From Oscillibacter sp. (GTDB lineage: Bacteria > Bacillota > Clostridia > Oscillospirales > Oscillospiraceae): a DNA stretch of 64,000 nucleotides. Shown here in pieces: positions 1 to 64,000 of the stretch (the stretch's first letter is position 1; each line of letters opens with the position of its first letter). The notes beneath the pieces are model-generated. The model searched no databases and was not told where the DNA came from. It saw nothing but the letters and a program-made list of their open reading frames with translations. The stretch lies in contig JALCRR010000002.1 of assembly GCA_022652815.1 (NCBI GenBank), positions 46,951-110,950 of the forward strand. Reading direction: 5' to 3'. Made by a program: the position numbers and the translations under genes.

Positions 1-52
1 GTTCTGCTATGTCTGCCAGTAAGCAAAATTAACTGTGGAAGGATTCATTTCC

Positions 53-1042
53 TTGAAAATTCTCAATTCCATTGATGCCTTTATTGGCAAAAATATTCCC
101 TGGCTGTCCATTATCTTGACAGCCATCGGCATTTTTTTCTCCGCACAGTTGAGCTGGCTGTCCGGCTGCACTTTTTGGCTCTTTATCTTTATCACCTTTG
201 CATCCAGTCTTAGCGCCGGTTTCAGCGACATGAAAACGGTTGTGCTGCATCCAAAGCCCATTGTGGCAATTTTTCTGACGCTGCATGTGGTGATGCCGCT
301 GATTGCCATGGGAATCGGCTCTCTGGTCTTTCCCGACAACCCCTATTTTGTGACCGGGCTGGTGTTGGAAAACTGCATTCCAACCGGCGTTACCTCCTTG
401 ATGTGGGTCTCCATGTGCCGGGGAAATACACCCTTGGCGCTATGTGCTGTTCTTTTGGACACGCTGCTCTCCCCTTTTGTGGTTCCCCTGTCCTTAAAGC
501 TTCTCATCGGTTCCGAGGTTGAGCTGGATGTGGGCGGCATGATTCGGAACTTAATTTTCATGATTGCCATTCCTGCCCTGCTGGCCATGGTTTGCAATCA
601 AGCCACCCATGGCCGGGTTGTTCACACCGTACAACCCAAGCTCAATCCTTTTGCCAAGATGGCCATGGTGCTGGTCATTACCGCCAACGCCACCGGCATT
701 GCGGATTCGATGCGGAATCTCAACCCCCGGTTGATTCTGGTATTTGTGGTGGGCTTGTGCGTGTCTGTTCTGGGATTCGTATTCGGTTTTCTGTTTTCCC
801 GTGTGCTGAAGGTCGATTATGCCACGGCGCTTTGCATGACACTCAACTGCGGAATGCGGAACATCAACGCAGGAGCCGTTCTGGCTGCGCAGTATTTTCC
901 GGCAGATGTGCTGTTCCCCGTGGTAACCTCTTCGCTGATGCTTCATCCGCTTAATGGCATTTCTGTCAGCCTTCTTCAGCATTCCAAAGCCGGAAAGACA
1001 GAGCAGGCGGAATATAAACGAACCCATACAGTTGAAAATTAG
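53..1042 (+). CDS. Bile acid:sodium symporter (BASS/SBF) family transporter
   Basis: About 9-10 hydrophobic segments and BASS-like motifs (LENCIPTGVTSLMW, GMRNINAGAVLA). Start placed at TTG 53 behind AAGGA; the ORF track starts at GTG 35. Confidence 0.8.
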   Translation: MKILNSIDAFIGKNIPWLSIILTAIGIFFSAQLSWLSGCTFWLFIFITFASSLSAGFSDMKTVVLHPKPIVAIFLTLHVVMPLIAMGIGSLVFPDNPYFVTGLVLENCIPTGVTSLMWVSMCRGNTPLALCAVLLDTLLSPFVVPLSLKLLIGSEVELDVGGMIRNLIFMIAIPALLAMVCNQATHGRVVHTVQPKLNPFAKMAMVLVITANATGIADSMRNLNPRLILVFVVGLCVSVLGFVFGFLFSRVLKVDYATALCMTLNCGMRNINAGAVLAAQYFPADVLFPVVTSSLMLHPLNGISVSLLQHSKAGKTEQAEYKRTHTVEN

Positions 1043-1057
1043 GAACCATTTCGATGG

Positions 1058-1092
1058 AAAAGGTGCGCGGCAGCATGCTGCGCACCTTTTTT
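1058..1092 (+). terminator. Intrinsic terminator
   Basis: AAAAGGTGCGCGGCA...TGCTGCGCACCTTTT hairpin followed by a T-run. Confidence 0.75.
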
Positions 1093-1174
1093 CTGCTTCG
1101 TGCGAATTGTCCGACGTGCTTCCCCTTTTTTTTCACCATGGCAACGGTAGAATGGAACCGAACAGACAAGGGGG

Positions 1175-1984
1175 TTGCCGAGCTTGGAAACTTTTACATA
1201 CGATCAAAAGATTATTTTGCTTCCCGTCCAGACGCTGGTGGCCAATCCCGCCCAGCCTCGGCGGGTCTTTGATGCCCAGGCCCTTGAGGAGTTGGCGTCC
1301 TCCATTCGCCAGCATGGAATTCTTCAACCGCTGACTGTGCGCAAAACCTTCCGGGGCTGGGAGATCATCACCGGGGAGCGGCGGCTTCGCGCCGCAAAGC
1401 TGGCGGGACTTGAGCAGGTTCCATGCATCGTGGCCACCATGAACGACACGGAATCCGCTCTGGCTGCGCTGATGGAAAATTTGCAGCGTCAGGATCTGCA
1501 CTATCTGGAAGAAGCCAATGCGCTGGCCTCCTTCCTGCGGGCCACAGGCTTAACCCAAGAGGAAGTCGCCGAAAAACTGGGGCGCTCCCCCTCCGCCGTT
1601 GCCAACAAGCTGCGGCTTTTGAAGCTCTCTCCGGAATGTGCCGCAGAGCTTTTAAATCATCACCTGTCCGAGCGCCATGCCCGGGCGCTGCTGCGGCTGG
1701 AGGACGAGGGCGAGCGGCGCGCGGCCTTGAAGCATATCATTCTCGCCGGACTCAACGTCGCCCAGACGGAAAGCTACATCGACCAGCGGCTGAAAAAGCT
1801 CAGCACCACGCCGGAAAAGGCACGGCGGACATACATCATCAAGGATGTGCGCCTGTTTCTCAACAGTGTGGACCGGGGGCTGCGGATCATTCGGGACGCT
1901 GGGGTTCACGCGGAAAGTGGCCGGGAGGAAACGGAGGATGCCATCTTGCTCACCATCCGGATTCCCAAGAAGGCCAGGCTCTGA
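1175..1984 (+). CDS. noc: Nucleoid occlusion protein Noc-like ParB paralogue
   Basis: ParB CTPase motif GERRLRA; HTH ANKLRLLK...SERHARALL; Noc-type C-terminus KDVRLFLNSV...LTIRIPK. TTG start behind AAGGGG. Confidence 0.75.
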   Translation: MPSLETFTYDQKIILLPVQTLVANPAQPRRVFDAQALEELASSIRQHGILQPLTVRKTFRGWEIITGERRLRAAKLAGLEQVPCIVATMNDTESALAALMENLQRQDLHYLEEANALASFLRATGLTQEEVAEKLGRSPSAVANKLRLLKLSPECAAELLNHHLSERHARALLRLEDEGERRAALKHIILAGLNVAQTESYIDQRLKKLSTTPEKARRTYIIKDVRLFLNSVDRGLRIIRDAGVHAESGREETEDAILLTIRIPKKARL

Positions 1985-2004
1985 ATTCCTTGATTTTACT
2001 CAAC

Positions 2005-2049
2005 TGTAACAGGATTGTAATGCTTTTCCTCCGAAAGCTGTGATACAAT
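2005..2049 (+). promoter_or_regulatory. WalR-type direct repeat plus extended -10 promoter of the VanW-domain gene
   Basis: TGTAAC-N5-TGTAAT at 2005-2021 (matches TGTWAH-N5-TGTWAH), abutting -35-like TGCTTT at 2021-2026; TGA-TACAAT at 2041-2049. Confidence 0.55.
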
Positions 2050-2110
2050 ACAAGCTGTAAAATTATATCCGGTTTTTTACCGGAAACTGCATTTTTGGAG
2101 GAAGAAATCC

Positions 2111-3862
2111 ATGGAAAACTTACAGACGACGCAGGCGGAGGGTACGCAGCAAAAGCGTTCCAAAAAGCCTGTTGTCATCGTGTGTATTCTTTTGGGGGCA
2201 CTGCTGGCAGCCTATCTGGTTGTGTGCGGTATCGCGTCCGGAAGCAAGACCTTTTATCCAAACTACACCATCAACGGCGTGGCCGTGGGCGGTCTGACCG
2301 AGGAGGAAGCCCAGACCCGGCTGGAGCAGGAACTTCCCGCAAAGAAAGTAACCGTCCGGGTAGTTGGCATGGACGATCCCGTGGCTGAAATCAGATTGTC
2401 GGAGTTGGGCTATACAAAAGACTCGGTAGCCGGAGAGGCACAGAGTTTTCTGATCGTTCAGCGTGAGGCGGGCTTTTTGTCCCGGGGCTGGGAATATCTC
2501 TCCGCTCTGACAGGCAACTATGGCGGCGGATCTTCCCTTCTGGTTCGGGATGAGGATTCCTTTGATACCGCAGTAGCATCCCTAACTGCAAAGCTGACCG
2601 TACAGCCGGTAGACAGTTCCTTTACCCTGGGCGGAAATTCCGTCTCCATTGTGAAATCTTCCGACGGGCACAGCGTGGATGCGCAGTCTCTGAGCAAGGC
2701 TTTGAACGATGCCGTGAACGAGCCGGACGGCGGCTACGAGGCGGACATTGAATATATCGTGCTGCCCGCCAAATCGCTGACCGCACAGGAAATTTATGAC
2801 GAATGTGCCGCCGAGGTGAAAAACGCAGGCTACGACGCCGCCACCGGCGAAATTACGTCTGAGCAGATTGGCGCCGAATTTGATGTGAATGAAGCAAAAA
2901 GCCTGCTGGACAACGCCGCACCCGGCGAAACCGTAGAGGTTCCCGCGACCATCGAGCATCCCGCCGTCACAGCAGAGCAGCTGCGCAGCGTTCTGTTCCG
3001 GGACGTTCTTGGCACGGCCCGCACCCATGTAGGCGGCTCATCCGCCCGCATCTCCAACGTCAAGCTGGCCTCCTCATCGGTCAACGGCACGATTCTAAAC
3101 TCCGGCGATGTGTTTTCCTACAACGGCACCGTGGGTCAGCGCACGGAATCCAAGGGCTATCAAGCCGCACCCGCCTATGTGCAGGGCGAGACAGTGGATG
3201 AAATCGGCGGCGGCGTGTGCCAGCCCTCCTCCACGCTGTATCTGGCCTGTCTAAACGCAAATCTTGAAATTACGGAGCGCTACGCCCACCGCTATGTCCC
3301 CGCATACATTGCCAAGGGCATGGACGCCACCGTTTCCTGGGACGGCCCCGACTATAAATTCACCAATGACACCAACTATCCCATCAAGATCGTGGCTACT
3401 TACTCCGGCGGCTATCTCACCATGAAGCTGCTGGGCACCAAGGAAGACAGCACCTACGTGAAGATGACCAACAAGGTTCTCTCCACCACGGAGTGGAAAA
3501 CCGTGACGCAGGATGACGACACCATTCCCGCCGGCACCCAGCAGGTCAAGGTGACGCCCTACACCGGCTACAAGGTGGAGACGTACCGCAATGTGTACAG
3601 CAGTGACGGCAGCCTCATTACCAGCAAGCTGGAGGATGTCAGCAACTACAAGGTCCGCGACAAGCTGATTCTGGTGGGTCCCAAAAAGGCGGAGGAAACC
3701 GTTCCCTCCGGCAACACCTCCTCTGTGGAGATTCCGGTTGAAACTCCGGTGGAAAAGCCGACGGAGACGCCCGTGCAGCCTCCGGTGGAAAAGCCGGTAG
3801 AAACGCCTGTTCACACACCGACGGACACCGGCGATGAGGGCTACGGCTCTCCCGCAGCGTAA
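2111..3862 (+). CDS. Membrane-anchored VanW-family / PG-binding domain cell-wall protein (YoaR-like)
   Basis: N-terminal TM helix; VanW motifs (FSYNGTVG, GGGVCQPSSTLY, GMDATVS, DYKFTN); G5-like segment; Pro-rich tail. Confidence 0.85.
   Translation: MENLQTTQAEGTQQKRSKKPVVIVCILLGALLAAYLVVCGIASGSKTFYPNYTINGVAVGGLTEEEAQTRLEQELPAKKVTVRVVGMDDPVAEIRLSELGYTKDSVAGEAQSFLIVQREAGFLSRGWEYLSALTGNYGGGSSLLVRDEDSFDTAVASLTAKLTVQPVDSSFTLGGNSVSIVKSSDGHSVDAQSLSKALNDAVNEPDGGYEADIEYIVLPAKSLTAQEIYDECAAEVKNAGYDAATGEITSEQIGAEFDVNEAKSLLDNAAPGETVEVPATIEHPAVTAEQLRSVLFRDVLGTARTHVGGSSARISNVKLASSSVNGTILNSGDVFSYNGTVGQRTESKGYQAAPAYVQGETVDEIGGGVCQPSSTLYLACLNANLEITERYAHRYVPAYIAKGMDATVSWDGPDYKFTNDTNYPIKIVATYSGGYLTMKLLGTKEDSTYVKMTNKVLSTTEWKTVTQDDDTIPAGTQQVKVTPYTGYKVETYRNVYSSDGSLITSKLEDVSNYKVRDKLILVGPKKAEETVPSGNTSSVEIPVETPVEKPTETPVQPPVEKPVETPVHTPTDTGDEGYGSPAA
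3734..3829 (+). repeat. 8 x 12-bp coding repeat (PxEx/PxxP linker)
   Basis: CCGGTTGAAACT CCGGTGGAAAAG CCGACGGAGACG ... encoding PVET PVEK PTET PVQP PVEK PVET PVHT PTDT. Confidence 0.85.
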
Positions 3863-3889
3863 TGTTTCATCTTTTTCATTGATTTTTTG

Positions 3890-3927
3890 AAAGACAGCTC
3901 TTTTTTGAAAAAGGGCTGTCTTTTTTT
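3890..3927 (+). terminator. Intrinsic terminator
   Basis: AAAGACAGCTCTTTT / AAAAGGGCTGTCTTT stem with a T7 tail. Confidence 0.75.
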
Positions 3928-3982
3928 GAAATTTTGCCCCGTTTTCCGCATAGACTAAAAGGGAGAGAAATGGGGCATTTTT

Positions 3983-4639
3983 TTGAAGAAAAAGCAAATT
4001 TTAAGGGCATTTCTTGAAAGTATTCCGGGCATTTTGCTGCTGGGAATTCTCTTCCTTTACTGTGGCAGAAACCCCAGCGCGCTGCTTCAGCGTCTGCCTG
4101 CTCCGCCGCTTTTGGCCGGACTTTTTCTGCTGGGGTTGTTTGCGCTAAAGGGGCTGACGGTCTTTTTTCCCCTGTCGGTTTTGGAAATTGCCTGCGGACT
4201 CCTGTTTCCGCTGCCTGCGGCGCTGGCGGTTAATTTTTTAGGGGTGGCGGCGGCGATGACGGCGCCCTACTTTGCAGGAAGGCGAAAACGGGAAAACCTT
4301 TATGCACTGCTGAAGCGGTGGCCAAAGCTGCTGCGGCTGTGGGAGCTGAAATCCGGGGAGGGCAATTTCCTCTTTGTCTTTCTTCTTCGTCTGGCAGGCG
4401 GACTGCCCTTTGATGCGGTGAGCTTTTGTCTGGGCGCCGGTGAAATTCCGTGGCAGACCTTTTATGGGGCCGGACTTTTGGGCGTGTCCCCCCATTTGGT
4501 TGCGGTGACCATTTTGGGCTCTGCGCTGAATGACCCGACGTCCCCGGAATTTTACCGCTCTCTGGCGCTGAACGCTGCGGTTTCCCTGCTGGCGCTGGCG
4601 CTTTTTCGCATTCGGATGCAGGTTCGAAAATCTGCGTAA
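3983..4639 (+). CDS. TVP38/TMEM64 (VTT / DedA superfamily) membrane protein
   Basis: Hydrophobic; FFP..VL...G..F and FLLRL.GGLPFDAVSF..G motifs. Confidence 0.8.
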   Translation: MKKKQILRAFLESIPGILLLGILFLYCGRNPSALLQRLPAPPLLAGLFLLGLFALKGLTVFFPLSVLEIACGLLFPLPAALAVNFLGVAAAMTAPYFAGRRKRENLYALLKRWPKLLRLWELKSGEGNFLFVFLLRLAGGLPFDAVSFCLGAGEIPWQTFYGAGLLGVSPHLVAVTILGSALNDPTSPEFYRSLALNAAVSLLALALFRIRMQVRKSA

Positions 4640-4690
4640 AAATGACGACGCTTGGAGGCTGTTAAAATAGCTTTTCGGGATTGATCGGCA

Positions 4691-4724
4691 AAGAAGGACG
4701 GCTGCAACGGCAGCCGTCCTTCTT
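4691..4724. terminator. Bidirectional terminator
   Basis: AAGAAGGACGGCTGC-AACG-GCAGCCGTCCTTCTT perfect stem between convergent genes. Confidence 0.8.
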
Positions 4725-4739
4725 GTATCGTATGGTTTT

Positions 4740-5729
4740 TTACTGTTCCCGCTCTTTTTTTAGGCGGCGAATGTCGTCGCCAAAAAACGGCAGAATCCGA
4801 TACTCCCCTTCAATCCGGGAGGCAATCTGGGGCGAATATCGGGTGGGAATTTCGGGCGGTGTCAAGTTGGTATTCAAAATGGTGGCCTTGCCTGTCAGAA
4901 GGCGGGTATTCACAACCTCATAAAGGGCGCTGACGATAAACGTGGTGGTCATCTCCGTGCCCAAATCGTCCAGAATCAGCAGGTCACTTTCAAAGATGCG
5001 GTTTGTCTCCGCCGCGTCATCCTCCCGGCCAAATTTTTTGGCCTCCAGACGGGAGAAGATATGCCCCGCCGTATCGTACACCACGGAAAAGCCGCCGTCG
5101 CTGACCTCCCGCGCGATGCAGGCGGAGAGAAACGTCTTGCCAAGACCCGGCGCACCGTAGAGCAGTAGGTTGCCGCTTTTGAGGAAAAACGTGTGGGCGT
5201 AGTTGGCGCACACCTCGTAAATAATTTCCATGTTCTCCCGGGGGGACATGCCCATTTCCGGAGAAGTCCGGGAGGAATACCAGTCCAGAGAAAAGGTGTC
5301 AAAGCTCTGGACACCGAGGTTCAAAAGGGCAGAAAGCTCCTTTTTCTGCTCCCGGGCGTAATATTCCCGCAGGCAGCGGCAGACAGCGGCGCCCCGAAAG
5401 CCTGTATCGCCGCACAGCGGGCAGTTGGGCTTTTCGTCCAGATAGTCCTCCGACAGGCCCAGGCCGCGGAGAAGCTCTTTTTTCTCCTGCTGGAGATTGA
5501 GGTTCTGATCCCGCAGAACGGCCACCGCCGGACGGGGATCGGTGCCCCGGTGAAGTGCCGAGGCAATGATGCGGCTCATGGTGGAGCGAAGCTCCCGGTC
5601 GATTTCCCGCAGGCGGGGCTCTTTTGTCCAGATGGCCTCCTCCTTCCGGCGGAAGCTCTCCTCCCGGGCCTTGCGATCCTCTTCAAACCGCTGCTGCGCA
5701 CGGCGCATAATCCTGCCGTCGTAAGACAC
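4740..5729 (-). CDS. DnaC/DnaI-like replication helicase loader (AAA+ ATPase with Zn finger)
   Basis: CPLC..TG...C.C zinc motif; Walker A GAPGLGKT; Walker B LILDDLG; TNL; SRI. Downstream of a DnaD-domain gene. Confidence 0.85.
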   Translation of the reverse strand: MSYDGRIMRRAQQRFEEDRKAREESFRRKEEAIWTKEPRLREIDRELRSTMSRIIASALHRGTDPRPAVAVLRDQNLNLQQEKKELLRGLGLSEDYLDEKPNCPLCGDTGFRGAAVCRCLREYYAREQKKELSALLNLGVQSFDTFSLDWYSSRTSPEMGMSPRENMEIIYEVCANYAHTFFLKSGNLLLYGAPGLGKTFLSACIAREVSDGGFSVVYDTAGHIFSRLEAKKFGREDDAAETNRIFESDLLILDDLGTEMTTTFIVSALYEVVNTRLLTGKATILNTNLTPPEIPTRYSPQIASRIEGEYRILPFFGDDIRRLKKEREQ

Positions 5730-5732
5730 TGT

Positions 5733-6671
5733 TTATTCCCCCCGTTCCTTGCGGTGCAAAGCCTGCACATATTTTCGCATATTGGTTCCGGAGCGATCCG
5801 GTGCGGCTGGAGCGGCGCTCTTTTGACCGCCCGGCCGATCTCCCGCCTCAATCTCTTCCACCGTATGTAGGCCGGCCTCGTGCCAGCGCTTTAAAATTCC
5901 GTTTAAGTACGGCCACTTCAGTTCGTGGCAGCGCAGGATGGTCTTGTCGCAGGCCAGCGCCACTGTATCGGGGCCGAAGCCCAGCGCCTGCCAGGAGAGC
6001 AGATACTTCTCCTCTGACGGGGATGGCTGCCGCTCGGGCAGCTGCAGCGCCTTCATATACAGCGGGACAGCCTCGCTGCGCAGGGCGTAATTTTTCAGAT
6101 ACTCCGCCGCGGCGCTCTGGGTGTCAATGCCCATGCGCGCCCAGGCATAGCCTTCCTTCTCGATTTGCCGCATTCCGGGACGGCGGCCTTTTCCCAGGCG
6201 CTTTTCCGTCTTTTCCGTACAGTGGCACACCAGAAGATAAATCACATCTGCCGGGAGTCCCAGATAGTCGTTCAGTCCCAGCAGCACGCTGATGTCCGCA
6301 ATCGTGAGCTTTTTGCCCAGATACCGCTCCACCTGGGCGGTCAAGCCGGAAAACTCCGTATTTTTCTCCAGCTTTCGGGCAACCTCGTCCGCCCGGTACT
6401 CCGGACGTTCGTCCGCCGGGGCAGGGGGCGTTTCCGGCTCGGCGGCGGCAATGAGCTTCAGCTCCTGGAGGGAGCTCTCGGCTCTTTCAAGCCGCTCGCG
6501 CTCCCACCGAAGCTCTCCCGCCAGAGAGCGGGGCGGCACGGTGCCGTGATGTCGGAGAAGGGCAAGGTACAAAAGAGCCGCGTCGCCATCCCCTTTTGCA
6601 AGCAGGGTCTGGACTACGGAATCCGGCAGGGTGACGCTTTCGCTTCCCGTGCGGATCAGACAGCTGGCCAT
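5733..6671 (-). CDS. DnaD/DnaB-domain replication initiation protein
   Basis: Two DnaD-like repeats with ..YLNGILKRWHEAG..TVEE signature. ATG 6671 has RBS GGGGGA. Confidence 0.85.
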   Translation of the reverse strand: MASCLIRTGSESVTLPDSVVQTLLAKGDGDAALLYLALLRHHGTVPPRSLAGELRWERERLERAESSLQELKLIAAAEPETPPAPADERPEYRADEVARKLEKNTEFSGLTAQVERYLGKKLTIADISVLLGLNDYLGLPADVIYLLVCHCTEKTEKRLGKGRRPGMRQIEKEGYAWARMGIDTQSAAAEYLKNYALRSEAVPLYMKALQLPERQPSPSEEKYLLSWQALGFGPDTVALACDKTILRCHELKWPYLNGILKRWHEAGLHTVEEIEAGDRPGGQKSAAPAAPDRSGTNMRKYVQALHRKERGE

Positions 6672-6875
6672 TTTGATCTCCCCCTTTCTTCCCATCTGCG
6701 CCGACGCACAGTGGGCCGTTTCATTCGTCCCTATTCTACACGAAATCCCGGTGCAAGACAACGAAAACTTCACTTTTTTGTAGCACATGGGGCGGGATTG
6801 TGTTATACTGTATTCTGTAAAATTGGGTTAGAATGTCCGGGTAACCCTTTACTCTTATAAAGGAGGGTCATTTTT

Positions 6876-7229
6876 ATGGGAAATCGTGTGGTTCTGACGA
6901 TCTGCGGAGAGGATTATAACTTCGTTGCCGAAGAATCTGCCGCATACATGCAGAAGGTTGGCTCTTATGTGGACCAGAAGATGGCGGAGGTCGTAAATGG
7001 CGCACATGTGGGCCGCAGCGATGCCGCCGTGCTGACCGCTGCCAATATTACGGATGAGCTGTTCAAGGAGCAAGCTGCGTCCGAAGCCCTCCGCGTTCAG
7101 ATCAAGCAGTATCTGGACGAGGCCGGCAAGGCACAAAACGAGGTCAGCGAGCTTAAGCGCGAGGTGTTCCGCCTGCAGCAGAAGCTGGACAGCCGGAACA
7201 ACAATAACAACAGCGGGAGCCGCCATTGA
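6876..7229 (+). CDS. zapA: Cell division protein ZapA
   Basis: V.LTICGEDY......YMQKV..YVD.KM....AAVLTAANI.DE pattern with a coiled-coil tail. Confidence 0.85.
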   Translation: MGNRVVLTICGEDYNFVAEESAAYMQKVGSYVDQKMAEVVNGAHVGRSDAAVLTAANITDELFKEQAASEALRVQIKQYLDEAGKAQNEVSELKREVFRLQQKLDSRNNNNNSGSRH

Positions 7230-9325
7230 TGGAGTTGCTCTCTCCCGCCGGATCCCCCGAGGCGCTGCGCGCCGCGGTACAATCCGGTGCTGACGCGGTT
7301 TATCTTGGTTGGGGCGATTTTAACGCCCGTCGCAATGCACAGAATTTTTCGGAGGAGGAATTCTCCGACGCAGTGATCTATTGTCACGAGCGGGGCGTGC
7401 GGGTCTTTTTGACGCTGAACACCCTGCTGACTGATCGGGAGCTGCCGCAGGCACTGGAAACGGCCCACCTCGCCGCCCTCTTGGGCGTGGACGCGGTGCT
7501 GGTTCAGGACTGGGGTCTTTTTGCCCTGCTCCGTTCCGCCATGCCGGATCTTCCCTTGCATGCCAGCACCCAGATGAGTATTTTCACCTCCGGCGGTGCC
7601 TGCGAAGCTGCAGCAATGGGCTGCGAGCGGGTGGTGATTGCCCGGGAGTGCTCCAAGGCGGACACGCAGACCATTTGCAAGGCCTGCCCCGCGGAAATTG
7701 AGATTTTCGGCCACGGCGCCCTTTGCATGTGCTATTCCGGCCAGTGCGCCATGAGCGCCCTCATCGGCGGACGGTCCGGCAATCGGGGCAAGTGCGCCCA
7801 GCCCTGCCGCCTGCCCTACGGGGTAGACGGCCCCGCCAAGAACCAGCACCCTCTCTCCTTGAAGGACAGCTGCCTTGCCTCCCACCTCGGCGAGATGGAG
7901 GGCGTATCCTGCCTAAAAATTGAGGGGCGCATGAAGCGGCCCGAATATGTTTCCGTGGTGACGGAGATTTATGCCCGGTTGCTGAACGAGCAGCGTGCTC
8001 CCACCAAGGACGAGCAGCAGAAGCTGGAAGCGGCTTTCTCCCGTCAGGGCTTTACCGACGGGTACTGGCTGGGTCACCGGGGCAACGCAATGTTTGGCTC
8101 CCGCAGCGAGAATACGCCCGAACCGACGGCGCTGTTTGCCGCGGCAAAAGAGGGCTATGAAAAGGATCGCAAGCGTCTGGTGCCTGTGGAGTTTTTCTGC
8201 ACGGTGAAGGCCGGAGAGCCTGCCGCCTTGAAAGCAAGCGACCCCGACGGGCACACCGTGACCGTCACCGGCCCCGTGCCGGAGGCGGCGCGCAACCACG
8301 CGCTCACGGCGGAGGAGCTTTCCGAGCGACTGGGAAAAACCGGCGGAACTGCGTATGCCTGTAAGACAATCAACGTGGATGTGGGCGAGGGGCTATCCCT
8401 CCCGGCTGCAGCCGTGAATGCCCTGCGGCGGGATGCGCTGGAGGGTCTGCGGGCCATCCGCTGCGCCATGCCGGAGCGGAAATGGATGCCGGACGTCCCC
8501 GCCGTGAAGGATCACAGCTATTCCGGCGCTCCCCGGCTGACGGCCTCCGTGGTTTCCTGGAAACAGATTACGCCGGAGCTGCTGGCCGGTCTGACTCGGA
8601 TTTATGTGCCGGTAGAGGTACTTGCCGCGCAGGAGACGCTGCCGGAATTTTCCGGCGAGTGGTGCGCAGTTCTTCCCCGCATCTGGCGGGATGGAGACGA
8701 GGAACTGCTCAAAGAGCTGCTGGCGCGCTGTACCGCCCTGGGCGTCACCGGTGTACTGCTGGGCAATTTGGGACACTTCCCGCTTGTGGCGGGTTCCAAT
8801 TTCCACCGCTACGGCGATTTCGGCCTGAACGTGTTCAACTCCCGGTCTCTGGCGTTTCTTCAGAAGAAGGGGCTGGAAAGCGGGTGCGTCTCCTTCGAGC
8901 TGCGCCAATCCCAGATTCGGGATCTTGCCAAGCCCATGCCCACCGAGGCCATCGTTTACGGTCGGCTGCCGCTGATGATTACGGAAAACTGCCTGGTGAA
9001 GAACGCCTACAACTGCGGGTGCGACAAGCAGGGTGCCTGCGTTAGCGCAAGCGGACGCTGCGCCGGACGGCACTATCTCAACGATCGCACGGGGGCATCG
9101 TTCCCCCTGCTTCCCGCCTTTGGTCACCGCACCGAGATTGAAAACTGCAAGGTTTTATATCTGGCAGATCGGACAGACTGGGAAGAGAGCGGGCTGGCCT
9201 TCGCACGGCTGCGGTTTACCACCGAGTCAGCTGAGGAGTGCGCTGAGGTGCTGGAGCGGTATCTGTCCCATGCAAAAACGCCGAAGGAATTTACCCGGGG
9301 GCTTTACGACCGGGGCGTGGAATAA
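7229..9325 (+). CDS. U32 peptidase family Fe-S protein with DUF3656 (RlhA-like RNA hydroxylase)
   Basis: MELLSPAGS; GADAVYLG; HASTQM; HGALCMCYSGQC..S...GGRSGNRG.CAQPCR; KIEGRMK. Overlaps the zapA stop. Confidence 0.85.
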   Translation: MELLSPAGSPEALRAAVQSGADAVYLGWGDFNARRNAQNFSEEEFSDAVIYCHERGVRVFLTLNTLLTDRELPQALETAHLAALLGVDAVLVQDWGLFALLRSAMPDLPLHASTQMSIFTSGGACEAAAMGCERVVIARECSKADTQTICKACPAEIEIFGHGALCMCYSGQCAMSALIGGRSGNRGKCAQPCRLPYGVDGPAKNQHPLSLKDSCLASHLGEMEGVSCLKIEGRMKRPEYVSVVTEIYARLLNEQRAPTKDEQQKLEAAFSRQGFTDGYWLGHRGNAMFGSRSENTPEPTALFAAAKEGYEKDRKRLVPVEFFCTVKAGEPAALKASDPDGHTVTVTGPVPEAARNHALTAEELSERLGKTGGTAYACKTINVDVGEGLSLPAAAVNALRRDALEGLRAIRCAMPERKWMPDVPAVKDHSYSGAPRLTASVVSWKQITPELLAGLTRIYVPVEVLAAQETLPEFSGEWCAVLPRIWRDGDEELLKELLARCTALGVTGVLLGNLGHFPLVAGSNFHRYGDFGLNVFNSRSLAFLQKKGLESGCVSFELRQSQIRDLAKPMPTEAIVYGRLPLMITENCLVKNAYNCGCDKQGACVSASGRCAGRHYLNDRTGASFPLLPAFGHRTEIENCKVLYLADRTDWEESGLAFARLRFTTESAEECAEVLERYLSHAKTPKEFTRGLYDRGVE

Positions 9326-9444
9326 GGCACCACGACGACAAAATGTTGACAGGCGAAAACGGGATTGTGCGCAAATACGCCCGCTTTTTGCTCCTATTTG
9401 TAATATTTTGATTGTATTATACTATTTGTTATTGGAGAATGACC

Positions 9445-9876
9445 ATGGAAACCATCAAAGTCAAGTATTTTACCGACAAGATCGACAAGCTTTGCTACGT
9501 GGACGGAAAGTCCGACTGGATTGACCTCCACGCCGCGGAGGATGTCACGCTGAAGGCGGGCGAGTTTAAGCTTATCCCGCTGGGCATCGCCGTGGCGGTG
9601 CCGGAGGGCTATGAGGCGCATATTGTGCCGCGCTCCTCCACCTTTAAAAACTACGGGATTCTGCAGACCAACTCCATGGGTGTGGTGGACTACACCTATC
9701 GGGGCGACGGCGACCAGTGGTTTATGCCCGTGTATGCAACGCGGGATGTGTCCATTGACTGCAACGCCCGCATCTGTCAGTTCCGCATTATGAAAAACCA
9801 GCCCCAGATCAACTTTGAGCAGGTGGAACATCTGGATGCGCCTGACCGGGGCGGTTTCGGCTCCACGGGAAAATAA
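9445..9876 (+). CDS. dut: dUTP pyrophosphatase (trimeric)
   Basis: Motifs IDL, PRSS, NSMGVVD..YRG, RICQ, RGGFGSTG. Confidence 0.95.
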   Translation: METIKVKYFTDKIDKLCYVDGKSDWIDLHAAEDVTLKAGEFKLIPLGIAVAVPEGYEAHIVPRSSTFKNYGILQTNSMGVVDYTYRGDGDQWFMPVYATRDVSIDCNARICQFRIMKNQPQINFEQVEHLDAPDRGGFGSTGK

Positions 9877-9901
9877 GCGAATTCAAAGAAGGATTTATAC
9901 A

Positions 9902-10480
9902 ATGGCAAACATCGTACTGGCCTCCGGCTCTCCCCGGCGGCAGGAGCTTTTGCACCGCATGGGGATCGACAACTTTGATATTCGGGTTCCTCAGACGGAG
10001 GAGACGTACCCCGCAGGACTTTCGCCCCGGGAGACGGTGGAATATATCTCCCGAGAAAAATCCGACGCGGCGCGTGCGCTGTGTACGGACGATGAAATTC
10101 TGATTACGGCGGACACGATGGTGTTTTTGGACGACACGCGTCTGGGAAAGCCCAAGGACGAGGCGGACGCGCTGCGGATGCTGACCGCCCTGCAAGGGCG
10201 GCAGCACACTGTCTGCACCGGCGTCACCGTCCGCCAAGGCGATACCGTTTTGACCGAGAGCGAAGCCACCGAGGTGGTGTTTCGCCCGGCAACGCAGGTG
10301 GAGCTTTTGGGCTACATCCGCACAAAAGAGCCTATGGACAAGGCCGGCGCTTACGGCGTGCAGGGGCTTGGATCTCTTCTGGTGGAAGGCATCCGGGGGG
10401 ATTTTTACAACGTGATGGGGTTGCCGGTGCTGCGTCTTTCCCGCATGCTGCAATCCTTCGGCGTCACATTTTTCGATTGA
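9902..10480 (+). CDS. maf: Maf family nucleotide pyrophosphatase
   Basis: LASGSPRR, ADT, LGKP, DKAGAYGVQ, NVMGLP. Confidence 0.95.
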   Translation: MANIVLASGSPRRQELLHRMGIDNFDIRVPQTEETYPAGLSPRETVEYISREKSDAARALCTDDEILITADTMVFLDDTRLGKPKDEADALRMLTALQGRQHTVCTGVTVRQGDTVLTESEATEVVFRPATQVELLGYIRTKEPMDKAGAYGVQGLGSLLVEGIRGDFYNVMGLPVLRLSRMLQSFGVTFFD

Positions 10481-10490
10481 GGAGGCTGCC

Positions 10491-11330
10491 GTGAAAGATT
10501 TTCTAAAAAGGCACGGACTGTGGGTTTTGTTTGCTGCGGCTGTCATTGCCGTGACAGTCTCCGTGCTGTCCTATTTTTCCAACACCTCCTCCCCCCTGGC
10601 TAACATCACGGGCGTGATTACCTCGCCGTTTCGGACGGCCTATACCGCCGTTGCCGGGTGGTTTGGCGACAAGCAGAACTACTACGAGGACAACAAGGCC
10701 CTAAAAAAAGAAAACGCGGCCTTGAAAAAACAGATCGCCGAGATGGAGTCCCAGGTGCGGCAGGCACAGACCGACAGTGACGAGAACACCCGGCTGCGGG
10801 AGCTGCTGAACCTTCAGGAGAAGAACCCCGATTATCAGTATGAGACGGCCTCCATTACGGAGCATTCCAGCTCCAACTGGACCTCTTCCTTGACACTGAA
10901 CTGCGGAACCAACCGGGATATTGCGGTCAATGACTGCGTGATTACGGAGAGCGGCTATTTGGTGGGGATTGTCTCCCAGGTGGGGATGAACTGGTGCACG
11001 GTGCTGACCGTGCTGGACACGGACACCTCCCTTGGCGCGCAGGTATTTCGCACAGGCGCGATTGGCCTTGCGCAGGGAGACTTTAACCTAATGAGCGAGG
11101 GTACGCTGAAGCTGGGCTACCTCCCCGCAAGATGCTCCCTTTTAAACGGAGATCTGGTCGTCACTTCCGGCCTTGGCGGATATTATCCCGCAGGTCTTGT
11201 GATCGGCTCTGTGGACGAGGTGAAGATGGACGACGCCGGCTCTACCCAGTACGCCGTGCTGAAGCCCTCCGCCGATCTGGATTCCTTGAAAGAAGTTTTT
11301 ATCATCAAGTCCTTCGACTCGGCAAACTGA
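10491..11330 (+). CDS. mreC: Rod shape-determining protein MreC
   Basis: TM, coiled coil (L..EN..LR.LL), beta domain, GDLVVTSGLGG.YP.GL.IG.V. Confidence 0.92.
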   Translation: MKDFLKRHGLWVLFAAAVIAVTVSVLSYFSNTSSPLANITGVITSPFRTAYTAVAGWFGDKQNYYEDNKALKKENAALKKQIAEMESQVRQAQTDSDENTRLRELLNLQEKNPDYQYETASITEHSSSNWTSSLTLNCGTNRDIAVNDCVITESGYLVGIVSQVGMNWCTVLTVLDTDTSLGAQVFRTGAIGLAQGDFNLMSEGTLKLGYLPARCSLLNGDLVVTSGLGGYYPAGLVIGSVDEVKMDDAGSTQYAVLKPSADLDSLKEVFIIKSFDSAN

Positions 11331-11355
11331 CTGACGAAAGAGAGGCCCTGCTCCT

Positions 11356-11868
11356 TTGATTGGAAGATCTGAAACATTCATACGCTGGGCCCTGTTCGGT
11401 GCCGTCACGCTGCTTTTGCTGCTTTTGCAGGGCTTTGTGCTGCAGTTTGTGACCATCTGGGGCGTCATGCCGTTTCTCTACCCGGTGCTGGTGGCGGTTC
11501 TCGCCATGTGGGAGGGATCTGTCCCCGGCGCAGTCTACGGACTTGTTTTGGGACTTTTATGCGATTTGACGCTGCCCGGCCCCATTCCCTGTCTCTATAC
11601 GCTCATTTTCCCTCTGGTGGGTCTGTTTGCAGCCGTGCTTTCCAAAAGCTGGCTGCCAGCGGGCTTTTGGTGCTCACTGGTGGTTTCCGTGCTGGCCTTT
11701 GTGCTCACGGATGCCGCCCACGTTGTCTTACTGGCAGCAAGAGGCCATGCTGCCTGGAGCGCAGCTGCTCTGACCGCCGGGAAAGAGACGCTGGCCACTT
11801 TGCTCTTTGTTCCGGTGGTCTATCTCGTTTTTCGATCCATTCATCGGCTTTGTCATCGGGACGACTGA
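11356..11868 (+). CDS. mreD: Rod shape-determining protein MreD
   Basis: 170-aa polytopic membrane protein between mreC and a class B PBP; GLVLGLLCD pattern. Confidence 0.8.
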   Translation: MIGRSETFIRWALFGAVTLLLLLLQGFVLQFVTIWGVMPFLYPVLVAVLAMWEGSVPGAVYGLVLGLLCDLTLPGPIPCLYTLIFPLVGLFAAVLSKSWLPAGFWCSLVVSVLAFVLTDAAHVVLLAARGHAAWSAAALTAGKETLATLLFVPVVYLVFRSIHRLCHRDD

Positions 11869-11942
11869 AGCTGTGCTGCCGCGAAACGCGGAAGCACGCT
11901 GACGCGTGACGGTGCTCTGGTTTTTCTCCAAGGAGGATTTTC

Positions 11943-14012
11943 ATGATCAGTCAACAAAATGAGCGGCAGACAAGCCACGGACGCCTTTATATTCTGGGCG
12001 GCTTTTTGCTGGTGGTGCTTGCCCTATATATCGGCGTGCTGTACAATACGCAAGTAGTTCACGGGGCCGAATATCTGGAGCAGTCCGTCCGCACCATCAC
12101 GCTGAAGGAAACGGTGGAGGCCTCTCGCGGCATTATCACCGACCGCAGCGGTGTAGCCATGGTTTCCAACCGGCAGACCTACAACCTAACGTTTGACGCC
12201 AGTCTGCTCGGCGAAGAGGACAACGAAAATGCCTGCGTCCTGCGACTGATTCAGCTCTGTAAAGAGAAGGGTCTTTCCTGGGAGGACAACCTGCCCATCA
12301 GCAAAACCGCGCCCTGGGCCTATTCTTTGGATGCGGCGGGAGACACACAGAAAAGCCGCCTTGTCAGCGTTTTGCGGGATTTAAAGCTGGTGTCGGCAGA
12401 CATTACATCCAGCGCCGTAACCGAAAAAATGCTCTCTTCCGCAGGTCTGACCGCCGATGTGCTGATGGCGACTCTGCGCGAAAAGTTTGAAATTCCCGCC
12501 GACTGGAGCGATACCGATGCCCGGAATGTACTGGGCGTCCTCTACGAGCTGCAAGTGCGAGAGCTGAACAACACCACCGCATATATCATGGTGGAGGACA
12601 TTGACTCCGCCACGGTTGCGCTGCTCAACGACGGCGATTATGCCGGCGCCAAGGTTGTTTCCGCCTCTGCCCGGCAGTATGAGACCACGTATGCCGCCCA
12701 CATTTTGGGTACTGTAGGTCAGATTTATGCCGAGGACAAGGCGCAATACGTGGAAAAGGGCTATGATCTGAACTCTCTGGTGGGAAAATCCGGCGTGGAA
12801 GCCGCTTTTGAGGACTATCTGCGCGGTACCAACGGCACCCGGGTGGTCTCCACCAACTCCGACGGAAAGATTACCAGCGAACTGTACTCCAAAGAGCCGC
12901 AGCCCGGTGACACCGTGGAACTTACCATCGACCTAAACCTGCAAAAAGCCGTGGAGGATTCTCTGGCTTCCACCGTTTCTACCATGACGGCCAAGGACGG
13001 CATTACCCGCGGCGCAGGCGCAGCAGTCGTTCAAGTAGGCACCGGCGAGATTCTGGCGCTGGCCTCCTACCCCACCTATGACCCCGCCACCTACAATTCC
13101 GATTATCAAGCTCTGTCCGCGGACCCGGCAAAGCCCATCTTTAACCGCGCCACCCAGGGCACCTATGCCCCCGGCTCCACGTTTAAGCCCTGCACCGCCA
13201 TTGCCGGATTGGAAGAAGGCGTGATTTCCACCTCCACCACCATTCGAGACACCGGTAAATGGTACTATCCCGGTGCCGCTACCGGCGACTATTTTTACTG
13301 CTGGAACCACAGCGGCCACGGCCTGCTGAACGTCAGTCAAGCCATTACCAATTCCTGCAACTACTTTTTCGGTCAGGTCGGCTATATGCTGGGCCTTGAC
13401 AAGCTGAATTCCTACGCCTCCGCCTTTGGACTGGGACAGCATACCGGCATTGAAATCGGAGACAGCGCCGGCACGCTGGCAACCGAGGAAGCCGGTCAAG
13501 ATCTGGCCCCGTGGGCCGCTTTCGGTCAGGCCAACTATCTGGCCACGCCCCTGCAGCTTTCCAACTATATCGCAACGCTGGTCTCCGGCGGCGAGCACTA
13601 CCCCGCCCACCTTTTGAAGGAAGTCAAGTCCTACGACAATTCTCAAGTGGTCTATGTGGAGCCGGGCGATCCCGAAAACAACATGAACATCAGCTCAAAT
13701 AACCTAAATGCCGTCAAGCTAGGCATGCATAACTTGACCACCACCGGCTCCCTTTCTAGCTACTTTAAAAGCTGTGTAGTGGAAGCCGGCGCCAAAACCG
13801 GCACCGCGCAGGTGTCCTCCCAGAAGGTAAACAACGGTGTGTTCGTGTGCTTTGCCCCCTACGACGATCCCCAGGTTGCACTGGCCATTGTCATTGAGAA
13901 GGGCGGCTCCGGTTCCGCGCTGGCGTCCACTGCCGTGAATATTTTAAACGCCTATTTCACCGCCGACCAGATCGGCACGGCGGTGCTGTCGGAAAATCAG
14001 CTGCTAAGCTGA
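11943..14012 (+). CDS. mrdA: Class B penicillin-binding protein 2
   Basis: N-terminal TM; RGII.DR.G; transpeptidase motifs STFK, SCN, KTG. Confidence 0.9.
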   Translation: MISQQNERQTSHGRLYILGGFLLVVLALYIGVLYNTQVVHGAEYLEQSVRTITLKETVEASRGIITDRSGVAMVSNRQTYNLTFDASLLGEEDNENACVLRLIQLCKEKGLSWEDNLPISKTAPWAYSLDAAGDTQKSRLVSVLRDLKLVSADITSSAVTEKMLSSAGLTADVLMATLREKFEIPADWSDTDARNVLGVLYELQVRELNNTTAYIMVEDIDSATVALLNDGDYAGAKVVSASARQYETTYAAHILGTVGQIYAEDKAQYVEKGYDLNSLVGKSGVEAAFEDYLRGTNGTRVVSTNSDGKITSELYSKEPQPGDTVELTIDLNLQKAVEDSLASTVSTMTAKDGITRGAGAAVVQVGTGEILALASYPTYDPATYNSDYQALSADPAKPIFNRATQGTYAPGSTFKPCTAIAGLEEGVISTSTTIRDTGKWYYPGAATGDYFYCWNHSGHGLLNVSQAITNSCNYFFGQVGYMLGLDKLNSYASAFGLGQHTGIEIGDSAGTLATEEAGQDLAPWAAFGQANYLATPLQLSNYIATLVSGGEHYPAHLLKEVKSYDNSQVVYVEPGDPENNMNISSNNLNAVKLGMHNLTTTGSLSSYFKSCVVEAGAKTGTAQVSSQKVNNGVFVCFAPYDDPQVALAIVIEKGGSGSALASTAVNILNAYFTADQIGTAVLSENQLLS

Positions 14013-14049
14013 TGGAACATCCATATATTTCCAGAAAGGATTTCCCCGC

Positions 14050-15927
14050 ATGAGTGAGCAATTTGTGTTTGATTCCCGCTGTGAGCTGTGCAAGGCCCCC
14101 TATGGGGCCGTGACGTGCGCCGCAGCCGTTACCTATCACCTGCGCCCTCTGGCCACAGAGGGCTTTTCCCATTGTTCCATTATTTTCCGGGAGGAATTTT
14201 CCGGGAAAACGACGCAAACCGAGCTTTTTCGGGACGGCGCCGATGGGGAGCGCATTCGCTTTACCGGTACTGTCCCCGCGCCGCAGCAGCCGGAGCTGGT
14301 GTGGTATCACTTCCGCTTCTGGCGAGAGGATGGTTCCGGGTGCCTGCTGGATCGATCCGGCTATCACAGCGAAGGCAGCGTCCAGGAGTGGCAGTTGACC
14401 GTTTACGACGATAGCGCCGAAACCCCTGCCTGGTTTGGCGAGGGCGTCACCTATCAGATTTTTCCTGACCGGTTCTGCCGTCTGGAAACGCCGAAATGCG
14501 ACAGTCTGATTGGGAACCGAGCGATCCATGAAAATTGGGACGAGACCCCCGAATGGCGGCCTGATCCGGACGGTGAGATCCGCTGCCGGGACTTCTTTGG
14601 TGGGTCTCTGGCGGGCATCTGCTCCCGGCTGGACGATCTGGCCGCGCTAGGCGTGACCACGCTCTACCTCAATCCGATTTTTTATTCCGCCTCCAACCAC
14701 CGCTACAACACGGCGGACTATCGCCGCATTGATCCCATGCTGGGCACAGAGGACGATTTCCGCACACTCTGCGCCGAGGCCCATCGCCGGGGCATGCGGG
14801 TGATTTTGGACGGTGTTTTTAACCACACTGGCTCCGATAGCATCTACTTCAACGCAGACGGGCACTTTCCCGAACTGGGCGCCGCCCAGAGTCAAGATAG
14901 CCGCTATGCCGGCTGGTACCACTTCTCCCACTGGCCGGATCAGTATGACGCCTGGTGGGGCATCCGCACCCTTCCCGCTGTGGAGGAGAGCAATCCGGAC
15001 TACCGGGCGTTTATCGCCGGCGGCGAGGATTCCGTGGTGCGCCATTGGCTCAATGCCGGGGCAGACGGCTGGCGTCTGGACGTGGCCGATGAGCTGCCGG
15101 ACGATTTTATTTCCGACATTCGCACAGCGGTTACACAGACAAAGCCCGACGGGTTGCTGCTGGGCGAGGTTTGGGAGGACGGCTCCAATAAGATTGCCTA
15201 TTCCCAGCGGCGCAAATACCTGCTTGGCAGCGAGACCCACGGTCTGATGAATTATCCCTTTCGCACCGCCGCCCTCGCCTGGCTGCAGGGCGGCAGCGCC
15301 CTTGATTTCTGCGAGGCCATGGAAACCATCCGGGAACACTATCCCCGCCCGGCGTTTTACGCGGCGATGAATTTTCTTGGCACCCACGACACGCCCCGGA
15401 TTCTCTCCCTGCTGGGCAGCGCAGCCGTTCCCTCTGATCGGGACGGGCGGGCGCACTTCCGTCTCAGCGCGGAGGAATATGCCCGTGGACAGGCGCTTTT
15501 GAAGTTGGCAGCCGTGCTGCTGTTCGCCTTTCCCGGCTCCCCCACCATATTTTACGGTGACGAGGCCGGTGTGCAGGGCTTTGAGGACCCCTTTAACCGG
15601 GGTACCTACCCATGGGGGCATGAGGACGATGCGCTGAGAAGCTGGTACCGGCTTCTGGGAAAGCTGCGGCATGAGCGCGTGTCCCTCCGGCGGGGTGAGC
15701 TGCGGTGGCTGTGTGTGCAGGGCCGCGCGATGGCCTTTTTGCGGGAGGTCGACGGTGAGCAGACGGTTGCCGTGTTGAATGCCGGGGACGAACCGACCAC
15801 CGTGGAGTTTCAGTGGGACGGCGGGGCTCTCCGGGATGCGCTGTCCGGCACAGAGTTGACGCCGGTAGATGGCAAACTTATCTTTGCTCTGGCTCCCCGA
15901 TCCAGTATGCTGTTTGCAAATCAGTAA
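14050..15927 (+). CDS. GH13 neopullulanase/cyclomaltodextrinase-type glycoside hydrolase (cytoplasmic)
   Basis: Regions DGVFNH, GWRLDVADE, GEVWE, FLGTHD; no signal peptide. Confidence 0.92.
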   Translation: MSEQFVFDSRCELCKAPYGAVTCAAAVTYHLRPLATEGFSHCSIIFREEFSGKTTQTELFRDGADGERIRFTGTVPAPQQPELVWYHFRFWREDGSGCLLDRSGYHSEGSVQEWQLTVYDDSAETPAWFGEGVTYQIFPDRFCRLETPKCDSLIGNRAIHENWDETPEWRPDPDGEIRCRDFFGGSLAGICSRLDDLAALGVTTLYLNPIFYSASNHRYNTADYRRIDPMLGTEDDFRTLCAEAHRRGMRVILDGVFNHTGSDSIYFNADGHFPELGAAQSQDSRYAGWYHFSHWPDQYDAWWGIRTLPAVEESNPDYRAFIAGGEDSVVRHWLNAGADGWRLDVADELPDDFISDIRTAVTQTKPDGLLLGEVWEDGSNKIAYSQRRKYLLGSETHGLMNYPFRTAALAWLQGGSALDFCEAMETIREHYPRPAFYAAMNFLGTHDTPRILSLLGSAAVPSDRDGRAHFRLSAEEYARGQALLKLAAVLLFAFPGSPTIFYGDEAGVQGFEDPFNRGTYPWGHEDDALRSWYRLLGKLRHERVSLRRGELRWLCVQGRAMAFLREVDGEQTVAVLNAGDEPTTVEFQWDGGALRDALSGTELTPVDGKLIFALAPRSSMLFANQ

Positions 15928-15933
15928 AGCAAA

Positions 15934-15969
15934 AATGTCTGTCCTGCGAAAGCAGGGCGGGCATTTTTT
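15934..15969 (+). terminator. Intrinsic terminator
   Basis: AATGTCTGTCCTGC-GAAA-GCAGGGCGGGCATT plus T-run. Confidence 0.75.
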
Positions 15970-15972
15970 CAA

Positions 15973-15988
15973 TGTTTCACGTGAAACA
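15973..15988. promoter_or_regulatory. parS centromere site
   Basis: Perfect palindrome TGTTTCACGTGAAACA upstream of parA. Confidence 0.95.
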
Positions 15989-16074
15989 TTAATGGCAATT
16001 TGCCTAATAAAATGGCACTGGCAGCGATTTGAAAAACATTTCTTCTTACAATCCGCCTTTTTCTCCGTTTTTTC

Positions 16075-16103
16075 TTGCAAGTGCCTTGTGCGGGCGCTAT
16101 AAT
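16075..16103 (+). promoter_or_regulatory. sigma-A promoter of parAB
   Basis: TTGCAA-17-TATAAT. Confidence 0.75.
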
Positions 16104-16145
16104 GAATTGATTCGTATCGAGATTTTTGGAAAGCAGGTGCCTTCT

Positions 16146-16901
16146 TTGGCTAAAACCGTTGCAATCGTAAATCAAAAGGGCGGCGTGGGCAAAACGACCA
16201 CCTGTGTCAACTTGACCGCAGCTCTCCGCGAGGCGGGCAAGCGTGTGCTGCTGTGCGATTTTGACCCGCAGGCCAACTCCACTTCCGGCATGGGCGTGGA
16301 CAAATCCGTGTCCCTCGGCGTCTATGACGTACTGGTGAGAGAAAGCCAGACCCGGGACGTCATTGTGAAAACAAAGTTTGGCGATGTGCTGCCCTCCAAC
16401 AAAGCTCTGGCAGGCGCCGGCATTGAGCTGATTAATATGGACCACCGCGAGTTTCTCTTGAAAAATGCGCTTGAACAGGTTGCCGACCTGTATGACTTTA
16501 TTTTCATTGACTGCCCCCCTTCCCTGGAGCTTTTGACACTGAACGCCTTGTGCGCCGCCGATTCGATTCTGGTGCCGGTGCAGGGCGAGTATTTTGCGCT
16601 GGAGGGGCTGAGCGATTTAATGAACACCGTGCGGATTGTGCGGCGTTCGCTGAATCCGAATCTGGAGCTGGAGGGTGTGCTGCTGACGATGTTTGACGGA
16701 CGCACCAATCTGGCGCTTCAAGTGGCCGAGGAGGTCAAGCACTACTTCCCCGGCAAGGTCTACGCCACGGTGATTCCGCGGAACGTGCGGCTTTCCGAGG
16801 CTCCCAGCCACGGAAAACCCATCTTTACATATGACCGGACTTCCCGGGGCGCAGAGGCCTACACCGCCTTTGGGCAGGAATTCCTGCGAAAAAACAACTG
16901 A
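16146..16901 (+). CDS. parA: Chromosome partitioning ATPase ParA/Soj
   Basis: NQKGGVGKTTT; DFDPQANST; IDCPPSL; IPRNVRLSEAPSHG. TTG start inferred. Confidence 0.95.
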   Translation: MAKTVAIVNQKGGVGKTTTCVNLTAALREAGKRVLLCDFDPQANSTSGMGVDKSVSLGVYDVLVRESQTRDVIVKTKFGDVLPSNKALAGAGIELINMDHREFLLKNALEQVADLYDFIFIDCPPSLELLTLNALCAADSILVPVQGEYFALEGLSDLMNTVRIVRRSLNPNLELEGVLLTMFDGRTNLALQVAEEVKHYFPGKVYATVIPRNVRLSEAPSHGKPIFTYDRTSRGAEAYTAFGQEFLRKNN

Positions 16902-16923
16902 TTTTCCGAAAGGAGAATATCTT

Positions 16924-17814
16924 ATGGCATCGAAAAAACCATCCGGCCTCGGACGGGGTCTGGGCGCTCTGCTGGGCGACGACGTTTTAAAAACGGAATC
17001 CACCGGTGCGTTGAGCGTGCCTATTTCACAAGTGGAGAACTGTTCCTCCCAGCCACGCAAGCAGTTTGACGAGGACGCGCTTTCCGACTTGGCCGATTCC
17101 ATCCGGGAACACGGCATTATCCAACCGTTGACGGTGCGGAAGCTGGCTTCCGGCTACTATCAGATCATTGCAGGCGAGCGCCGCTGGCGCGCTGCCCGTC
17201 TGGCGGGGCTTTCCGAGGTTCCCGTCATTGTCATGGAAGCCGACGACCGCAAGGCCGCGGAGCTTGCCATGATTGAAAACCTTCAGCGGGAAGACTTGAA
17301 TCCCATGGAGGAAGCGGCAGGCTATCAGTCGCTGATTGACAGCTATCACATGACGCAGGAGGAAGCAGCCAAGCGGGTCGGCAAGTCCCGCAGCGCTGTG
17401 ACCAACGCCCTGCGACTTCTCTCCCTCTCCCCCGATGTGAGAAAGCTACTGGAGGAAGGCAAGCTGTCCGCAGGCCATGCCCGGGCGCTTCTTCCGCTGA
17501 AAGCCGCCCAGCAGACGGCAGCCGCTAAAGCGATTCTCGCCGACGGGCTCTCCGTCCGGCAGACCGAGGCGCTTGCAAAGCGTCTAGCCAGTGAGAAGAA
17601 GGCTCCGGCGAAAAAGCAGGGCGTAAACGGTGTGGATTACGCCGCAGAAGCGCAGAAAGAGCTGGCCGGGCATCTGGGTCGCGGCGTGAAGATTGTCACC
17701 GGCAAAAAGAAGGGCCGCATCGAGCTGGAATATTACGGTCTGGACGATTTGAATGAACTTTTGGAAGCACTGTCCGTGCTGAAGGTTAAAAAAGCCGCAA
17801 AAGGCGGAAAATAA
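16924..17814 (+). CDS. parB: Chromosome partitioning protein ParB/Spo0J
   Basis: GLGRGLGALL ParA-activating peptide; GERRWRA; ENLQREDLNP; GKSRSAVTNALRLL; SAGHARALL. Confidence 0.95.
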   Translation: MASKKPSGLGRGLGALLGDDVLKTESTGALSVPISQVENCSSQPRKQFDEDALSDLADSIREHGIIQPLTVRKLASGYYQIIAGERRWRAARLAGLSEVPVIVMEADDRKAAELAMIENLQREDLNPMEEAAGYQSLIDSYHMTQEEAAKRVGKSRSAVTNALRLLSLSPDVRKLLEEGKLSAGHARALLPLKAAQQTAAAKAILADGLSVRQTEALAKRLASEKKAPAKKQGVNGVDYAAEAQKELAGHLGRGVKIVTGKKKGRIELEYYGLDDLNELLEALSVLKVKKAAKGGK

Positions 17815-17830
17815 CAGGCATGTGCCTTGA

Positions 17831-18385
17831 TTGGAAAGGAACGGTTGCAAGTTGAAATTTGAAACAAGAAGCAGCGGTGCGCCGGAACCGCAGCCGAAGG
17901 GCTCCGAAACGCCGCAGAAAACCACCGGAAAAAAGCCGGTTGTCGTCTATATCATGATTCTCTTCATTGTTGCGTTTGTGCTGATGGCAGTTTCCTTTGT
18001 GATGCACCAGCGCAGCAATTCCGAGGTCGTCGGCAAGCTGCAGGATTCCGTCAGCGCCCTGCAGGAGGTGCAGAAAACCGAGGACCGCAACCAGCAGCTT
18101 CAGGATGAGCTGGACGCCGCGCAGAAGCAGGTCGCGGATTTGCAGTCCCAGCTGGATCAGGCAACCACTGCCGGAGAGGCTGCCGAGCAGAGAATTCTTG
18201 CGCTGACATCGCTCTACACCTTGCAGCAGCAGTATGCCGGGCAGAACTTTGACGAATGCAAGAACACCATTGAAAGCATGGAAGATCAGGGATTGGACAA
18301 GCTGCTCTCCGCCGATGCAGGTGATGGCATTACCTCCCCCGCGCAGCGGTATTTGCAGCTGCGGGAGGCCGTGCAGAGCAAGTAA
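17831..18385 (+). CDS. Hypothetical single-TM coiled-coil protein
   Basis: TM helix (VVVYIMILFIVAFVLMAVSFVM) followed by a Q/E-rich coiled coil; between parB and serS. Start uncertain. Confidence 0.7.
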   Translation: MERNGCKLKFETRSSGAPEPQPKGSETPQKTTGKKPVVVYIMILFIVAFVLMAVSFVMHQRSNSEVVGKLQDSVSALQEVQKTEDRNQQLQDELDAAQKQVADLQSQLDQATTAGEAAEQRILALTSLYTLQQQYAGQNFDECKNTIESMEDQGLDKLLSADAGDGITSPAQRYLQLREAVQSK

Positions 18386-18401
18386 TGTTTCACGTGAAAC
18401 A
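18386..18401. promoter_or_regulatory. parS centromere site
   Basis: Perfect palindrome TGTTTCACGTGAAACA directly after the stop of the hypothetical gene. Confidence 0.95.
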
Positions 18402-18488
18402 TCGCCGGAGTTGGCTTTGTCCACTCTGCTTTCCCCAGAATTGAGAAGGCTTTAAAATTACAACAAAATGATATAAGGAGTAAATATC

Positions 18489-19796
18489 ATGCTGGACATT
18501 AAATTTGTTCGGGAGAATCCGGACGCCGTCAAGGAAAATATTAAGAAGAAATTTCAAGACAGCAAGCTTCCCCTGGTGGACGAGGTCATTGAGTTGGACG
18601 CAAAGCGCCGCGCCGGCATTGCCGAGGCAGATCAGCTTCGCGCCGACCGCAATACCCTCTCCAAAAAAGTCGGTATGCTGATGGGACAGGCCAAAAAGGA
18701 CCCCAGCAAGATGGCTGAGGCCGAGGCTGTCAAAAAGCAGGTGACGGACAACGCCGCCCGTCTTGCCGAGCTTGAAAAGGAAGAGGCTGCTGTGGACGAG
18801 GAAATCCGCAAGCGCATGATGGTCATTCCCCAGATGATTGATGACACCGTGCCTCTGGGCCCGGATGATTCCTGCAACGTGGAAGTTCAGCGTTTTGGTG
18901 AGCCGGTGGTACCCGACTTCGAGATTCCCTACCACACGGAAATTATGGAGAGCTTCAACGGCATCGACATGGACGCCGCTGGCCGTGTCTCCGGCAACGG
19001 TTTTTACTATCTGCTGGGCGACATTGCCCGCCTGCATGAGGCCGTTTTGGCCTATGGCCGCGACTTTATGATCGACAAGGGCTTCACCTACTGCATTCCC
19101 CCTTTCATGATTCACGGCAACGTGGTGGAGGGCGTCATGTCCCAGACGGATATGGACGGCATGATGTACAAGATTGAGGGTGAGGACCTCTATCTGATCG
19201 GCACATCCGAGCACTCCATGATTGGCCGGTTTATCGACCAGGTTGTCCCCGTGGATTCCCTGCCCCAGACGCTGACCTCCTACTCCCCCTGCTTCCGCAA
19301 GGAAAAGGGCGCGCACGGTATCGAGGAGCGCGGCATTTACCGCATTCATCAGTTTGAAAAGCAGGAAATGATCGTCGTCTGCAAGCCCGAGGATTCCAAG
19401 GCCTGGTATGAGCAGCTGTGGAAATACTCCGTGGAGCTGTTCCGCAGTATGGATGTTCCCGTTCGTCAACTGGAGTGCTGCTCCGGTGATCTGGCCGACC
19501 TAAAATGCAAGTCCTGCGACATCGAGGCCTGGTCTCCGCGTCAGCAGAAATATTTTGAGGTTTGCTCCTGCTCCAACCTGGGTGATGCCCAGGCACGCCG
19601 GCTGAAAATCCGCTACAAGGATGAAAGCGGCAAGATGCAGCTATGCCACACGCTGAACAACACCTGCGTGGCGCCTCCCCGGATGCTGATTGCCCTGCTG
19701 GAAAATAATTTGCAAGCAGACGGCACCGTGCTGGTCCCGAAGGTTTTGCAGCCTTACATGGGCGGCAAGGAGAAGCTGGTTCCCAGCAAGAAGTAA
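18489..19796 (+). CDS. serS: Serine--tRNA ligase
   Basis: MLDIKFVREN; N-terminal coiled coil; GTSEH; CFRKE.G; HQFEKQE; HTLNNT. Confidence 0.97.
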   Translation: MLDIKFVRENPDAVKENIKKKFQDSKLPLVDEVIELDAKRRAGIAEADQLRADRNTLSKKVGMLMGQAKKDPSKMAEAEAVKKQVTDNAARLAELEKEEAAVDEEIRKRMMVIPQMIDDTVPLGPDDSCNVEVQRFGEPVVPDFEIPYHTEIMESFNGIDMDAAGRVSGNGFYYLLGDIARLHEAVLAYGRDFMIDKGFTYCIPPFMIHGNVVEGVMSQTDMDGMMYKIEGEDLYLIGTSEHSMIGRFIDQVVPVDSLPQTLTSYSPCFRKEKGAHGIEERGIYRIHQFEKQEMIVVCKPEDSKAWYEQLWKYSVELFRSMDVPVRQLECCSGDLADLKCKSCDIEAWSPRQQKYFEVCSCSNLGDAQARRLKIRYKDESGKMQLCHTLNNTCVAPPRMLIALLENNLQADGTVLVPKVLQPYMGGKEKLVPSKK

Positions 19797-19966
19797 ATTT
19801 TTAAAGAATTATCCAGATTTTGGAACAGAATAGAGCTCATAGCGCTTCCGCAACATGAACCCGAGGTTATTTTGACCGATTTTATGGGCTCCATTCCGGT
19901 TTAACGCCGCAATCCATTGCGGCACAGCACTTTCAATTTTCTGTTTTTACCACAGGAGGACAAGCC

Positions 19967-21172
19967 ATGAGACGTGCGCCACTGTTGGCCGTTTTGCTGG
20001 CCGCTTTGCTCCTGTCCGGATGCGCGGACACATCCGTGCCGTCCACTTCCTCCTCCGGCGCCTCTGTCGAGACAGAAATTCAGACCCAGGGGCTTCCCCT
20101 TGCCCCGGTGCCGCTGCCCAAGCGTGTCGAGCGCACTGACGTGCCGGAAAACAACGATGCGGATTTTTCTCTCAGCAAAGTGAATTTACCGGCTCACGCC
20201 ATTGACCCCATGATTTACGGCAGTGTGACGCCCCTCATCTGGTATACCGACGACTCCGGAAAATGGGGCGCCTGCGACTGGGACGGTACGGTGCTGCTGG
20301 ACTGTCGGTATGACGATGCGGCGTTCTTCTGCGAGGACGGCGTGGCCGCCGTCCAGCAGGGTGGTCTGTGGGGTTATGTAAACTTGAGAGGGGAGGATCT
20401 TCTTCCCTGCACGCATCCATCTGTGGCGGCGCTTCACGACGAAATTTTGCTGGCATCAGATGACAGCGGAGCCTTCACGGTCTATGATCTGGACGGAAAC
20501 GCGCTGGGCTCCCTTCCTGCCAACATCGACAGCGACAACGTCTACGGCGGACTGATTCCGTTTTGCGACGAGGCTTCCGGCCTATATGGCTATCTGAATG
20601 CCGATGGCTCCGTGGCCATTCCGGCAACTTACAGCGCTGTGTATCCGTTTGGGAACGGTCTTGCTGCGGCGCAGGATGCTGCCACTGGGAAAAAGGGGTT
20701 TCTCGATGTCTCCGGCCAGTGGGCCATTCCGCCCCGGTACGATGTTGTTTTCCATGGTTATTCCGGCGGCTATGCCACGGTGGGAACCGCATCGGAGGAT
20801 GCCACCAGCCCCACGGGACTGTGCGGGCTGATTGACGCCGTCGGCAACCCGGCATCTGATGCGGATTATCTGGATATTACTCCGTTTGCAGACGGCTGGG
20901 CGGCCTATGAGCGGGATGGGTCCCGGGGCTATCTGAACAAAAACAACGTGGAGCACGACCTTTCCTCCCTGCTGGGAAACAGCGATACGCCATCCACCTT
21001 TAGCGGCGGCTACGCCGTCTATACAACACCGGAGGGTCTTTGCGGATATCTGGACAGCGACCTCAATATTGCCGTTCCGGCCCAGTTCTCCTCCTGCTCC
21101 AAAGTGGTCAGTGGGAAGGCGCTGGTTCAGCGGACGGACGGCACAATTTGTGTGCTGACCCTTAAAAATTGA
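19967..21172 (+). CDS. WG-repeat lipoprotein
   Basis: Lipobox LSGC; about 7 repeats of G(K/L)xG(Y/F)(L/I)(D/N)xxG. Confidence 0.8.
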   Translation: MRRAPLLAVLLAALLLSGCADTSVPSTSSSGASVETEIQTQGLPLAPVPLPKRVERTDVPENNDADFSLSKVNLPAHAIDPMIYGSVTPLIWYTDDSGKWGACDWDGTVLLDCRYDDAAFFCEDGVAAVQQGGLWGYVNLRGEDLLPCTHPSVAALHDEILLASDDSGAFTVYDLDGNALGSLPANIDSDNVYGGLIPFCDEASGLYGYLNADGSVAIPATYSAVYPFGNGLAAAQDAATGKKGFLDVSGQWAIPPRYDVVFHGYSGGYATVGTASEDATSPTGLCGLIDAVGNPASDADYLDITPFADGWAAYERDGSRGYLNKNNVEHDLSSLLGNSDTPSTFSGGYAVYTTPEGLCGYLDSDLNIAVPAQFSSCSKVVSGKALVQRTDGTICVLTLKN

Positions 21173-21219
21173 CAACTATTTGTACTATTTACGCGTGATA
21201 TAACAAGAGGTATTGATTT

Positions 21220-21621
21220 ATGAAGAAAGAAACCGGCTTTTTTGCGGAGTTTCGCAAGTTTATTGCCCGGGGCAACGTAATGGACATGGCGGTGGGCGTC
21301 ATTATTGGCGGAGCTTTTAAGGGGATTGCCGACTCTCTGTCGGCAGATATTCTCATGCCGATTCTCGGCATTTTTACCGGCCGCATTTCCTTCTCCGAGT
21401 TGTCCTTTCAGCTGGGCAGCGCGGTGATTACCTATGGCAACTTCATTCAGTCCATCATCAGTTTTCTCATTATGGCACTGGTGGTCTTTTGCTTTTTGCG
21501 GGCGGTCAACAATCTCCACGCCAAAAAGGAAGCGGCGCCTTCGGCGCCTGCCGCACCCAGCAAGGAAGAACTTCTGCTGACGGAAATCCGCGATCTTCTG
21601 AAAGAGCAGGGCAAGCAATGA
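21220..21621 (+). CDS. mscL: Large-conductance mechanosensitive channel
   Basis: EFRKFIARGNVMDMAVGVIIGGAF; YGNFI; LLTEIRDLL. Confidence 0.97.
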   Translation: MKKETGFFAEFRKFIARGNVMDMAVGVIIGGAFKGIADSLSADILMPILGIFTGRISFSELSFQLGSAVITYGNFIQSIISFLIMALVVFCFLRAVNNLHAKKEAAPSAPAAPSKEELLLTEIRDLLKEQGKQ

Positions 21622-22313
21622 GAGCCATTCTGGAAGCCGGATTTGACGCGCTGCATCTGCCGAAGGATCGCATTCCGGCGCTGGAGCGCTATGCGGAGCT
21701 GCTGCTGGAAACCAACAAGGTGATGAATCTGACCGCCATTACGGAGCCGGCGGATGTCGCGAACCTCCACTTTCTGGACTGCCTCTCCCTTTTGACGCTG
21801 ATGGATTTTTCCGGAAAATCCGTGGCGGATATCGGCACTGGGGCAGGTTTTCCCGGCCTTCCGCTGAAAATTGCGGAGCCGGACATTCAGCTGACGCTGG
21901 TAGACGCTCTGGGCAAGCGCGTCACCTTTTTGCAGAGTGTCTGCGACGAGTTGGGGCTTTCCGACGTTGCGTGCGTCCATGCGCGGGCAGAGGAATTTGC
22001 CGCAACGAAGCGCGAGCAGTTTGACATTGTGACCTCCCGCGCCGTGGCAAATCTTCCGATACTTCTGGAGCTGGGCCTTCCGCTGGTGAAGGTGGGCGGA
22101 ACCTTTGCCGCCATGAAATCCGTGGAGTGCGACGACGAGCTGAAAGCCGCCGCACACGCCATTGAAGTGCTGGGTGGAGCCCCGGCAGAGATTAAAGATT
22201 ACACAATTCCGGGCACGGAAATCACCCATCGGCTGGTGCTGATCCGCAAAGTAAAAAAAAGTTCGGAAAAATATCCCAGAATGTTTGCAAAAATGAAGAA
22301 AAATCCGTTATAA
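21618..22313 (+). CDS. rsmG: 16S rRNA m7G527 methyltransferase
   Basis: NKVMNLTAI; HFLD; DIGTGAGFPG; RAE; SRAVA. ATGA overlap with mscL. Confidence 0.95.
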   Translation: MRAILEAGFDALHLPKDRIPALERYAELLLETNKVMNLTAITEPADVANLHFLDCLSLLTLMDFSGKSVADIGTGAGFPGLPLKIAEPDIQLTLVDALGKRVTFLQSVCDELGLSDVACVHARAEEFAATKREQFDIVTSRAVANLPILLELGLPLVKVGGTFAAMKSVECDDELKAAAHAIEVLGGAPAEIKDYTIPGTEITHRLVLIRKVKKSSEKYPRMFAKMKKNPL

Positions 22314-22354
22314 TAGGACTTATTGAAAACCCTGCTCGGAAGGAGGCGCAGAAG

Positions 22355-23110
22355 TTGGAAGATCGGCATGGAGAATGTATCGCCATCGTCTCCGGCAAGG
22401 GCGGTACCGGCAAGACCTCGTTTACCGCCGGCGTCGGCTCTGCGCTTGCAAGGTTGGGCAGGAAAACGCTCTGTCTGGACTGCGACGTGGGGCTTCGAAA
22501 TCTGGATTTGGCGCTGGGGCTTTCGGACCGGGCGCTGATGGATTTTTCCGATGTGGCTCAGGGCCGCTGTTCCCTCTCCGACGCGGTGGTGGAACACCCC
22601 CGCATTAAGGATCTGTTCCTGCTCACCGCTCCGGCCCGTATTCGGGGACGAAACGTGACCGCCGCCGAGATGCGCGCCCTTTTAAAAGAGATACGCGGAC
22701 GATTTGACTTCTGCCTGCTGGATGCACCGGCTGGCCTTGGCTCCGGCTTTTTGTTGGCCACCTGCGACGCTGACCGCTGCGTGGTTGTCACCACGTCGGA
22801 GGCATCCTCCCTGCGGGACGCGCAGCACACCGTCATGGAGCTTGGAAATTTCCCCCGCGGATCTCTCCATCTGGTGGTCAATCGGGTGCGGGGCAAGTTG
22901 CTCCGGCACATGCACGCCACCATTGACGACGCCATCGACTCGGCGGGGCTTCCCCTGCTGGGTGTGATTCCGGAGGACGATCAGCTGCCGCTAGCGCTGA
23001 ACCGAGGCGTTCCTCTTTTGCTCAATCCCTCCGGCCTTGCCGCAACTGCCTATCAAAATGTCGCAAATCGCATTCTGGGGAAACGTGTTCCCCTAATGCG
23101 GATTAAATAG
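22355..23110 (+). CDS. minD: Septum site-determining ATPase MinD (short, no C-terminal membrane helix)
   Basis: SGKGGTGKTS; D.DVGLRNLD; LDAPAG; LRDA; next to mgsA. TTG start with GGAGG 8 nt upstream. Confidence 0.8.
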   Translation: MEDRHGECIAIVSGKGGTGKTSFTAGVGSALARLGRKTLCLDCDVGLRNLDLALGLSDRALMDFSDVAQGRCSLSDAVVEHPRIKDLFLLTAPARIRGRNVTAAEMRALLKEIRGRFDFCLLDAPAGLGSGFLLATCDADRCVVVTTSEASSLRDAQHTVMELGNFPRGSLHLVVNRVRGKLLRHMHATIDDAIDSAGLPLLGVIPEDDQLPLALNRGVPLLLNPSGLAATAYQNVANRILGKRVPLMRIK

Positions 23111-23124
23111 AAAGGAGCTTCCCC

Positions 23125-23538
23125 ATGAATATTGCTCTGATGTCGCATGACAACAAAAAGGACCTGATGGTCCAGTTCTGCACGGCTTACGCCGGCATTT
23201 TCTCCCAGCACGAAATTTATGCAACCAATACCACCGGCCATATGGTCTCCGAGGCCACCGGACTGAATGTCCACTGCTTCCTCTCCTATGCCCACGGTGG
23301 TTCCCAGCAGATCGGCGCCCGTATCGCCTACAACGAGTTTGACCTGGTGCTGTTTTTCTCCGACCCCAACAGCGAGACCATGGCGCAGGACATCACCTAC
23401 ATTTCCCGGTTGTGCGATCAGAATAACATTCCTTTCGCCAGCAACATTGCCACCGCCGAAATGCTGATTCTGGGTCTGGCCCGCGGTGACCTGGACTGGC
23501 GTCTGGTGGTCAACCCCCGCAGCAAGCCCATCGCCTGA
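23125..23538 (+). CDS. mgsA: Methylglyoxal synthase
   Basis: MNIALMSHDNKK; ATNTTG; GG.QQIGA; RLCD..NIP.ASN.ATAE. Confidence 0.9.
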   Translation: MNIALMSHDNKKDLMVQFCTAYAGIFSQHEIYATNTTGHMVSEATGLNVHCFLSYAHGGSQQIGARIAYNEFDLVLFFSDPNSETMAQDITYISRLCDQNNIPFASNIATAEMLILGLARGDLDWRLVVNPRSKPIA

Positions 23539-23598
23539 AATGGCGCGCCGCGCTTGACTTTCCCCGCAAATTGTGTATAACTGATAAGATACAGGTAA

Positions 23599-23836
23599 CC
23601 GCTGTGAATCCGCAGCAGTACCCCGATTTCCCCGCACAGAGAGGGACGCATTGCTGAGAGCGTCTCCGGACAGAAATTGGGCGAAGGACAGTGGATGAGC
23701 GGGGGCGGAAACGCCCACGGCACCCTCCCCGTAACAGGAGACTCAAAGGAGAGGAACGCTTCCTCTTGAATTTGGGTGGCACCACGAAAGCAGTTTGCTC
23801 TCGTCCCAAACCATGGGGACGAGAGCATTCTTTTTT
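23599..23836 (+). promoter_or_regulatory. T-box riboswitch, Asp specifier
   Basis: Stem I with AGTA, AGAGA and GCTGAG motifs; specifier loop GAA-G-GAC-A (GAC at 23687-23689); T-box AATTTGGGTGGCACCACG at 23769-23786; terminator 23796-23836. Confidence 0.9.
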
Positions 23837-23904
23837 GCCCTTCCCCGGCCTTTTCCCCTCTCCCAAGGGAGATGGATATTCCAATGATAAAAGGAGAACC
23901 AACT

Positions 23905-25260
23905 ATGGCTAAAATGACCCCCCGGACACTTTCCGGCTTTATGGAGCTTCTGCCCGCACCCCAGCAGCAGATGGAGCGCATTATGGAGGTTCTGCGTGAA
24001 ACCTACTCCCTATATGGCTTTACGCCGCTGGATACCCCGGTGATTGAAGCTTCCGACGTGCTGCTGGCCAAGGCCGGCGGCGAGACGGAAAAGCAGATTT
24101 ATCGCTTCACCAAGGGAGATTCCGACCTTTCCCTGCGCTTTGATCTGACGGTGCCGCTGGCAAAGTACGTTGCCCTGCACTACAACGAGCTGTCCTTCCC
24201 CTTCCGCCGCTATCAGATCGGCAAGGTCTACCGCGGCGAGCGCGCCCAGCGGGGACGCTTCCGGGAGTTTTATCAAGCCGACATCGACATCATCGGTGAC
24301 GGCAAGCTCTCCATCGTGAACGAGGCGGAGATTCCTGCCATCATCTACAAGACCTTTTCCACGCTGGGGCTGAAGCGGTTCCAGATTCGGGTCAACAACC
24401 GGAAGATTCTCAACGGCTTTTATGCCATGCTGGGTCTGACCGAAAAGGCCGGCGATGTGATGCGCACCGTGGACAAGCTGGACAAGATCGGCCCGGACAA
24501 GGTGAAAACCATTCTGGTGGAGGACTTCGCCGTGGCGGAGGATGACGCCGACCAGATTCTCAAGTTCATCGCCATCACCGGCGGGAACGAAACCGTCCTT
24601 AAAGCCCTTGAGGGCTATCGCGGCAAGAACGAGATGTTTGACGAAGGTCTCAGTGAGCTGAACACCGTGGTCAAATATTTGAGCGCCTTCGGTGTACCCG
24701 CCGAGAATTTTGCCGTGGATCTGACCATTGCCCGGGGCCTCGATTATTACACCGGCACGGTTTACGAAACGACGCTTCTCGACCACCCGGAGATTGGCTC
24801 CGTCTGCTCCGGCGGACGATACGACAACCTGGCCGAGTACTATACCGACAAGCCCCTGCCCGGCGCCGGCATTTCCATCGGACTGACCCGCCTTTTCTAT
24901 GTACTGGGTGAACAGGGCATGCTCAATCCGGACCTGCCCACCGCACCGGCGGACGTTTTGATTCTGCCCATGACCGACGATCTCTCCGCCGCCATCGAGT
25001 TGGCAACCAGACTGCGGGAAAACGGCATCCGCACCCAGCTCCACTGCGAGGAAAAGAAATTTAAGGCCAAAATTTCCTACGCCGACAAGCTGAAGATCCC
25101 CTATGTCATTTTCCTGGGTGAGGACGAGATCAATGCCGGCATCGTTGCCTGCAAGGACATGACCACCGGCGAACAGACCAAGCTGGAGCCCGCCGCCACG
25201 GTGTACCGCATCAAGGCGGGACTTGCCGAGCGAGCCAAAGGCAGCGTGATTCTGGGATAA
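23905..25260 (+). CDS. hisS: Histidine--tRNA ligase
   Basis: SGFMELLP; LRFDLTVP; VYRGERAQRGRFREFYQ.D.D; RGLDYYTG; GGRYD. Confidence 0.97.
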   Translation: MAKMTPRTLSGFMELLPAPQQQMERIMEVLRETYSLYGFTPLDTPVIEASDVLLAKAGGETEKQIYRFTKGDSDLSLRFDLTVPLAKYVALHYNELSFPFRRYQIGKVYRGERAQRGRFREFYQADIDIIGDGKLSIVNEAEIPAIIYKTFSTLGLKRFQIRVNNRKILNGFYAMLGLTEKAGDVMRTVDKLDKIGPDKVKTILVEDFAVAEDDADQILKFIAITGGNETVLKALEGYRGKNEMFDEGLSELNTVVKYLSAFGVPAENFAVDLTIARGLDYYTGTVYETTLLDHPEIGSVCSGGRYDNLAEYYTDKPLPGAGISIGLTRLFYVLGEQGMLNPDLPTAPADVLILPMTDDLSAAIELATRLRENGIRTQLHCEEKKFKAKISYADKLKIPYVIFLGEDEINAGIVACKDMTTGEQTKLEPAATVYRIKAGLAERAKGSVILG

Positions 25261-25323
25261 CACTTTGTTTTAACATGAAATCCACGTCGTTCTTTGGAGA
25301 GAGCACGTGAAAGGAGAGTTTCC

Positions 25324-27072
25324 ATGAAACAGAAGGCTCGCCTCGTCTCCCTGTTTCTGGCGCTGGCCATGCTTTTTTCCGTCGTGCCCACCATTGCCTA
25401 CACCCCGGGCAGTCTGCTGCCGCAGGTAAAGACCTATCGCACGGCGTTTGCCGACACAAAGGGCATCTGGTGCGACGCCAACGTCCAGACCGTATATGAA
25501 GTCGGCCTGATGGACGGAAAATCCGCAGTCAAATTTGACCCGAAGGGCTCCTTGACCTGCGCCCAGATTATCGTGATTACTGCCCGGCTCCACGAACTTT
25601 TAAACGGCGGCGACGGCAAGTTTGCCGCTCCGGGAGCCAGAGAGGAATGGTATCAGCCCTATCTGGATTATCTTGAGAAGCTGTCCTATCAAAACGACGA
25701 TTTGGAAGATGTCCTGTGGTATGTTGCAGATGAGCCGTATACGCCCTGCGACCGCTACGACTTTGTGTGGCTACTGTCGGCCGTCCTGCCGGACAGTGCG
25801 CTGAAGGCCATCAACTCCATTTCCGTCCTGCCGGACATCTACGGCGATGAGGATGTGCTGGCCTTCTACAACGCCGGCATCTTGACGGGTTCCGATGCGT
25901 ATGGAACATTCAACGGCACGACCAATCTAAACCGCGGACAGGCCGCCGCCATGCTGGCGCGCATTGTGGATGCCTCCCAGCGCGTCAAATTTATCCCCAA
26001 GGCCTTCTCCTTCGCCAAGGAACTTCTGGGTTTGGACCCGCAGACCACCGTGCTGACCATTGACGGCTACGCTGTCACGGCGGAGCTGTACGCCTATTGC
26101 CTGTGCACGGAGATTTTCTCCTACGAGGCTTCCAGCCAGTACGATTACTACGATACCTACGCCCAGTACTGGGATCAATACTACGACGACGCCTACGCAG
26201 ATTACGACAGCTTTGCCGACTATTTATTGCAGGTCTACGGCATTGACGTGGCCAAAGAATGCGCCGTGCAGTGGAACGTGGCCGACAAGGGTGGATTGAC
26301 TCCGGCGGAAAAAGTGGCGTCTGACGTGCTGGACAACCTCAAGCAGATTGCAGAGGTGTTTGTCCATCAAAGCGATTATCCCCTAACCGCCGCCCAAAAG
26401 TCCGAAGTTGCCTCGGGACTTGAAAATATGCGTTCCCTCTGCTTCGGATACTCCGATACTTTTGCGTCCATGCTTTTGCAGGCCTCTGCCCTAACGGACA
26501 ATATGTCCGCCAAATACGCTCCCGCCAAAAGCGAGCTGAACAATTACCTGGCCCAGTACGGCTATTTCTATGGCCAGTATCTTACCGTCAGCTACGACAT
26601 CGGCACGGAGGAGTATTACGGCGTCACCAAGCAGGAGGCTCTTCAGCAGATCAACAAAATCCGCTCTATGGCCGTCTCCCATACAAGCGAGCCGGATTAC
26701 TTTGAATATCTGGGCTGGAAGTATGGCGCAAGCTCCAGCAGTCTTGGGCCCACACTGGTTTCCGTTGATGGTTTCTCCGGCTCCGACCAGGCCACGCTGA
26801 AAAATCTTGCCGTGGGGTCACTCAGCCAAACAATCAATATGGAGGACCCCGCCTCCGGCATTGGTGAATATTCCATTTTTCTGAAAGCGGACCCTTCCCA
26901 GGACGAGGACACCATGTCTTTTATCGGGTCCATTCCCGCGCTCATTCAAGTGGATTCCTGGGCGCAAGACGCCAAGGTCGTGACGACCAAGGCCTATGAC
27001 GGTTTTTCTGTGGCCGCTCTGGCAAAAAAATATGACTGGTTGGCGGCCGCGGGATTGGCCGGAATTAACTAA
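25324..27072 (+). CDS. Secreted SLH-domain protein with C-terminal PrsA/parvulin-like region
   Basis: Signal peptide; three SLH-like repeats (GLMDG..FDP..LTCAQ; GILTG....F.....LNRGQAAAML); C-terminal pattern resembling degenerate PpiC. Confidence 0.7.
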   Translation: MKQKARLVSLFLALAMLFSVVPTIAYTPGSLLPQVKTYRTAFADTKGIWCDANVQTVYEVGLMDGKSAVKFDPKGSLTCAQIIVITARLHELLNGGDGKFAAPGAREEWYQPYLDYLEKLSYQNDDLEDVLWYVADEPYTPCDRYDFVWLLSAVLPDSALKAINSISVLPDIYGDEDVLAFYNAGILTGSDAYGTFNGTTNLNRGQAAAMLARIVDASQRVKFIPKAFSFAKELLGLDPQTTVLTIDGYAVTAELYAYCLCTEIFSYEASSQYDYYDTYAQYWDQYYDDAYADYDSFADYLLQVYGIDVAKECAVQWNVADKGGLTPAEKVASDVLDNLKQIAEVFVHQSDYPLTAAQKSEVASGLENMRSLCFGYSDTFASMLLQASALTDNMSAKYAPAKSELNNYLAQYGYFYGQYLTVSYDIGTEEYYGVTKQEALQQINKIRSMAVSHTSEPDYFEYLGWKYGASSSSLGPTLVSVDGFSGSDQATLKNLAVGSLSQTINMEDPASGIGEYSIFLKADPSQDEDTMSFIGSIPALIQVDSWAQDAKVVTTKAYDGFSVAALAKKYDWLAAAGLAGIN

Positions 27073-27130
27073 ACAATTCGTATTTTATTGATTATAAATT
27101 TCAAATAGTATTGAAATAAGGAGCGATTTT

Positions 27131-28909
27131 ATGATGCAGTCAAGAACCCATACCTGCGGCGAGCTGCGCCTCGGCGATGCCGGTAAATCCGTGAAGATTG
27201 TCGGCTGGCTGGAAAACATCCGCGAGGTCGGCAGTGAGCTGGCCTTTGTCATCCTGCGGGACTTCTACGGCACCACCCAGGTGGTGGCGGAAACGCCGGA
27301 GATGGTGGCACAGTTCAAAGCCATCAACAAGGAATCCACGATCTCGGTGGAGGGCACAGTCCGCGAGCGCGCCAGCAAGAATTCCAAGCTGGCCACCGGC
27401 GACATTGAAGTGCTGCCCACCAAGGTGGAAGTGCTGGGCCGCTGCCGCCACAACGAGCTGCCCTTCCAGATCAACCGAAGCCGGGACGCCGACGAGGCAC
27501 AGCGCCTAAAGTACCGCTATCTGGATCTGCGCAATCCGGAGGTCAAGAAAAACATCATTCTGCGGTGCAACGTGGTTGCCGCTCTACGCGCGTCCATGAC
27601 CGAGCACGGCTTTCTGGAGATTACCACGCCCATTCTGACCGCCTCCTCCCCCGAGGGCGCCCGCGACTATCTGGTGCCCGCTCGGAACCATCCCGGCAAG
27701 TTTTATGCGCTGCCCCAGGCTCCCCAGCAGTTCAAGCAGCTGCTGATGACCTCCGGCTTTGACCGCTATTTCCAGATCGCCCCCTGCTTCCGCGATGAGG
27801 ATGCCCGCGCCGACCGCTCCCCCGGCGAGTTCTACCAGCTGGATATGGAGATGGCCTTTGCCTCCCAGGAGGACGTGTTCGCGGTTCTGGAGGATGTGCT
27901 GCCCCCGATCTTTGCCAAGTTCGGCACATACAGCCGCGCCTCCGGCGCACCGTTCCAGCGCATCGCCTACAACGACGCCATGGAGAGCTTCGGCTCCGAC
28001 AAGCCCGACCTGCGCATCGATCTGCGGGTGCAGGACGCCACTGCCGCTTTGGCGGACTGTGGCTTTGAGCCGTTTGCCGGCAACACCGTGAAGGCCGTTG
28101 TCGTCCACGACTTTAAGGAGACCCGTAAATTTATCGACAAGACCCTCGCCGATGTGGAAACCCAGAGCGGCAATAAGGCCTACTGGTTCCGCATTGACGA
28201 AAACGGCGAGGTGGTCGGCGGTATCGGCAAGTTTGTCGCCCCCCACAAGGACGCCGTTATCGCTGCCCTCGGGCTGAAATCCGGCGATTTCGTCGCCGTC
28301 TCCGCCGGTGCTAAGACCGCTGCCCAAAAGACCGCCGGTGTGCTGGTCAAGACGCTGGGCGCCGTGGTGCCCGGCCACATGGACAAGGAGCAGTACGCAT
28401 TCTGCTGGATTGTGGACTTCCCCATGTACGAAATCGGCGACGAGTCCGGTGAACTGGAGTTCTGCCACAACCCGTTCTCCATGCCCGCAGGCGGCCTCGA
28501 GACCCTCTTGAAGGCTGAAAAGGGCGAGATCGATCCGCTGACCATCACCGCCGATCAGTACGATCTGGTCTGCAACGGCGTGGAGCTTTCTTCCGGCGCC
28601 GTCCGGAACCACGACCCCGAGATTATGATCAAGGCCTTTGAGCTGGTGCGTCTGGGCGAGGACGACGTGAAAGCCAAGTTCCCCGCCATGTACAACGCGT
28701 TCACTTACGGAGCACCCCCTCATGCCGGCATTGCCCCTGGCGTGGACCGCATGGTCATGCTGCTGGCCGGCGAGGATTCCATCCGCGAGATTATCCCCTT
28801 CCCCATGAACAAGAACGCGCAGGACGTCATGATGAGCGCACCCAGCGAGGTCACACAAAAGCAGCTCGACGAGCTGCACATCGCCGTCACCAAGCACGAG
28901 GGCGAATAA
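27131..28909 (+). CDS. aspS: Aspartate--tRNA ligase
   Basis: RTHTCGEL; RLKYRYLDLR; PEGARDYLVP; PQQFKQLLM; HNPFS; APPHAG.A.G.DR. Confidence 0.97.
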   Translation: MMQSRTHTCGELRLGDAGKSVKIVGWLENIREVGSELAFVILRDFYGTTQVVAETPEMVAQFKAINKESTISVEGTVRERASKNSKLATGDIEVLPTKVEVLGRCRHNELPFQINRSRDADEAQRLKYRYLDLRNPEVKKNIILRCNVVAALRASMTEHGFLEITTPILTASSPEGARDYLVPARNHPGKFYALPQAPQQFKQLLMTSGFDRYFQIAPCFRDEDARADRSPGEFYQLDMEMAFASQEDVFAVLEDVLPPIFAKFGTYSRASGAPFQRIAYNDAMESFGSDKPDLRIDLRVQDATAALADCGFEPFAGNTVKAVVVHDFKETRKFIDKTLADVETQSGNKAYWFRIDENGEVVGGIGKFVAPHKDAVIAALGLKSGDFVAVSAGAKTAAQKTAGVLVKTLGAVVPGHMDKEQYAFCWIVDFPMYEIGDESGELEFCHNPFSMPAGGLETLLKAEKGEIDPLTITADQYDLVCNGVELSSGAVRNHDPEIMIKAFELVRLGEDDVKAKFPAMYNAFTYGAPPHAGIAPGVDRMVMLLAGEDSIREIIPFPMNKNAQDVMMSAPSEVTQKQLDELHIAVTKHEGE

Positions 28910-28924
28910 GAGGTTTGATTGTCA

Positions 28925-28958
28925 AAAGGGCGCGAAGGAGACTTCGCGCCCTTTCTTT
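28925..28958 (+). terminator. Intrinsic terminator
   Basis: AAAGGGCGCGAAG-GAGA-CTTCGCGCCCTTT. Confidence 0.8.
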
Positions 28959-29012
28959 CCACCCCAAAGTGTGGTAGAGTAAGGAAAATGGGTTTTTATG
29001 CGGAGGTGTACC

Positions 29013-30218
29013 ATGAAACATGCTGTTTCTCTGCTGATGTGCTTTTTGATGCTGGTGACGCTGACCGCCTGCGGGCAGGATGCTGAAGCAGGCAGCGGTG
29101 CGGGCAGTTCCTCAGACAGCGCCGCCGGAGCATCCCAGTCCGCGGCTGCTTCCTCCCAGCCGGCTGCGCCGGAGGTGGATCCAACCGAAGAGCGAATTGC
29201 GGAGCTGCTCTCCGGCATGACCGTGGAGCAGAAGGTCGGGCAGCTGTTTTTTGTCCGGGTACCGGCGGAATCCGCCGCAGAAGATGTGAAAACCTATCAT
29301 CTGGGTGGCTATCTGCTCTTTGGTCGGGACTTTAAGGACAAGACCGCCAATGAAATCATTCAGGCGGTCAACGCCTATCAGGAAACCGCCGCCGATGACA
29401 CGGGAATTCCCCTGCTGATCGGCGTAGATGAGGAGGGCGGCACCGTGGTGCGCATCTCCTCCAATCCCCATCTCCGCTCGGAAAAATTTAAATCCCCCCA
29501 GCAGCTGTACGCCGCAGGCGGAATGGACGCAGTTGTGCGGGAAACCCACGAAAAGGACGTTTTGCTGCGGGCGCTTGGGATTAACGTCAATCTCTCGCCG
29601 GTGTGCGACGTTTCCACCAACTCTGGCGACTTCATGTATGCCCGCACCTTTGGGCAGGACGCGCAGGCCACTGCCGGGTATGTGGAATCCGTTGTGGGGC
29701 AGATGGGTGCGGACGGCATGGGCAGCGTCTTAAAACACTTCCCCGGCTACGGGAACAATGCCGACACCCACACGGGCATCTCCGTGGACGGACGGCCTCT
29801 GGATTCCTTTCAATCCTCCGATTTTCTGCCCTTTTCCGCCGGAATGCAGGCGGGAAAACAGACTGGGAGTCAAGTTGCCGCCGTGTTGGTGTCCCACAAC
29901 ATTGTACAGTGCATGGACGCCGACCTGCCCGCGTCTCTCTCCCCCGCCGTGCACAAAATTCTGCGGGAGGAGTTGGGCTTTGACGGCGTGGTCATGACCG
30001 ACGATCTGGCTATGGACGCGGTGAAAGCCTACGCCGCAGACGGGAATGTGGCCACCATGGCGATCAGCGCCGGAAACGATCTGGTCATCACCACCGACTA
30101 CCGCGATCAGATTCCCCAGGTAGTTTCCGCCGTGCAGGACGGGACCATCTCCCAGGAAACGCTGGACACCGCCGTATCGCGGGTCCTTGCGTGGAAAGCT
30201 GCGCTGGGACTGCTTTGA
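29013..30218 (+). CDS. GH3 beta-N-acetylhexosaminidase (NagZ-like) lipoprotein
   Basis: Lipobox LTAC; low-complexity linker; DEEGG.V.R; KHFPGYG...DTH; MTDDL.M. Confidence 0.85.
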   Translation: MKHAVSLLMCFLMLVTLTACGQDAEAGSGAGSSSDSAAGASQSAAASSQPAAPEVDPTEERIAELLSGMTVEQKVGQLFFVRVPAESAAEDVKTYHLGGYLLFGRDFKDKTANEIIQAVNAYQETAADDTGIPLLIGVDEEGGTVVRISSNPHLRSEKFKSPQQLYAAGGMDAVVRETHEKDVLLRALGINVNLSPVCDVSTNSGDFMYARTFGQDAQATAGYVESVVGQMGADGMGSVLKHFPGYGNNADTHTGISVDGRPLDSFQSSDFLPFSAGMQAGKQTGSQVAAVLVSHNIVQCMDADLPASLSPAVHKILREELGFDGVVMTDDLAMDAVKAYAADGNVATMAISAGNDLVITTDYRDQIPQVVSAVQDGTISQETLDTAVSRVLAWKAALGLL

Positions 30219-30257
30219 TACGACAATCAACGCGACATTTGAAAGGAATTTTTCCAC

Positions 30258-31418
30258 ATGGAAACTGAAAAGCTCTATTACGCCGACCCATTTTTAAGGG
30301 AATTTACCGCCCGAATTCTGACCTGTGAAAAAGGCCCAAAAGGCGGATTTCTGGTGACTTTGGACCGCACCGCCTTTTATCCGGAGGGTGGCGGACAACC
30401 CTGCGATTTCGGAACGCTGGACGGAAAATCCGTCACCGACGTGCAGGAAAAAGACGGCGTGATTTTCCACAAAGTTGAAAAATCCGTGGAAATTGGGCAA
30501 AACGTGACAGGCATTTTGGACTGGGAGCGACGCTTTGATCACATGCAGCAGCATTCCGGAGAACACATTATTTCCGGGATTCTCTGCGATGCGTTCCACT
30601 GCGACAATGTGGGCTTTCACATGGGCAGCGACGTGGTGACCATCGACTATAACGCGGACATCTCCTGGGAGCAGGCACTGGAAGCCCAGGCGAAAGCCAA
30701 CGCCGTGATCGCCGCCGACACCCCATTTGTCATTACCTACCCCTCCGCCGAGGAGCTGAAAACCATCGACTACCGCAGCAAAAAGGAGCTTTTCGGTCAG
30801 GTGCGCATTGTGACGGTGCCCGGCGCGGATTGCTGTGCCTGTTGCGGCACCCATGTGCTCCGGTGCGGGCAGGTGGGGTTGGTGAAGGTGCTGTCCGTGC
30901 AGAAGTTCCGGGAGGGCGTGCGCATTGAAATCGTCTGCGGAAACCGAGCGCTGCGTCTTTTTGACACGGTGTACGAGCAAAACCGTGCTGTGGCCCAGAG
31001 CCTTTCCGTCAAGCCGGAGGCGACGGCGGCTGCCGTTGCGCGGACGCTCGGGGAACTCTCAGATGCCAAGACCCGCTGCGCCGAGCTGGAGGAGCAGCAT
31101 TTTCTGGAACTTTCAAAAACCTACGCGGGTGCTGGCGACACCGTGCTCTTCTTCTCCCCCATGCCGTCCGACGCCGTGCGAAAGCTGACCGACGCCGTGG
31201 CAAAGCAGTGCGGCGGCCTTGCCGCCGTCTTTGCCGGGCCGGAGGAAACCGACAAGTACAACTACGCGCTGATTCGCGCAGACGGCGCAGACATCAGCGC
31301 CCTTGTAAAATCCATGAACGCGGCACTCTCCGGCCGGGGCGGTGGACGAAACGGCTTTGCCCAGGGCAGCGTTCGGGCGGAAAAGACGGACATTCAGGCT
31401 TTTTTTAAACAGCAGTAA
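30258..31418 (+). CDS. Alanyl-tRNA editing protein (AlaX with DHHA1 domain)
   Basis: TAFYPEGGGQP.D.G; HMQQHSGEH; CACCGTH; GRGGG. Confidence 0.88.
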   Translation: METEKLYYADPFLREFTARILTCEKGPKGGFLVTLDRTAFYPEGGGQPCDFGTLDGKSVTDVQEKDGVIFHKVEKSVEIGQNVTGILDWERRFDHMQQHSGEHIISGILCDAFHCDNVGFHMGSDVVTIDYNADISWEQALEAQAKANAVIAADTPFVITYPSAEELKTIDYRSKKELFGQVRIVTVPGADCCACCGTHVLRCGQVGLVKVLSVQKFREGVRIEIVCGNRALRLFDTVYEQNRAVAQSLSVKPEATAAAVARTLGELSDAKTRCAELEEQHFLELSKTYAGAGDTVLFFSPMPSDAVRKLTDAVAKQCGGLAAVFAGPEETDKYNYALIRADGADISALVKSMNAALSGRGGGRNGFAQGSVRAEKTDIQAFFKQQ

Positions 31419-31431
31419 AGGGGATGCGGTC

Positions 31432-32130
31432 ATGCTCAGCACCGAGGGTTATCAGAAGGTCATTGAAAAGTTTATGAAGTCCCTGCAGGACGGCACGCTG
31501 GCCGCCGGAGATAAAATCTACTCCGAAAATCAGCTTGCCCGCAGTCTCAACATCCCCCGGGCGCAGGTGCACGAGGTCTATTCCGCCCTGTCCATTTTGG
31601 GCGTGCTGTATGGTCAGCAGGGCCGGGGTACCTTTCTCGGCGGAGGCGATCTGGGGCAGAACACCCAGATTCTCTACCTAATGACGCTGACCGCCGCCGG
31701 CGACTTTCAAAATGTGCTGATGGTGCGGCGGATTCTGGAAACCGGCGGTGCCCGCATGGCCGCCGCTAATCGCACCGAGGAGCATCTGGAACATCTGCGG
31801 AGTTTTGCCCGGATCATCGAAACCAGCTCTGACCCCCAGGCGCTGACCGACGCCGATACCGCCCTCCACGCGGAAGTTTTGAAGGCCACCGGCAATGCCC
31901 TGCTCCACTGCCTTTTCCAGATTGTCATCGGCTACATGGCCCGCATTTCACTTCAGCACTGGACCGACGTACTGGAGCAAAATCCCCAGGGGCGCCGGGA
32001 GGATTATATCAGCCAGCACTGGGCGCTTGTCCATGCGGTAGAGCGCGGCGACGCAGATGAGCTGCGCCAACTTCTGGAGCATCACTTCGACACACTGGAG
32101 CGAAACTACGGACTTTACGAAAACGGCTGA
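31432..32130 (+). CDS. GntR/FadR-family transcriptional regulator
   Basis: N-terminal wHTH (GDKIYSE.QLA..L.I.R..V.E...AL...G....QGRGTF) and FCD domain (D..LH......GN.LL). Confidence 0.88.
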   Translation: MLSTEGYQKVIEKFMKSLQDGTLAAGDKIYSENQLARSLNIPRAQVHEVYSALSILGVLYGQQGRGTFLGGGDLGQNTQILYLMTLTAAGDFQNVLMVRRILETGGARMAAANRTEEHLEHLRSFARIIETSSDPQALTDADTALHAEVLKATGNALLHCLFQIVIGYMARISLQHWTDVLEQNPQGRREDYISQHWALVHAVERGDADELRQLLEHHFDTLERNYGLYENG

Positions 32131-32186
32131 TGCCACCTTGCAGGTGGTAAGCGTTTATGAAACAGAAACTACGCCGCGGCGCAAAC

Positions 32187-32270
32187 TTGTTGACAACTTT
32201 TTCCGGTTGTTGACAAGTTTCAGCACCGCGGCTCTTGTATTGTCTGCGTAATTCATGGTATGGTCATGGT
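32187..32270. promoter_or_regulatory. Putative FadR-type operators upstream of tdh
   Basis: Two TTGTTGACAA quasi-palindromes at 32187-32196 and 32207-32216; triple ATGGT at 32255-32270. Confidence 0.55.
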
Positions 32271-32311
32271 AGAAGTAAATTTAAAATTTGATAACAAGGA
32301 GCTGCTGCCTT

Positions 32312-33352
32312 ATGACCGGTACCATGAGAGCGGTTATAAAAACCGCACCACAAGAGGGCTGCATTGAACTGCGCACCGTTCCCATTCCCCAAATCGGACC
32401 CCGGGAAATCCTTGTGCGGGTAAAAGCCGCTGCCGTCTGCGGCACGGACGTGCACATCCGCCACTGGAATGCTTGGGCGCAAAAGCGTATGAATCCCCCG
32501 GTAACCATCGGCCACGAATTTTCCGGTGAAGTCGTGGAGATCGGCAGCGACTGCCATACCGTCAAGGTGGGTGACCGGGTCTCCTCGGAATCCCATATTC
32601 CCTGCAACAACTGTCAAGTGTGCCATGAGGGCAACCGCCATGTCTGCCCCAACACCAAGTGCATCGGCGTTCATCAAGATGGCTGCTTTGCCGAGTACAT
32701 TGCCATTCCCGAGGAAATTGCCTTTGTCTACAATGATCCAAACCTCCCCTGGGAGATTCTAGCGCTGATGGAACCGTTCGGCGTCAGCGTTCACGGCGTG
32801 ATGGACGTGCCTCTGGCCACAAAATCCGTGGCCATCATCGGTGCAGGCCCTCTGGGCGAAATGGGCATTCTGGTTGCCAAAAAAGCCGGCGCCGCCAAGG
32901 TAATTGTGCTGGAGCCCAATGCCCAGCGGGCAGCAACCGCAAAAGCGCTGGGTGCCGACGCCATCATTGATCCCATTGCGCAGGACCCCGTGGTGGCCAT
33001 TCGCGCCCTGACCGACGGCTACGGCCCCCATGTTGCCATTGACTTCTCCGGTTCCTCTGCCGGCATCGCCTCCGCCATGCAATATCTGCGGCCCGAGGGC
33101 CAGCTGACTTGCGTGGCTCTGCCCAACAAACCCGTGGCAGTGGACATTGCCGACTTCGGTTACCGCGGCTGCAAGCTGCGGGGCATCGCAGGGCGGCGGA
33201 TGTATGAAAACTGGGAGGAAATGCGGGGGCTACTGGCTGCCGGCATTGACCTCTCCCCCATTGTGACTCACACGCTTCCTCTGGAAGAATTTCAGCAAGG
33301 TCTGGACCTTACGGAACAGGGTAAGTGTTGTAAGTGTATCTTGATTCCTTAA
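32312..33352 (+). CDS. tdh: L-threonine 3-dehydrogenase (Zn-dependent MDR)
   Basis: CGTD.HI..W..WAQ; GHEFSG; C..C..C.......C; EPFG..VH; GAGPLG; GRRMYENW. Confidence 0.8.
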   Translation: MTGTMRAVIKTAPQEGCIELRTVPIPQIGPREILVRVKAAAVCGTDVHIRHWNAWAQKRMNPPVTIGHEFSGEVVEIGSDCHTVKVGDRVSSESHIPCNNCQVCHEGNRHVCPNTKCIGVHQDGCFAEYIAIPEEIAFVYNDPNLPWEILALMEPFGVSVHGVMDVPLATKSVAIIGAGPLGEMGILVAKKAGAAKVIVLEPNAQRAATAKALGADAIIDPIAQDPVVAIRALTDGYGPHVAIDFSGSSAGIASAMQYLRPEGQLTCVALPNKPVAVDIADFGYRGCKLRGIAGRRMYENWEEMRGLLAAGIDLSPIVTHTLPLEEFQQGLDLTEQGKCCKCILIP

Positions 33353-33363
33353 AACTCTCCCAT

Positions 33364-33412
33364 ACCAAACAAGCAGAGCCGCACCCAGTGAGTGTGGCTC
33401 TGCTCGTTTGGT
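33364..33412. terminator. Bidirectional terminator-like hairpin
   Basis: ACCAAAC.AGCAGAGCCGCAC / GTGTGGCTCTGCT.GTTTGGT between convergent tdh and ltaS-like genes. Confidence 0.7.
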
Positions 33413-33478
33413 CATTTCAAGGTTTATGAGCGATCTCACGCTTTTGGCGTGAAGGCTGTTTTAAGTTTTGCCACCGTC

Positions 33479-35332
33479 TTAGCCCGCAAAATTCTTTTGC
33501 CAGTAATATTGCAAAAGTTCAAACCGCTGTAACGCTTCTGTGCCGTCCGCCGTCAGATCATCCCGTGTGCCGATGGAATCTCCCTCGGCGTAACGACCGA
33601 TGGTGGTGATAATCGGAAGGGTTTGGCGGATGTCCTCCGTGGCCTGCATATAGGCATTTCCGGTCCAGCCGCACTGATCGAACACCTCGTTCATCAGATA
33701 GTTGGAGGAAAGCGTGGGGCCGTTGCCGGTAAAATCATGGCCGGTGGCGGCTTTTGCCGCGTCGTTGGCCCAGATGATGTAATCCGTGGCATACTTGTTG
33801 AAAAGCCCCTCCTCCGTGGAGGTATCCAATGAGATGCCAAGCTCCGCATACACGGAACTGTTGTCCCCCAGCCAGGGCTTATGGTCACCGTAAAGAACCA
33901 CCACCACGGGCTTGTCGGAATCGGCAAAGGTGTCCAGCATGGCGCGCAGCTGCTCCGCCGTATTCTGCACGGAGCCCAGATAGTTATCCAGAATGTTGGT
34001 GGACGCGGTGGAATAGCGATTGTCCGTATAGTGCTGGTCACGCCAGACCTCCGTTGCCGAGTAAGGTCCGTGGCCTTGATACGTGACGTTGAAGGAAAAG
34101 ACCGGTGTACCGTCTGCGGAGACGGCATCCCACTGGCTATGTATTTCCGGCAGCAGCACATCGTCCATGGCGATCTGACCGTCCGCAAGATCGCTGTAAT
34201 AATTTTCGTAGAACCGATACTCCGGGAAGCCCAGATAGGAATTCACATTTTCCCGGTTGTAAAACCATGCGTAGCTGGGATGGCTGCCGGTGACGGCATA
34301 CCCCTGGGACGCAAAATACCGGGCATAGGAATTCGTGGCACTGCGGAAATTTTTCAGCTGGGCAAAGCCGGTCAGAAAGCACCGCTCCGTATTGACCGTG
34401 CCGCCCGCAAAAATATTCGTCAGAAGCGTGCCGTGGTAGCTTTCCGCCAGAATGCTGTCATAGGCGGCATAAGCGCTGTCCCAGTCCACACCCTGTGCGC
34501 CGCAGTCCGAAAAGTCCGCAAAGGCCTCCAGCTGAACTGTCACCACACTGACCTTACTTTCTTCCGGAATGGCTGCGTCCTCATACTGAGAGAGCAGCTT
34601 CTTCGCGTCTGATGCGTGATAGCCCTTTGGCTTTTTCAAGGTATCGGAAGTAGATGAATGGATGAAGGGATAGACAAAGCCCTTGGACAGATATACCTGC
34701 GTGGCCGCCCACTGGTTGGTCTGGTCGTTGTTGACAGCATAGGCGGTATAGACGGTGCTATTCAGCATGGTGAGGGTCAGCGGTACGCAGAGGACTGCCG
34801 GAATGAGCGCCAGCCAAACCCGGCGGCGAAACCGCCCGCCAAGGCGTGCCCGACAGAGAAATTTCAGAAACAAAAAGCCCAGCACAATGCAGGCGATGCC
34901 AAAGAGCATCCGCCGATCCGGTGTCAAGTCGTAGCCCTGCTTAAAGGAGATGGAAATGCCCTCTTTGGCGCTGAGAAGGTCCGCAAACATCAGCGGATCG
35001 TCCCGCAGGCGGAGCATGTAATAATCCGCAAAGCTCAGCCCGATGACGATGCACGCCGTGGTTAAAAATGCCCGGTGCGTCCGACCATAGAGAAAATAAA
35101 AGAAGAAATTCAGCAGTACCACCGGTGCCACATTCAAAAAGAGAATTAGGGGGTGGTGAAAGTAGCTTTGGAACACCGCCAGTTCGTAAGAACCAATGGC
35201 GTACAACAGGGACAAAATTCCCAGCGCGATACCCGAAAGGGTTAGCCAGACAATCGTCCACCAGCCCCGATCCCAAAGGGCCGGAGCGGCGCGCAGGCAG
35301 GTCACAGATTCGCTTTGCGTCAAGGTTTTCAA
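33479..35332 (-). CDS. LTA synthase family (sulfatase/alkaline phosphatase superfamily) membrane protein
   Basis: About 5 TM N-terminus; VQLEAF.D; GGT.N.E..FLTG; YQGHGPY; YGDH.P. TTG start behind AAGGAG. Confidence 0.85.
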   Translation of the reverse strand: MKTLTQSESVTCLRAAPALWDRGWWTIVWLTLSGIALGILSLLYAIGSYELAVFQSYFHHPLILFLNVAPVVLLNFFFYFLYGRTHRAFLTTACIVIGLSFADYYMLRLRDDPLMFADLLSAKEGISISFKQGYDLTPDRRMLFGIACIVLGFLFLKFLCRARLGGRFRRRVWLALIPAVLCVPLTLTMLNSTVYTAYAVNNDQTNQWAATQVYLSKGFVYPFIHSSTSDTLKKPKGYHASDAKKLLSQYEDAAIPEESKVSVVTVQLEAFADFSDCGAQGVDWDSAYAAYDSILAESYHGTLLTNIFAGGTVNTERCFLTGFAQLKNFRSATNSYARYFASQGYAVTGSHPSYAWFYNRENVNSYLGFPEYRFYENYYSDLADGQIAMDDVLLPEIHSQWDAVSADGTPVFSFNVTYQGHGPYSATEVWRDQHYTDNRYSTASTNILDNYLGSVQNTAEQLRAMLDTFADSDKPVVVVLYGDHKPWLGDNSSVYAELGISLDTSTEEGLFNKYATDYIIWANDAAKAATGHDFTGNGPTLSSNYLMNEVFDQCGWTGNAYMQATEDIRQTLPIITTIGRYAEGDSIGTRDDLTADGTEALQRFELLQYYWQKNFAG

Positions 35333-35347
35333 CGTGATGGACTCCTT

Positions 35348-35396
35348 TGTGGATAAAACTTAAGCCTCATCATAACACATCACCCTTCAATTTGCA
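35348..35396 (-). promoter_or_regulatory. sigma-A promoter of the ltaS-like gene with a downstream perfect DnaA box
   Basis: TTGCAA (35396-35391)-17-TATGAT (35373-35368); TTATCCACA at 35356-35348 between the -10 and the RBS. Confidence 0.6.
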
Positions 35397-35416
35397 AAAG
35401 CAGTCGAAAAAGGCAT

Positions 35417-35455
35417 AAAAACGGGACTGCCCTCTTTCAAAAGCAGTCCCGTTTT
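35417..35455. terminator. Intrinsic terminator
   Basis: AAAACGGGACTGC / GCAGTCCCGTTTT. Confidence 0.7.
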
Positions 35456-35648
35456 CCACAAGCTGTTTAAAATGATGGCAATAACGCATAAAGATTGTAT
35501 GCGTATTGCGACGTCAAATTTTTTGCCAGTCTGGACAAAGTTTCCGCAGCCATACTGACGTATGACAAGGAAATTTTGGGCGGGATGGCGGAAAAGATGC
35601 AAGCAAGACACGTACAAAGCCGCCAGGCGGTCTTTATGCGGTAGTGCC

Positions 35649-37067
35649 TTAGTACTTGAGTTTGTCAGTCAGCCATGCATGAAGCTCGCTGATGGGAAGT
35701 CTCACCTGCTCCATCGTATCGCGGTCACGGATGGTCACGCAGTTGTCGGCGGCATTCTTATCGTCGCCCACGGTCTGGAAGTCCACGGTGATGCAGTACG
35801 GCGTGCCGATCTCATCCTCGCGGCGATAGCGCTTGCCGATAGAACCGGTGTCGTCGAAGTCCACCATCCAGTCGGCAGAGAGCTCCTGCTGGATCTCCCG
35901 GGCCTTGTCGTTGAGCTTCTTGGAAAGCGGCAGCACAGCAGCCTTGAAGGGTGCGATGGCGGGATGGAAGTGCATGACGGTGCGGACATCGTTCTTCTCC
36001 GCGTCCACCACTTCCTCGTCATAGGCCTCCACCAGGAAGGCGAGGGTCATGCGATCTGCGCCCAGGGACGGCTCGATGACGTAAGGAATATAATGCTCGT
36101 TGGTCTCTTGATCGAAGTAGGTCAAGTCCTGGCCGGAATGGGTCTGATGCTGCGTTAGGTCGTAATTCGTGCGGTCAGCAACGCCCCACAGCTCGCCCCA
36201 GCCGAAGGGGAACCGGTACTCAAAGTCCGTGGTAGCCTTGGAGTAGAAGGAGAGTTCCTCTTTTTCGTGATCGCGCAGGCGCAGGTTTTCATCCTTCACG
36301 CCCAGATTTTTCAGCCAGTCATGGCAATAGCTGCGCCAATACTCAAACCACTCGAGGTCGGTGTCTGGCTTACAGAAGAACTCCAGCTCCATCTGCTCGA
36401 ACTCGCGGATGCGGAAAATGAAGTTGCCCGGGGTAATCTCATTGCGGAAGGATTTGCCGACCTGGCACACGCCGAAGGGCAGCTTGCGCCGGGTGGTGCG
36501 CTGAATGGCAGGGAAGTTCACGAAAATGCCCTGGGCTGTCTCCGGACGAAGATAAACCTCGGTGGAGGTATCCTCCGTGACGCCCATGTGGGTCTTGAAC
36601 ATCAGATTGAACTTGCGGATGTCCGTAAAGTCGGACTTGCCGCAGCCGGGGCAGGGGATCTGCTTTTCGCGGATATAGGCCACCAGTGCGTCGTTGTCCA
36701 TGGCCTCCACGTTCACATCGGTGATGCCCTGCTCGTTGTTATAGGCTTCGATCAGTTTGTCGGCGCGATGGCGCATTTTGCAGGCCTTGCAGTCGATCAG
36801 AGGATCGTTGAACGTGGTGACATGGCCGGAGGCCACCCACACCTGCGGATTCATCAAGATCGCGGCGTCCAGACCGACGTTGTACGGATTCTCCTGCACA
36901 AATTTCTTCCACCAGGCGCGCTTGACGTTGTTTTTGAGCTCCACACCCAGAGGGCCAAAGTCCCAGGAATTGGCGAGGCCGCCGTAAATCTCGCTGCCGG
37001 GGAATACGAAGCCGCGGTTTTTGCACAGGGCAACAACTTTGTCCATGGTTTTCTGCTTGTTATCCAT
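35649..37067 (-). CDS. glyQS: Glycine--tRNA ligase (homodimeric type)
   Basis: [13 protein letters not shown]; GPLG; [11 protein letters not shown]; GKSFRNEI; REFEQME; VIEPS.G.DR. Confidence 0.97.
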
Positions 37068-37118
37068 CCTATAAAACTCCTTTTTCATGCAATATTTTGA
37101 ATGTTTACTTTTCAGAGC

Positions 37119-37360
37119 AAATAAAAAACGCCCGGAGCCGCAAAGGCTCAGGGCGAACGAAAAGTCCGTGGTACCACCTGAATTCACATTCAAACGAATG
37201 TGCACTCTTCTCCCGATAACGGCGGGTTCCGGCAACGCCTGCAATTTCTCTCGGCGATGCAGCTCATAGGCGCCTTCGGCTCTTTCACAACGGGGGCTTA
37301 CAGCGTCCGCCCTCTCTCTTTGCCTGTGAAATGAGTCTACTACTCCTCATCGATGCCTGT
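37119..37360 (-). promoter_or_regulatory. T-box riboswitch, Gly specifier
   Basis: Specifier GAA-GGC-G (37274-37272); T-box AATTCAGGTGGTACCACG; terminator 37153-37119; promoter TTGACA (37406-37401)-17-TACAGT (37383-37378). Confidence 0.88.
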
Positions 37361-37437
37361 TTTCTTGATTCCCGGTAACTGTACCATCTTTTTGTCCCCC
37401 TGTCAAGCGCAGGACGGTTTTTTTCCACAGGATGTGC

Positions 37438-37475
37438 AAAAAAAGCACCGGAAATCATGGTTTCCGGTGCTTTTT
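37438..37475. terminator. Intrinsic terminator of the rpmH-jag operon
   Basis: AAAAAGCACCGGAAA / TTTCCGGTGCTTTTT. Confidence 0.8.
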
Positions 37476-37478
37476 CTC

Positions 37479-38312
37479 TTACTGTTTGTCCCGATCCAAG
37501 GCCACAATGACCCGGCGATTGGGCTCGGTACCCGTCGAATACGTGGTGATTCCCGGGGTATCCTGCAGTGCCGTGTGGATCACATGGCGCTCGTAGGCGT
37601 TCATGGGCTCCAGCGTCACGCTGCGGCGGTACTTGACCACCTTGCCGGCAACCTTCTGGGCCAGGTGCTGCAGGGATTCCTCCCGGCGCTCCCGGTAGTT
37701 CTCCGCATCCAGCTGGATGCGGACGCGGCCTGCGCCGCTGCGGTTGACGGAGTAGCTGGTGAGCTGCTGAATGGCGTCCAGCGTCTCGCCGCGACGGCCA
37801 ATCAAGGATCCCAGGTTCTCCCCTTCCAGAATGACCTTGTAGCGGCCCTTTTCCGGCTGATAGACACGCACCTGTGCGGGGCTTTCCATCTGTGTGAGAA
37901 GGCCGTTGAGGAAGGTTTTGATGTCCTGTGCCTTTTCGTCGTCCACCTCGTCGCCAAGGGGAACAGTGGGAGCCGCCGGCACGTTTTCCACCTTCGGTGC
38001 AAAAGCAGGCGCTGCCTTCGGGGCAGCCGGCTTGGGAGCTGCGGGTTTCTTTTCAAACCCCGTCTTTTTCTCGGGAGCCGGCTTCTTCACTTCAGCGCTG
38101 CGGACGGGCGCTGGATTTTCAAGGGCGCTCTTCTCATCCTCCGGGCCATAAGTAACCCGAATTTTTGCGGGCTGGCTGCCCAGGCCGAGAAAGCCGGACT
38201 TTGCCCGTTCAAGAATCTGCACGGACACATCATCCCGATCAAGACCCAGCTGAGACAGTGCCTTGCTGATGGCCTCCTCCTCGGTTTTGCCCGTTACATC
38301 AATATAACTCAT
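37479..38312 (-). CDS. jag: RNA-binding protein Jag/EloR/KhpB
   Basis: Jag_N (GKT.EEAI..A...L; GFLG.G); KH (LIG.RGETLDA.Q.L); R3H (MNAYERHVIH). Confidence 0.93.
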   Translation of the reverse strand: MSYIDVTGKTEEEAISKALSQLGLDRDDVSVQILERAKSGFLGLGSQPAKIRVTYGPEDEKSALENPAPVRSAEVKKPAPEKKTGFEKKPAAPKPAAPKAAPAFAPKVENVPAAPTVPLGDEVDDEKAQDIKTFLNGLLTQMESPAQVRVYQPEKGRYKVILEGENLGSLIGRRGETLDAIQQLTSYSVNRSGAGRVRIQLDAENYRERREESLQHLAQKVAGKVVKYRRSVTLEPMNAYERHVIHTALQDTPGITTYSTGTEPNRRVIVALDRDKQ

Positions 38313-38327
38313 CTTTCAACAAGCTCC

Positions 38328-39491
38328 TTATTTCTTTCCGGTGTTCTGAGAATCTGCATAATGGTCCTCGGAATAGGCACGGCCACGGGCATAGGGGCGG
38401 TCGCCAATCCGGCCGTTTTCATTGGTGCTGGCCTTCTTGGGCTTTGCTTTCGCTTCGCGGGCAAGGCGCTGTTTTTCCTTTAGGGAAATCTTGGCCTGCT
38501 GCGCTTTGCGCTCCTCTTGCAGACGCTTGGCCTCTTCCTGACGCTGGCGGCGGTTTTCCTCCACCTGGCGCACATGCTCTTCTTCCTCGGCGGACAGCTT
38601 GCCCGTGTAGAATTTATTGAGCAGGAATTCCTGCAGAGCAGAGAAGGCACTCTGGGCAATCCAGTAAATGCCCAATGCTGCGGGCAGGGTGAATGCAATC
38701 CACAGGGACATCAGCGGCATCATCCACATCATCATCTTGTTTGTGGAAGCCGTTGCGCCGGCCTGAGGCTGGGTTGCCATGGAGAACTTCATGGTCAGCA
38801 CCTGGAATGCGGCGGAGACAAACGGAATGAGAATCAGTCCGATTGCCGCCCAGGTAATGCCGCTTTTGAACAGCGTCAAAGCGGTGGTGGGCTGAATGGA
38901 GAGGTCAATGCCCAGGAAGCTGAAGTTCATGTTGATCCAGCCCGGGGTGCTGCTTGCAAAGTTGGGCAGCAGCTCTTGAATCTTCGTAACCACGTCGATT
39001 TCGCCGTAGGCACTCAGTTCCTTGGCCACAGTGGCAACCTTGTCCGCGCTGGTTCCGGCAATGGTGACACCGATATCGGACAGTGCCTTGATGGCCTTGT
39101 CCACAACCGAGGTGTCAAGCATCATGAAGTAGGTAATGGGCTTGCGGATAATGTAATACAGAGCCATCAAAATGGGCAGAGGCAAAAAGCTCCACAAGCA
39201 GCCGCTCATGGGGTTGACGCCCTCTTCTTGATAAAGGCGCTGCATTTCCTCGTTCATCTTGGTGGGGTTGTTGGCATAACGCTTCTGAATGTCCTTAATC
39301 TGGCCATTCATCCGGCTCATGCGCATCATGCTCTTCTTGGATTTCATCTGGAACGGGAGCAGGATCAGCTTGATGACCAGCGTAAAGAGGATTAGGGATA
39401 TGCCGTAGGAGCCTGTTAGGGTATAAAACAGGCGCAGCAGTGCAGCAAACGGGATACAAATATAGTATCCGATGGTCGCAAAAACTCCCAT
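38328..39491 (-). CDS. yidC: Membrane protein insertase YidC/SpoIIIJ
   Basis: YG..I.LFT.V.K..L.P; NP..GCL...L..PIL; P..LG.YW; canonical position. ATG 39491 has RBS GGAGGA. Confidence 0.93.
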   Translation of the reverse strand: MGVFATIGYYICIPFAALLRLFYTLTGSYGISLILFTLVIKLILLPFQMKSKKSMMRMSRMNGQIKDIQKRYANNPTKMNEEMQRLYQEEGVNPMSGCLWSFLPLPILMALYYIIRKPITYFMMLDTSVVDKAIKALSDIGVTIAGTSADKVATVAKELSAYGEIDVVTKIQELLPNFASSTPGWINMNFSFLGIDLSIQPTTALTLFKSGITWAAIGLILIPFVSAAFQVLTMKFSMATQPQAGATASTNKMMMWMMPLMSLWIAFTLPAALGIYWIAQSAFSALQEFLLNKFYTGKLSAEEEEHVRQVEENRRQRQEEAKRLQEERKAQQAKISLKEKQRLAREAKAKPKKASTNENGRIGDRPYARGRAYSEDHYADSQNTGKK

Positions 39492-39547
39492 TTGGGGTTC
39501 CTCCAATTTTGAGTTGTTTTTTGTCTGGGCAGAATGTTCTGCTCTAC

Positions 39548-39757
39548 TTAGGGGACGGGATCATACCCGCCTTTGTGAAACGGATTGCAGCGCAGGATGC
39601 GGCGAAAAGCCAGCCATCCGCCCTTCAGTGCACCGTATTTTTCCAGCGCTTCCAGTGCATACTGGGAACAGGTGGGAATGTAGTTGCAGCAGGGCGGGCG
39701 GTACGGAGAGATGGCCTTCCGGTAGAACTTCACCAGGGCGATCAGCACGGTTTTCAT
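39548..39757 (-). CDS. yidD: Membrane protein insertion efficiency factor
   Basis: Y...ISP...[14 protein letters not shown]...YG..KGG.L...[15 protein letters not shown]. Confidence 0.95.
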
Positions 39758-40104
39758 GCCTGCTCTTCCCCCTTCAAAAGCTCCAGCTTGTCCGCAAGGC
39801 GCAAGAAGGCATCGTTCAGATTCTGAAAGGGCGCTGTCGCAGTCCGGCTGCGACCCACCAGAATCACATCATAGCCCTGCTTGAGCTGACCGGCGTTTAG
39901 CCGGCAGACTTCACGCAGACGACGGCGGGAACGGTTTCGCACCACGGCATGGCCCAGCTTCACCGAGACGGTGTAGCCAAAGCGATTATGCCCCAGCTTA
40001 TTTTTCCGGCAGTAGACCACCATGGTCTTGTCCACTGCGGATCGTCCCCGCTGATACAGACGGCGAAACTCATAATTTTCTTTCAAAGTAACCGCCCGTT
40101 TCAT
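39754..40104 (-). CDS. rnpA: Ribonuclease P protein component
   Basis: LK.NYEF; RFG.TVS.KLG.AV.RNR.RRRLRE. Confidence 0.95.
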
Positions 40105-40228
40105 ATGCTTCCGGTCCTTCTCTCCTTGATTTTTTGTAGGAAACTCGACTAGGGACGGAGGAATTCAATCAATTCCCGCCGTCCCTGAAAGAACTGTTCT
40201 CGTGTTTCCCGCGCGCGTCCGTTTTTCC

Positions 40229-40369
40229 TTAGTAGGACAGCACTGCGCGGCCCTTTGCGCGACGGCGGGACAAGACCTTGCGGCCATTAGCGGTCGCCAT
40301 TCTCTTGCGGAAGCCGTGGACCTTCTGACCATGCAGCTTCTTGGGCTGGTAGGTACGCTTGGTTGCCAT
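40229..40369 (-). CDS. rpmH: 50S ribosomal protein L34
   Basis: [10 protein letters not shown]......HGFR.RM.T..GR.VL.RRR.KGR; RBS GGAGGT. Confidence 0.97.
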
Positions 40370-40483
40370 GTTGGAAACACCTCCTGTAACTAAATAGACC
40401 GTTCTTTTCAAAACGGTCATGCTCGACGAAGCGTTTCCGCTTCGCAGCAATCAAACAAGGCGCCAATTACAGGCGCATCGTTT

Positions 40484-40512
40484 AGTATACATACAAATTG
40501 AAAAAGTGTCAA
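40484..40512 (-). promoter_or_regulatory. sigma-A promoter of rpmH
   Basis: TTGACA-17-TATACT on the minus strand. Confidence 0.8.
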
Positions 40513-40677
40513 TAAAAACTTGAAAAGTCTTTTCTGCTTCGCCATTTCTGCTTCTCAAAGACAAAAAACCGAAAATTTCTAAATCTTGTGTGTTGCTGCC
40601 CTGTTTTTTACAAAATGTATGATTTTTGTCACAACTTTTTTGAGAAAAAAATTTGTGCTTATTTATTAGAATATGTA

Positions 40678-40706
40678 TGGACGAAAAGGCCCTTTTCTGC
40701 TATAAT
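40678..40706 (+). promoter_or_regulatory. sigma-A promoter of dnaA
   Basis: TGGACG-17-TATAAT with extended TG; the spacer contains inverted repeat GAAAAGG-C-CCTTTTC. Confidence 0.65.
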
Positions 40707-40765
40707 TTTCGGTGTAACTATATGCTGCCACAGGCAGATTTTCATTTGAGAGAGGGGTTTTTCGT

Positions 40766-42088
40766 TTGAATTCCATTGCAGACGTCTGGAACAACGTCCT
40801 GCAGCAGCTGAAGCGCGACCTTTCGGAAACCACCATTAAAACCTGGTTTGATGAAATCGAGGCGGTGGATCTCCGGGACGGAACGCTATATCTGCACTGT
40901 TCCAATGATTTTAAAACAGGCTACATTGAGAACCTGTTTATGAAAAATATCCGATCCTCCCTAAAGGATATTTTCTCTGCCGACATTGGCGTGAAAATTT
41001 TGGATGATGAGGCATTTCGGGTTTTTCAAGGCGGTGAGCCCGCCAAAACCCGGGGCTTTGATCCCAACGACGAGTTTACCTTTGACACGTTCGTGGTGGG
41101 TCCTTCCAACAAGCTGGCCTATGCGGCGGCAGTCGCCGTGGCAGAGCATCCGGCCCAGAACTATAACCCGCTGTTTATTTACGGTGATTCCGGTCTTGGC
41201 AAAACCCATTTGATTTATGCCATTGCCCACGTCATCCGCAAGCGAGAAAAGGGCGCGAAGATTGCCTACGTCAAGGGTGACGATCTGACCAACGAATTGG
41301 TTGCCGCCATCCAAGCAGGTCCCTCCAAAACAGCCGAAATGCGGGAGAAATACCGTCAGGCGGATCTTCTTCTGGTGGATGACGTGCAGTTTATCGCCGG
41401 CAAGAAACAGACGCAGGAGGAATTTTTCCATACATTCAATACTCTGTACGAATCCGGCAAGCAGATTGTTCTGACATCGGATCGTCCGCCCTCTGAAATG
41501 ACCCAACTGGAGGATCGTCTGCTGACCCGCTTCGAATGGGGTCTGCTGGTGGACGTGGAACCGCCCGATTTTGAAACGCGGCTGGCGATTATTAAGAACA
41601 AGGCCGCTCTTCTTGGCATGGAACTGCCGGACAAAATCATGGCCTATATCGCGGACAACGTCACCGCCAACGTCCGACAGCTGGAAGGTACGATCAATAA
41701 GATCAACGCCTACAAGGATCTGCTGGGAAATGACGCCGACGAGGAAACTGTCACCCGCGCCATTCAAGACATGCTGAAGCGTAGCAACGAGTATATTCCC
41801 TCTCCCGAAGTCATTCTGGACTATATCAGCAAGTTTTACAATCTGGACGAGAGTATTATCCGCGGCCAGCAGCGGGTGCGTGATGCGGTACAGGCCCGGC
41901 AGATTGCCATGTATCTGATCCGCAGCATGACAAACCTCTCCCTGGACGATATCGGCAAGGTCTTTGATAACCGCGATCATACCACCGTTATGTACTCCAT
42001 CGACAAGGTCGAAAAGCAAATGAAAAAGGAGTCCTCCTTCGCAGAAACGGTTAAGGAAATCAAGACCAATATCAACTCAAAACGATAA
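40766..42088 (+). CDS. dnaA: Chromosomal replication initiator DnaA
   Basis: NPLFIYG.SGLGKTHL; DDVQF; QEEFFHTFN; RFEWGL; NVRQLEG; RDHTTV. TTG start. Confidence 0.98.
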   Translation: MNSIADVWNNVLQQLKRDLSETTIKTWFDEIEAVDLRDGTLYLHCSNDFKTGYIENLFMKNIRSSLKDIFSADIGVKILDDEAFRVFQGGEPAKTRGFDPNDEFTFDTFVVGPSNKLAYAAAVAVAEHPAQNYNPLFIYGDSGLGKTHLIYAIAHVIRKREKGAKIAYVKGDDLTNELVAAIQAGPSKTAEMREKYRQADLLLVDDVQFIAGKKQTQEEFFHTFNTLYESGKQIVLTSDRPPSEMTQLEDRLLTRFEWGLLVDVEPPDFETRLAIIKNKAALLGMELPDKIMAYIADNVTANVRQLEGTINKINAYKDLLGNDADEETVTRAIQDMLKRSNEYIPSPEVILDYISKFYNLDESIIRGQQRVRDAVQARQIAMYLIRSMTNLSLDDIGKVFDNRDHTTVMYSIDKVEKQMKKESSFAETVKEIKTNINSKR

Positions 42089-42335
42089 GGCACGTTTTTC
42101 ACATCTGTGGTGGAAAAAGAAAAACCTGTCTGTGGAAAACCCGCGCTTTCCCGAGTTTTCCAAAACAACGTGCAATTTCTCCACGAACCGTGTGGAAGCG
42201 CAAACTGCTGAAAATAAACGAAAAAACAGGGCTTTCCACAAAAAAAGCCCCTACGGCTTCTTTTTACTAACTAAGTTATTCTTTTTTTATCTAAAAAGAG
42301 CGACGAAAATCGGATTCCATACAAAGAGAGGAAGA
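42089..42335. other. oriC (DnaA-box cluster and AT-rich unwinding region)
   Basis: TTTTTCACA 42095-42103; TGTGGAAAA 42131-42139; one-mismatch boxes at 42109, 42156 and 42232; then GCCCC, trio-like TAC GGC TTC TTT TTA CTA and a T-rich tract before dnaN. Confidence 0.85.
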
Positions 42336-42341
42336 TGAAAC

Positions 42342-43457
42342 ATGATGAAATTCTCCTGCGAGAAAGCAATCTTGATGAACGCCATCAACGTTGCATCCCG
42401 CACCGTGGCCCAGAAAAGCTCCATCCCCGCACTGGAGGGTTTGCTGCTCCATGCGGAGGACGGTTTGACCGTCTCCGGCTACAATATGCAGACCGGCATT
42501 CGCACCCGGCTTTCCGCCGACGTGCAGGAGAGCGGCGAGCTGGTGCTCAATGCCCGACTTTTCGGTGATATTGTGCGTCGGATGCCCGACGACATCGTGA
42601 CCTTCAGCGCCGACGACAAGCAGCTCGTTCATTTGAGCTGCGGAGATGCAGACTTTGACATTCTCGGCCTCAGCGCCGCAGACTATCCGGAGCTTCCCGA
42701 AGTCGAGGACGAATTCTGCGTCACCATGAAGCAAAATGTCTTGCGGGCCATGATCGATCAGACGTCCTTTGCCGTCTCTACCAACGAAAGTCGCCCAGTT
42801 CATACCGGTGCTCTTTTTGAGATTGCCGATCAGAAGCTGACCATGGTTGCCGTGGACGGGTTCCGTCTAGCGGTTCGGAAAGAACCCATCGAAAAACTGG
42901 AGGGCGGCGGATTTACTTTCGTGGCACCCGGCAGCGCGCTGAATGAGGTCGAGAAAATCTGTGAGGACTCTGATGATCCGGCGGAAATCACGCTCGGTAA
43001 GCGCCATGTCCTGTTTGAAGTCGGCGATACGCAGTTGATCTGCCGGAGACTGGAAGGCGAATTTCTCGATTATAAGAACGCCATTCCCCGGAAAAATCCT
43101 ATCGCGCTGGTTGCGGACACCAAAACGCTGATTAACAGCATCGACCGCGTGTCCGTGGTGATTTCCGACAAGCTGAAAAGTCCGGTGCGTTGTCTCTTTG
43201 ACCATGATAAGGTTATGCTGTCTGCCAAAACGGGCAATGGCGAAGCCAAGGATGTGTGCCACATTGCTGGGGATGGAACCGGTCTTGAAATCGGCTTTAA
43301 TAACCGCTATCTGATGGATGCGCTGCGTTATGCGCCGGCGGATACCGTCAAGATTGAGCTGAATACCAGTGTCTCCCCTGCCATCATCGTACCCACCGAG
43401 GGAGAAGAAAACTTCCTTTATATGGTGTTGCCCGTGCGGCTGAAGGCGGCAGAATGA
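42342..43457 (+). CDS. dnaN: DNA polymerase III beta clamp
   Basis: MMKFSC.K..L; AVDGFRLA; L.GEF.DY; IGFN.RYL.DAL; M.LPVR. Confidence 0.98.
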
Positions 43458-43669
43458 AAAATGTGACCATTCATACGGAATATATCCGTTTGCAGGATTT
43501 ACTGAAGCTTGCCAATGTCGTTGAATCCGGCGGCGAGGCAAAAGAACTCATTCAAAATGGTCAAGTTAAGGTCAATGGAGAAACCTGCACCATGCGGGGT
43601 AAGAAGCTCCGTCCCGGCGACTGTGCGGAATATGCCGGGCAGGAATACGGCGTTGCCTATGAGAGTTGA
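43454..43669 (+). CDS. yaaA: S4-domain RNA-binding protein YaaA
   Basis: [10 protein letters not shown]......SGGEAK..I..G.V.VNGE....RG.KL. Confidence 0.92.
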
Positions 43670-44762
43670 CGGGCTGACCCTTCAAAATTTTCGTTCCTAT
43701 CGGGAACAGTCAGTTACTTTTGACCCGGACTGTAACGTAATCTTCGGCGAAAATGCTGAGGGAAAGACCAATCTGCTGGAGGCCATCACCTATCTGTCCT
43801 GCGGACGATCCCCCAGAGCCAGGCGGGATCAAGAGCTAATCTCTTTTGGCGCCGACGATACCCGTATTACCGGAAACGTTTTTTCCCGGGAGCGGGATTT
43901 CAAGATGGAAATTGATCTTGGACGCGGAAAACGACGGAAAATGCGGGTCAACGGCGTTCCGGCAAAAAACGCAGCTGCCCTCAGCGAGGTTTTCAGTACG
44001 GTATTTTTCTGTCCCGATGACCTCTATCTTATTCGGGATGGCGCTGCGGCCAGACGAAAATTTCTGGACACCGCCCTGTGCCTGCTGCGGCCAAAATACG
44101 CCGCGGCACTTGGCGAGTATAATCGCGCCTATGAGCACAAAACGAGAATTCTGCGGGATAGCGAGGAGCGTCCAGATCTCCTAAAAACGCTGCCGGATTT
44201 CAATGAGCAGCTGATTCGCTGGGGAGCCGTGCTGATTCATTATCGGGCACAATACACCCAACGGCTGGCGGAATACGCCGCCGCCAACCATCAAGAATGC
44301 TCCGGCGGAAAGGAAACGCTGCAAATCCGCTATCAGACGATCTCAACGGTGAAGGATCCGCCGGCGGAGACGGCGGAACTTGCCAAGCAGCTCCGCACGC
44401 ATATGGAGGCGCATTTTCAAGCGGAACTTGCCTCCCGGCTGTGTCTTTCCGGTCCCCACAAAGACGATTTGCTTGTCACCATCAACGGACAGGACGCCAA
44501 GGCGTTTTCGTCTCAAGGACAGACCCGCACCGCCGCCCTTTCCATGAAACTTGCGGAACGGGAGATTTTAAAAAACGCCGTGGGCGAATACCCGGTACTG
44601 CTGCTGGACGATGTGCTCTCCGAGCTGGACCCCAAGAGACAGGAATTTGTCTTGAACCGCATTGCCGGCGGGCAAGTGTTCATCACCTGCTGCGAAGATG
44701 ATCGATTGCCGCAGATGCTCGGCGGAAAAGTGCTTCACGTGAAGCATGGCACCATCGGGTGA
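43659..44762 (+). CDS. recF: DNA replication and repair protein RecF
   Basis: NFRSY; [14 protein letters not shown]; SGPHKDDL; SQGQ.RT; [11 protein letters not shown]. Confidence 0.97.
44731..44746. promoter_or_regulatory. parS-like palindrome inside the recF tail (second copy at 44886-44901)
   Basis: TGCTTCACGTGAAGCA: perfect palindrome with two symmetric differences from TGTTTCACGTGAAACA. Confidence 0.5.
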
Positions 44763-44990
44763 TGAACACGCGACTGAGCGGAGCGATAGGAGCCGCACGT
44801 AAGCGCGTATTGAATTGCCGCGACGCAACGCGGCGCATCACTTGCTGCGAAGATGATCGATTGCCGCAGATGCTCGGCGGAAAAGTGCTTCACGTGAAGC
44901 ATGGCACCATCGGGTGATGAACACGCGACTGAGCGGAGCGATAGGGGCCGCGCGTAAGCGCGTATTGAATTGCCGCGACGCAACGCGGCG

Positions 44991-45072
44991 CATCACTTGC
45001 TGCGAAGATGACCGACTGCCGCAGATGCTCGGCGATAAGGGTATACATGTGCACGACGGAAAACTTATGTAA
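44991..45072 (+). pseudogene. Orphan divergent recF C-terminal fragment
   Basis: Encodes [26 protein letters not shown], versus [26 protein letters not shown] in recF; same length and stop position. Confidence 0.8.
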
Positions 45073-45358
45073 ACAAAAAAAACAAAGAACTTTATAAAAG
45101 CATAAAATTAAAGTTGACAATTTCCAGATTTTAAGAATGCCAAGTGCCAACGGGTGTAGAAGCAGAGACAATGCATGTTTCTCCCCCAGACGAAAAAAGT
45201 GAGTATTATCGCGTGTATTTAATGTACTGAAAATTTGCAGAAGATCAAACCTAAAAGCGTTTTTCTTTTCCACCGCTGGCACACATTCTCTTTGCACAAG
45301 AGCAAAGAAAATTAGGGGCCAGGCTCTACCGGCAGCAGTCGGCAAAAAAGGAGTCTTT

Positions 45359-45625
45359 ATGTATCTGCATATCGGGCAAAACGAAATTTTGCCGGACAGC
45401 CGAATTATCGGTGTGTTTGACCTGGACAAAGCAAGCTGCGGCAAACGCGCCCAAGAGTTTTTAAACCGGGCGGAGGCGGACGGCGTGGTACTGGACATTT
45501 CCGGTGACATTCCCCGCTCGTTTGTGGTATGCGATCATCCGTATCATCCCCAGATTGTCTATCTGTCCCAGCTCAGTTCCACCACGTTGCAAAAGCGAGC
45601 TGAGACCGGAAAACTGGAGTTTTAA
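45359..45625 (+). CDS. remB: DUF370 / RemB (YaaB) family protein
   Basis: MYLHIG.......IIGVFD; canonical position between recF and gyrB. Confidence 0.88.
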   Translation: MYLHIGQNEILPDSRIIGVFDLDKASCGKRAQEFLNRAEADGVVLDISGDIPRSFVVCDHPYHPQIVYLSQLSSTTLQKRAETGKLEF

Positions 45626-45709
45626 TACAACATCAATTAGGGCAGGGAGAAGCGGGCCGGAATGGTCCGGTTCGGTTCCCTTTGCCCCAAAACAGGAAGG
45701 AAGTTCTCA

Positions 45710-47653
45710 ATGGACGAAAATCTGAATCCCACTGCGGTGGGCGCAGACAACGAATATGACGCATCGGAAATTCAGGTGCTGGAAGGCTTGGAGGCTGTCC
45801 GGAAACGCCCGGGCATGTATATTGGTTCCACCTCCACCTCTGGACTGCACCATTTGGTCTATGAGATCGTCGACAACTCGATTGACGAGGCTCTGGCCGG
45901 GTTCTGCACGGAAATCACCGTGGAGATTAACGAGGGAGACACCATTACTGTCACGGATAACGGCCGTGGTATTCCCGTGGACATCCAGTCCCAAACGGGC
46001 AGACCCGCACTGGAGGTTGTGTTTTCCGTTCTGCATGCCGGCGGCAAGTTCGGCGGTGGCGGATACAAGGTGTCCGGCGGTCTGCACGGCGTGGGCGCGT
46101 CCGTGGTCAATGCCCTTTCCGAGTGGTTGGTGGTTCATGTCCACAAGGACGGCAAAATCTACGAGATGAAATTCTCCCGCGGCCATATCACCCAGGAGAT
46201 CAAGGTCGTCGGCGATACTGATCGAACCGGCACGACTGTTACCTTTAAGCCCGACCCCGATATGTTCGAGGATACGGTGTATTCCTACGATACGCTGCAC
46301 ACCCGCATGCGGGAAGAGGCGTTTTTGAACGCAGGCTTGAAAATCCGCACCATCGACCACCGTGCCGGCCAGGAGCAAGAGGACGAGATGTGCTTCGAGG
46401 GCGGCATCCGGGAGTTTGTGGGCTGGATCAACCAAAATAAGGATCCCCTTCACGAGCAGATCATCTACATGAAGGGTATGAAGGATGACTCCATGGCGGA
46501 AATTGCCATGCAGTATAACTCCACCTATAACGAAAATATGCTTTCCTTTGCCAACAACGTCCACACACCGGAAGGCGGCATGCACGAAGAGGGCTTTAAG
46601 CGCGCACTGACCACCGTGCTGAACGCTTACGGCAAGAAGATCGGCATGTTGAAGGACGAGGAGAAGATCTCCGGCGACGACTGCCGCGAGGGTCTTGCCT
46701 GCGTCATTTCCGTCAAGCTCACCGACGCCCAGTTCGAGGGCCAGACCAAGACCAAGCTGGGCAACTCCGAAATCCGCACGCTGGTGGCCGGAATCGTCTC
46801 CGACAAGCTGGAGCAGTTCCTGGAGGAAAATCCCCAGATCGGCCGCATGATTCTGGACAAGGCAACGATGGCTTCCCGCGCAAGAGAAGCCGCCCGTAAG
46901 GCTCGTGAAAATATTCGCCGCAAGAGCGCTCTGGGCGGCGCAGCCATGCCCGACAAACTCCGCGACTGCAACGAAAATAACCCCGAACTCACTGAAATCT
47001 ACATCGTCGAGGGTGATTCCGCAGGCGGCTCCGCAACTCAAGGACGCGACTCCCGGTTCCAGGCCATTCTTCCCCTGTGGGGCAAGATGCTGAACGTGGA
47101 GAAGGTCCGGGAAGAGCGGGTTATCGGCAACGATAAATTGCAGCCCGTCATCACTGCCCTTGGCGCAGGACTGGGCGAGGACTTTGACGTGACGAAGCTC
47201 CGTTACCACAAAATTGTCATCATGGCCGATGCCGACGTTGACGGCGCCCATATCCGGACGCTGCTACTGACGTTCTTCTTCCGCTATATGCGTCCCCTAA
47301 TCGAGCACGGCTATGTCTATTCCGCTGTGCCGCCGCTGTATAAGCTCACCCGCGGCAAGACCGTCCGGGTTGCCTATGACGACGATCAGCGCGACACCAT
47401 CAGCCGGGAAATGCGCGGCGACAATCCCAATGCCAAAATCGACATTGCCCGCTACAAGGGCCTTGGCGAAATGAACCCCCACGAGCTGTGGGAAACCACC
47501 ATGGACCCGGAAAAGCGGACGCTGCGGCGCATCGAGTTGGATGATGCTGTGGCTGCCGACGCTGTGTTCACGGTGCTGATGGGCGAAAAGGTGGAGCCCC
47601 GCAAGGAGTTCATCGAGAAGAACGCCAAGTACGCCGTTAACCTCGATTATTAA
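45710..47653 (+). CDS. gyrB: DNA gyrase subunit B
   Basis: [10 protein letters not shown]; EIVDNSIDE; SGGLHGVG; [10 protein letters not shown]; IMADADVDG; RYKGLGEMN. Confidence 0.98.
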
Positions 47654-47668
47654 GGAAGGGAGACCGAA

Positions 47669-50179
<2,511 letters not shown>

Positions 50180-50186
50180 ACCCTTT

Positions 50187-50375
50187 TTATTCAAACGGCC
50201 TTGCCATCTGAACGAGAGAGATGCACTTTGCTTCCCGCACTCGCCGCACCGCACGCGCAAAGCGCGCACGTTAGCGAGCTGAGAAGAATATTTGGGCAGG
50301 TACACGCCCTGCCCAAATAAGATCTTCCTTTATTTTACTGCTGAGACAGCAAATTTATTTGAAACCTTATTCAAA
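50187..50375. mobile_element. Candidate MITE/REP-like structured intergenic element
   Basis: TTATTCAAA direct repeats at 50187-50195 and 50367-50375 flank nested stems, including TATTTGGGCAGG / CCTGCCCAAATA. No coding capacity. Confidence 0.4.
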
Positions 50376-50408
50376 AACAGGGGCTCGCAAATTGCGAACC
50401 CCTGTTTT
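50374..50408. terminator. Terminator-like hairpin
   Basis: AAAACAGGGG.TCGCAA / TTGCGA.CCCCTGTTTT. Confidence 0.7.
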
Positions 50409-50425
50409 GACGCAGGAGTTAATTA

Positions 50426-50860
50426 ATGAAAACTGTTACTATTTATACCGACGGGGCGTGCTCCGGCAATCCCGGCCCCGGTGGCTGGGGCGCAGTGCTG
50501 CTGTACGGAGAGCATCAAAAAGAGCTTTCCGGCGGCGAGGCACAGACCACCAACAACCGCATGGAACTGACGGCCGTCATTTCCGCACTGGAGCTTTTGA
50601 AGGAGCCGTGTACCGTGGAGTTGTGGAGCGATTCCAAGTATGTGATCGATGGACTTTCCAAGGGCTGGGCAAAATCCTGGCGGGCACGGGGCTGGAAAAA
50701 AGCCGACAAAAAGCCGGCGCTGAACCCGGAGCTATGGGAAAGACTTTTAAACTTGACGGAGATCCATACGTTACACTATCACTGGGTCAAGGGTCACGCG
50801 GACAACGCGTACAACAATCGCTGCGACGAACTGGCGGTGGCCGAGAGCCACAAATTCTGA
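50426..50860 (+). CDS. rnhA: Ribonuclease HI
   Basis: [17 protein letters not shown]; TTNNRMEL; SDSKY; WVKGHA....N.RCD.LA. Confidence 0.97.
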
Positions 50861-50886
50861 AAACGACAAGGGATAAGGAAAAACGT

Positions 50887-51072
50887 ATGAAAAGAAATTC
50901 GACGCTAAGCTGGCTGATTGCCCTGCTGCTGGGTATTCTCATTCTGGTTTTGGAGCTTTTATATCGGGCGGGGCTTTGCTCCTGGGCTACAGCTTTCAAT
51001 ACCCACTCCCTGGTGCCGGGCATTCTTCTGATCGTGGTTGCTGCGGGAGGCATGCTGTTTCGCCGGAAATAA
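50887..51072 (+). CDS. Small 2-TM hypothetical membrane protein (61 aa)
   Basis: ATG with AAGGA RBS; two hydrophobic helices and a basic C-terminus. Confidence 0.6.
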   Translation: MKRNSTLSWLIALLLGILILVLELLYRAGLCSWATAFNTHSLVPGILLIVVAAGGMLFRRK

Positions 51073-51242
51073 GCAAAGCGGCCTTGCATGGGGGATTGCA
51101 TGAAATAGGCGCTTTTTCGGTCGTTCACAAAACGTTTACATCAAAAACACGATTCGGTCATAAAATTCGGGTATCTTAAGAATCAAGCAAAGGGTCCTCC
51201 CAGCCCGATGCGATTTTTTCTCCCTCCTAAAACACACACAAC

Positions 51243-51272
51243 AAAAAGAGCAGCCGAAAGGCGGCTCTTTTT
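51243..51272. terminator. Bidirectional terminator
   Basis: AAAAAGAGC.GCC-GAAA-GGC.GCTCTTTTT. Confidence 0.7.
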
Positions 51273-51404
51273 GTTGCATTGTCAGACAACGCACGAAATT
51301 TTAAACTTGTTGGGCGAAATGGCAGTATGTTAAGATAAACCATACAAAAATTGCCTGCGCTGCATAGCTCTGGCGAAAAAATTAGTGTAAAGAAGGAAGA
51401 ACGC

Positions 51405-52445
51405 ATGAAAAAACTGATATCTTTGGCTCTGGCTCTCACATTAACCACAGCTTTGCTGGCAGGCTGCGGTAAAACGGCATCCGCCGGTAGCTCCGGTGCG
51501 GCAGCAGCATCCGGCTCCTCCCAGTTTGAGAAAATGACCTGGAAGTTTTCCACGTCTGGTGGAGAACAGTCGACCTGGGCGGTTGCCGGCAAGTATTTTG
51601 CCGAGCTGATTTCCGATGCAACCGACGGCGCTGTGACCGTGGAGTGCTACCCTTCCGATCAGCTGACCTCCGGATCTCAAGTGGATGGCATTCAGGCTTT
51701 GATGGATGGCACTACGGACATTTCCATGCACTCCAATCTGATCTATTCCTCCTTTGACCCTCGCTTCAACGTGGTCTCTCTCCCCTTCCTGTTCTCCTCC
51801 TATGAGGACGCCGACGCGAAGCTGGACGGTGACGGCGGCGCAGCGCTGCAGGACGTTCTGGATCAGTATGCCCTGCACTGCATGGGCATCGGCGAAAATG
51901 GCTTCCGTGATCCCACCAACTCCAAGCACGAGATCCAGAGCCCGGCCGACATGAAGAATATGAAAATCCGCGTGGCTGGCTCCGCCCTTTTGAACCGGGA
52001 GTATGAGCTGTGGGGCGCAGACTATGCCAACGCCAACTGGTCTGAGGTGTTTACCGCCCTGCAGACCGGTACTTACGACGGTCAGGAAAACCCCCTCACG
52101 GCTGCCGACTCCGCCTCCATTCAAGAAGTGCAGAAATACTGCACCCTGTGGACCGGCACCTATGACTGCGCCTTTTTCTGCATGAATAAGGATCTCTACG
52201 AGTCCCTGTCCCCCGAGCTGCAGAAGATTGTGGACGAATGCGGACATGAGACTCTGGTTTATCAGCGGGAAATCAGCCGCAATCAGAACGACGACATCAT
52301 TGCCAAGTGGGAAGCTGCCGGCGTGACCTTCACCGAGCTGACCGACGAGCAGGCACGGGTATTCAAGGACGCTTCAGCCGCCTGCTATGACGAATTTTCC
52401 GAGGAACTGACCCCGGAGCTGATCTCCGCCTTTACCGGCGAATAA
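51405..52445 (+). CDS. dctP: TRAP transporter substrate-binding lipoprotein DctP
   Basis: Lipobox LAGC; F.V..LPFLF; ENGFR; DMK.MKIRV; EVFTALQTG..DGQENP. Confidence 0.92.
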   Translation: MKKLISLALALTLTTALLAGCGKTASAGSSGAAAASGSSQFEKMTWKFSTSGGEQSTWAVAGKYFAELISDATDGAVTVECYPSDQLTSGSQVDGIQALMDGTTDISMHSNLIYSSFDPRFNVVSLPFLFSSYEDADAKLDGDGGAALQDVLDQYALHCMGIGENGFRDPTNSKHEIQSPADMKNMKIRVAGSALLNREYELWGADYANANWSEVFTALQTGTYDGQENPLTAADSASIQEVQKYCTLWTGTYDCAFFCMNKDLYESLSPELQKIVDECGHETLVYQREISRNQNDDIIAKWEAAGVTFTELTDEQARVFKDASAACYDEFSEELTPELISAFTGE

Positions 52446-52476
52446 GTACCGTAAAAAATAAATTCGGTTTTCAACC

Positions 52477-52510
52477 AAACGCCGCACCGAAACTTCGGTG
52501 CGGCGTTTTT
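52477..52510 (+). terminator. Intrinsic terminator
   Basis: AAACGCCGCACCGAA-AC-TTCGGTGCGGCGTTT plus T-run. Confidence 0.85.
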
Positions 52511-52597
52511 ATCGGTAGAAGTAAGAAAATCCACAAGAAAATGGCAGTGGGGAAAGACCGCTCAAACAGTTCCTTTTACGGAATCTGACGGGTTTTC

Positions 52598-52626
52598 TTG
52601 CAAACTGCCGCAGTTCGGGGTAAGAT
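52598..52626 (+). promoter_or_regulatory. sigma-A promoter of nadE
   Basis: TTGCAA-17-TAAGAT. Confidence 0.65.
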
Positions 52627-52660
52627 ACAGGGGAAAAGATCTTCCTTTGGAGGCGATTTT

Positions 52661-54580
52661 ATGAAAGACGGTTTTATTTCTGTTGCCTGCGGCACACCCA
52701 ACCTTCGACTGGGCGACTGCGACTATAATGCGGAGCAGACCTTTCTGCTGATGCGCAAGGCCGAACAGGCGGGCGTCAAAGTTTTGGTGCTGCCGGAGCT
52801 GGGACTCACGGGCTATACCTGCGGCGACCTGTTTTATCAAGAGACGCTGCTGCGAGGCGCCGAGGCGGCGCTGGCTACCGTACTCGAGGCCACCCGCAAT
52901 CTGGAGGTAGTCACGGCAGTCGGTTTGCCGGTACGATCCAATAACAAACTGTATAATTGCGCTGCAATTATACAAAAAGGAAATATTCTGGGCTTGGTAC
53001 CCAAGAAACATATTCCCAATTACGGCGAGTTTTACGAAAAGCGGCAGTTTACCCCGGCACCGGAGCCGGGTACGTCGGCCTTTGCGACGCTGTGCGGGGA
53101 CGAGTATTTGCTCTCTGCGGGGCAGACGTTCCGCTGCAAGAATATTCCCGAGCTGGTTTTGGGCTTTGAAATCTGCGAGGATTTGTGGGTGCCGGACTCT
53201 CCCTCTGCCACGATGGCGCAGGCGGGAGCAACCATTATCGGCAATCTCTCCGCCAGCAACGAGTGCCTGGGCAAGGACGCCTACCGCCGCCAGCTGGTGA
53301 CCATGCAGAGCGCCAAGCTGCTGTGCGGCTATCTCTATTCCAGCGCCGGTGAGGGCGAATCCACTTCGGACGTGGTGTTCGGCGCTCACCAGATGATTGC
53401 CGAAAATGGCACGCTGCTGGCTGAGCAGCGCTTTGAGGGCGGTTTACTGATTTCGGAAATCGACGTGCAGCGCCTTGCCTATGAGCGCCGCCGTACACAG
53501 GTTGTGGATGAGCGCCCTGCCATAGACGGGGTACCGCTGTTTGCGCTGACGGAGTCCAAGACGAAACTGACCCGCTATGTAGCGCCCCAGCCCTTTGTTC
53601 CCGAGGGACGCGAGGATCGCGACGCCCGCTGCCGGGAAATTCTGCTGATTGCCTCGCTGGGATTGAAGCACCGGCTGGAGCACACCCACGCAAAAACCGC
53701 CGTGGTGGGCCTTTCCGGCGGACTGGATTCCACGCTGGCGGTGCTGATTACGGGACTTGCCATGAAGATGCTAAACCGTCCCATGACGGACATCGTGGCC
53801 GTCACCATGCCCTGCTTCGGCACGACGGACCGCACAAAAAACAATGCGGTCATTCTCGCCGAGCGGATGGGGGCAACCCTGCGCACGGTGGACATCTCCG
53901 AGACCGTCCGCAAGCATTTTAAGGATATCGGCCACGATATGGCCGACCATTCTGTGACCTTTGAAAACGGGCAGGCCCGGGAACGGACCCAGGTTCTGAT
54001 GGATTTGGCGAACCAGACCGGTGGCCTGGTCATCGGCACCGGTGACCTTTCCGAGCTGGCTCTGGGCTGGTGCACCTACAATGGCGACCACATGAGCAAT
54101 TACGCCGTCAACTGCTCCATCCCCAAGACGCTGGTACGGCATCTGGTGGCGTATCTTGCCCGGGACAACGCGGAAAAGGACGCAGAGCTTCGGGATGTGT
54201 TGGAGGATATTCTAGACACCCCCGTCTCCCCGGAGCTGCTGCCGGCAGTCAAGGGAGAAATCTCCCAGAAAACCGAGGATCTTGTGGGCCCGTACGAGCT
54301 CCACGATTTCTTCCTGTATTATATCGTGCGCTGGGGATTTTCTCCCCGGAAGGTGTTTCGTCTGGCGGAGTATGCGCTGGGCGGACAGTACAGCCGGGAT
54401 GTCATTTTGAAGTGGCTCAAGACCTTCTACCGCCGGTTTTTCTCCCAGCAGTTCAAGCGCAACTGCCTGCCTGATGGCCCGAAGGTTGGCTCGGTGGCCT
54501 TCTCTCCCCGCGGCGACTGGCGGATGCCAAGTGACGCACAGGCCGCGCTGTGGCAGGCGGAACTGGACACGCTGCAATGA
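52661..54580 (+). CDS. nadE: Glutamine-dependent NAD+ synthetase
   Basis: Nitrilase domain (PEL..TGY.CGD; PNY.EFYE.R; EICEDLW) plus NADS domain (GLSGGLDST; ENGQARER; GTGDLSE). Confidence 0.95.
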   Translation: MKDGFISVACGTPNLRLGDCDYNAEQTFLLMRKAEQAGVKVLVLPELGLTGYTCGDLFYQETLLRGAEAALATVLEATRNLEVVTAVGLPVRSNNKLYNCAAIIQKGNILGLVPKKHIPNYGEFYEKRQFTPAPEPGTSAFATLCGDEYLLSAGQTFRCKNIPELVLGFEICEDLWVPDSPSATMAQAGATIIGNLSASNECLGKDAYRRQLVTMQSAKLLCGYLYSSAGEGESTSDVVFGAHQMIAENGTLLAEQRFEGGLLISEIDVQRLAYERRRTQVVDERPAIDGVPLFALTESKTKLTRYVAPQPFVPEGREDRDARCREILLIASLGLKHRLEHTHAKTAVVGLSGGLDSTLAVLITGLAMKMLNRPMTDIVAVTMPCFGTTDRTKNNAVILAERMGATLRTVDISETVRKHFKDIGHDMADHSVTFENGQARERTQVLMDLANQTGGLVIGTGDLSELALGWCTYNGDHMSNYAVNCSIPKTLVRHLVAYLARDNAEKDAELRDVLEDILDTPVSPELLPAVKGEISQKTEDLVGPYELHDFFLYYIVRWGFSPRKVFRLAEYALGGQYSRDVILKWLKTFYRRFFSQQFKRNCLPDGPKVGSVAFSPRGDWRMPSDAQAALWQAELDTLQ

Positions 54581-54712
54581 GTGATTTTTGAGAAGCCAGT
54601 CGCCATCAAGGGTTCTCACTGAAGGGGCACAGCCTTTTCGGTGGGAAGAGTAGACACATAGCAAGGAAGGGAATCCTGCGGTTCACGGAAAAAATCAGAG
54701 AGGGAATCTGTC

Positions 54713-55474
54713 ATGAGAAGAAAACAGGGGTTCACCCTCATGGAGTTGCTGATCGTGGTGGCCATAATCGCCGTTTTATTGACGGTGGCCATCCCTGCGT
54801 TCAGCGGCGTCATCGAGCGGACAAAAAAGGCACAGGCGTTGGCGGACTGCCGCATCTGTGTGAGTGCGGCCGCGGCCCATCTGATGACCGATGGCTCCGC
54901 TGCAAAAGAAACGGTGGCTCAGTCCGCCGGGGTTTCCGGCACCGTGGACCTGCTGGAGACGGAAAATGGCGGGGTCAAACGGCTGCAATACACCTCAATC
55001 CATCAGGTGACGGTCCTCTACAATGGCGGGTATGCCTACGTGGAACACAATTCTCTGCCCGATTTGACCACAAAAATGAATACGGCGCTGCAAAGTATTT
55101 TGGAGGCCAACGGCGGAGATTACAGCAAACCGTCCGGAACAAGTCAGCACGGCTGGGATTTGCTGTACGAGAAGTTTGTAGAGGCCAACGGGGGCCACGA
55201 TCTTGCGCTGACGGCAGAGGAGATTGCGCTGACCCGAGCAGACGTCCCCTTGTACTGGAAGCCCATTAAGGCTGGCAGCGGTGATGTTTTTCTCATCGCC
55301 GTAACGGGTGGAACGTCCAATATGGCGTATCTGATTTATTCCGGTGGAGTCTACTACTATCATGACAACGGCTATGGGAGAAAAGACAGAGCCTTTGTCA
55401 GCGACCAGGGAAATTACAATTTGGACGCTGAACTGAATGTCCAGACCGGGAGCCGCTGGGTCCAATGCGGCTGA
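54713..55474 (+). CDS. Type IV pilin-like protein (prepilin N-terminal cleavage/methylation motif)
   Basis: Class III signal MRRKQG|FTLMELLIVVAIIAVLLTVAIP with E5; C-terminal domain not recognised. Confidence 0.85.
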   Translation: MRRKQGFTLMELLIVVAIIAVLLTVAIPAFSGVIERTKKAQALADCRICVSAAAAHLMTDGSAAKETVAQSAGVSGTVDLLETENGGVKRLQYTSIHQVTVLYNGGYAYVEHNSLPDLTTKMNTALQSILEANGGDYSKPSGTSQHGWDLLYEKFVEANGGHDLALTAEEIALTRADVPLYWKPIKAGSGDVFLIAVTGGTSNMAYLIYSGGVYYYHDNGYGRKDRAFVSDQGNYNLDAELNVQTGSRWVQCG

Positions 55475-55504
55475 ATGTCCCCGCACAACTATTTTTGCGC
55501 AGAA

Positions 55505-55534
55505 AAAAAGACATCCCATTTGGGATGTCTTTTT
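55505..55534. terminator. Bidirectional terminator
   Basis: AAAAAGACATCCC-ATTT-GGGATGTCTTTTT. Confidence 0.85.
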
Positions 55535-55546
55535 GGTTTGGCTTTA

Positions 55547-55810
55547 TCAGCCGATCTTGTTCATGGCCAGGGTCATGGCGCTCTTGCGATGAGCAGCCGT
55601 GTTCTTGTGCAGAATGCCCTTAGCAACAGCCTGATCGACTCTCTTCACTGCGACTTTGTATGCGCCATCGGCCTCGGTGCGATTGCCTTCTGCGGCAGCG
55701 ACCTCGAACTTTTTGATGGCGGTCTTCAGCTCGGACTTCTCAGCCTTATTGCGGGCGTTTCTCACTTCGGCGATCAGAACGCGCTTTTTGGCAGACTTGA
55801 TATTCGGCAA
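55547..55810 (-). CDS. rpsT: 30S ribosomal protein S20
   Basis: MPNIKSAKKR; KGILHKNTAAHRKS. TTG start after GGAGGT. Promoter TTGCTT (55897-55892)-17-TAAAAT (55874-55869). Confidence 0.97.
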   Translation of the reverse strand: MPNIKSAKKRVLIAEVRNARNKAEKSELKTAIKKFEVAAAEGNRTEADGAYKVAVKRVDQAVAKGILHKNTAAHRKSAMTLAMNKIG

Positions 55811-55996
55811 ACCAAACACCTCCTTCGGCATATCCACGGGAGAACATAATTCTACCGTGCAGAATGATATTTTAGCAGTTCTTTCAAGAAAAAGCAAGGA
55901 CTTTTTTACATTTTCCAAACATTTTTTGCATATTGTGTCGATCTGCGCAAAACCTAATCCAAACACACAAGATTTTGGGGTTTGGGAGATGGGTTT

Positions 55997-56893
55997 ATGT
56001 TTGCAAAACGGACAGACCTTGCGCTGGAAGCCCGAGAACTGTGGCAGGAGTCGGCGGAAAACACCACAAAACTGGCGGGAGTGAAAGCGGTGAAGCGAAA
56101 ACAGGAGGGCTACCCGGTGACGGCGGTGGAAATTTTGGATGGCCGGGGCTCCGAAGCGCTGGGCAAACCGGAGGGCACGTACTGCACGTTGGACCTAACC
56201 GCCTTCTGGCAGCGAAAGCCGGACTTTTTTGACCGGGCGGTGCGGGCGGTGGGCTCGGAGCTGAAGGCGGCCTTGCCGCCGGAGGGAGCCGCGCTGGTGG
56301 TTGGGCTGGGCAACGCCGCCATGACGCCGGACGCCGTGGGGCCGGAGGTGCTCTCGCATCTGCTGATTACCCGGCACTTGATTGCCTCCATGCCCCGGCA
56401 ATTTTCCGGGTTTCGACCTGTGGCGGCCTTTGCCGCCGGCGTTCTGGGGACCACGGGCGTGGAATCCGCCGAGGCGGTCAAGAGCTTGATTAAAACCGTG
56501 CAGCCGGATTTTGTTATCGCCGTGGACGCGCTGGCCTCCCGGCGGATGGGGCGGGTATGCAACACGGTGCAGCTTTCGGACACGGGGATCCTCCCCGGCT
56601 CCGGCGTGGGCAACCAACGCATGGCGCTGAATAAAAAGACGCTGGGTGTGCCGGTGTTTGCCGTGGGCGTGCCCACCGTGGTGGACGCCGCCACCCTATG
56701 CGCCGACCTTCTGGAGGAATCCGGCATTACAGACTTTGACGAGAAGAAGCTGCGCAGCAAGAACAAGGGCATGACCGTGACACCCCGGGATATCGATGCA
56801 CAGGTGCGAGATCTTTCCAAGGTGATTGGCTACGGAATCGACTGGGCCTTGCAGGATCTGGAGGTCGCGGAGATCAATGCCCTGCTGAGCTGA
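55997..56893 (+). CDS. gpr: GPR endopeptidase (spore germination protease)
   Basis: RTDLALEA; VVGLGN...TPDA.GP; GV.G.TG.E; IAVDALA; TVQLSDTGI.PGSGVGN.R; GVPTVVDA. Confidence 0.95.
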   Translation: MFAKRTDLALEARELWQESAENTTKLAGVKAVKRKQEGYPVTAVEILDGRGSEALGKPEGTYCTLDLTAFWQRKPDFFDRAVRAVGSELKAALPPEGAALVVGLGNAAMTPDAVGPEVLSHLLITRHLIASMPRQFSGFRPVAAFAAGVLGTTGVESAEAVKSLIKTVQPDFVIAVDALASRRMGRVCNTVQLSDTGILPGSGVGNQRMALNKKTLGVPVFAVGVPTVVDAATLCADLLEESGITDFDEKKLRSKNKGMTVTPRDIDAQVRDLSKVIGYGIDWALQDLEVAEINALLS

Positions 56894-56919
56894 AAAGAGT
56901 TTCTTTGATTTTGCCGACA

Positions 56920-56961
56920 GAGAACGCGCCGCCGCAGATTCTGCGGCGGCGCGTTGTTCTC
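56920..56961. terminator. Bidirectional terminator-like hairpin
   Basis: GAGAACGCGCCGCCGCAG / CTGCGGCGGCGCGTT..TTCTC. Confidence 0.75.
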
Positions 56962-56962
56962 A

Positions 56963-57847
56963 TTAGCGGGGAATCGTGAAGAACTGGGGGCCGTTCTCAT
57001 AGGGGGCAATCCAACCCTCGTCAAAGACCACGACCACGTTGCCATCCTTGTCCAGATAAAATTTCTGGGTTTCGTCAATGGGAACGTTTTTGTCCACCCA
57101 GAATTCTTGATAGTAGGCAATCAAGCGCGCATCGCCGCCGTCACGGATCTGCTGATCCACGGCGGAGGAGATCACGGACTTCCAGTCATCACCCAGAAGT
57201 CCCTGCAGCGTCAGATCTTCGCCGGTGGAAACATCCAGATTGTAGTAAAAGAGCGTGGTGGACGTGTCCTCCGTGTTGGTGGTGATGGTCTGCTGCTGGC
57301 GGATTAGGAAGGAGAGCGTGGAGTCGGAGGTGTAGTAGGTCTCATAGTCAAAATCGTAGCGGATGGGGGTAAAATCGGCGCTGGAATTGCCCATGGCAAT
57401 CCAGTTTTCCCGATACTCCGCAGCGTCCTTCTGGGCGGCGGCGTCCAGCGCGGAGATCTTTTCCTCAATCAGCGCGTTGGTGGAGGCTTCAAACGAGGAG
57501 TTTCCGGTGCCCTCCACTGCAGGTTGCTCGCCTTGAATGGAGACGGATTCGTTTTGCGTGTTCCACTGGCGGAACGTGACGACCCGGGCAACGCTGCCCA
57601 GAACCGGTACATCATCCACTGCGCTGGCAAATGCCGCACTGGTGTTCACCAGCACAACAAAGGCAAGACAGGCTGCCAGAGGGGCAGAGGCCCATCTGAG
57701 GTAATGGTGGCGGGGTGCGGGTTTTTCTGCGGTGCGGGGAGAGGACTGCTCGCTGTGAGCCTGCGCCAGCACACGGCTGCGAATCGTCTCCTGGTCGGCA
57801 ATGGACTCGGCGTAAACTGCGTCGGCCAGTTTTTCAATGTCGTTCAT
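56963..57847 (-). CDS. RsiV-family anti-sigma factor
   Basis: TM followed by VN.S..FA.A...VPVLG..ARVVTF (RsiV-like signal-peptidase region) and DUF3298-like FY.D..G..V..F.E..IAP tail. Confidence 0.8.
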   Translation of the reverse strand: MNDIEKLADAVYAESIADQETIRSRVLAQAHSEQSSPRTAEKPAPRHHYLRWASAPLAACLAFVVLVNTSAAFASAVDDVPVLGSVARVVTFRQWNTQNESVSIQGEQPAVEGTGNSSFEASTNALIEEKISALDAAAQKDAAEYRENWIAMGNSSADFTPIRYDFDYETYYTSDSTLSFLIRQQQTITTNTEDTSTTLFYYNLDVSTGEDLTLQGLLGDDWKSVISSAVDQQIRDGGDARLIAYYQEFWVDKNVPIDETQKFYLDKDGNVVVVFDEGWIAPYENGPQFFTIPR

Positions 57848-58386
57848 GAAATACTCCTTTCGAGTTTGCTGCTGATCTCCTGCGTCAGACGGAAAATGCT
57901 GCTGCGGACGGAAGTCTCCTTCTTCTTTTGCAGCTTTCCGATTTCCGCGTAGGAAAGACCAAAACAGTGGCGCAGGTAAAAAGCCTGCTGTAAATCCGGG
58001 GATTTGGTTTCGACCAGCTCCGCCACCGCCCGGATGGCGTCGCGGCTGACCATTTGCTCCTCTGGGGAAGCGGCTCTGTCCGGAATGGAGGAAAGCCAGC
58101 TGTTTCCCTCCTCCGAAAGATCGGATAAAGACAGAGGAATCAAGCGGTGACTGCGGTACCAGTCCGTCAGCTTTGACTTGGCGGTGGAGAGCACATAGGC
58201 CTCGGCGCAGGTAAAGGCGTCCTCCCCCTTTGCGTCCAGAATCCGGTAGACGGCAAGGTAGGTCTCCTGCAGAAGATCTTCCACATCCGAGAGATTCTGG
58301 CAGCGCGCCGTCAAGTAAGCGGCGGTCTTGCGGTAGGTGCGGTCATAGACTTGATTAAAAAGATCATCGGTTTGTGTGGGTTTCAA
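57844..58386 (-). CDS. ECF RNA polymerase sigma factor (SigV-like)
   Basis: Region 2 DVEDLLQETYL and region 4 F.LR...GLSY.EI; TTG start after GGAGGT; overlaps the anti-sigma start. Confidence 0.85.
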   Translation of the reverse strand: MKPTQTDDLFNQVYDRTYRKTAAYLTARCQNLSDVEDLLQETYLAVYRILDAKGEDAFTCAEAYVLSTAKSKLTDWYRSHRLIPLSLSDLSEEGNSWLSSIPDRAASPEEQMVSRDAIRAVAELVETKSPDLQQAFYLRHCFGLSYAEIGKLQKKKETSVRSSIFRLTQEISSKLERSIS

Positions 58387-58408
58387 AAACTCACCTCCTG
58401 CCAAATAA

Positions 58409-58434
58409 GACGGTGCTTTGGAAAGAATGTTGCA
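58409..58434 (-). promoter_or_regulatory. Autoregulatory ECF promoter
   Basis: TGCAAC-N16-CGTC directly upstream of the ECF gene. Confidence 0.7.
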
Positions 58435-58494
58435 AAAAAAGAAAAAAGAGTAGAAAAAACGCGCCTGCGGGGCAGACGCGCTTTAAAAATCCAA

Positions 58495-59256
58495 TCAGAC
58501 GGATTCCTCCGAAAGCTCCAATACCACCGGGCAGTGATCGCTGCCCAGCACCTCCGGCCAAATGTCGGCAGTTTTCACACGCTCCATCAGACGGTCGGAC
58601 ACAATAAAGTAGTCAATGCGCCACCCGGCGTTGTTCTCCCGGGCGTGGAAGCGGTAGCTCCACCAGGAGTACGTCACCGTGTCCGGGTGCAGCGTGCGGA
58701 ACGTATCGGCAAAGCCGGCGGAGAGCAGCTCCGTCATCTTTTCTCGTTCTTCATCGGAAAAACCGGCGTGCCCCCGGTTGGTTTTGGGATTTTTAATGTC
58801 GATTTCCTCGTGGGCGACGTTCAGATCGCCGCAGAGGACAACGGGCTTTTGCGCGTCCAGACTTTGCAGATAGGCCCGGAAGTCATCCTCCCACGCCATG
58901 CGGTAAGGAAGCCGCTTGAGCCCGTCCTGAGAATTGGGGGTGTAACAGCACACCAGATAAAAGTCCGCAAATTCTGTGGTGATGACCCGCCCCTCGTGGT
59001 TGTGCTCTCCATCGCCAAAGCCGTAGGTGACATGCAGCGGCTCCCGGCGGGTAAAGACCGCCGTGCCGGAATAGCCGGCTTTTTCCGCACTGTTCCAAAA
59101 GCGCGTATAGCCCGGCAGGTCAAAGTCCGCCTGCTCCGGCTTCATCTTCGTTTCCTGTAAACAAATGACGTCCGCATCCGCAAATGTGCAGAAATCCAGA
59201 AAACCCTTTCCAAGACACGCCCGCAGGCCGTTGACATTCCATGATACCAGTTTCAT
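58495..59256 (-). CDS. xth: Exodeoxyribonuclease III / AP endonuclease
   Basis: SWNVNGLRA; LQETK; GDLNVAH; GWRIDY; GSDHCP. Confidence 0.97.
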   Translation of the reverse strand: MKLVSWNVNGLRACLGKGFLDFCTFADADVICLQETKMKPEQADFDLPGYTRFWNSAEKAGYSGTAVFTRREPLHVTYGFGDGEHNHEGRVITTEFADFYLVCCYTPNSQDGLKRLPYRMAWEDDFRAYLQSLDAQKPVVLCGDLNVAHEEIDIKNPKTNRGHAGFSDEEREKMTELLSAGFADTFRTLHPDTVTYSWWSYRFHARENNAGWRIDYFIVSDRLMERVKTADIWPEVLGSDHCPVVLELSEESV

Positions 59257-59306
59257 ATTGTTTGCTCCTTTTCAAGAACTGTTTGTGCGGCGGGGTGCTT
59301 TCCCTG

Positions 59307-60128
59307 TCACACGCACCATACGGTGACGGCGGCCACCACGATCACGCCGCCCAGAAGGGCGAAGATACCGGGAGCCTCCCCATCAAAGAGAAAAACCCAC
59401 ACGGGGTTTAAAAGCGGTTCCACCGCGCCCAAAAGCGAACAGGCCAGCGGCGGGCAGTTGTCAGATGAGAGAATCAGCAGAATATAAGGCACACCCAGCT
59501 GGATGATGCCCAATGCCAGAATACAGGCAACCGGCACGGCGGAGAGCTTGGTTGCCGTGAAAACGGTAAAGGGAATGCCGACAGCCGCCGTAAAGAGATG
59601 GCCCAGAAGCATGCCGCCCATGCGGGTGGGAGCGTCCGCCTGCCCGATGCTCAGATACATGCCGGCCATAAAGGCCCCGGCGGCAATGGCAATGCAGTTG
59701 CCCAGCAGATACCCGGGCGAGAGCTGGTCGAAGAAAAAGAGAGAAATGCCGCCCAAGGTGCACAAAACCGCCAGCGCATCCCCTTTGCGGAACTTCTGGT
59801 GAAGCAGCACCGTGGAATAGACCATCAGAAAAACCGGCGCGGTGAATTGCAGCACGATGGCGTTGGCGGCGGTCGTGAGCTTGTTGGCAACCACAAAGGA
59901 GACAAAGGTCAAGCACTGAAAAAGACCGTTGATGGCCGCCTGCCGGCTGAAGCAAACGGAAACGTGTCCCAGACGCAGATACAACAGAACCACCCCGGCG
60001 GCAATCAGGCTGCGCCAGCCGGCAATCGTCATGGCGTTCCAGGGAATCAGCTTGATAAAAATACCGCCGGTGCTCCACATGGTGGCACAGATCAGCATTT
60101 CGAGAATCGCTTTGTTTTTGGGTGACAT
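59307..60128 (-). CDS. DMT/EamA family transporter
   Basis: Ten TM segments in two EamA repeats (LTTAANAIVLQFTAPVF; EPLLNPVW). Confidence 0.85.
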   Translation of the reverse strand: MSPKNKAILEMLICATMWSTGGIFIKLIPWNAMTIAGWRSLIAAGVVLLYLRLGHVSVCFSRQAAINGLFQCLTFVSFVVANKLTTAANAIVLQFTAPVFLMVYSTVLLHQKFRKGDALAVLCTLGGISLFFFDQLSPGYLLGNCIAIAAGAFMAGMYLSIGQADAPTRMGGMLLGHLFTAAVGIPFTVFTATKLSAVPVACILALGIIQLGVPYILLILSSDNCPPLACSLLGAVEPLLNPVWVFLFDGEAPGIFALLGGVIVVAAVTVWCV

Positions 60129-60280
60129 GCAGGGCCTTCCTTCCAGAAAATGTGTTTTCCTCATTTTACCCGACCGATGTGAAAAAAACAACCTTGCCGG
60201 GAGGAAAGAATCAGTGTAGAGTAGAATTTGTGAAAATACGTCTGTGCGCAACGGTTAATTTTTGGAAACCGGGTGTTTGA

Positions 60281-61660
60281 ATGGAACAATCAAAAGGCGG
60301 TCTGCGAAACATGACCGTGGGCTCTCCAGCGGGGCATATTCTGGCGTTCTCCCTGCCGCTGCTGCTGGGCAGTTTTCTCCAGCAGCTTTACAACATGGTG
60401 GACTCCTGGGTAGTGGGCAACTACGTCGGGGAGGCGGCGTTGGCCGCTGTTGGTATCGGTTTTCCGGTGCTATTCATGTTCACGTCCCTCTTTATGGGAC
60501 TTTCCACCGGTGGAACCGTGGTCATCGCCCAGTTTTACGGGGCGGGGAAAATGGATCGTGTCCGGGACGCGGTGGATACGATTTATACCACGTTCACCCG
60601 CATGGCCGTCCCGGTGACGGCGGGGGCGCTGGTGCTGGTGCGCCCGATTCTCTTTTTGCTGCGGGTGGACAGCGACTGCTATCATGAGGCGTGGGTCTAT
60701 CTGATGATCGTCTGTGCCGGACTGATCGGCACCATCGGCTACAACCTAAATGCGGGCATTTTAAACGGCCTTGGCAACAGCCGCACAACGCTGCTGTTTT
60801 TGTCCATCGCCGCGGTGATGAACATTGTGCTGGATCTTGTACTGGTGCTCTGGTGCGGCTGGGGTGTGATGGGTGTGGCCGTGGGAACGATTGTCTCCCA
60901 GGCGTTTTCGTGGCTGTTCGGCATCTTTTACATCAACCGCCATTACCCCGAGATCGCCATTCACCCCTTCTGCGGCCGGTTTGACCGGATGCTTTTCAAG
61001 GAAATTATGACCATCGGTCTGCCGGCGGGCGTCCAGATGTCGCTGGTGGCCATCGGCACCATGATCGTGACCAGCAAGGTGGACACCTTCGGCAAGGAAT
61101 TCACCGCCGGTTTCAATGTTGGCAACAAGCTGGATACCATGGCCTTTTTACCCATGCAGAGCGTGGCCAGCGCCATCACCGCCTTCGTGGGGCAGAACGT
61201 GGGCGCGAAAAAGCTGGATCGGGTGCGCAAGGGCGTCCAGGTGACGGTTATCATGGCCGTGGTGTGGTGCGGGATCATGGCGCTGATTTTGATTCCGTTC
61301 AGCGCGCCGCTGGTGGGGCTGTTCTCCCCCAACGCGCAGGTGATTGCGGCAGGCTCCGTTTATCTCAAGTGTATTATGCCGTTTTACGTCCTGTTTGCCG
61401 TGATGTTCTGCCTGAACAATGCCATGCGCGGAGCCGGCGACAGCATGTTCCCCATGGTCTGTGTGGTGCTGTCCCTCATCGGTCTGCGTGTTCCGGCAGT
61501 CTATGTTCTCGCCAACCGATTTGGCTCCGATATGATGTTTTACGGCTACGGAATCGGATGGATTCTGGGCTTTATTCTGGTGGTTGCACACTATTTTTCC
61601 GGGCGCTGGAAGCGCTATGGTTCTCTGGCAGAGGAAAAAACGGTGGAAAAAGTGGAATAA
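60281..61660 (+). CDS. MATE family efflux transporter
   Basis: FSLP...G..LQQLYN.VD..VVG; G.G.S.T.L; G.P...Q; 12 TM segments. Confidence 0.92.
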   Translation: MEQSKGGLRNMTVGSPAGHILAFSLPLLLGSFLQQLYNMVDSWVVGNYVGEAALAAVGIGFPVLFMFTSLFMGLSTGGTVVIAQFYGAGKMDRVRDAVDTIYTTFTRMAVPVTAGALVLVRPILFLLRVDSDCYHEAWVYLMIVCAGLIGTIGYNLNAGILNGLGNSRTTLLFLSIAAVMNIVLDLVLVLWCGWGVMGVAVGTIVSQAFSWLFGIFYINRHYPEIAIHPFCGRFDRMLFKEIMTIGLPAGVQMSLVAIGTMIVTSKVDTFGKEFTAGFNVGNKLDTMAFLPMQSVASAITAFVGQNVGAKKLDRVRKGVQVTVIMAVVWCGIMALILIPFSAPLVGLFSPNAQVIAAGSVYLKCIMPFYVLFAVMFCLNNAMRGAGDSMFPMVCVVLSLIGLRVPAVYVLANRFGSDMMFYGYGIGWILGFILVVAHYFSGRWKRYGSLAEEKTVEKVE

Positions 61661-61662
61661 AG

Positions 61663-61691
61663 TTGTAATTTTTAACAAAAAGGACTATAAT
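61663..61691 (+). promoter_or_regulatory. sigma-A promoter of metG
   Basis: TTGTAA-17-TATAAT. Confidence 0.7.
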
Positions 61692-61767
61692 ATTCAAACT
61701 GTCAAACAGTATGAACGTTCATTCCGGCACTCTTCCATTCGGAGCGCCGTCATAAGGAGAAAAACTA

Positions 61768-63744
61768 ATGGAAAAGAAACGCTTTTATATCACGACCCCG
61801 ATCTATTACCCCTCGGACAAGCTGCACATCGGCCACACCTACTGCACCGTGGCAACGGACGCTATGGCGCGCTACAAGCGGCTGCAGGGCTACGACGTCA
61901 TGTTCCTCACCGGGACCGACGAACACGGCCAGAAGATCGAAACAAAGGCACAGGAGGCCGGCGTGACCCCCAAGCAGTTCGTGGACAACATCGTGGAGGG
62001 TCCCAAGGGCGTCAAAGACCTCTGGAAGCTGATGAATGTCTCCTATGACCGCTTTATCCGCACCACCGATGAGTACCATGTGGAGTCCGTCCAGAAGATC
62101 TTTAAGAAGATGTATGAAAAGGGCGACATCTACAAGGGCAAGTACAAGGGCAAATACTGCACGCCCTGCGAGTCCTTCTGGACCGAGAGCCAGCTGAAAG
62201 ACGGCTGCTGTCCCGACTGTGGACGGCCTGTGGTGGACGCCGAGGAAGAGGCCTATTTCTTCCGCCTGAGCAAGTATGCAGACCGGGTTCGCGATCTGCT
62301 GGAAAACACCGATTTTCTCCAGCCCCGCTCCCGTGTCAACGAGATGATTCACAACTTCATTGACCCGGGTCTTGAGGATCTGTGTGTTTCCCGCACCAGT
62401 TTCTCCTGGGGCATTCCCGTGGATTTTGACTCTAAGCACGTGGTTTATGTGTGGTTGGACGCCCTGTTCAACTACACCACCGCACTGGGCTTTTTGAATG
62501 AGACGTACAGCGATTACGACAAGTTCTGGCCTGCCGACGTCCATTTTGTGGGCAAGGAAATTGTGCGGTTCCACTCCATCATCTGGCCTGCCATGCTGAT
62601 GAGCATGGACATGCCCCTGCCCAAGCACGTTTACGGCCACGGCTGGCTGCTGCTGGACGGCGGCAAGATGAGCAAGTCCAAGGGCAACGTGGTGGATCCC
62701 TATGTGTTGGCGGAGCGTTACAGCGCTGATGCGCTGCGCTTCTTCCTGCTGCGTACCTTCCCCTTCGGTACCGACGGCAACTTCTCCAACGAGCTTTTGA
62801 TTAACACCATCAATGTGGATCTGGCCAACGACCTTGGCAATCTGCTCTCCCGCACCACCGCCATGGCCGACAAGTACTTCGGCGGCACGCTGTCCGAGGC
62901 TCAGGCCGAGGGCGACGAGGATGCCGAGCTGATCGCCATGGCATCCGCCCTTCGGGACAAGTACGAAGCACAGATGGAAAAATACCAGATGCAAAACGCC
63001 CTTTCTGAGGTGTTTAATGTCATCGCCCGTGCCAACAAGTATATCGATGAGACGGCGCCTTGGGTGCTGGCCAAGGACGAGGCCACAAAGCCCCGCCTTG
63101 CCCGCGTGCTTTACAATCTTGCGGAAACGCTGCGCATCTGCGGCACGCTGCTGCTGCCGTTTATCCCCGACACCTGCACCAAGATCTTTGAACAGATCGG
63201 CGCAGACGCCGACTTGACTACTTGGGAAAAGGCCGCCGCATTCGGCGTGCTTTCCAAGACTGCCACCCTTCACAAGGGCGAGAACATCTTCCCCCGCATC
63301 GACGCCGCCAAGGAGATCGCCGAACTGGAGGAGCTGGAGAATGCTCAGAAGGCCAAGGCGCAGGCTGCTGTCGCTCCCGCCATTGAGGTGGAGCCCCAGA
63401 CCACCGAGGACGTGGACTTTGATACCTTCTGCAAGAGCGATTTCCGCGCCGTGAAGGTCAAGGCCTGCGAGGCCGTTGCCAAGTCCAAAAAGCTGTTGCG
63501 CTTCACGCTGGATGACGGCACCGGCACGGACCGTCAGATTCTCTCCGGCATCCACAAGTGGTACGAGCCGGAGGCTCTGGTGGGCAAGACACTGGTGGCC
63601 ATTGTGAATCTGCCGCCCCGTAAAATGATGGGTCTGGATTCCAACGGCATGCTGCTCTCCGCTGTCCACACGGAAAACGGCGAGGAAGCGCTAAACCTCA
63701 TCATGGTGGATGACAAGATTCCTGCCGGCGCAAAGCTCTGCTGA
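61768..63744 (+). CDS. metG: Methionine--tRNA ligase with C-terminal tRNA-binding domain
   Basis: HIGH; GTDEHGQKI; Zn knuckle; KMSKS; C-terminal OB/EMAP domain. Confidence 0.98.
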   Translation: MEKKRFYITTPIYYPSDKLHIGHTYCTVATDAMARYKRLQGYDVMFLTGTDEHGQKIETKAQEAGVTPKQFVDNIVEGPKGVKDLWKLMNVSYDRFIRTTDEYHVESVQKIFKKMYEKGDIYKGKYKGKYCTPCESFWTESQLKDGCCPDCGRPVVDAEEEAYFFRLSKYADRVRDLLENTDFLQPRSRVNEMIHNFIDPGLEDLCVSRTSFSWGIPVDFDSKHVVYVWLDALFNYTTALGFLNETYSDYDKFWPADVHFVGKEIVRFHSIIWPAMLMSMDMPLPKHVYGHGWLLLDGGKMSKSKGNVVDPYVLAERYSADALRFFLLRTFPFGTDGNFSNELLINTINVDLANDLGNLLSRTTAMADKYFGGTLSEAQAEGDEDAELIAMASALRDKYEAQMEKYQMQNALSEVFNVIARANKYIDETAPWVLAKDEATKPRLARVLYNLAETLRICGTLLLPFIPDTCTKIFEQIGADADLTTWEKAAAFGVLSKTATLHKGENIFPRIDAAKEIAELEELENAQKAKAQAAVAPAIEVEPQTTEDVDFDTFCKSDFRAVKVKACEAVAKSKKLLRFTLDDGTGTDRQILSGIHKWYEPEALVGKTLVAIVNLPPRKMMGLDSNGMLLSAVHTENGEEALNLIMVDDKIPAGAKLC

Positions 63745-63763
63745 GCCGTTTGCCCAGTGATAA

Positions 63764-63798
63764 AAAAACGGGAGGCGGCTTTGCCGCCTCCCGTTTTT
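63764..63798 (+). terminator. Intrinsic terminator
   Basis: AAAAACGGGAGGCGGC-TTT-GCCGCCTCCCGTTTTT. Confidence 0.85.
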
Positions 63799-63853
63799 CG
63801 ACTGTTTTCTTGTTCATTAGATGCTAAAATCAGAAAAAAGGAGAATTCCGCCG

Positions 63854-64000
63854 ATGCTCTTTGATACCCATGCCCACTATGACGACGCGGCCTTCGATGC
63901 GGACCGGGAGGAACTCCTTGCCGCTGTGCAGGCTTTCGGCGTGGAGAAAATCATTGACCCGGGCTGTGACCTTGCAAGTTCCCGCGCCGCCGTGGCGCTT
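63854..64000 (+). CDS. tatD: TatD family nuclease (5' partial, runs off the window)
   Basis: MLFDTHAHYDD..FD.DRE; canonical position after metG. Translated by hand, as it is not in the ORF track. Confidence 0.85.
   Translation, partial: MLFDTHAHYDDAAFDADREELLAAVQAFGVEKIIDPGCDLASSRAAVAL

Follow-up and report, generated by a model that had tools for sequence, protein, structure and literature searches.

The recF gene of this Oscillibacter sp. genome carries at its 3' end what is probably a tail-replacing cassette: a replacement gene end linked to a structured, gene-less element of 73 nt (E), which spreads by out-of-register recombination in the manner of the yeast WHO elements. The array lies in a window of 64,000 nucleotides, i.e. 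the whole stretch of DNA that was analysed, and the neighbouring genes are dnaA, dnaN, yaaA, remB, gyrB and gyrA. We favour the reading [tail A + E][tail A' + E][tail B] for its layout. Replacement of gene tails does happen on an evolutionary time scale. Gene-end swapping via E is apparently new to the literature; no equivalent element was found in the literature searched, either in Oscillospiraceae or in papers on REPs and MITEs. The features of the array are as follows.

43659–44762, forward strand: recF coding sequence, 367 amino acids, ending in the live tail A (translation; NCBIfam TIGR00611, E 2.5e-98)
44676–44687, forward strand: T1, the target of the guide within recF, GTGTTCATCACC, codons V-F-I-T
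44681–44762, forward strand: tail A, the live recF end, class ..KV(F/L)HVKxGxIG* (sequence comparison)
44731–44746, no strand assigned: parS-like palindrome TGCTTCACGTGAAGCA in tail A, two mismatches to TGTTNCACGTGNAACA
44758–44769, forward strand: guide of E copy 1, GGTGATGAACAC, overlapping the recF stop codon TGA (44760–44762)
44763–44835, forward strand: E copy 1, 73 nt, conserved core from 44770 (covariance model R1, 73.3 bits); hairpin P-a at 44794–44807 (GTAA loop, one A.C mismatch), GC hairpin P-b at 44817–44834
44836–44917, forward strand: tail A', a hybrid with position 7 like B and the remainder like A
44918–44990, forward strand: E copy 2 (covariance model R1, 74.4 bits); guide at 44913–44924, P-a at 44949–44962 (perfect stem), P-b at 44972–44989
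44991–45072, forward strand: tail B, read as the displaced older recF end, class ..KVLHVHxGxL(V/M)*

The three 82-bp tails repeat with a period of 155 bp, as described in the first-pass annotation, whose coordinates and base differences were reproduced exactly. Tandem Repeats Finder reports a period of 155, 2.3 copies, 97% matches and a score of 673, and chance is ruled out by a wide margin. Tails A and A' are one base apart (44687 C / 44842 T), and the two 73-nt spacers differ by two bases (44791/44946 and 44797/44952). Tail B is identical to tail A at 41 of the first 44 positions, where all three changes are synonymous (ACC/ACT, GAT/GAC, TTG/CTG), and at only 18 of the following 38. Its length and stop position equal those of tail A; the conserved GGKV has become GDKG. 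The TIGR00611 profile stops at residue 344 (..FITC), so that the duplicated tail corresponds to the poorly conserved last ~23 amino acids of RecF. The duplication begins inside T1, at 44681, and T1 forms a perfect 12-nt inverted repeat with positions 44758–44769. The first 44 bp had been taken for an insertion core. The break in similarity at this point is real, but it marks the end of conserved RecF sequence and the start of two different tail classes; the 44 bp are the conserved-coding part of the tail.

The parS-like palindrome of tail A recurs in A' at 44886–44901 and is absent from B. Perfect parS sites are located at 15973 and 18386. Since the palindrome lies in a duplicated recF tail near oriC, its copy number could affect chromosome segregation.

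E is a member of a dispersed family of structured, gene-less elements of the Oscillospiraceae. It is composed of a guide of 12–15 nt, a 5-bp hairpin with a GNNA loop (P-a) and a GC-rich hairpin (P-b). The guide is complementary to, and covaries with, the codons QVFIT of recF, which lie where the duplicated tail starts. In 20 distinct sequences the 12 core pairs of the recF guide helix are ~99% paired, and three pairs are changed on both sides. Intermediates with G.U pairs are present as well, so the helix between guide and T1 is most likely formed by RNA. P-a is 99% paired with two pairs changed on both sides, while its GNNA loops are variable. We take the predicted guide:T1 helix to be under selection or re-templated. 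Two further pairings, S2 (GCGG/CCGC) and a fold-predicted ACGCG/CGCGT stem, were discarded, because they compete with P-a and fit the covariation worse. Rfam 15 gave no match, permissive E-values included, whether for the window region or for a total of 16 loci, and none for E, a nested element or the solo copies.

This genome contains four copies of E and another one up to 14. Most copies are solo and located ahead of terminators, mostly 7–50 nt behind a stop codon. Solo copies do not carry a guide, and some are found outside 3'-UTR contexts. E is non-coding, since its frame relative to tail 2 varies (periods of 148, 155, 156 and 163). Two 52-codon open reading frames of this genome (44759–44917 and 44914–45072) begin at GTGATG over the preceding stop codon. 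A coding role of the spacer, or a 'relay' reading frame, was nevertheless rejected: the four periods of the relatives put tail 2 in all three frames, and their 156-type units run into stop codons.

In the genus, ~25 of 165 species show the arrangement live tail, E, old tail behind recF, and the recF tail that follows E is always the species' own. The periods of these arrays range from 145 to 166 bp, and several species have three tails. In a recF tree, filled and empty species are interleaved, and the nearest relative of each filled species is empty. Guide-only and truncated remnants of the unit are present in relatives, including 'empty' ones. The displaced tail of the relatives is often frameshifted, truncated or interrupted; where tail 2 is otherwise deleted or interrupted, at least the first 17 nt of T2 still remain. 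The presence of the unit is patchy.

The E core is also found, with a different guide and a duplicated tail, behind four other genes: a gyrB/parE paralogue, pgk, dnaB and an amino-acid ABC permease. The gyrB/parE case occurs in this genome too (G000:C4), with a perfect duplicate of 58 nt. In all five gene families the guide is positioned immediately 5' of the core and pairs with the first 9–10 nt of the duplicate plus 0–5 nt upstream. The flanking direct repeat is gene-specific, 34–82 nt long, and ends 0–6 nt past the stop codon. Repeated insertion at recF, de novo in every species, was rejected, because all recF copies share guide and P-b hairpin, both of which differ from those at the other genes. 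The spacer had earlier been regarded as part of an integrative unit. This description has to be recast: it is a dispersed structured element with a 5' end complementary to recF, and it is encountered likewise at the four other genes.

A comparison of live and last tails in 11 species yielded 25 synonymous and three non-synonymous codon differences in the conserved 14 codons. Because the conserved halves differ almost only synonymously, live and displaced tails must have been working ends of different alleles. To judge by sequence, tails A and B belong to two native tail classes of the genus. The 3' half of tail A matches the native single tails of the element-free species L304, L327 and L360 at 33 of 39 positions. 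For the 3' half of tail B the values are 28/39 with the native tail of L339 and 26/39 with that of L313, compared with a mean of 21/39 over all tails. Both observations agree with the earlier proposal that B formerly terminated a functional recF belonging to another allele class. It had further been suggested that tail A and the spacer form a unit with its own recF end which displaced the older end downstream. This is borne out by comparison with element-free sister species, since tail 2 runs on into the ancestral downstream DNA that these sisters have (L335 vs L339, L015 vs L006).

In filled/empty sister pairs the odd part is the last ~39 nt of the live tail. A left crossover far upstream in recF was not observed, as the sliding identity of these pairs does not drop before the tail. 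The first 36–55 nt of both tails are identical in most species; either crossovers deep within the tail or later gene conversion are needed to account for this. Tail A' has the base of B at position 7 and the bases of A from position 22 on.

Based on these comparisons we propose the following course of events for the tail-replacing cassette. The mobile unit would consist of the replacement gene end together with E. Once the unit enters a recF allele, the upstream part of recF would be joined to the incoming tail, and the resident tail would be pushed downstream and decay there. Spread between alleles and lineages would proceed by recombination, with the short copy of the gene segment behind E serving as a second, out-of-register homology arm. 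In the present genome tail B would be the former native recF end of the lineage, and tail A would have arrived with the element. This direction rests on the pattern of other species, since the nearest sampled relative, L304, resembles tail A and not tail B. The doubling would be due to unequal crossing-over, with the B core and the A core as partners. The first-pass annotation had the unit inserting twice; because A' is a hybrid of B and A, unequal crossing-over is the better explanation of the second copy. Its suggestion of a switchable RecF C-terminus found no support: B does not contain the conserved GG(K/R)V, and the displaced tails of relatives are frequently damaged as described above. 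Neither a deleted form nor a circle or a transfer event was seen in the data, and the corresponding joints are absent from the short-read contigs; a metagenome scan with a 21-mer specific for tail B likewise had no match. These results speak against the cassette. So does the perfect pairing of the guide with the live gene, as a result of which the guide is unable to tell empty from filled alleles, unlike the endonuclease of WHO elements. A first capture of a new gene would moreover require guide, tail copy and downstream fragment to arise together.

A bolder version, which we regard as tentative and rather improbable, takes E as a gene-less, nucleic-acid-guided homing cassette. The guide would programme a break or strand exchange, and E would be copied in with the replacement gene end. 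With its 12–15 nt the guide would direct this event to the matching codons of a conserved housekeeping gene, and the agent could be a trans-acting enzyme of the host or the element, or the folded single strand itself.

Alternatively, the insertion could be guide-directed and catalysed by an enzyme, with E acting in cis for a system of single-strand transposition or recombination; we consider this possible but doubtful. The system might be of the HUH/Y1 type, as in IS200/IS605 and REP-RAYT, or use a folded hairpin substrate like an integron attC site. The guide would pair with a cleavage site in the gene, the segment T*-tail-guide-core-hairpin would be excised between T1 and T2, and the excised unit would then integrate into an empty allele at its matching site. 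In IS608 the cleavage site forms pairs with a guide located 5' of the hairpin foot. Here the guide is likewise directly 5' of a structured core, across the breakpoint, in five independent gene families, and the segment downstream of the breakpoint is constantly 9–10 nt long. Formally, an integron cassette has the same order (R', R'', attC centre, R') as the series T1, inverted copy, hairpins, T2. E is dispersed, with some solo copies in non-3'-UTR contexts, and its targets are mostly co-oriented housekeeping genes. On the other hand, no transposase or recombinase is present in the window or beside any inspected copy, the copy number is low (4–14 per genome), and known guides of this type comprise 4 nt and not 12–15. 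A cut at T* also predicts that tail 1 is wholly foreign, yet its first 36–55 nt are usually identical to those of tail 2 within a species.

It is unlikely that E is chiefly a cis-acting RNA device of the 3'-UTR, in which pairing of the guide with T1 or T2 creates an RNase site or a switch that responds to translation. The first nucleotides of the duplicated tail would then belong to the RNA structure, and the tail would persist for that reason. This would fit the retention of at least the first 17 nt of T2 despite loss or interruption of the remainder of tail 2. The guide:T1 helix and synonymous recF sites covary, with G.U intermediates, the GNNA loops of P-a are consistent with sense-strand RNA, minimum-free-energy folds contain both helices, and most solo copies are situated between stop codon and terminator. 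The z-scores of the folds are modest (-2.3 and -1.4), however, and solo copies have no guide. An RNA device furthermore leaves two observations unaccounted for, namely the duplication of whole tails up to the stop codon at five genes and the mark of different working alleles on the two tails. As a 'function' of the element, and not as the origin of the array, such a device would be compatible with the tail-replacing cassette.

A tandem duplication of the recF end that arose in situ long ago and is inert, with gene conversion causing the 5' similarity and B as the decayed terminal copy, is already disfavoured and in our estimate very improbable. Arrays of identical units do exist (L016, L024, L091), A' shows recombination within the core, the remnants in 'empty' species speak for long residence, and B has non-conservative changes (GDKG). 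Such a duplication predicts equal numbers of spacers and tails, whereas most loci have one spacer fewer. It does not account for the same core with gene-specific guides at four other genes, for the 25:3 ratio in the conserved half or for the distinct native class of B.

An assembly artefact is an unlikely source of the array. In the best-matching public run (X1) the unitig common to both units has a word depth of 28.8, compared with 13.4 and 9.8 in the flanks (~2.5-fold), and the copy number of two or three units is based on short-read contigs (Logan, metagenomes) that break at the repeat. Arrays of two or three tails with the same spacer occur in records that do not carry a MAG label (Oscillibacter sp. 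PC13, Dysosmobacter segnis BX15). Although the genome was assembled in 69 contigs from sludge/wastewater metagenomes, repeats of this kind collapse in short-read graphs and the Logan contigs lack the spacer variants of copy A, we give hardly any credence to mis-assembly of a single tail, or of one unit, into an array, in view of the excess depth in X1, the contigs that bridge A', spacer and B without differences, and the equal architecture in many independent assemblies, some of them without a MAG label.

In gut and wastewater Clostridia, core genes (recF, a topoisomerase subunit, pgk, dnaB) thus have their ends replaced in association with a gene-less element of 73 nt. Tail replacement linked to E produces mosaic alleles and pseudo-tails, which annotation pipelines will overlook or call wrongly. 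Since it covaries, the guide offers a concrete, testable handle on site choice by such gene-less hairpin repeats, a question that REP-like elements in general also pose. If the guide is mechanistically active, E would represent a natural system of minimal size for programmable insertion or recombination.

Known systems include integrative elements by which a gene regains its 3' end, such as prophage e14 and phage 21 in icd of E. coli and islands in tRNA and tmRNA genes. As in icd, the element supplies a copy of the gene end, and the original end is found at the far junction, differing mostly synonymously. The icd-type elements are kilobase-sized and have an integrase and a defined att core; E comprises 73 nt, and its target varies with the guide. 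A site-specific integrative element was rejected, because only 73 nt of non-coding DNA, with no integrase or cargo, lie between the tails. No integrase-sized open reading frame exists between dnaA and gyrA either, in line with the earlier statement that no integrase is visible nearby.

IS608 uses guides of 4 nt and encodes TnpA, and attC sites have a common R box (GTTRRRY) and require IntI. With both systems E shares a site set by pairing in a folded single strand, the possibility of precise excision, and the order direct site, inverted copy, hairpin, direct site. An integron attC cassette was excluded since the T sites CATCACCTG, CCACATCGCG, GCTGCCGGGC and GCGCGCCGAG are devoid of an R box. 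E is not a MITE: the sole inverted repeat is formed by the guide and T*, and the flanking direct repeat (34–82 nt) is gene-specific and not a target site duplication of fixed length. A diversity-generating retroelement was rejected as well, as the differences between A and B involve all bases and the neighbours are the six genes named at the outset.

Like REPs and BIMEs (PMC2817692, PMC3733652), E is a short, dispersed, gene-less repeat with GC-rich hairpins, placed mostly between stop codon and terminator on the sense strand. REPs are present in hundreds of copies, compared with 4–14 copies of E per genome, and neither a gene-specific guide nor a duplication of gene ends is reported for them. 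E departs from a REP/RAYT-type repeat in that its core begins with GCGAC, has no GTAG or CGTC tag, and is of low copy number. In addition, E combines two or three different hairpins with a long conserved single-stranded core.

In gene-end replacement E resembles the WHO elements of Torulaspora and Lachancea yeasts, which home to the 3' end of FBA1 (Coughlan et al. 2020, PMC7282813). In both cases the mobile unit is an element together with an upstream replacement for the 3' end of a conserved housekeeping gene, and a duplicate piece of that gene's 3' end lying behind the element provides a second region of homology. The old 3' end is shoved rightwards and decays, arrays accumulate, and alleles resemble each other upstream of a fixed point and differ strongly downstream of it (PMC7282813). 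The replacement 3' end upstream and the displaced old end are found at recF as they are in WHO loci. WHO elements encode an endonuclease that cuts sensitive alleles, the new end being resistant, and they operate in eukaryotic meiosis (PMC7282813). The bacterial E, in contrast, is non-coding and occurs also as solo copies, and in place of an endonuclease and a resistant new end it bears a nucleic-acid guide which matches the live gene perfectly. If the homing version of the cassette were true, E would be a bacterial, protein-free counterpart of WHO elements, with a target that is re-set by a change of guide.

In the window, recF sits in the usual origin-proximal order (dnaA, dnaN, yaaA, recF, remB, gyrB, gyrA), with extra copies of its 3' end behind it. 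The first-pass annotation had described three 82-bp tails, and their positions proved exact:

43659-44762, + strand: recF
44681-44762: tail A, the live end of recF
44836-44917: tail A'
44991-45072: tail B, the displaced last end

According to Tandem Repeats Finder, 44681-45034 holds 2.3 copies of a 155-bp unit (97% matches). Tails A and A' differ by one base and the two 73-nt spacers by two. Tail B is identical to A at 41/44 and then at 18/38 positions; the three core changes are each silent, as originally claimed. Public short-read contigs end at the recF repeat. In the best public short-read run the unitig common to both units has about 2.5x the depth of the flanks, and contigs span A'-spacer-B with zero differences; on short reads the number of units is 2 or 3. 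Two 52-codon open reading frames (44759-44917 and 44914-45072) begin at a GTGATG that overlaps the stop codon before it and read across the spacer into the following tail; since relatives do not keep the frame, the two are unlikely to be genes.

An identical arrangement, with a spacer homologous to this one and here called E, was first met in the closest relatives. Of 165 genomes searched from the genus, which by contig matches is Dysosmobacter/Oscillibacter in GTDB terms, 25 have E behind recF. E is followed in all 25 by a second copy of the species' own recF tail and in some by a third, with periods of 145-166 bp. Via partial matches elsewhere, the conserved core of E was also located 3' of other genes:

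gyrB/parE paralogue: core behind the gene, including contig C4 of the window's own genome (G000), with an exact 58-nt duplicate of the gene end
pgk: core with 34-nt duplicates, one array consisting of three 124-bp units
dnaB: core with 51-nt duplicates
amino-acid ABC permease: core in an array with a 143-bp period

The core is a dispersed repeat, with 4 copies in the window's genome and 5 to 14 in some Oscillospiraceae genomes. The majority of dispersed copies are solo, 7-50 nt past a stop codon and upstream of a terminator, and a few occur in other contexts. The window's genome holds two further copies of E:

G000:C4:9613-9665, - strand: L033, behind the gyrB/parE paralogue, with a perfect 58-nt gene-end duplicate and its own guide
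G000:C11:21442-21495, - strand: L040, solo, without guide and without duplicate

No Rfam family matches E.

On the sense strand, read 5' to 3', the core is immediately preceded by a guide of 10-15 nt, the reverse complement of coding sequence across the start of the duplicated tail:

recF: guide (CA)GGTGATGAACAC, target GTGTTCATCACC(TG), covering codons V-F-I-T, where the conserved RecF core ends
topoisomerase gene: guide CGCGATGTGGTCC, target GGACCACATCGCG
permease: guide CCTCGGCGCGCTC, target GAGCGCGCCGAG
pgk: guide of 10-11 nt with a bulge, target the start of the pgk duplicate

For each gene the pairing spans the first 9-10 nt of the duplicate and 0-5 nt upstream. The 12 core pairs of the recF guide helix are ~99% paired (n=20 distinct sequences), with several G.U intermediates and compensatory changes at three pairs that follow synonymous recF changes (GTG/GTA, TTC/TTT, ACC/ACG). 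Topoisomerase guides covary with their target likewise. As the positions that covary are upstream of the point where the duplication starts, the maintained pairing is with the target inside the live gene (T1); a three-way junction closed by the guide and the matching start of the downstream tail (T2) can also form. After the core itself, GCGACNGAGCGGAGCGANGGGAGCC, comes a 5-bp stem capped by a GNNA loop; the stem is 99% paired, with two pairs changed on both sides, and its loops vary. Immediately before the second tail stands a GC-rich hairpin, invariant in its stem and variable in its loops. The duplicate always ends 0-6 nt past the stop codon. The spacer is non-coding, because tail 2 lies in all three frames among species. 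The most conserved single-stranded part of the core (e.g. window 44776-44784) contains GAGCGGAGCGA. AGCGG is the Chi sequence of Bacillus subtilis, and E might carry a recombination hot-spot motif for this clade. In L373 (uncultured Oscillospiraceae BRZ_NE bin20), two recF tails are 217 bp apart, and the recF guide GGTGATGAACA right after the stop codon leads not into the E core but into another insert, longer and rich in hairpins.

All recF copies of E have the guide and the second hairpin in common, so E arose at recF either once or as two closely related types: '155/156', whose guide overlaps the stop codon, and '163', whose guide starts 5 nt later. In a tree of the recF body, species with the cassette (filled) and without it (empty) are interleaved. 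Among 80 further loci, the nearest relative of every filled species is an empty one (closest pair L335/L339, 89.5% identical), and some 'empty' species retain a guide-only or truncated remnant. The cassette has thus been both lost and gained, or at minimum repeatedly lost.

Three observations favour a union of different alleles over duplication in situ. Tail 2 runs on without a break into the ancestral downstream DNA, as the empty sister has it, with a parS site or the start of the overlapping next gene; the extra part is tail 1 plus E. In filled/empty sister pairs the live tail is unusually divergent in its final ~39 nt alone (identity 0.51-0.79 vs 0.78-0.89 for the body); the same stretch is mostly 0.9-1.0 identical in naive-naive controls. 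Comparing live with last tails in 11 species gives 25 synonymous and 3 non-synonymous codon changes in the first 14 codons, which are conserved (23 and 31 in the variable last 12 codons), a bias which implies that each tail once ended a working recF. The recF 3' end looks mosaic across the genus. Between L313 and L305, with recF bodies ~78% identical, the first 42 nt of the tail agree at 42/42 and the last 39 nt at 20/39 positions.

Two classes are seen among the native single tails of the genus, ..KVFHV(K/E)xGxI(G/R)-stop and ..KVLHVHxGxL(V/M/L)-stop. Tail A belongs to the first (33/39 with L304, L327 and L360) and tail B to the second (28/39 with L339 and 26/39 with L313, against a mean of 21/39 over all tails). 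Tail B retains its length and stop position, but where GG(K/R)V is conserved it reads GDKG, so selection probably no longer acts on it. The earlier suggestion that B once ended a working recF of another allele class is borne out by its second-class character and by the silent bias described for the 11 species. By analogy with other species, A would have arrived with E and B would be the earlier native end; since L304, the nearest sampled relative (73% identical), has an A-class tail, this direction is inferred from the other species. Tail A' agrees with B at position 7 (T) and with A from position 22 on, the outcome expected of unequal crossing-over in which the B core on one chromatid recombines with the A core on the other. 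The two spacers carry one change each, acquired later or differing between strains. The proposal that tail A plus spacer is a unit which has pushed an older end downstream is supported; its second copy is better accounted for by unequal crossing-over than by another insertion. A programmed switch of the RecF C-terminus, also proposed at first, is not supported: no deleted form turned up in the short-read contigs, B lacks the conserved motif, and displaced tails of relatives are often frameshifted (L029), truncated (L017, L025) or split by a second mini-element (L018, L019, L030, L031).

This second mini-element (~115 nt, GC-rich, highly structured, GGAAAGCGGCGAA...GCGGCACGATTGGCGGCCC...GCCGCAACGGTG) is nested in displaced recF tail 2 of four species (L018, L019, L030, L031 (= L310, L335, L356)) and also lies reversed, on the minus strand, behind recF of an E-less species (L309); it has no Rfam match. 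Another dispersed repeat of ~190 bp, likewise without Rfam match, is found between tail B and remB (window 45136-45344); other contigs of this genome carry at least 9 more copies, full or partial, at 70-88% identity. Sites resembling parS are:

15973-15988 and 18386-18401: perfect parS, TGTTTCACGTGAAACA
44731-44746 (tail A) and 44886-44901 (tail A'): symmetric variant with two mismatches, TGCTTCACGTGAAGCA

In relatives a true parS lies within the recF tail (..GTGTTTCACGTGGAACAG..) or immediately behind it, so that tail duplication also doubles a parS-like site near oriC.

In yeast WHO elements the unit is the element together with an upstream replacement gene end, a 3'-end fragment of the gene, placed behind the element, serves as second homology arm, and old ends are displaced downstream and then decay (PMC7282813). 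The recF cassette pattern fits this logic, and on the strength of this match we propose that the cassette passes between recF alleles by recombination with an out-of-register right arm. Such recombination would require no enzyme of the cassette's own, and the variable recF-remB interval would be immaterial to it. The main rival is an enzyme-driven, guide-directed single-strand mechanism, IS608-like or attC-like, which would account for the guide geometry and which we regard as unlikely. An RNA role for the guide helix would be compatible with out-of-register recombination as well as with the enzyme-driven mechanism. In the published literature we found no description of the E family, nor of a gene-less, gene-end-replacing element with a covarying gene-specific guide. 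Among known systems, E resembles REP-like dispersed hairpin repeats on the one hand and gene-end-replacing homing or integrative elements on the other.
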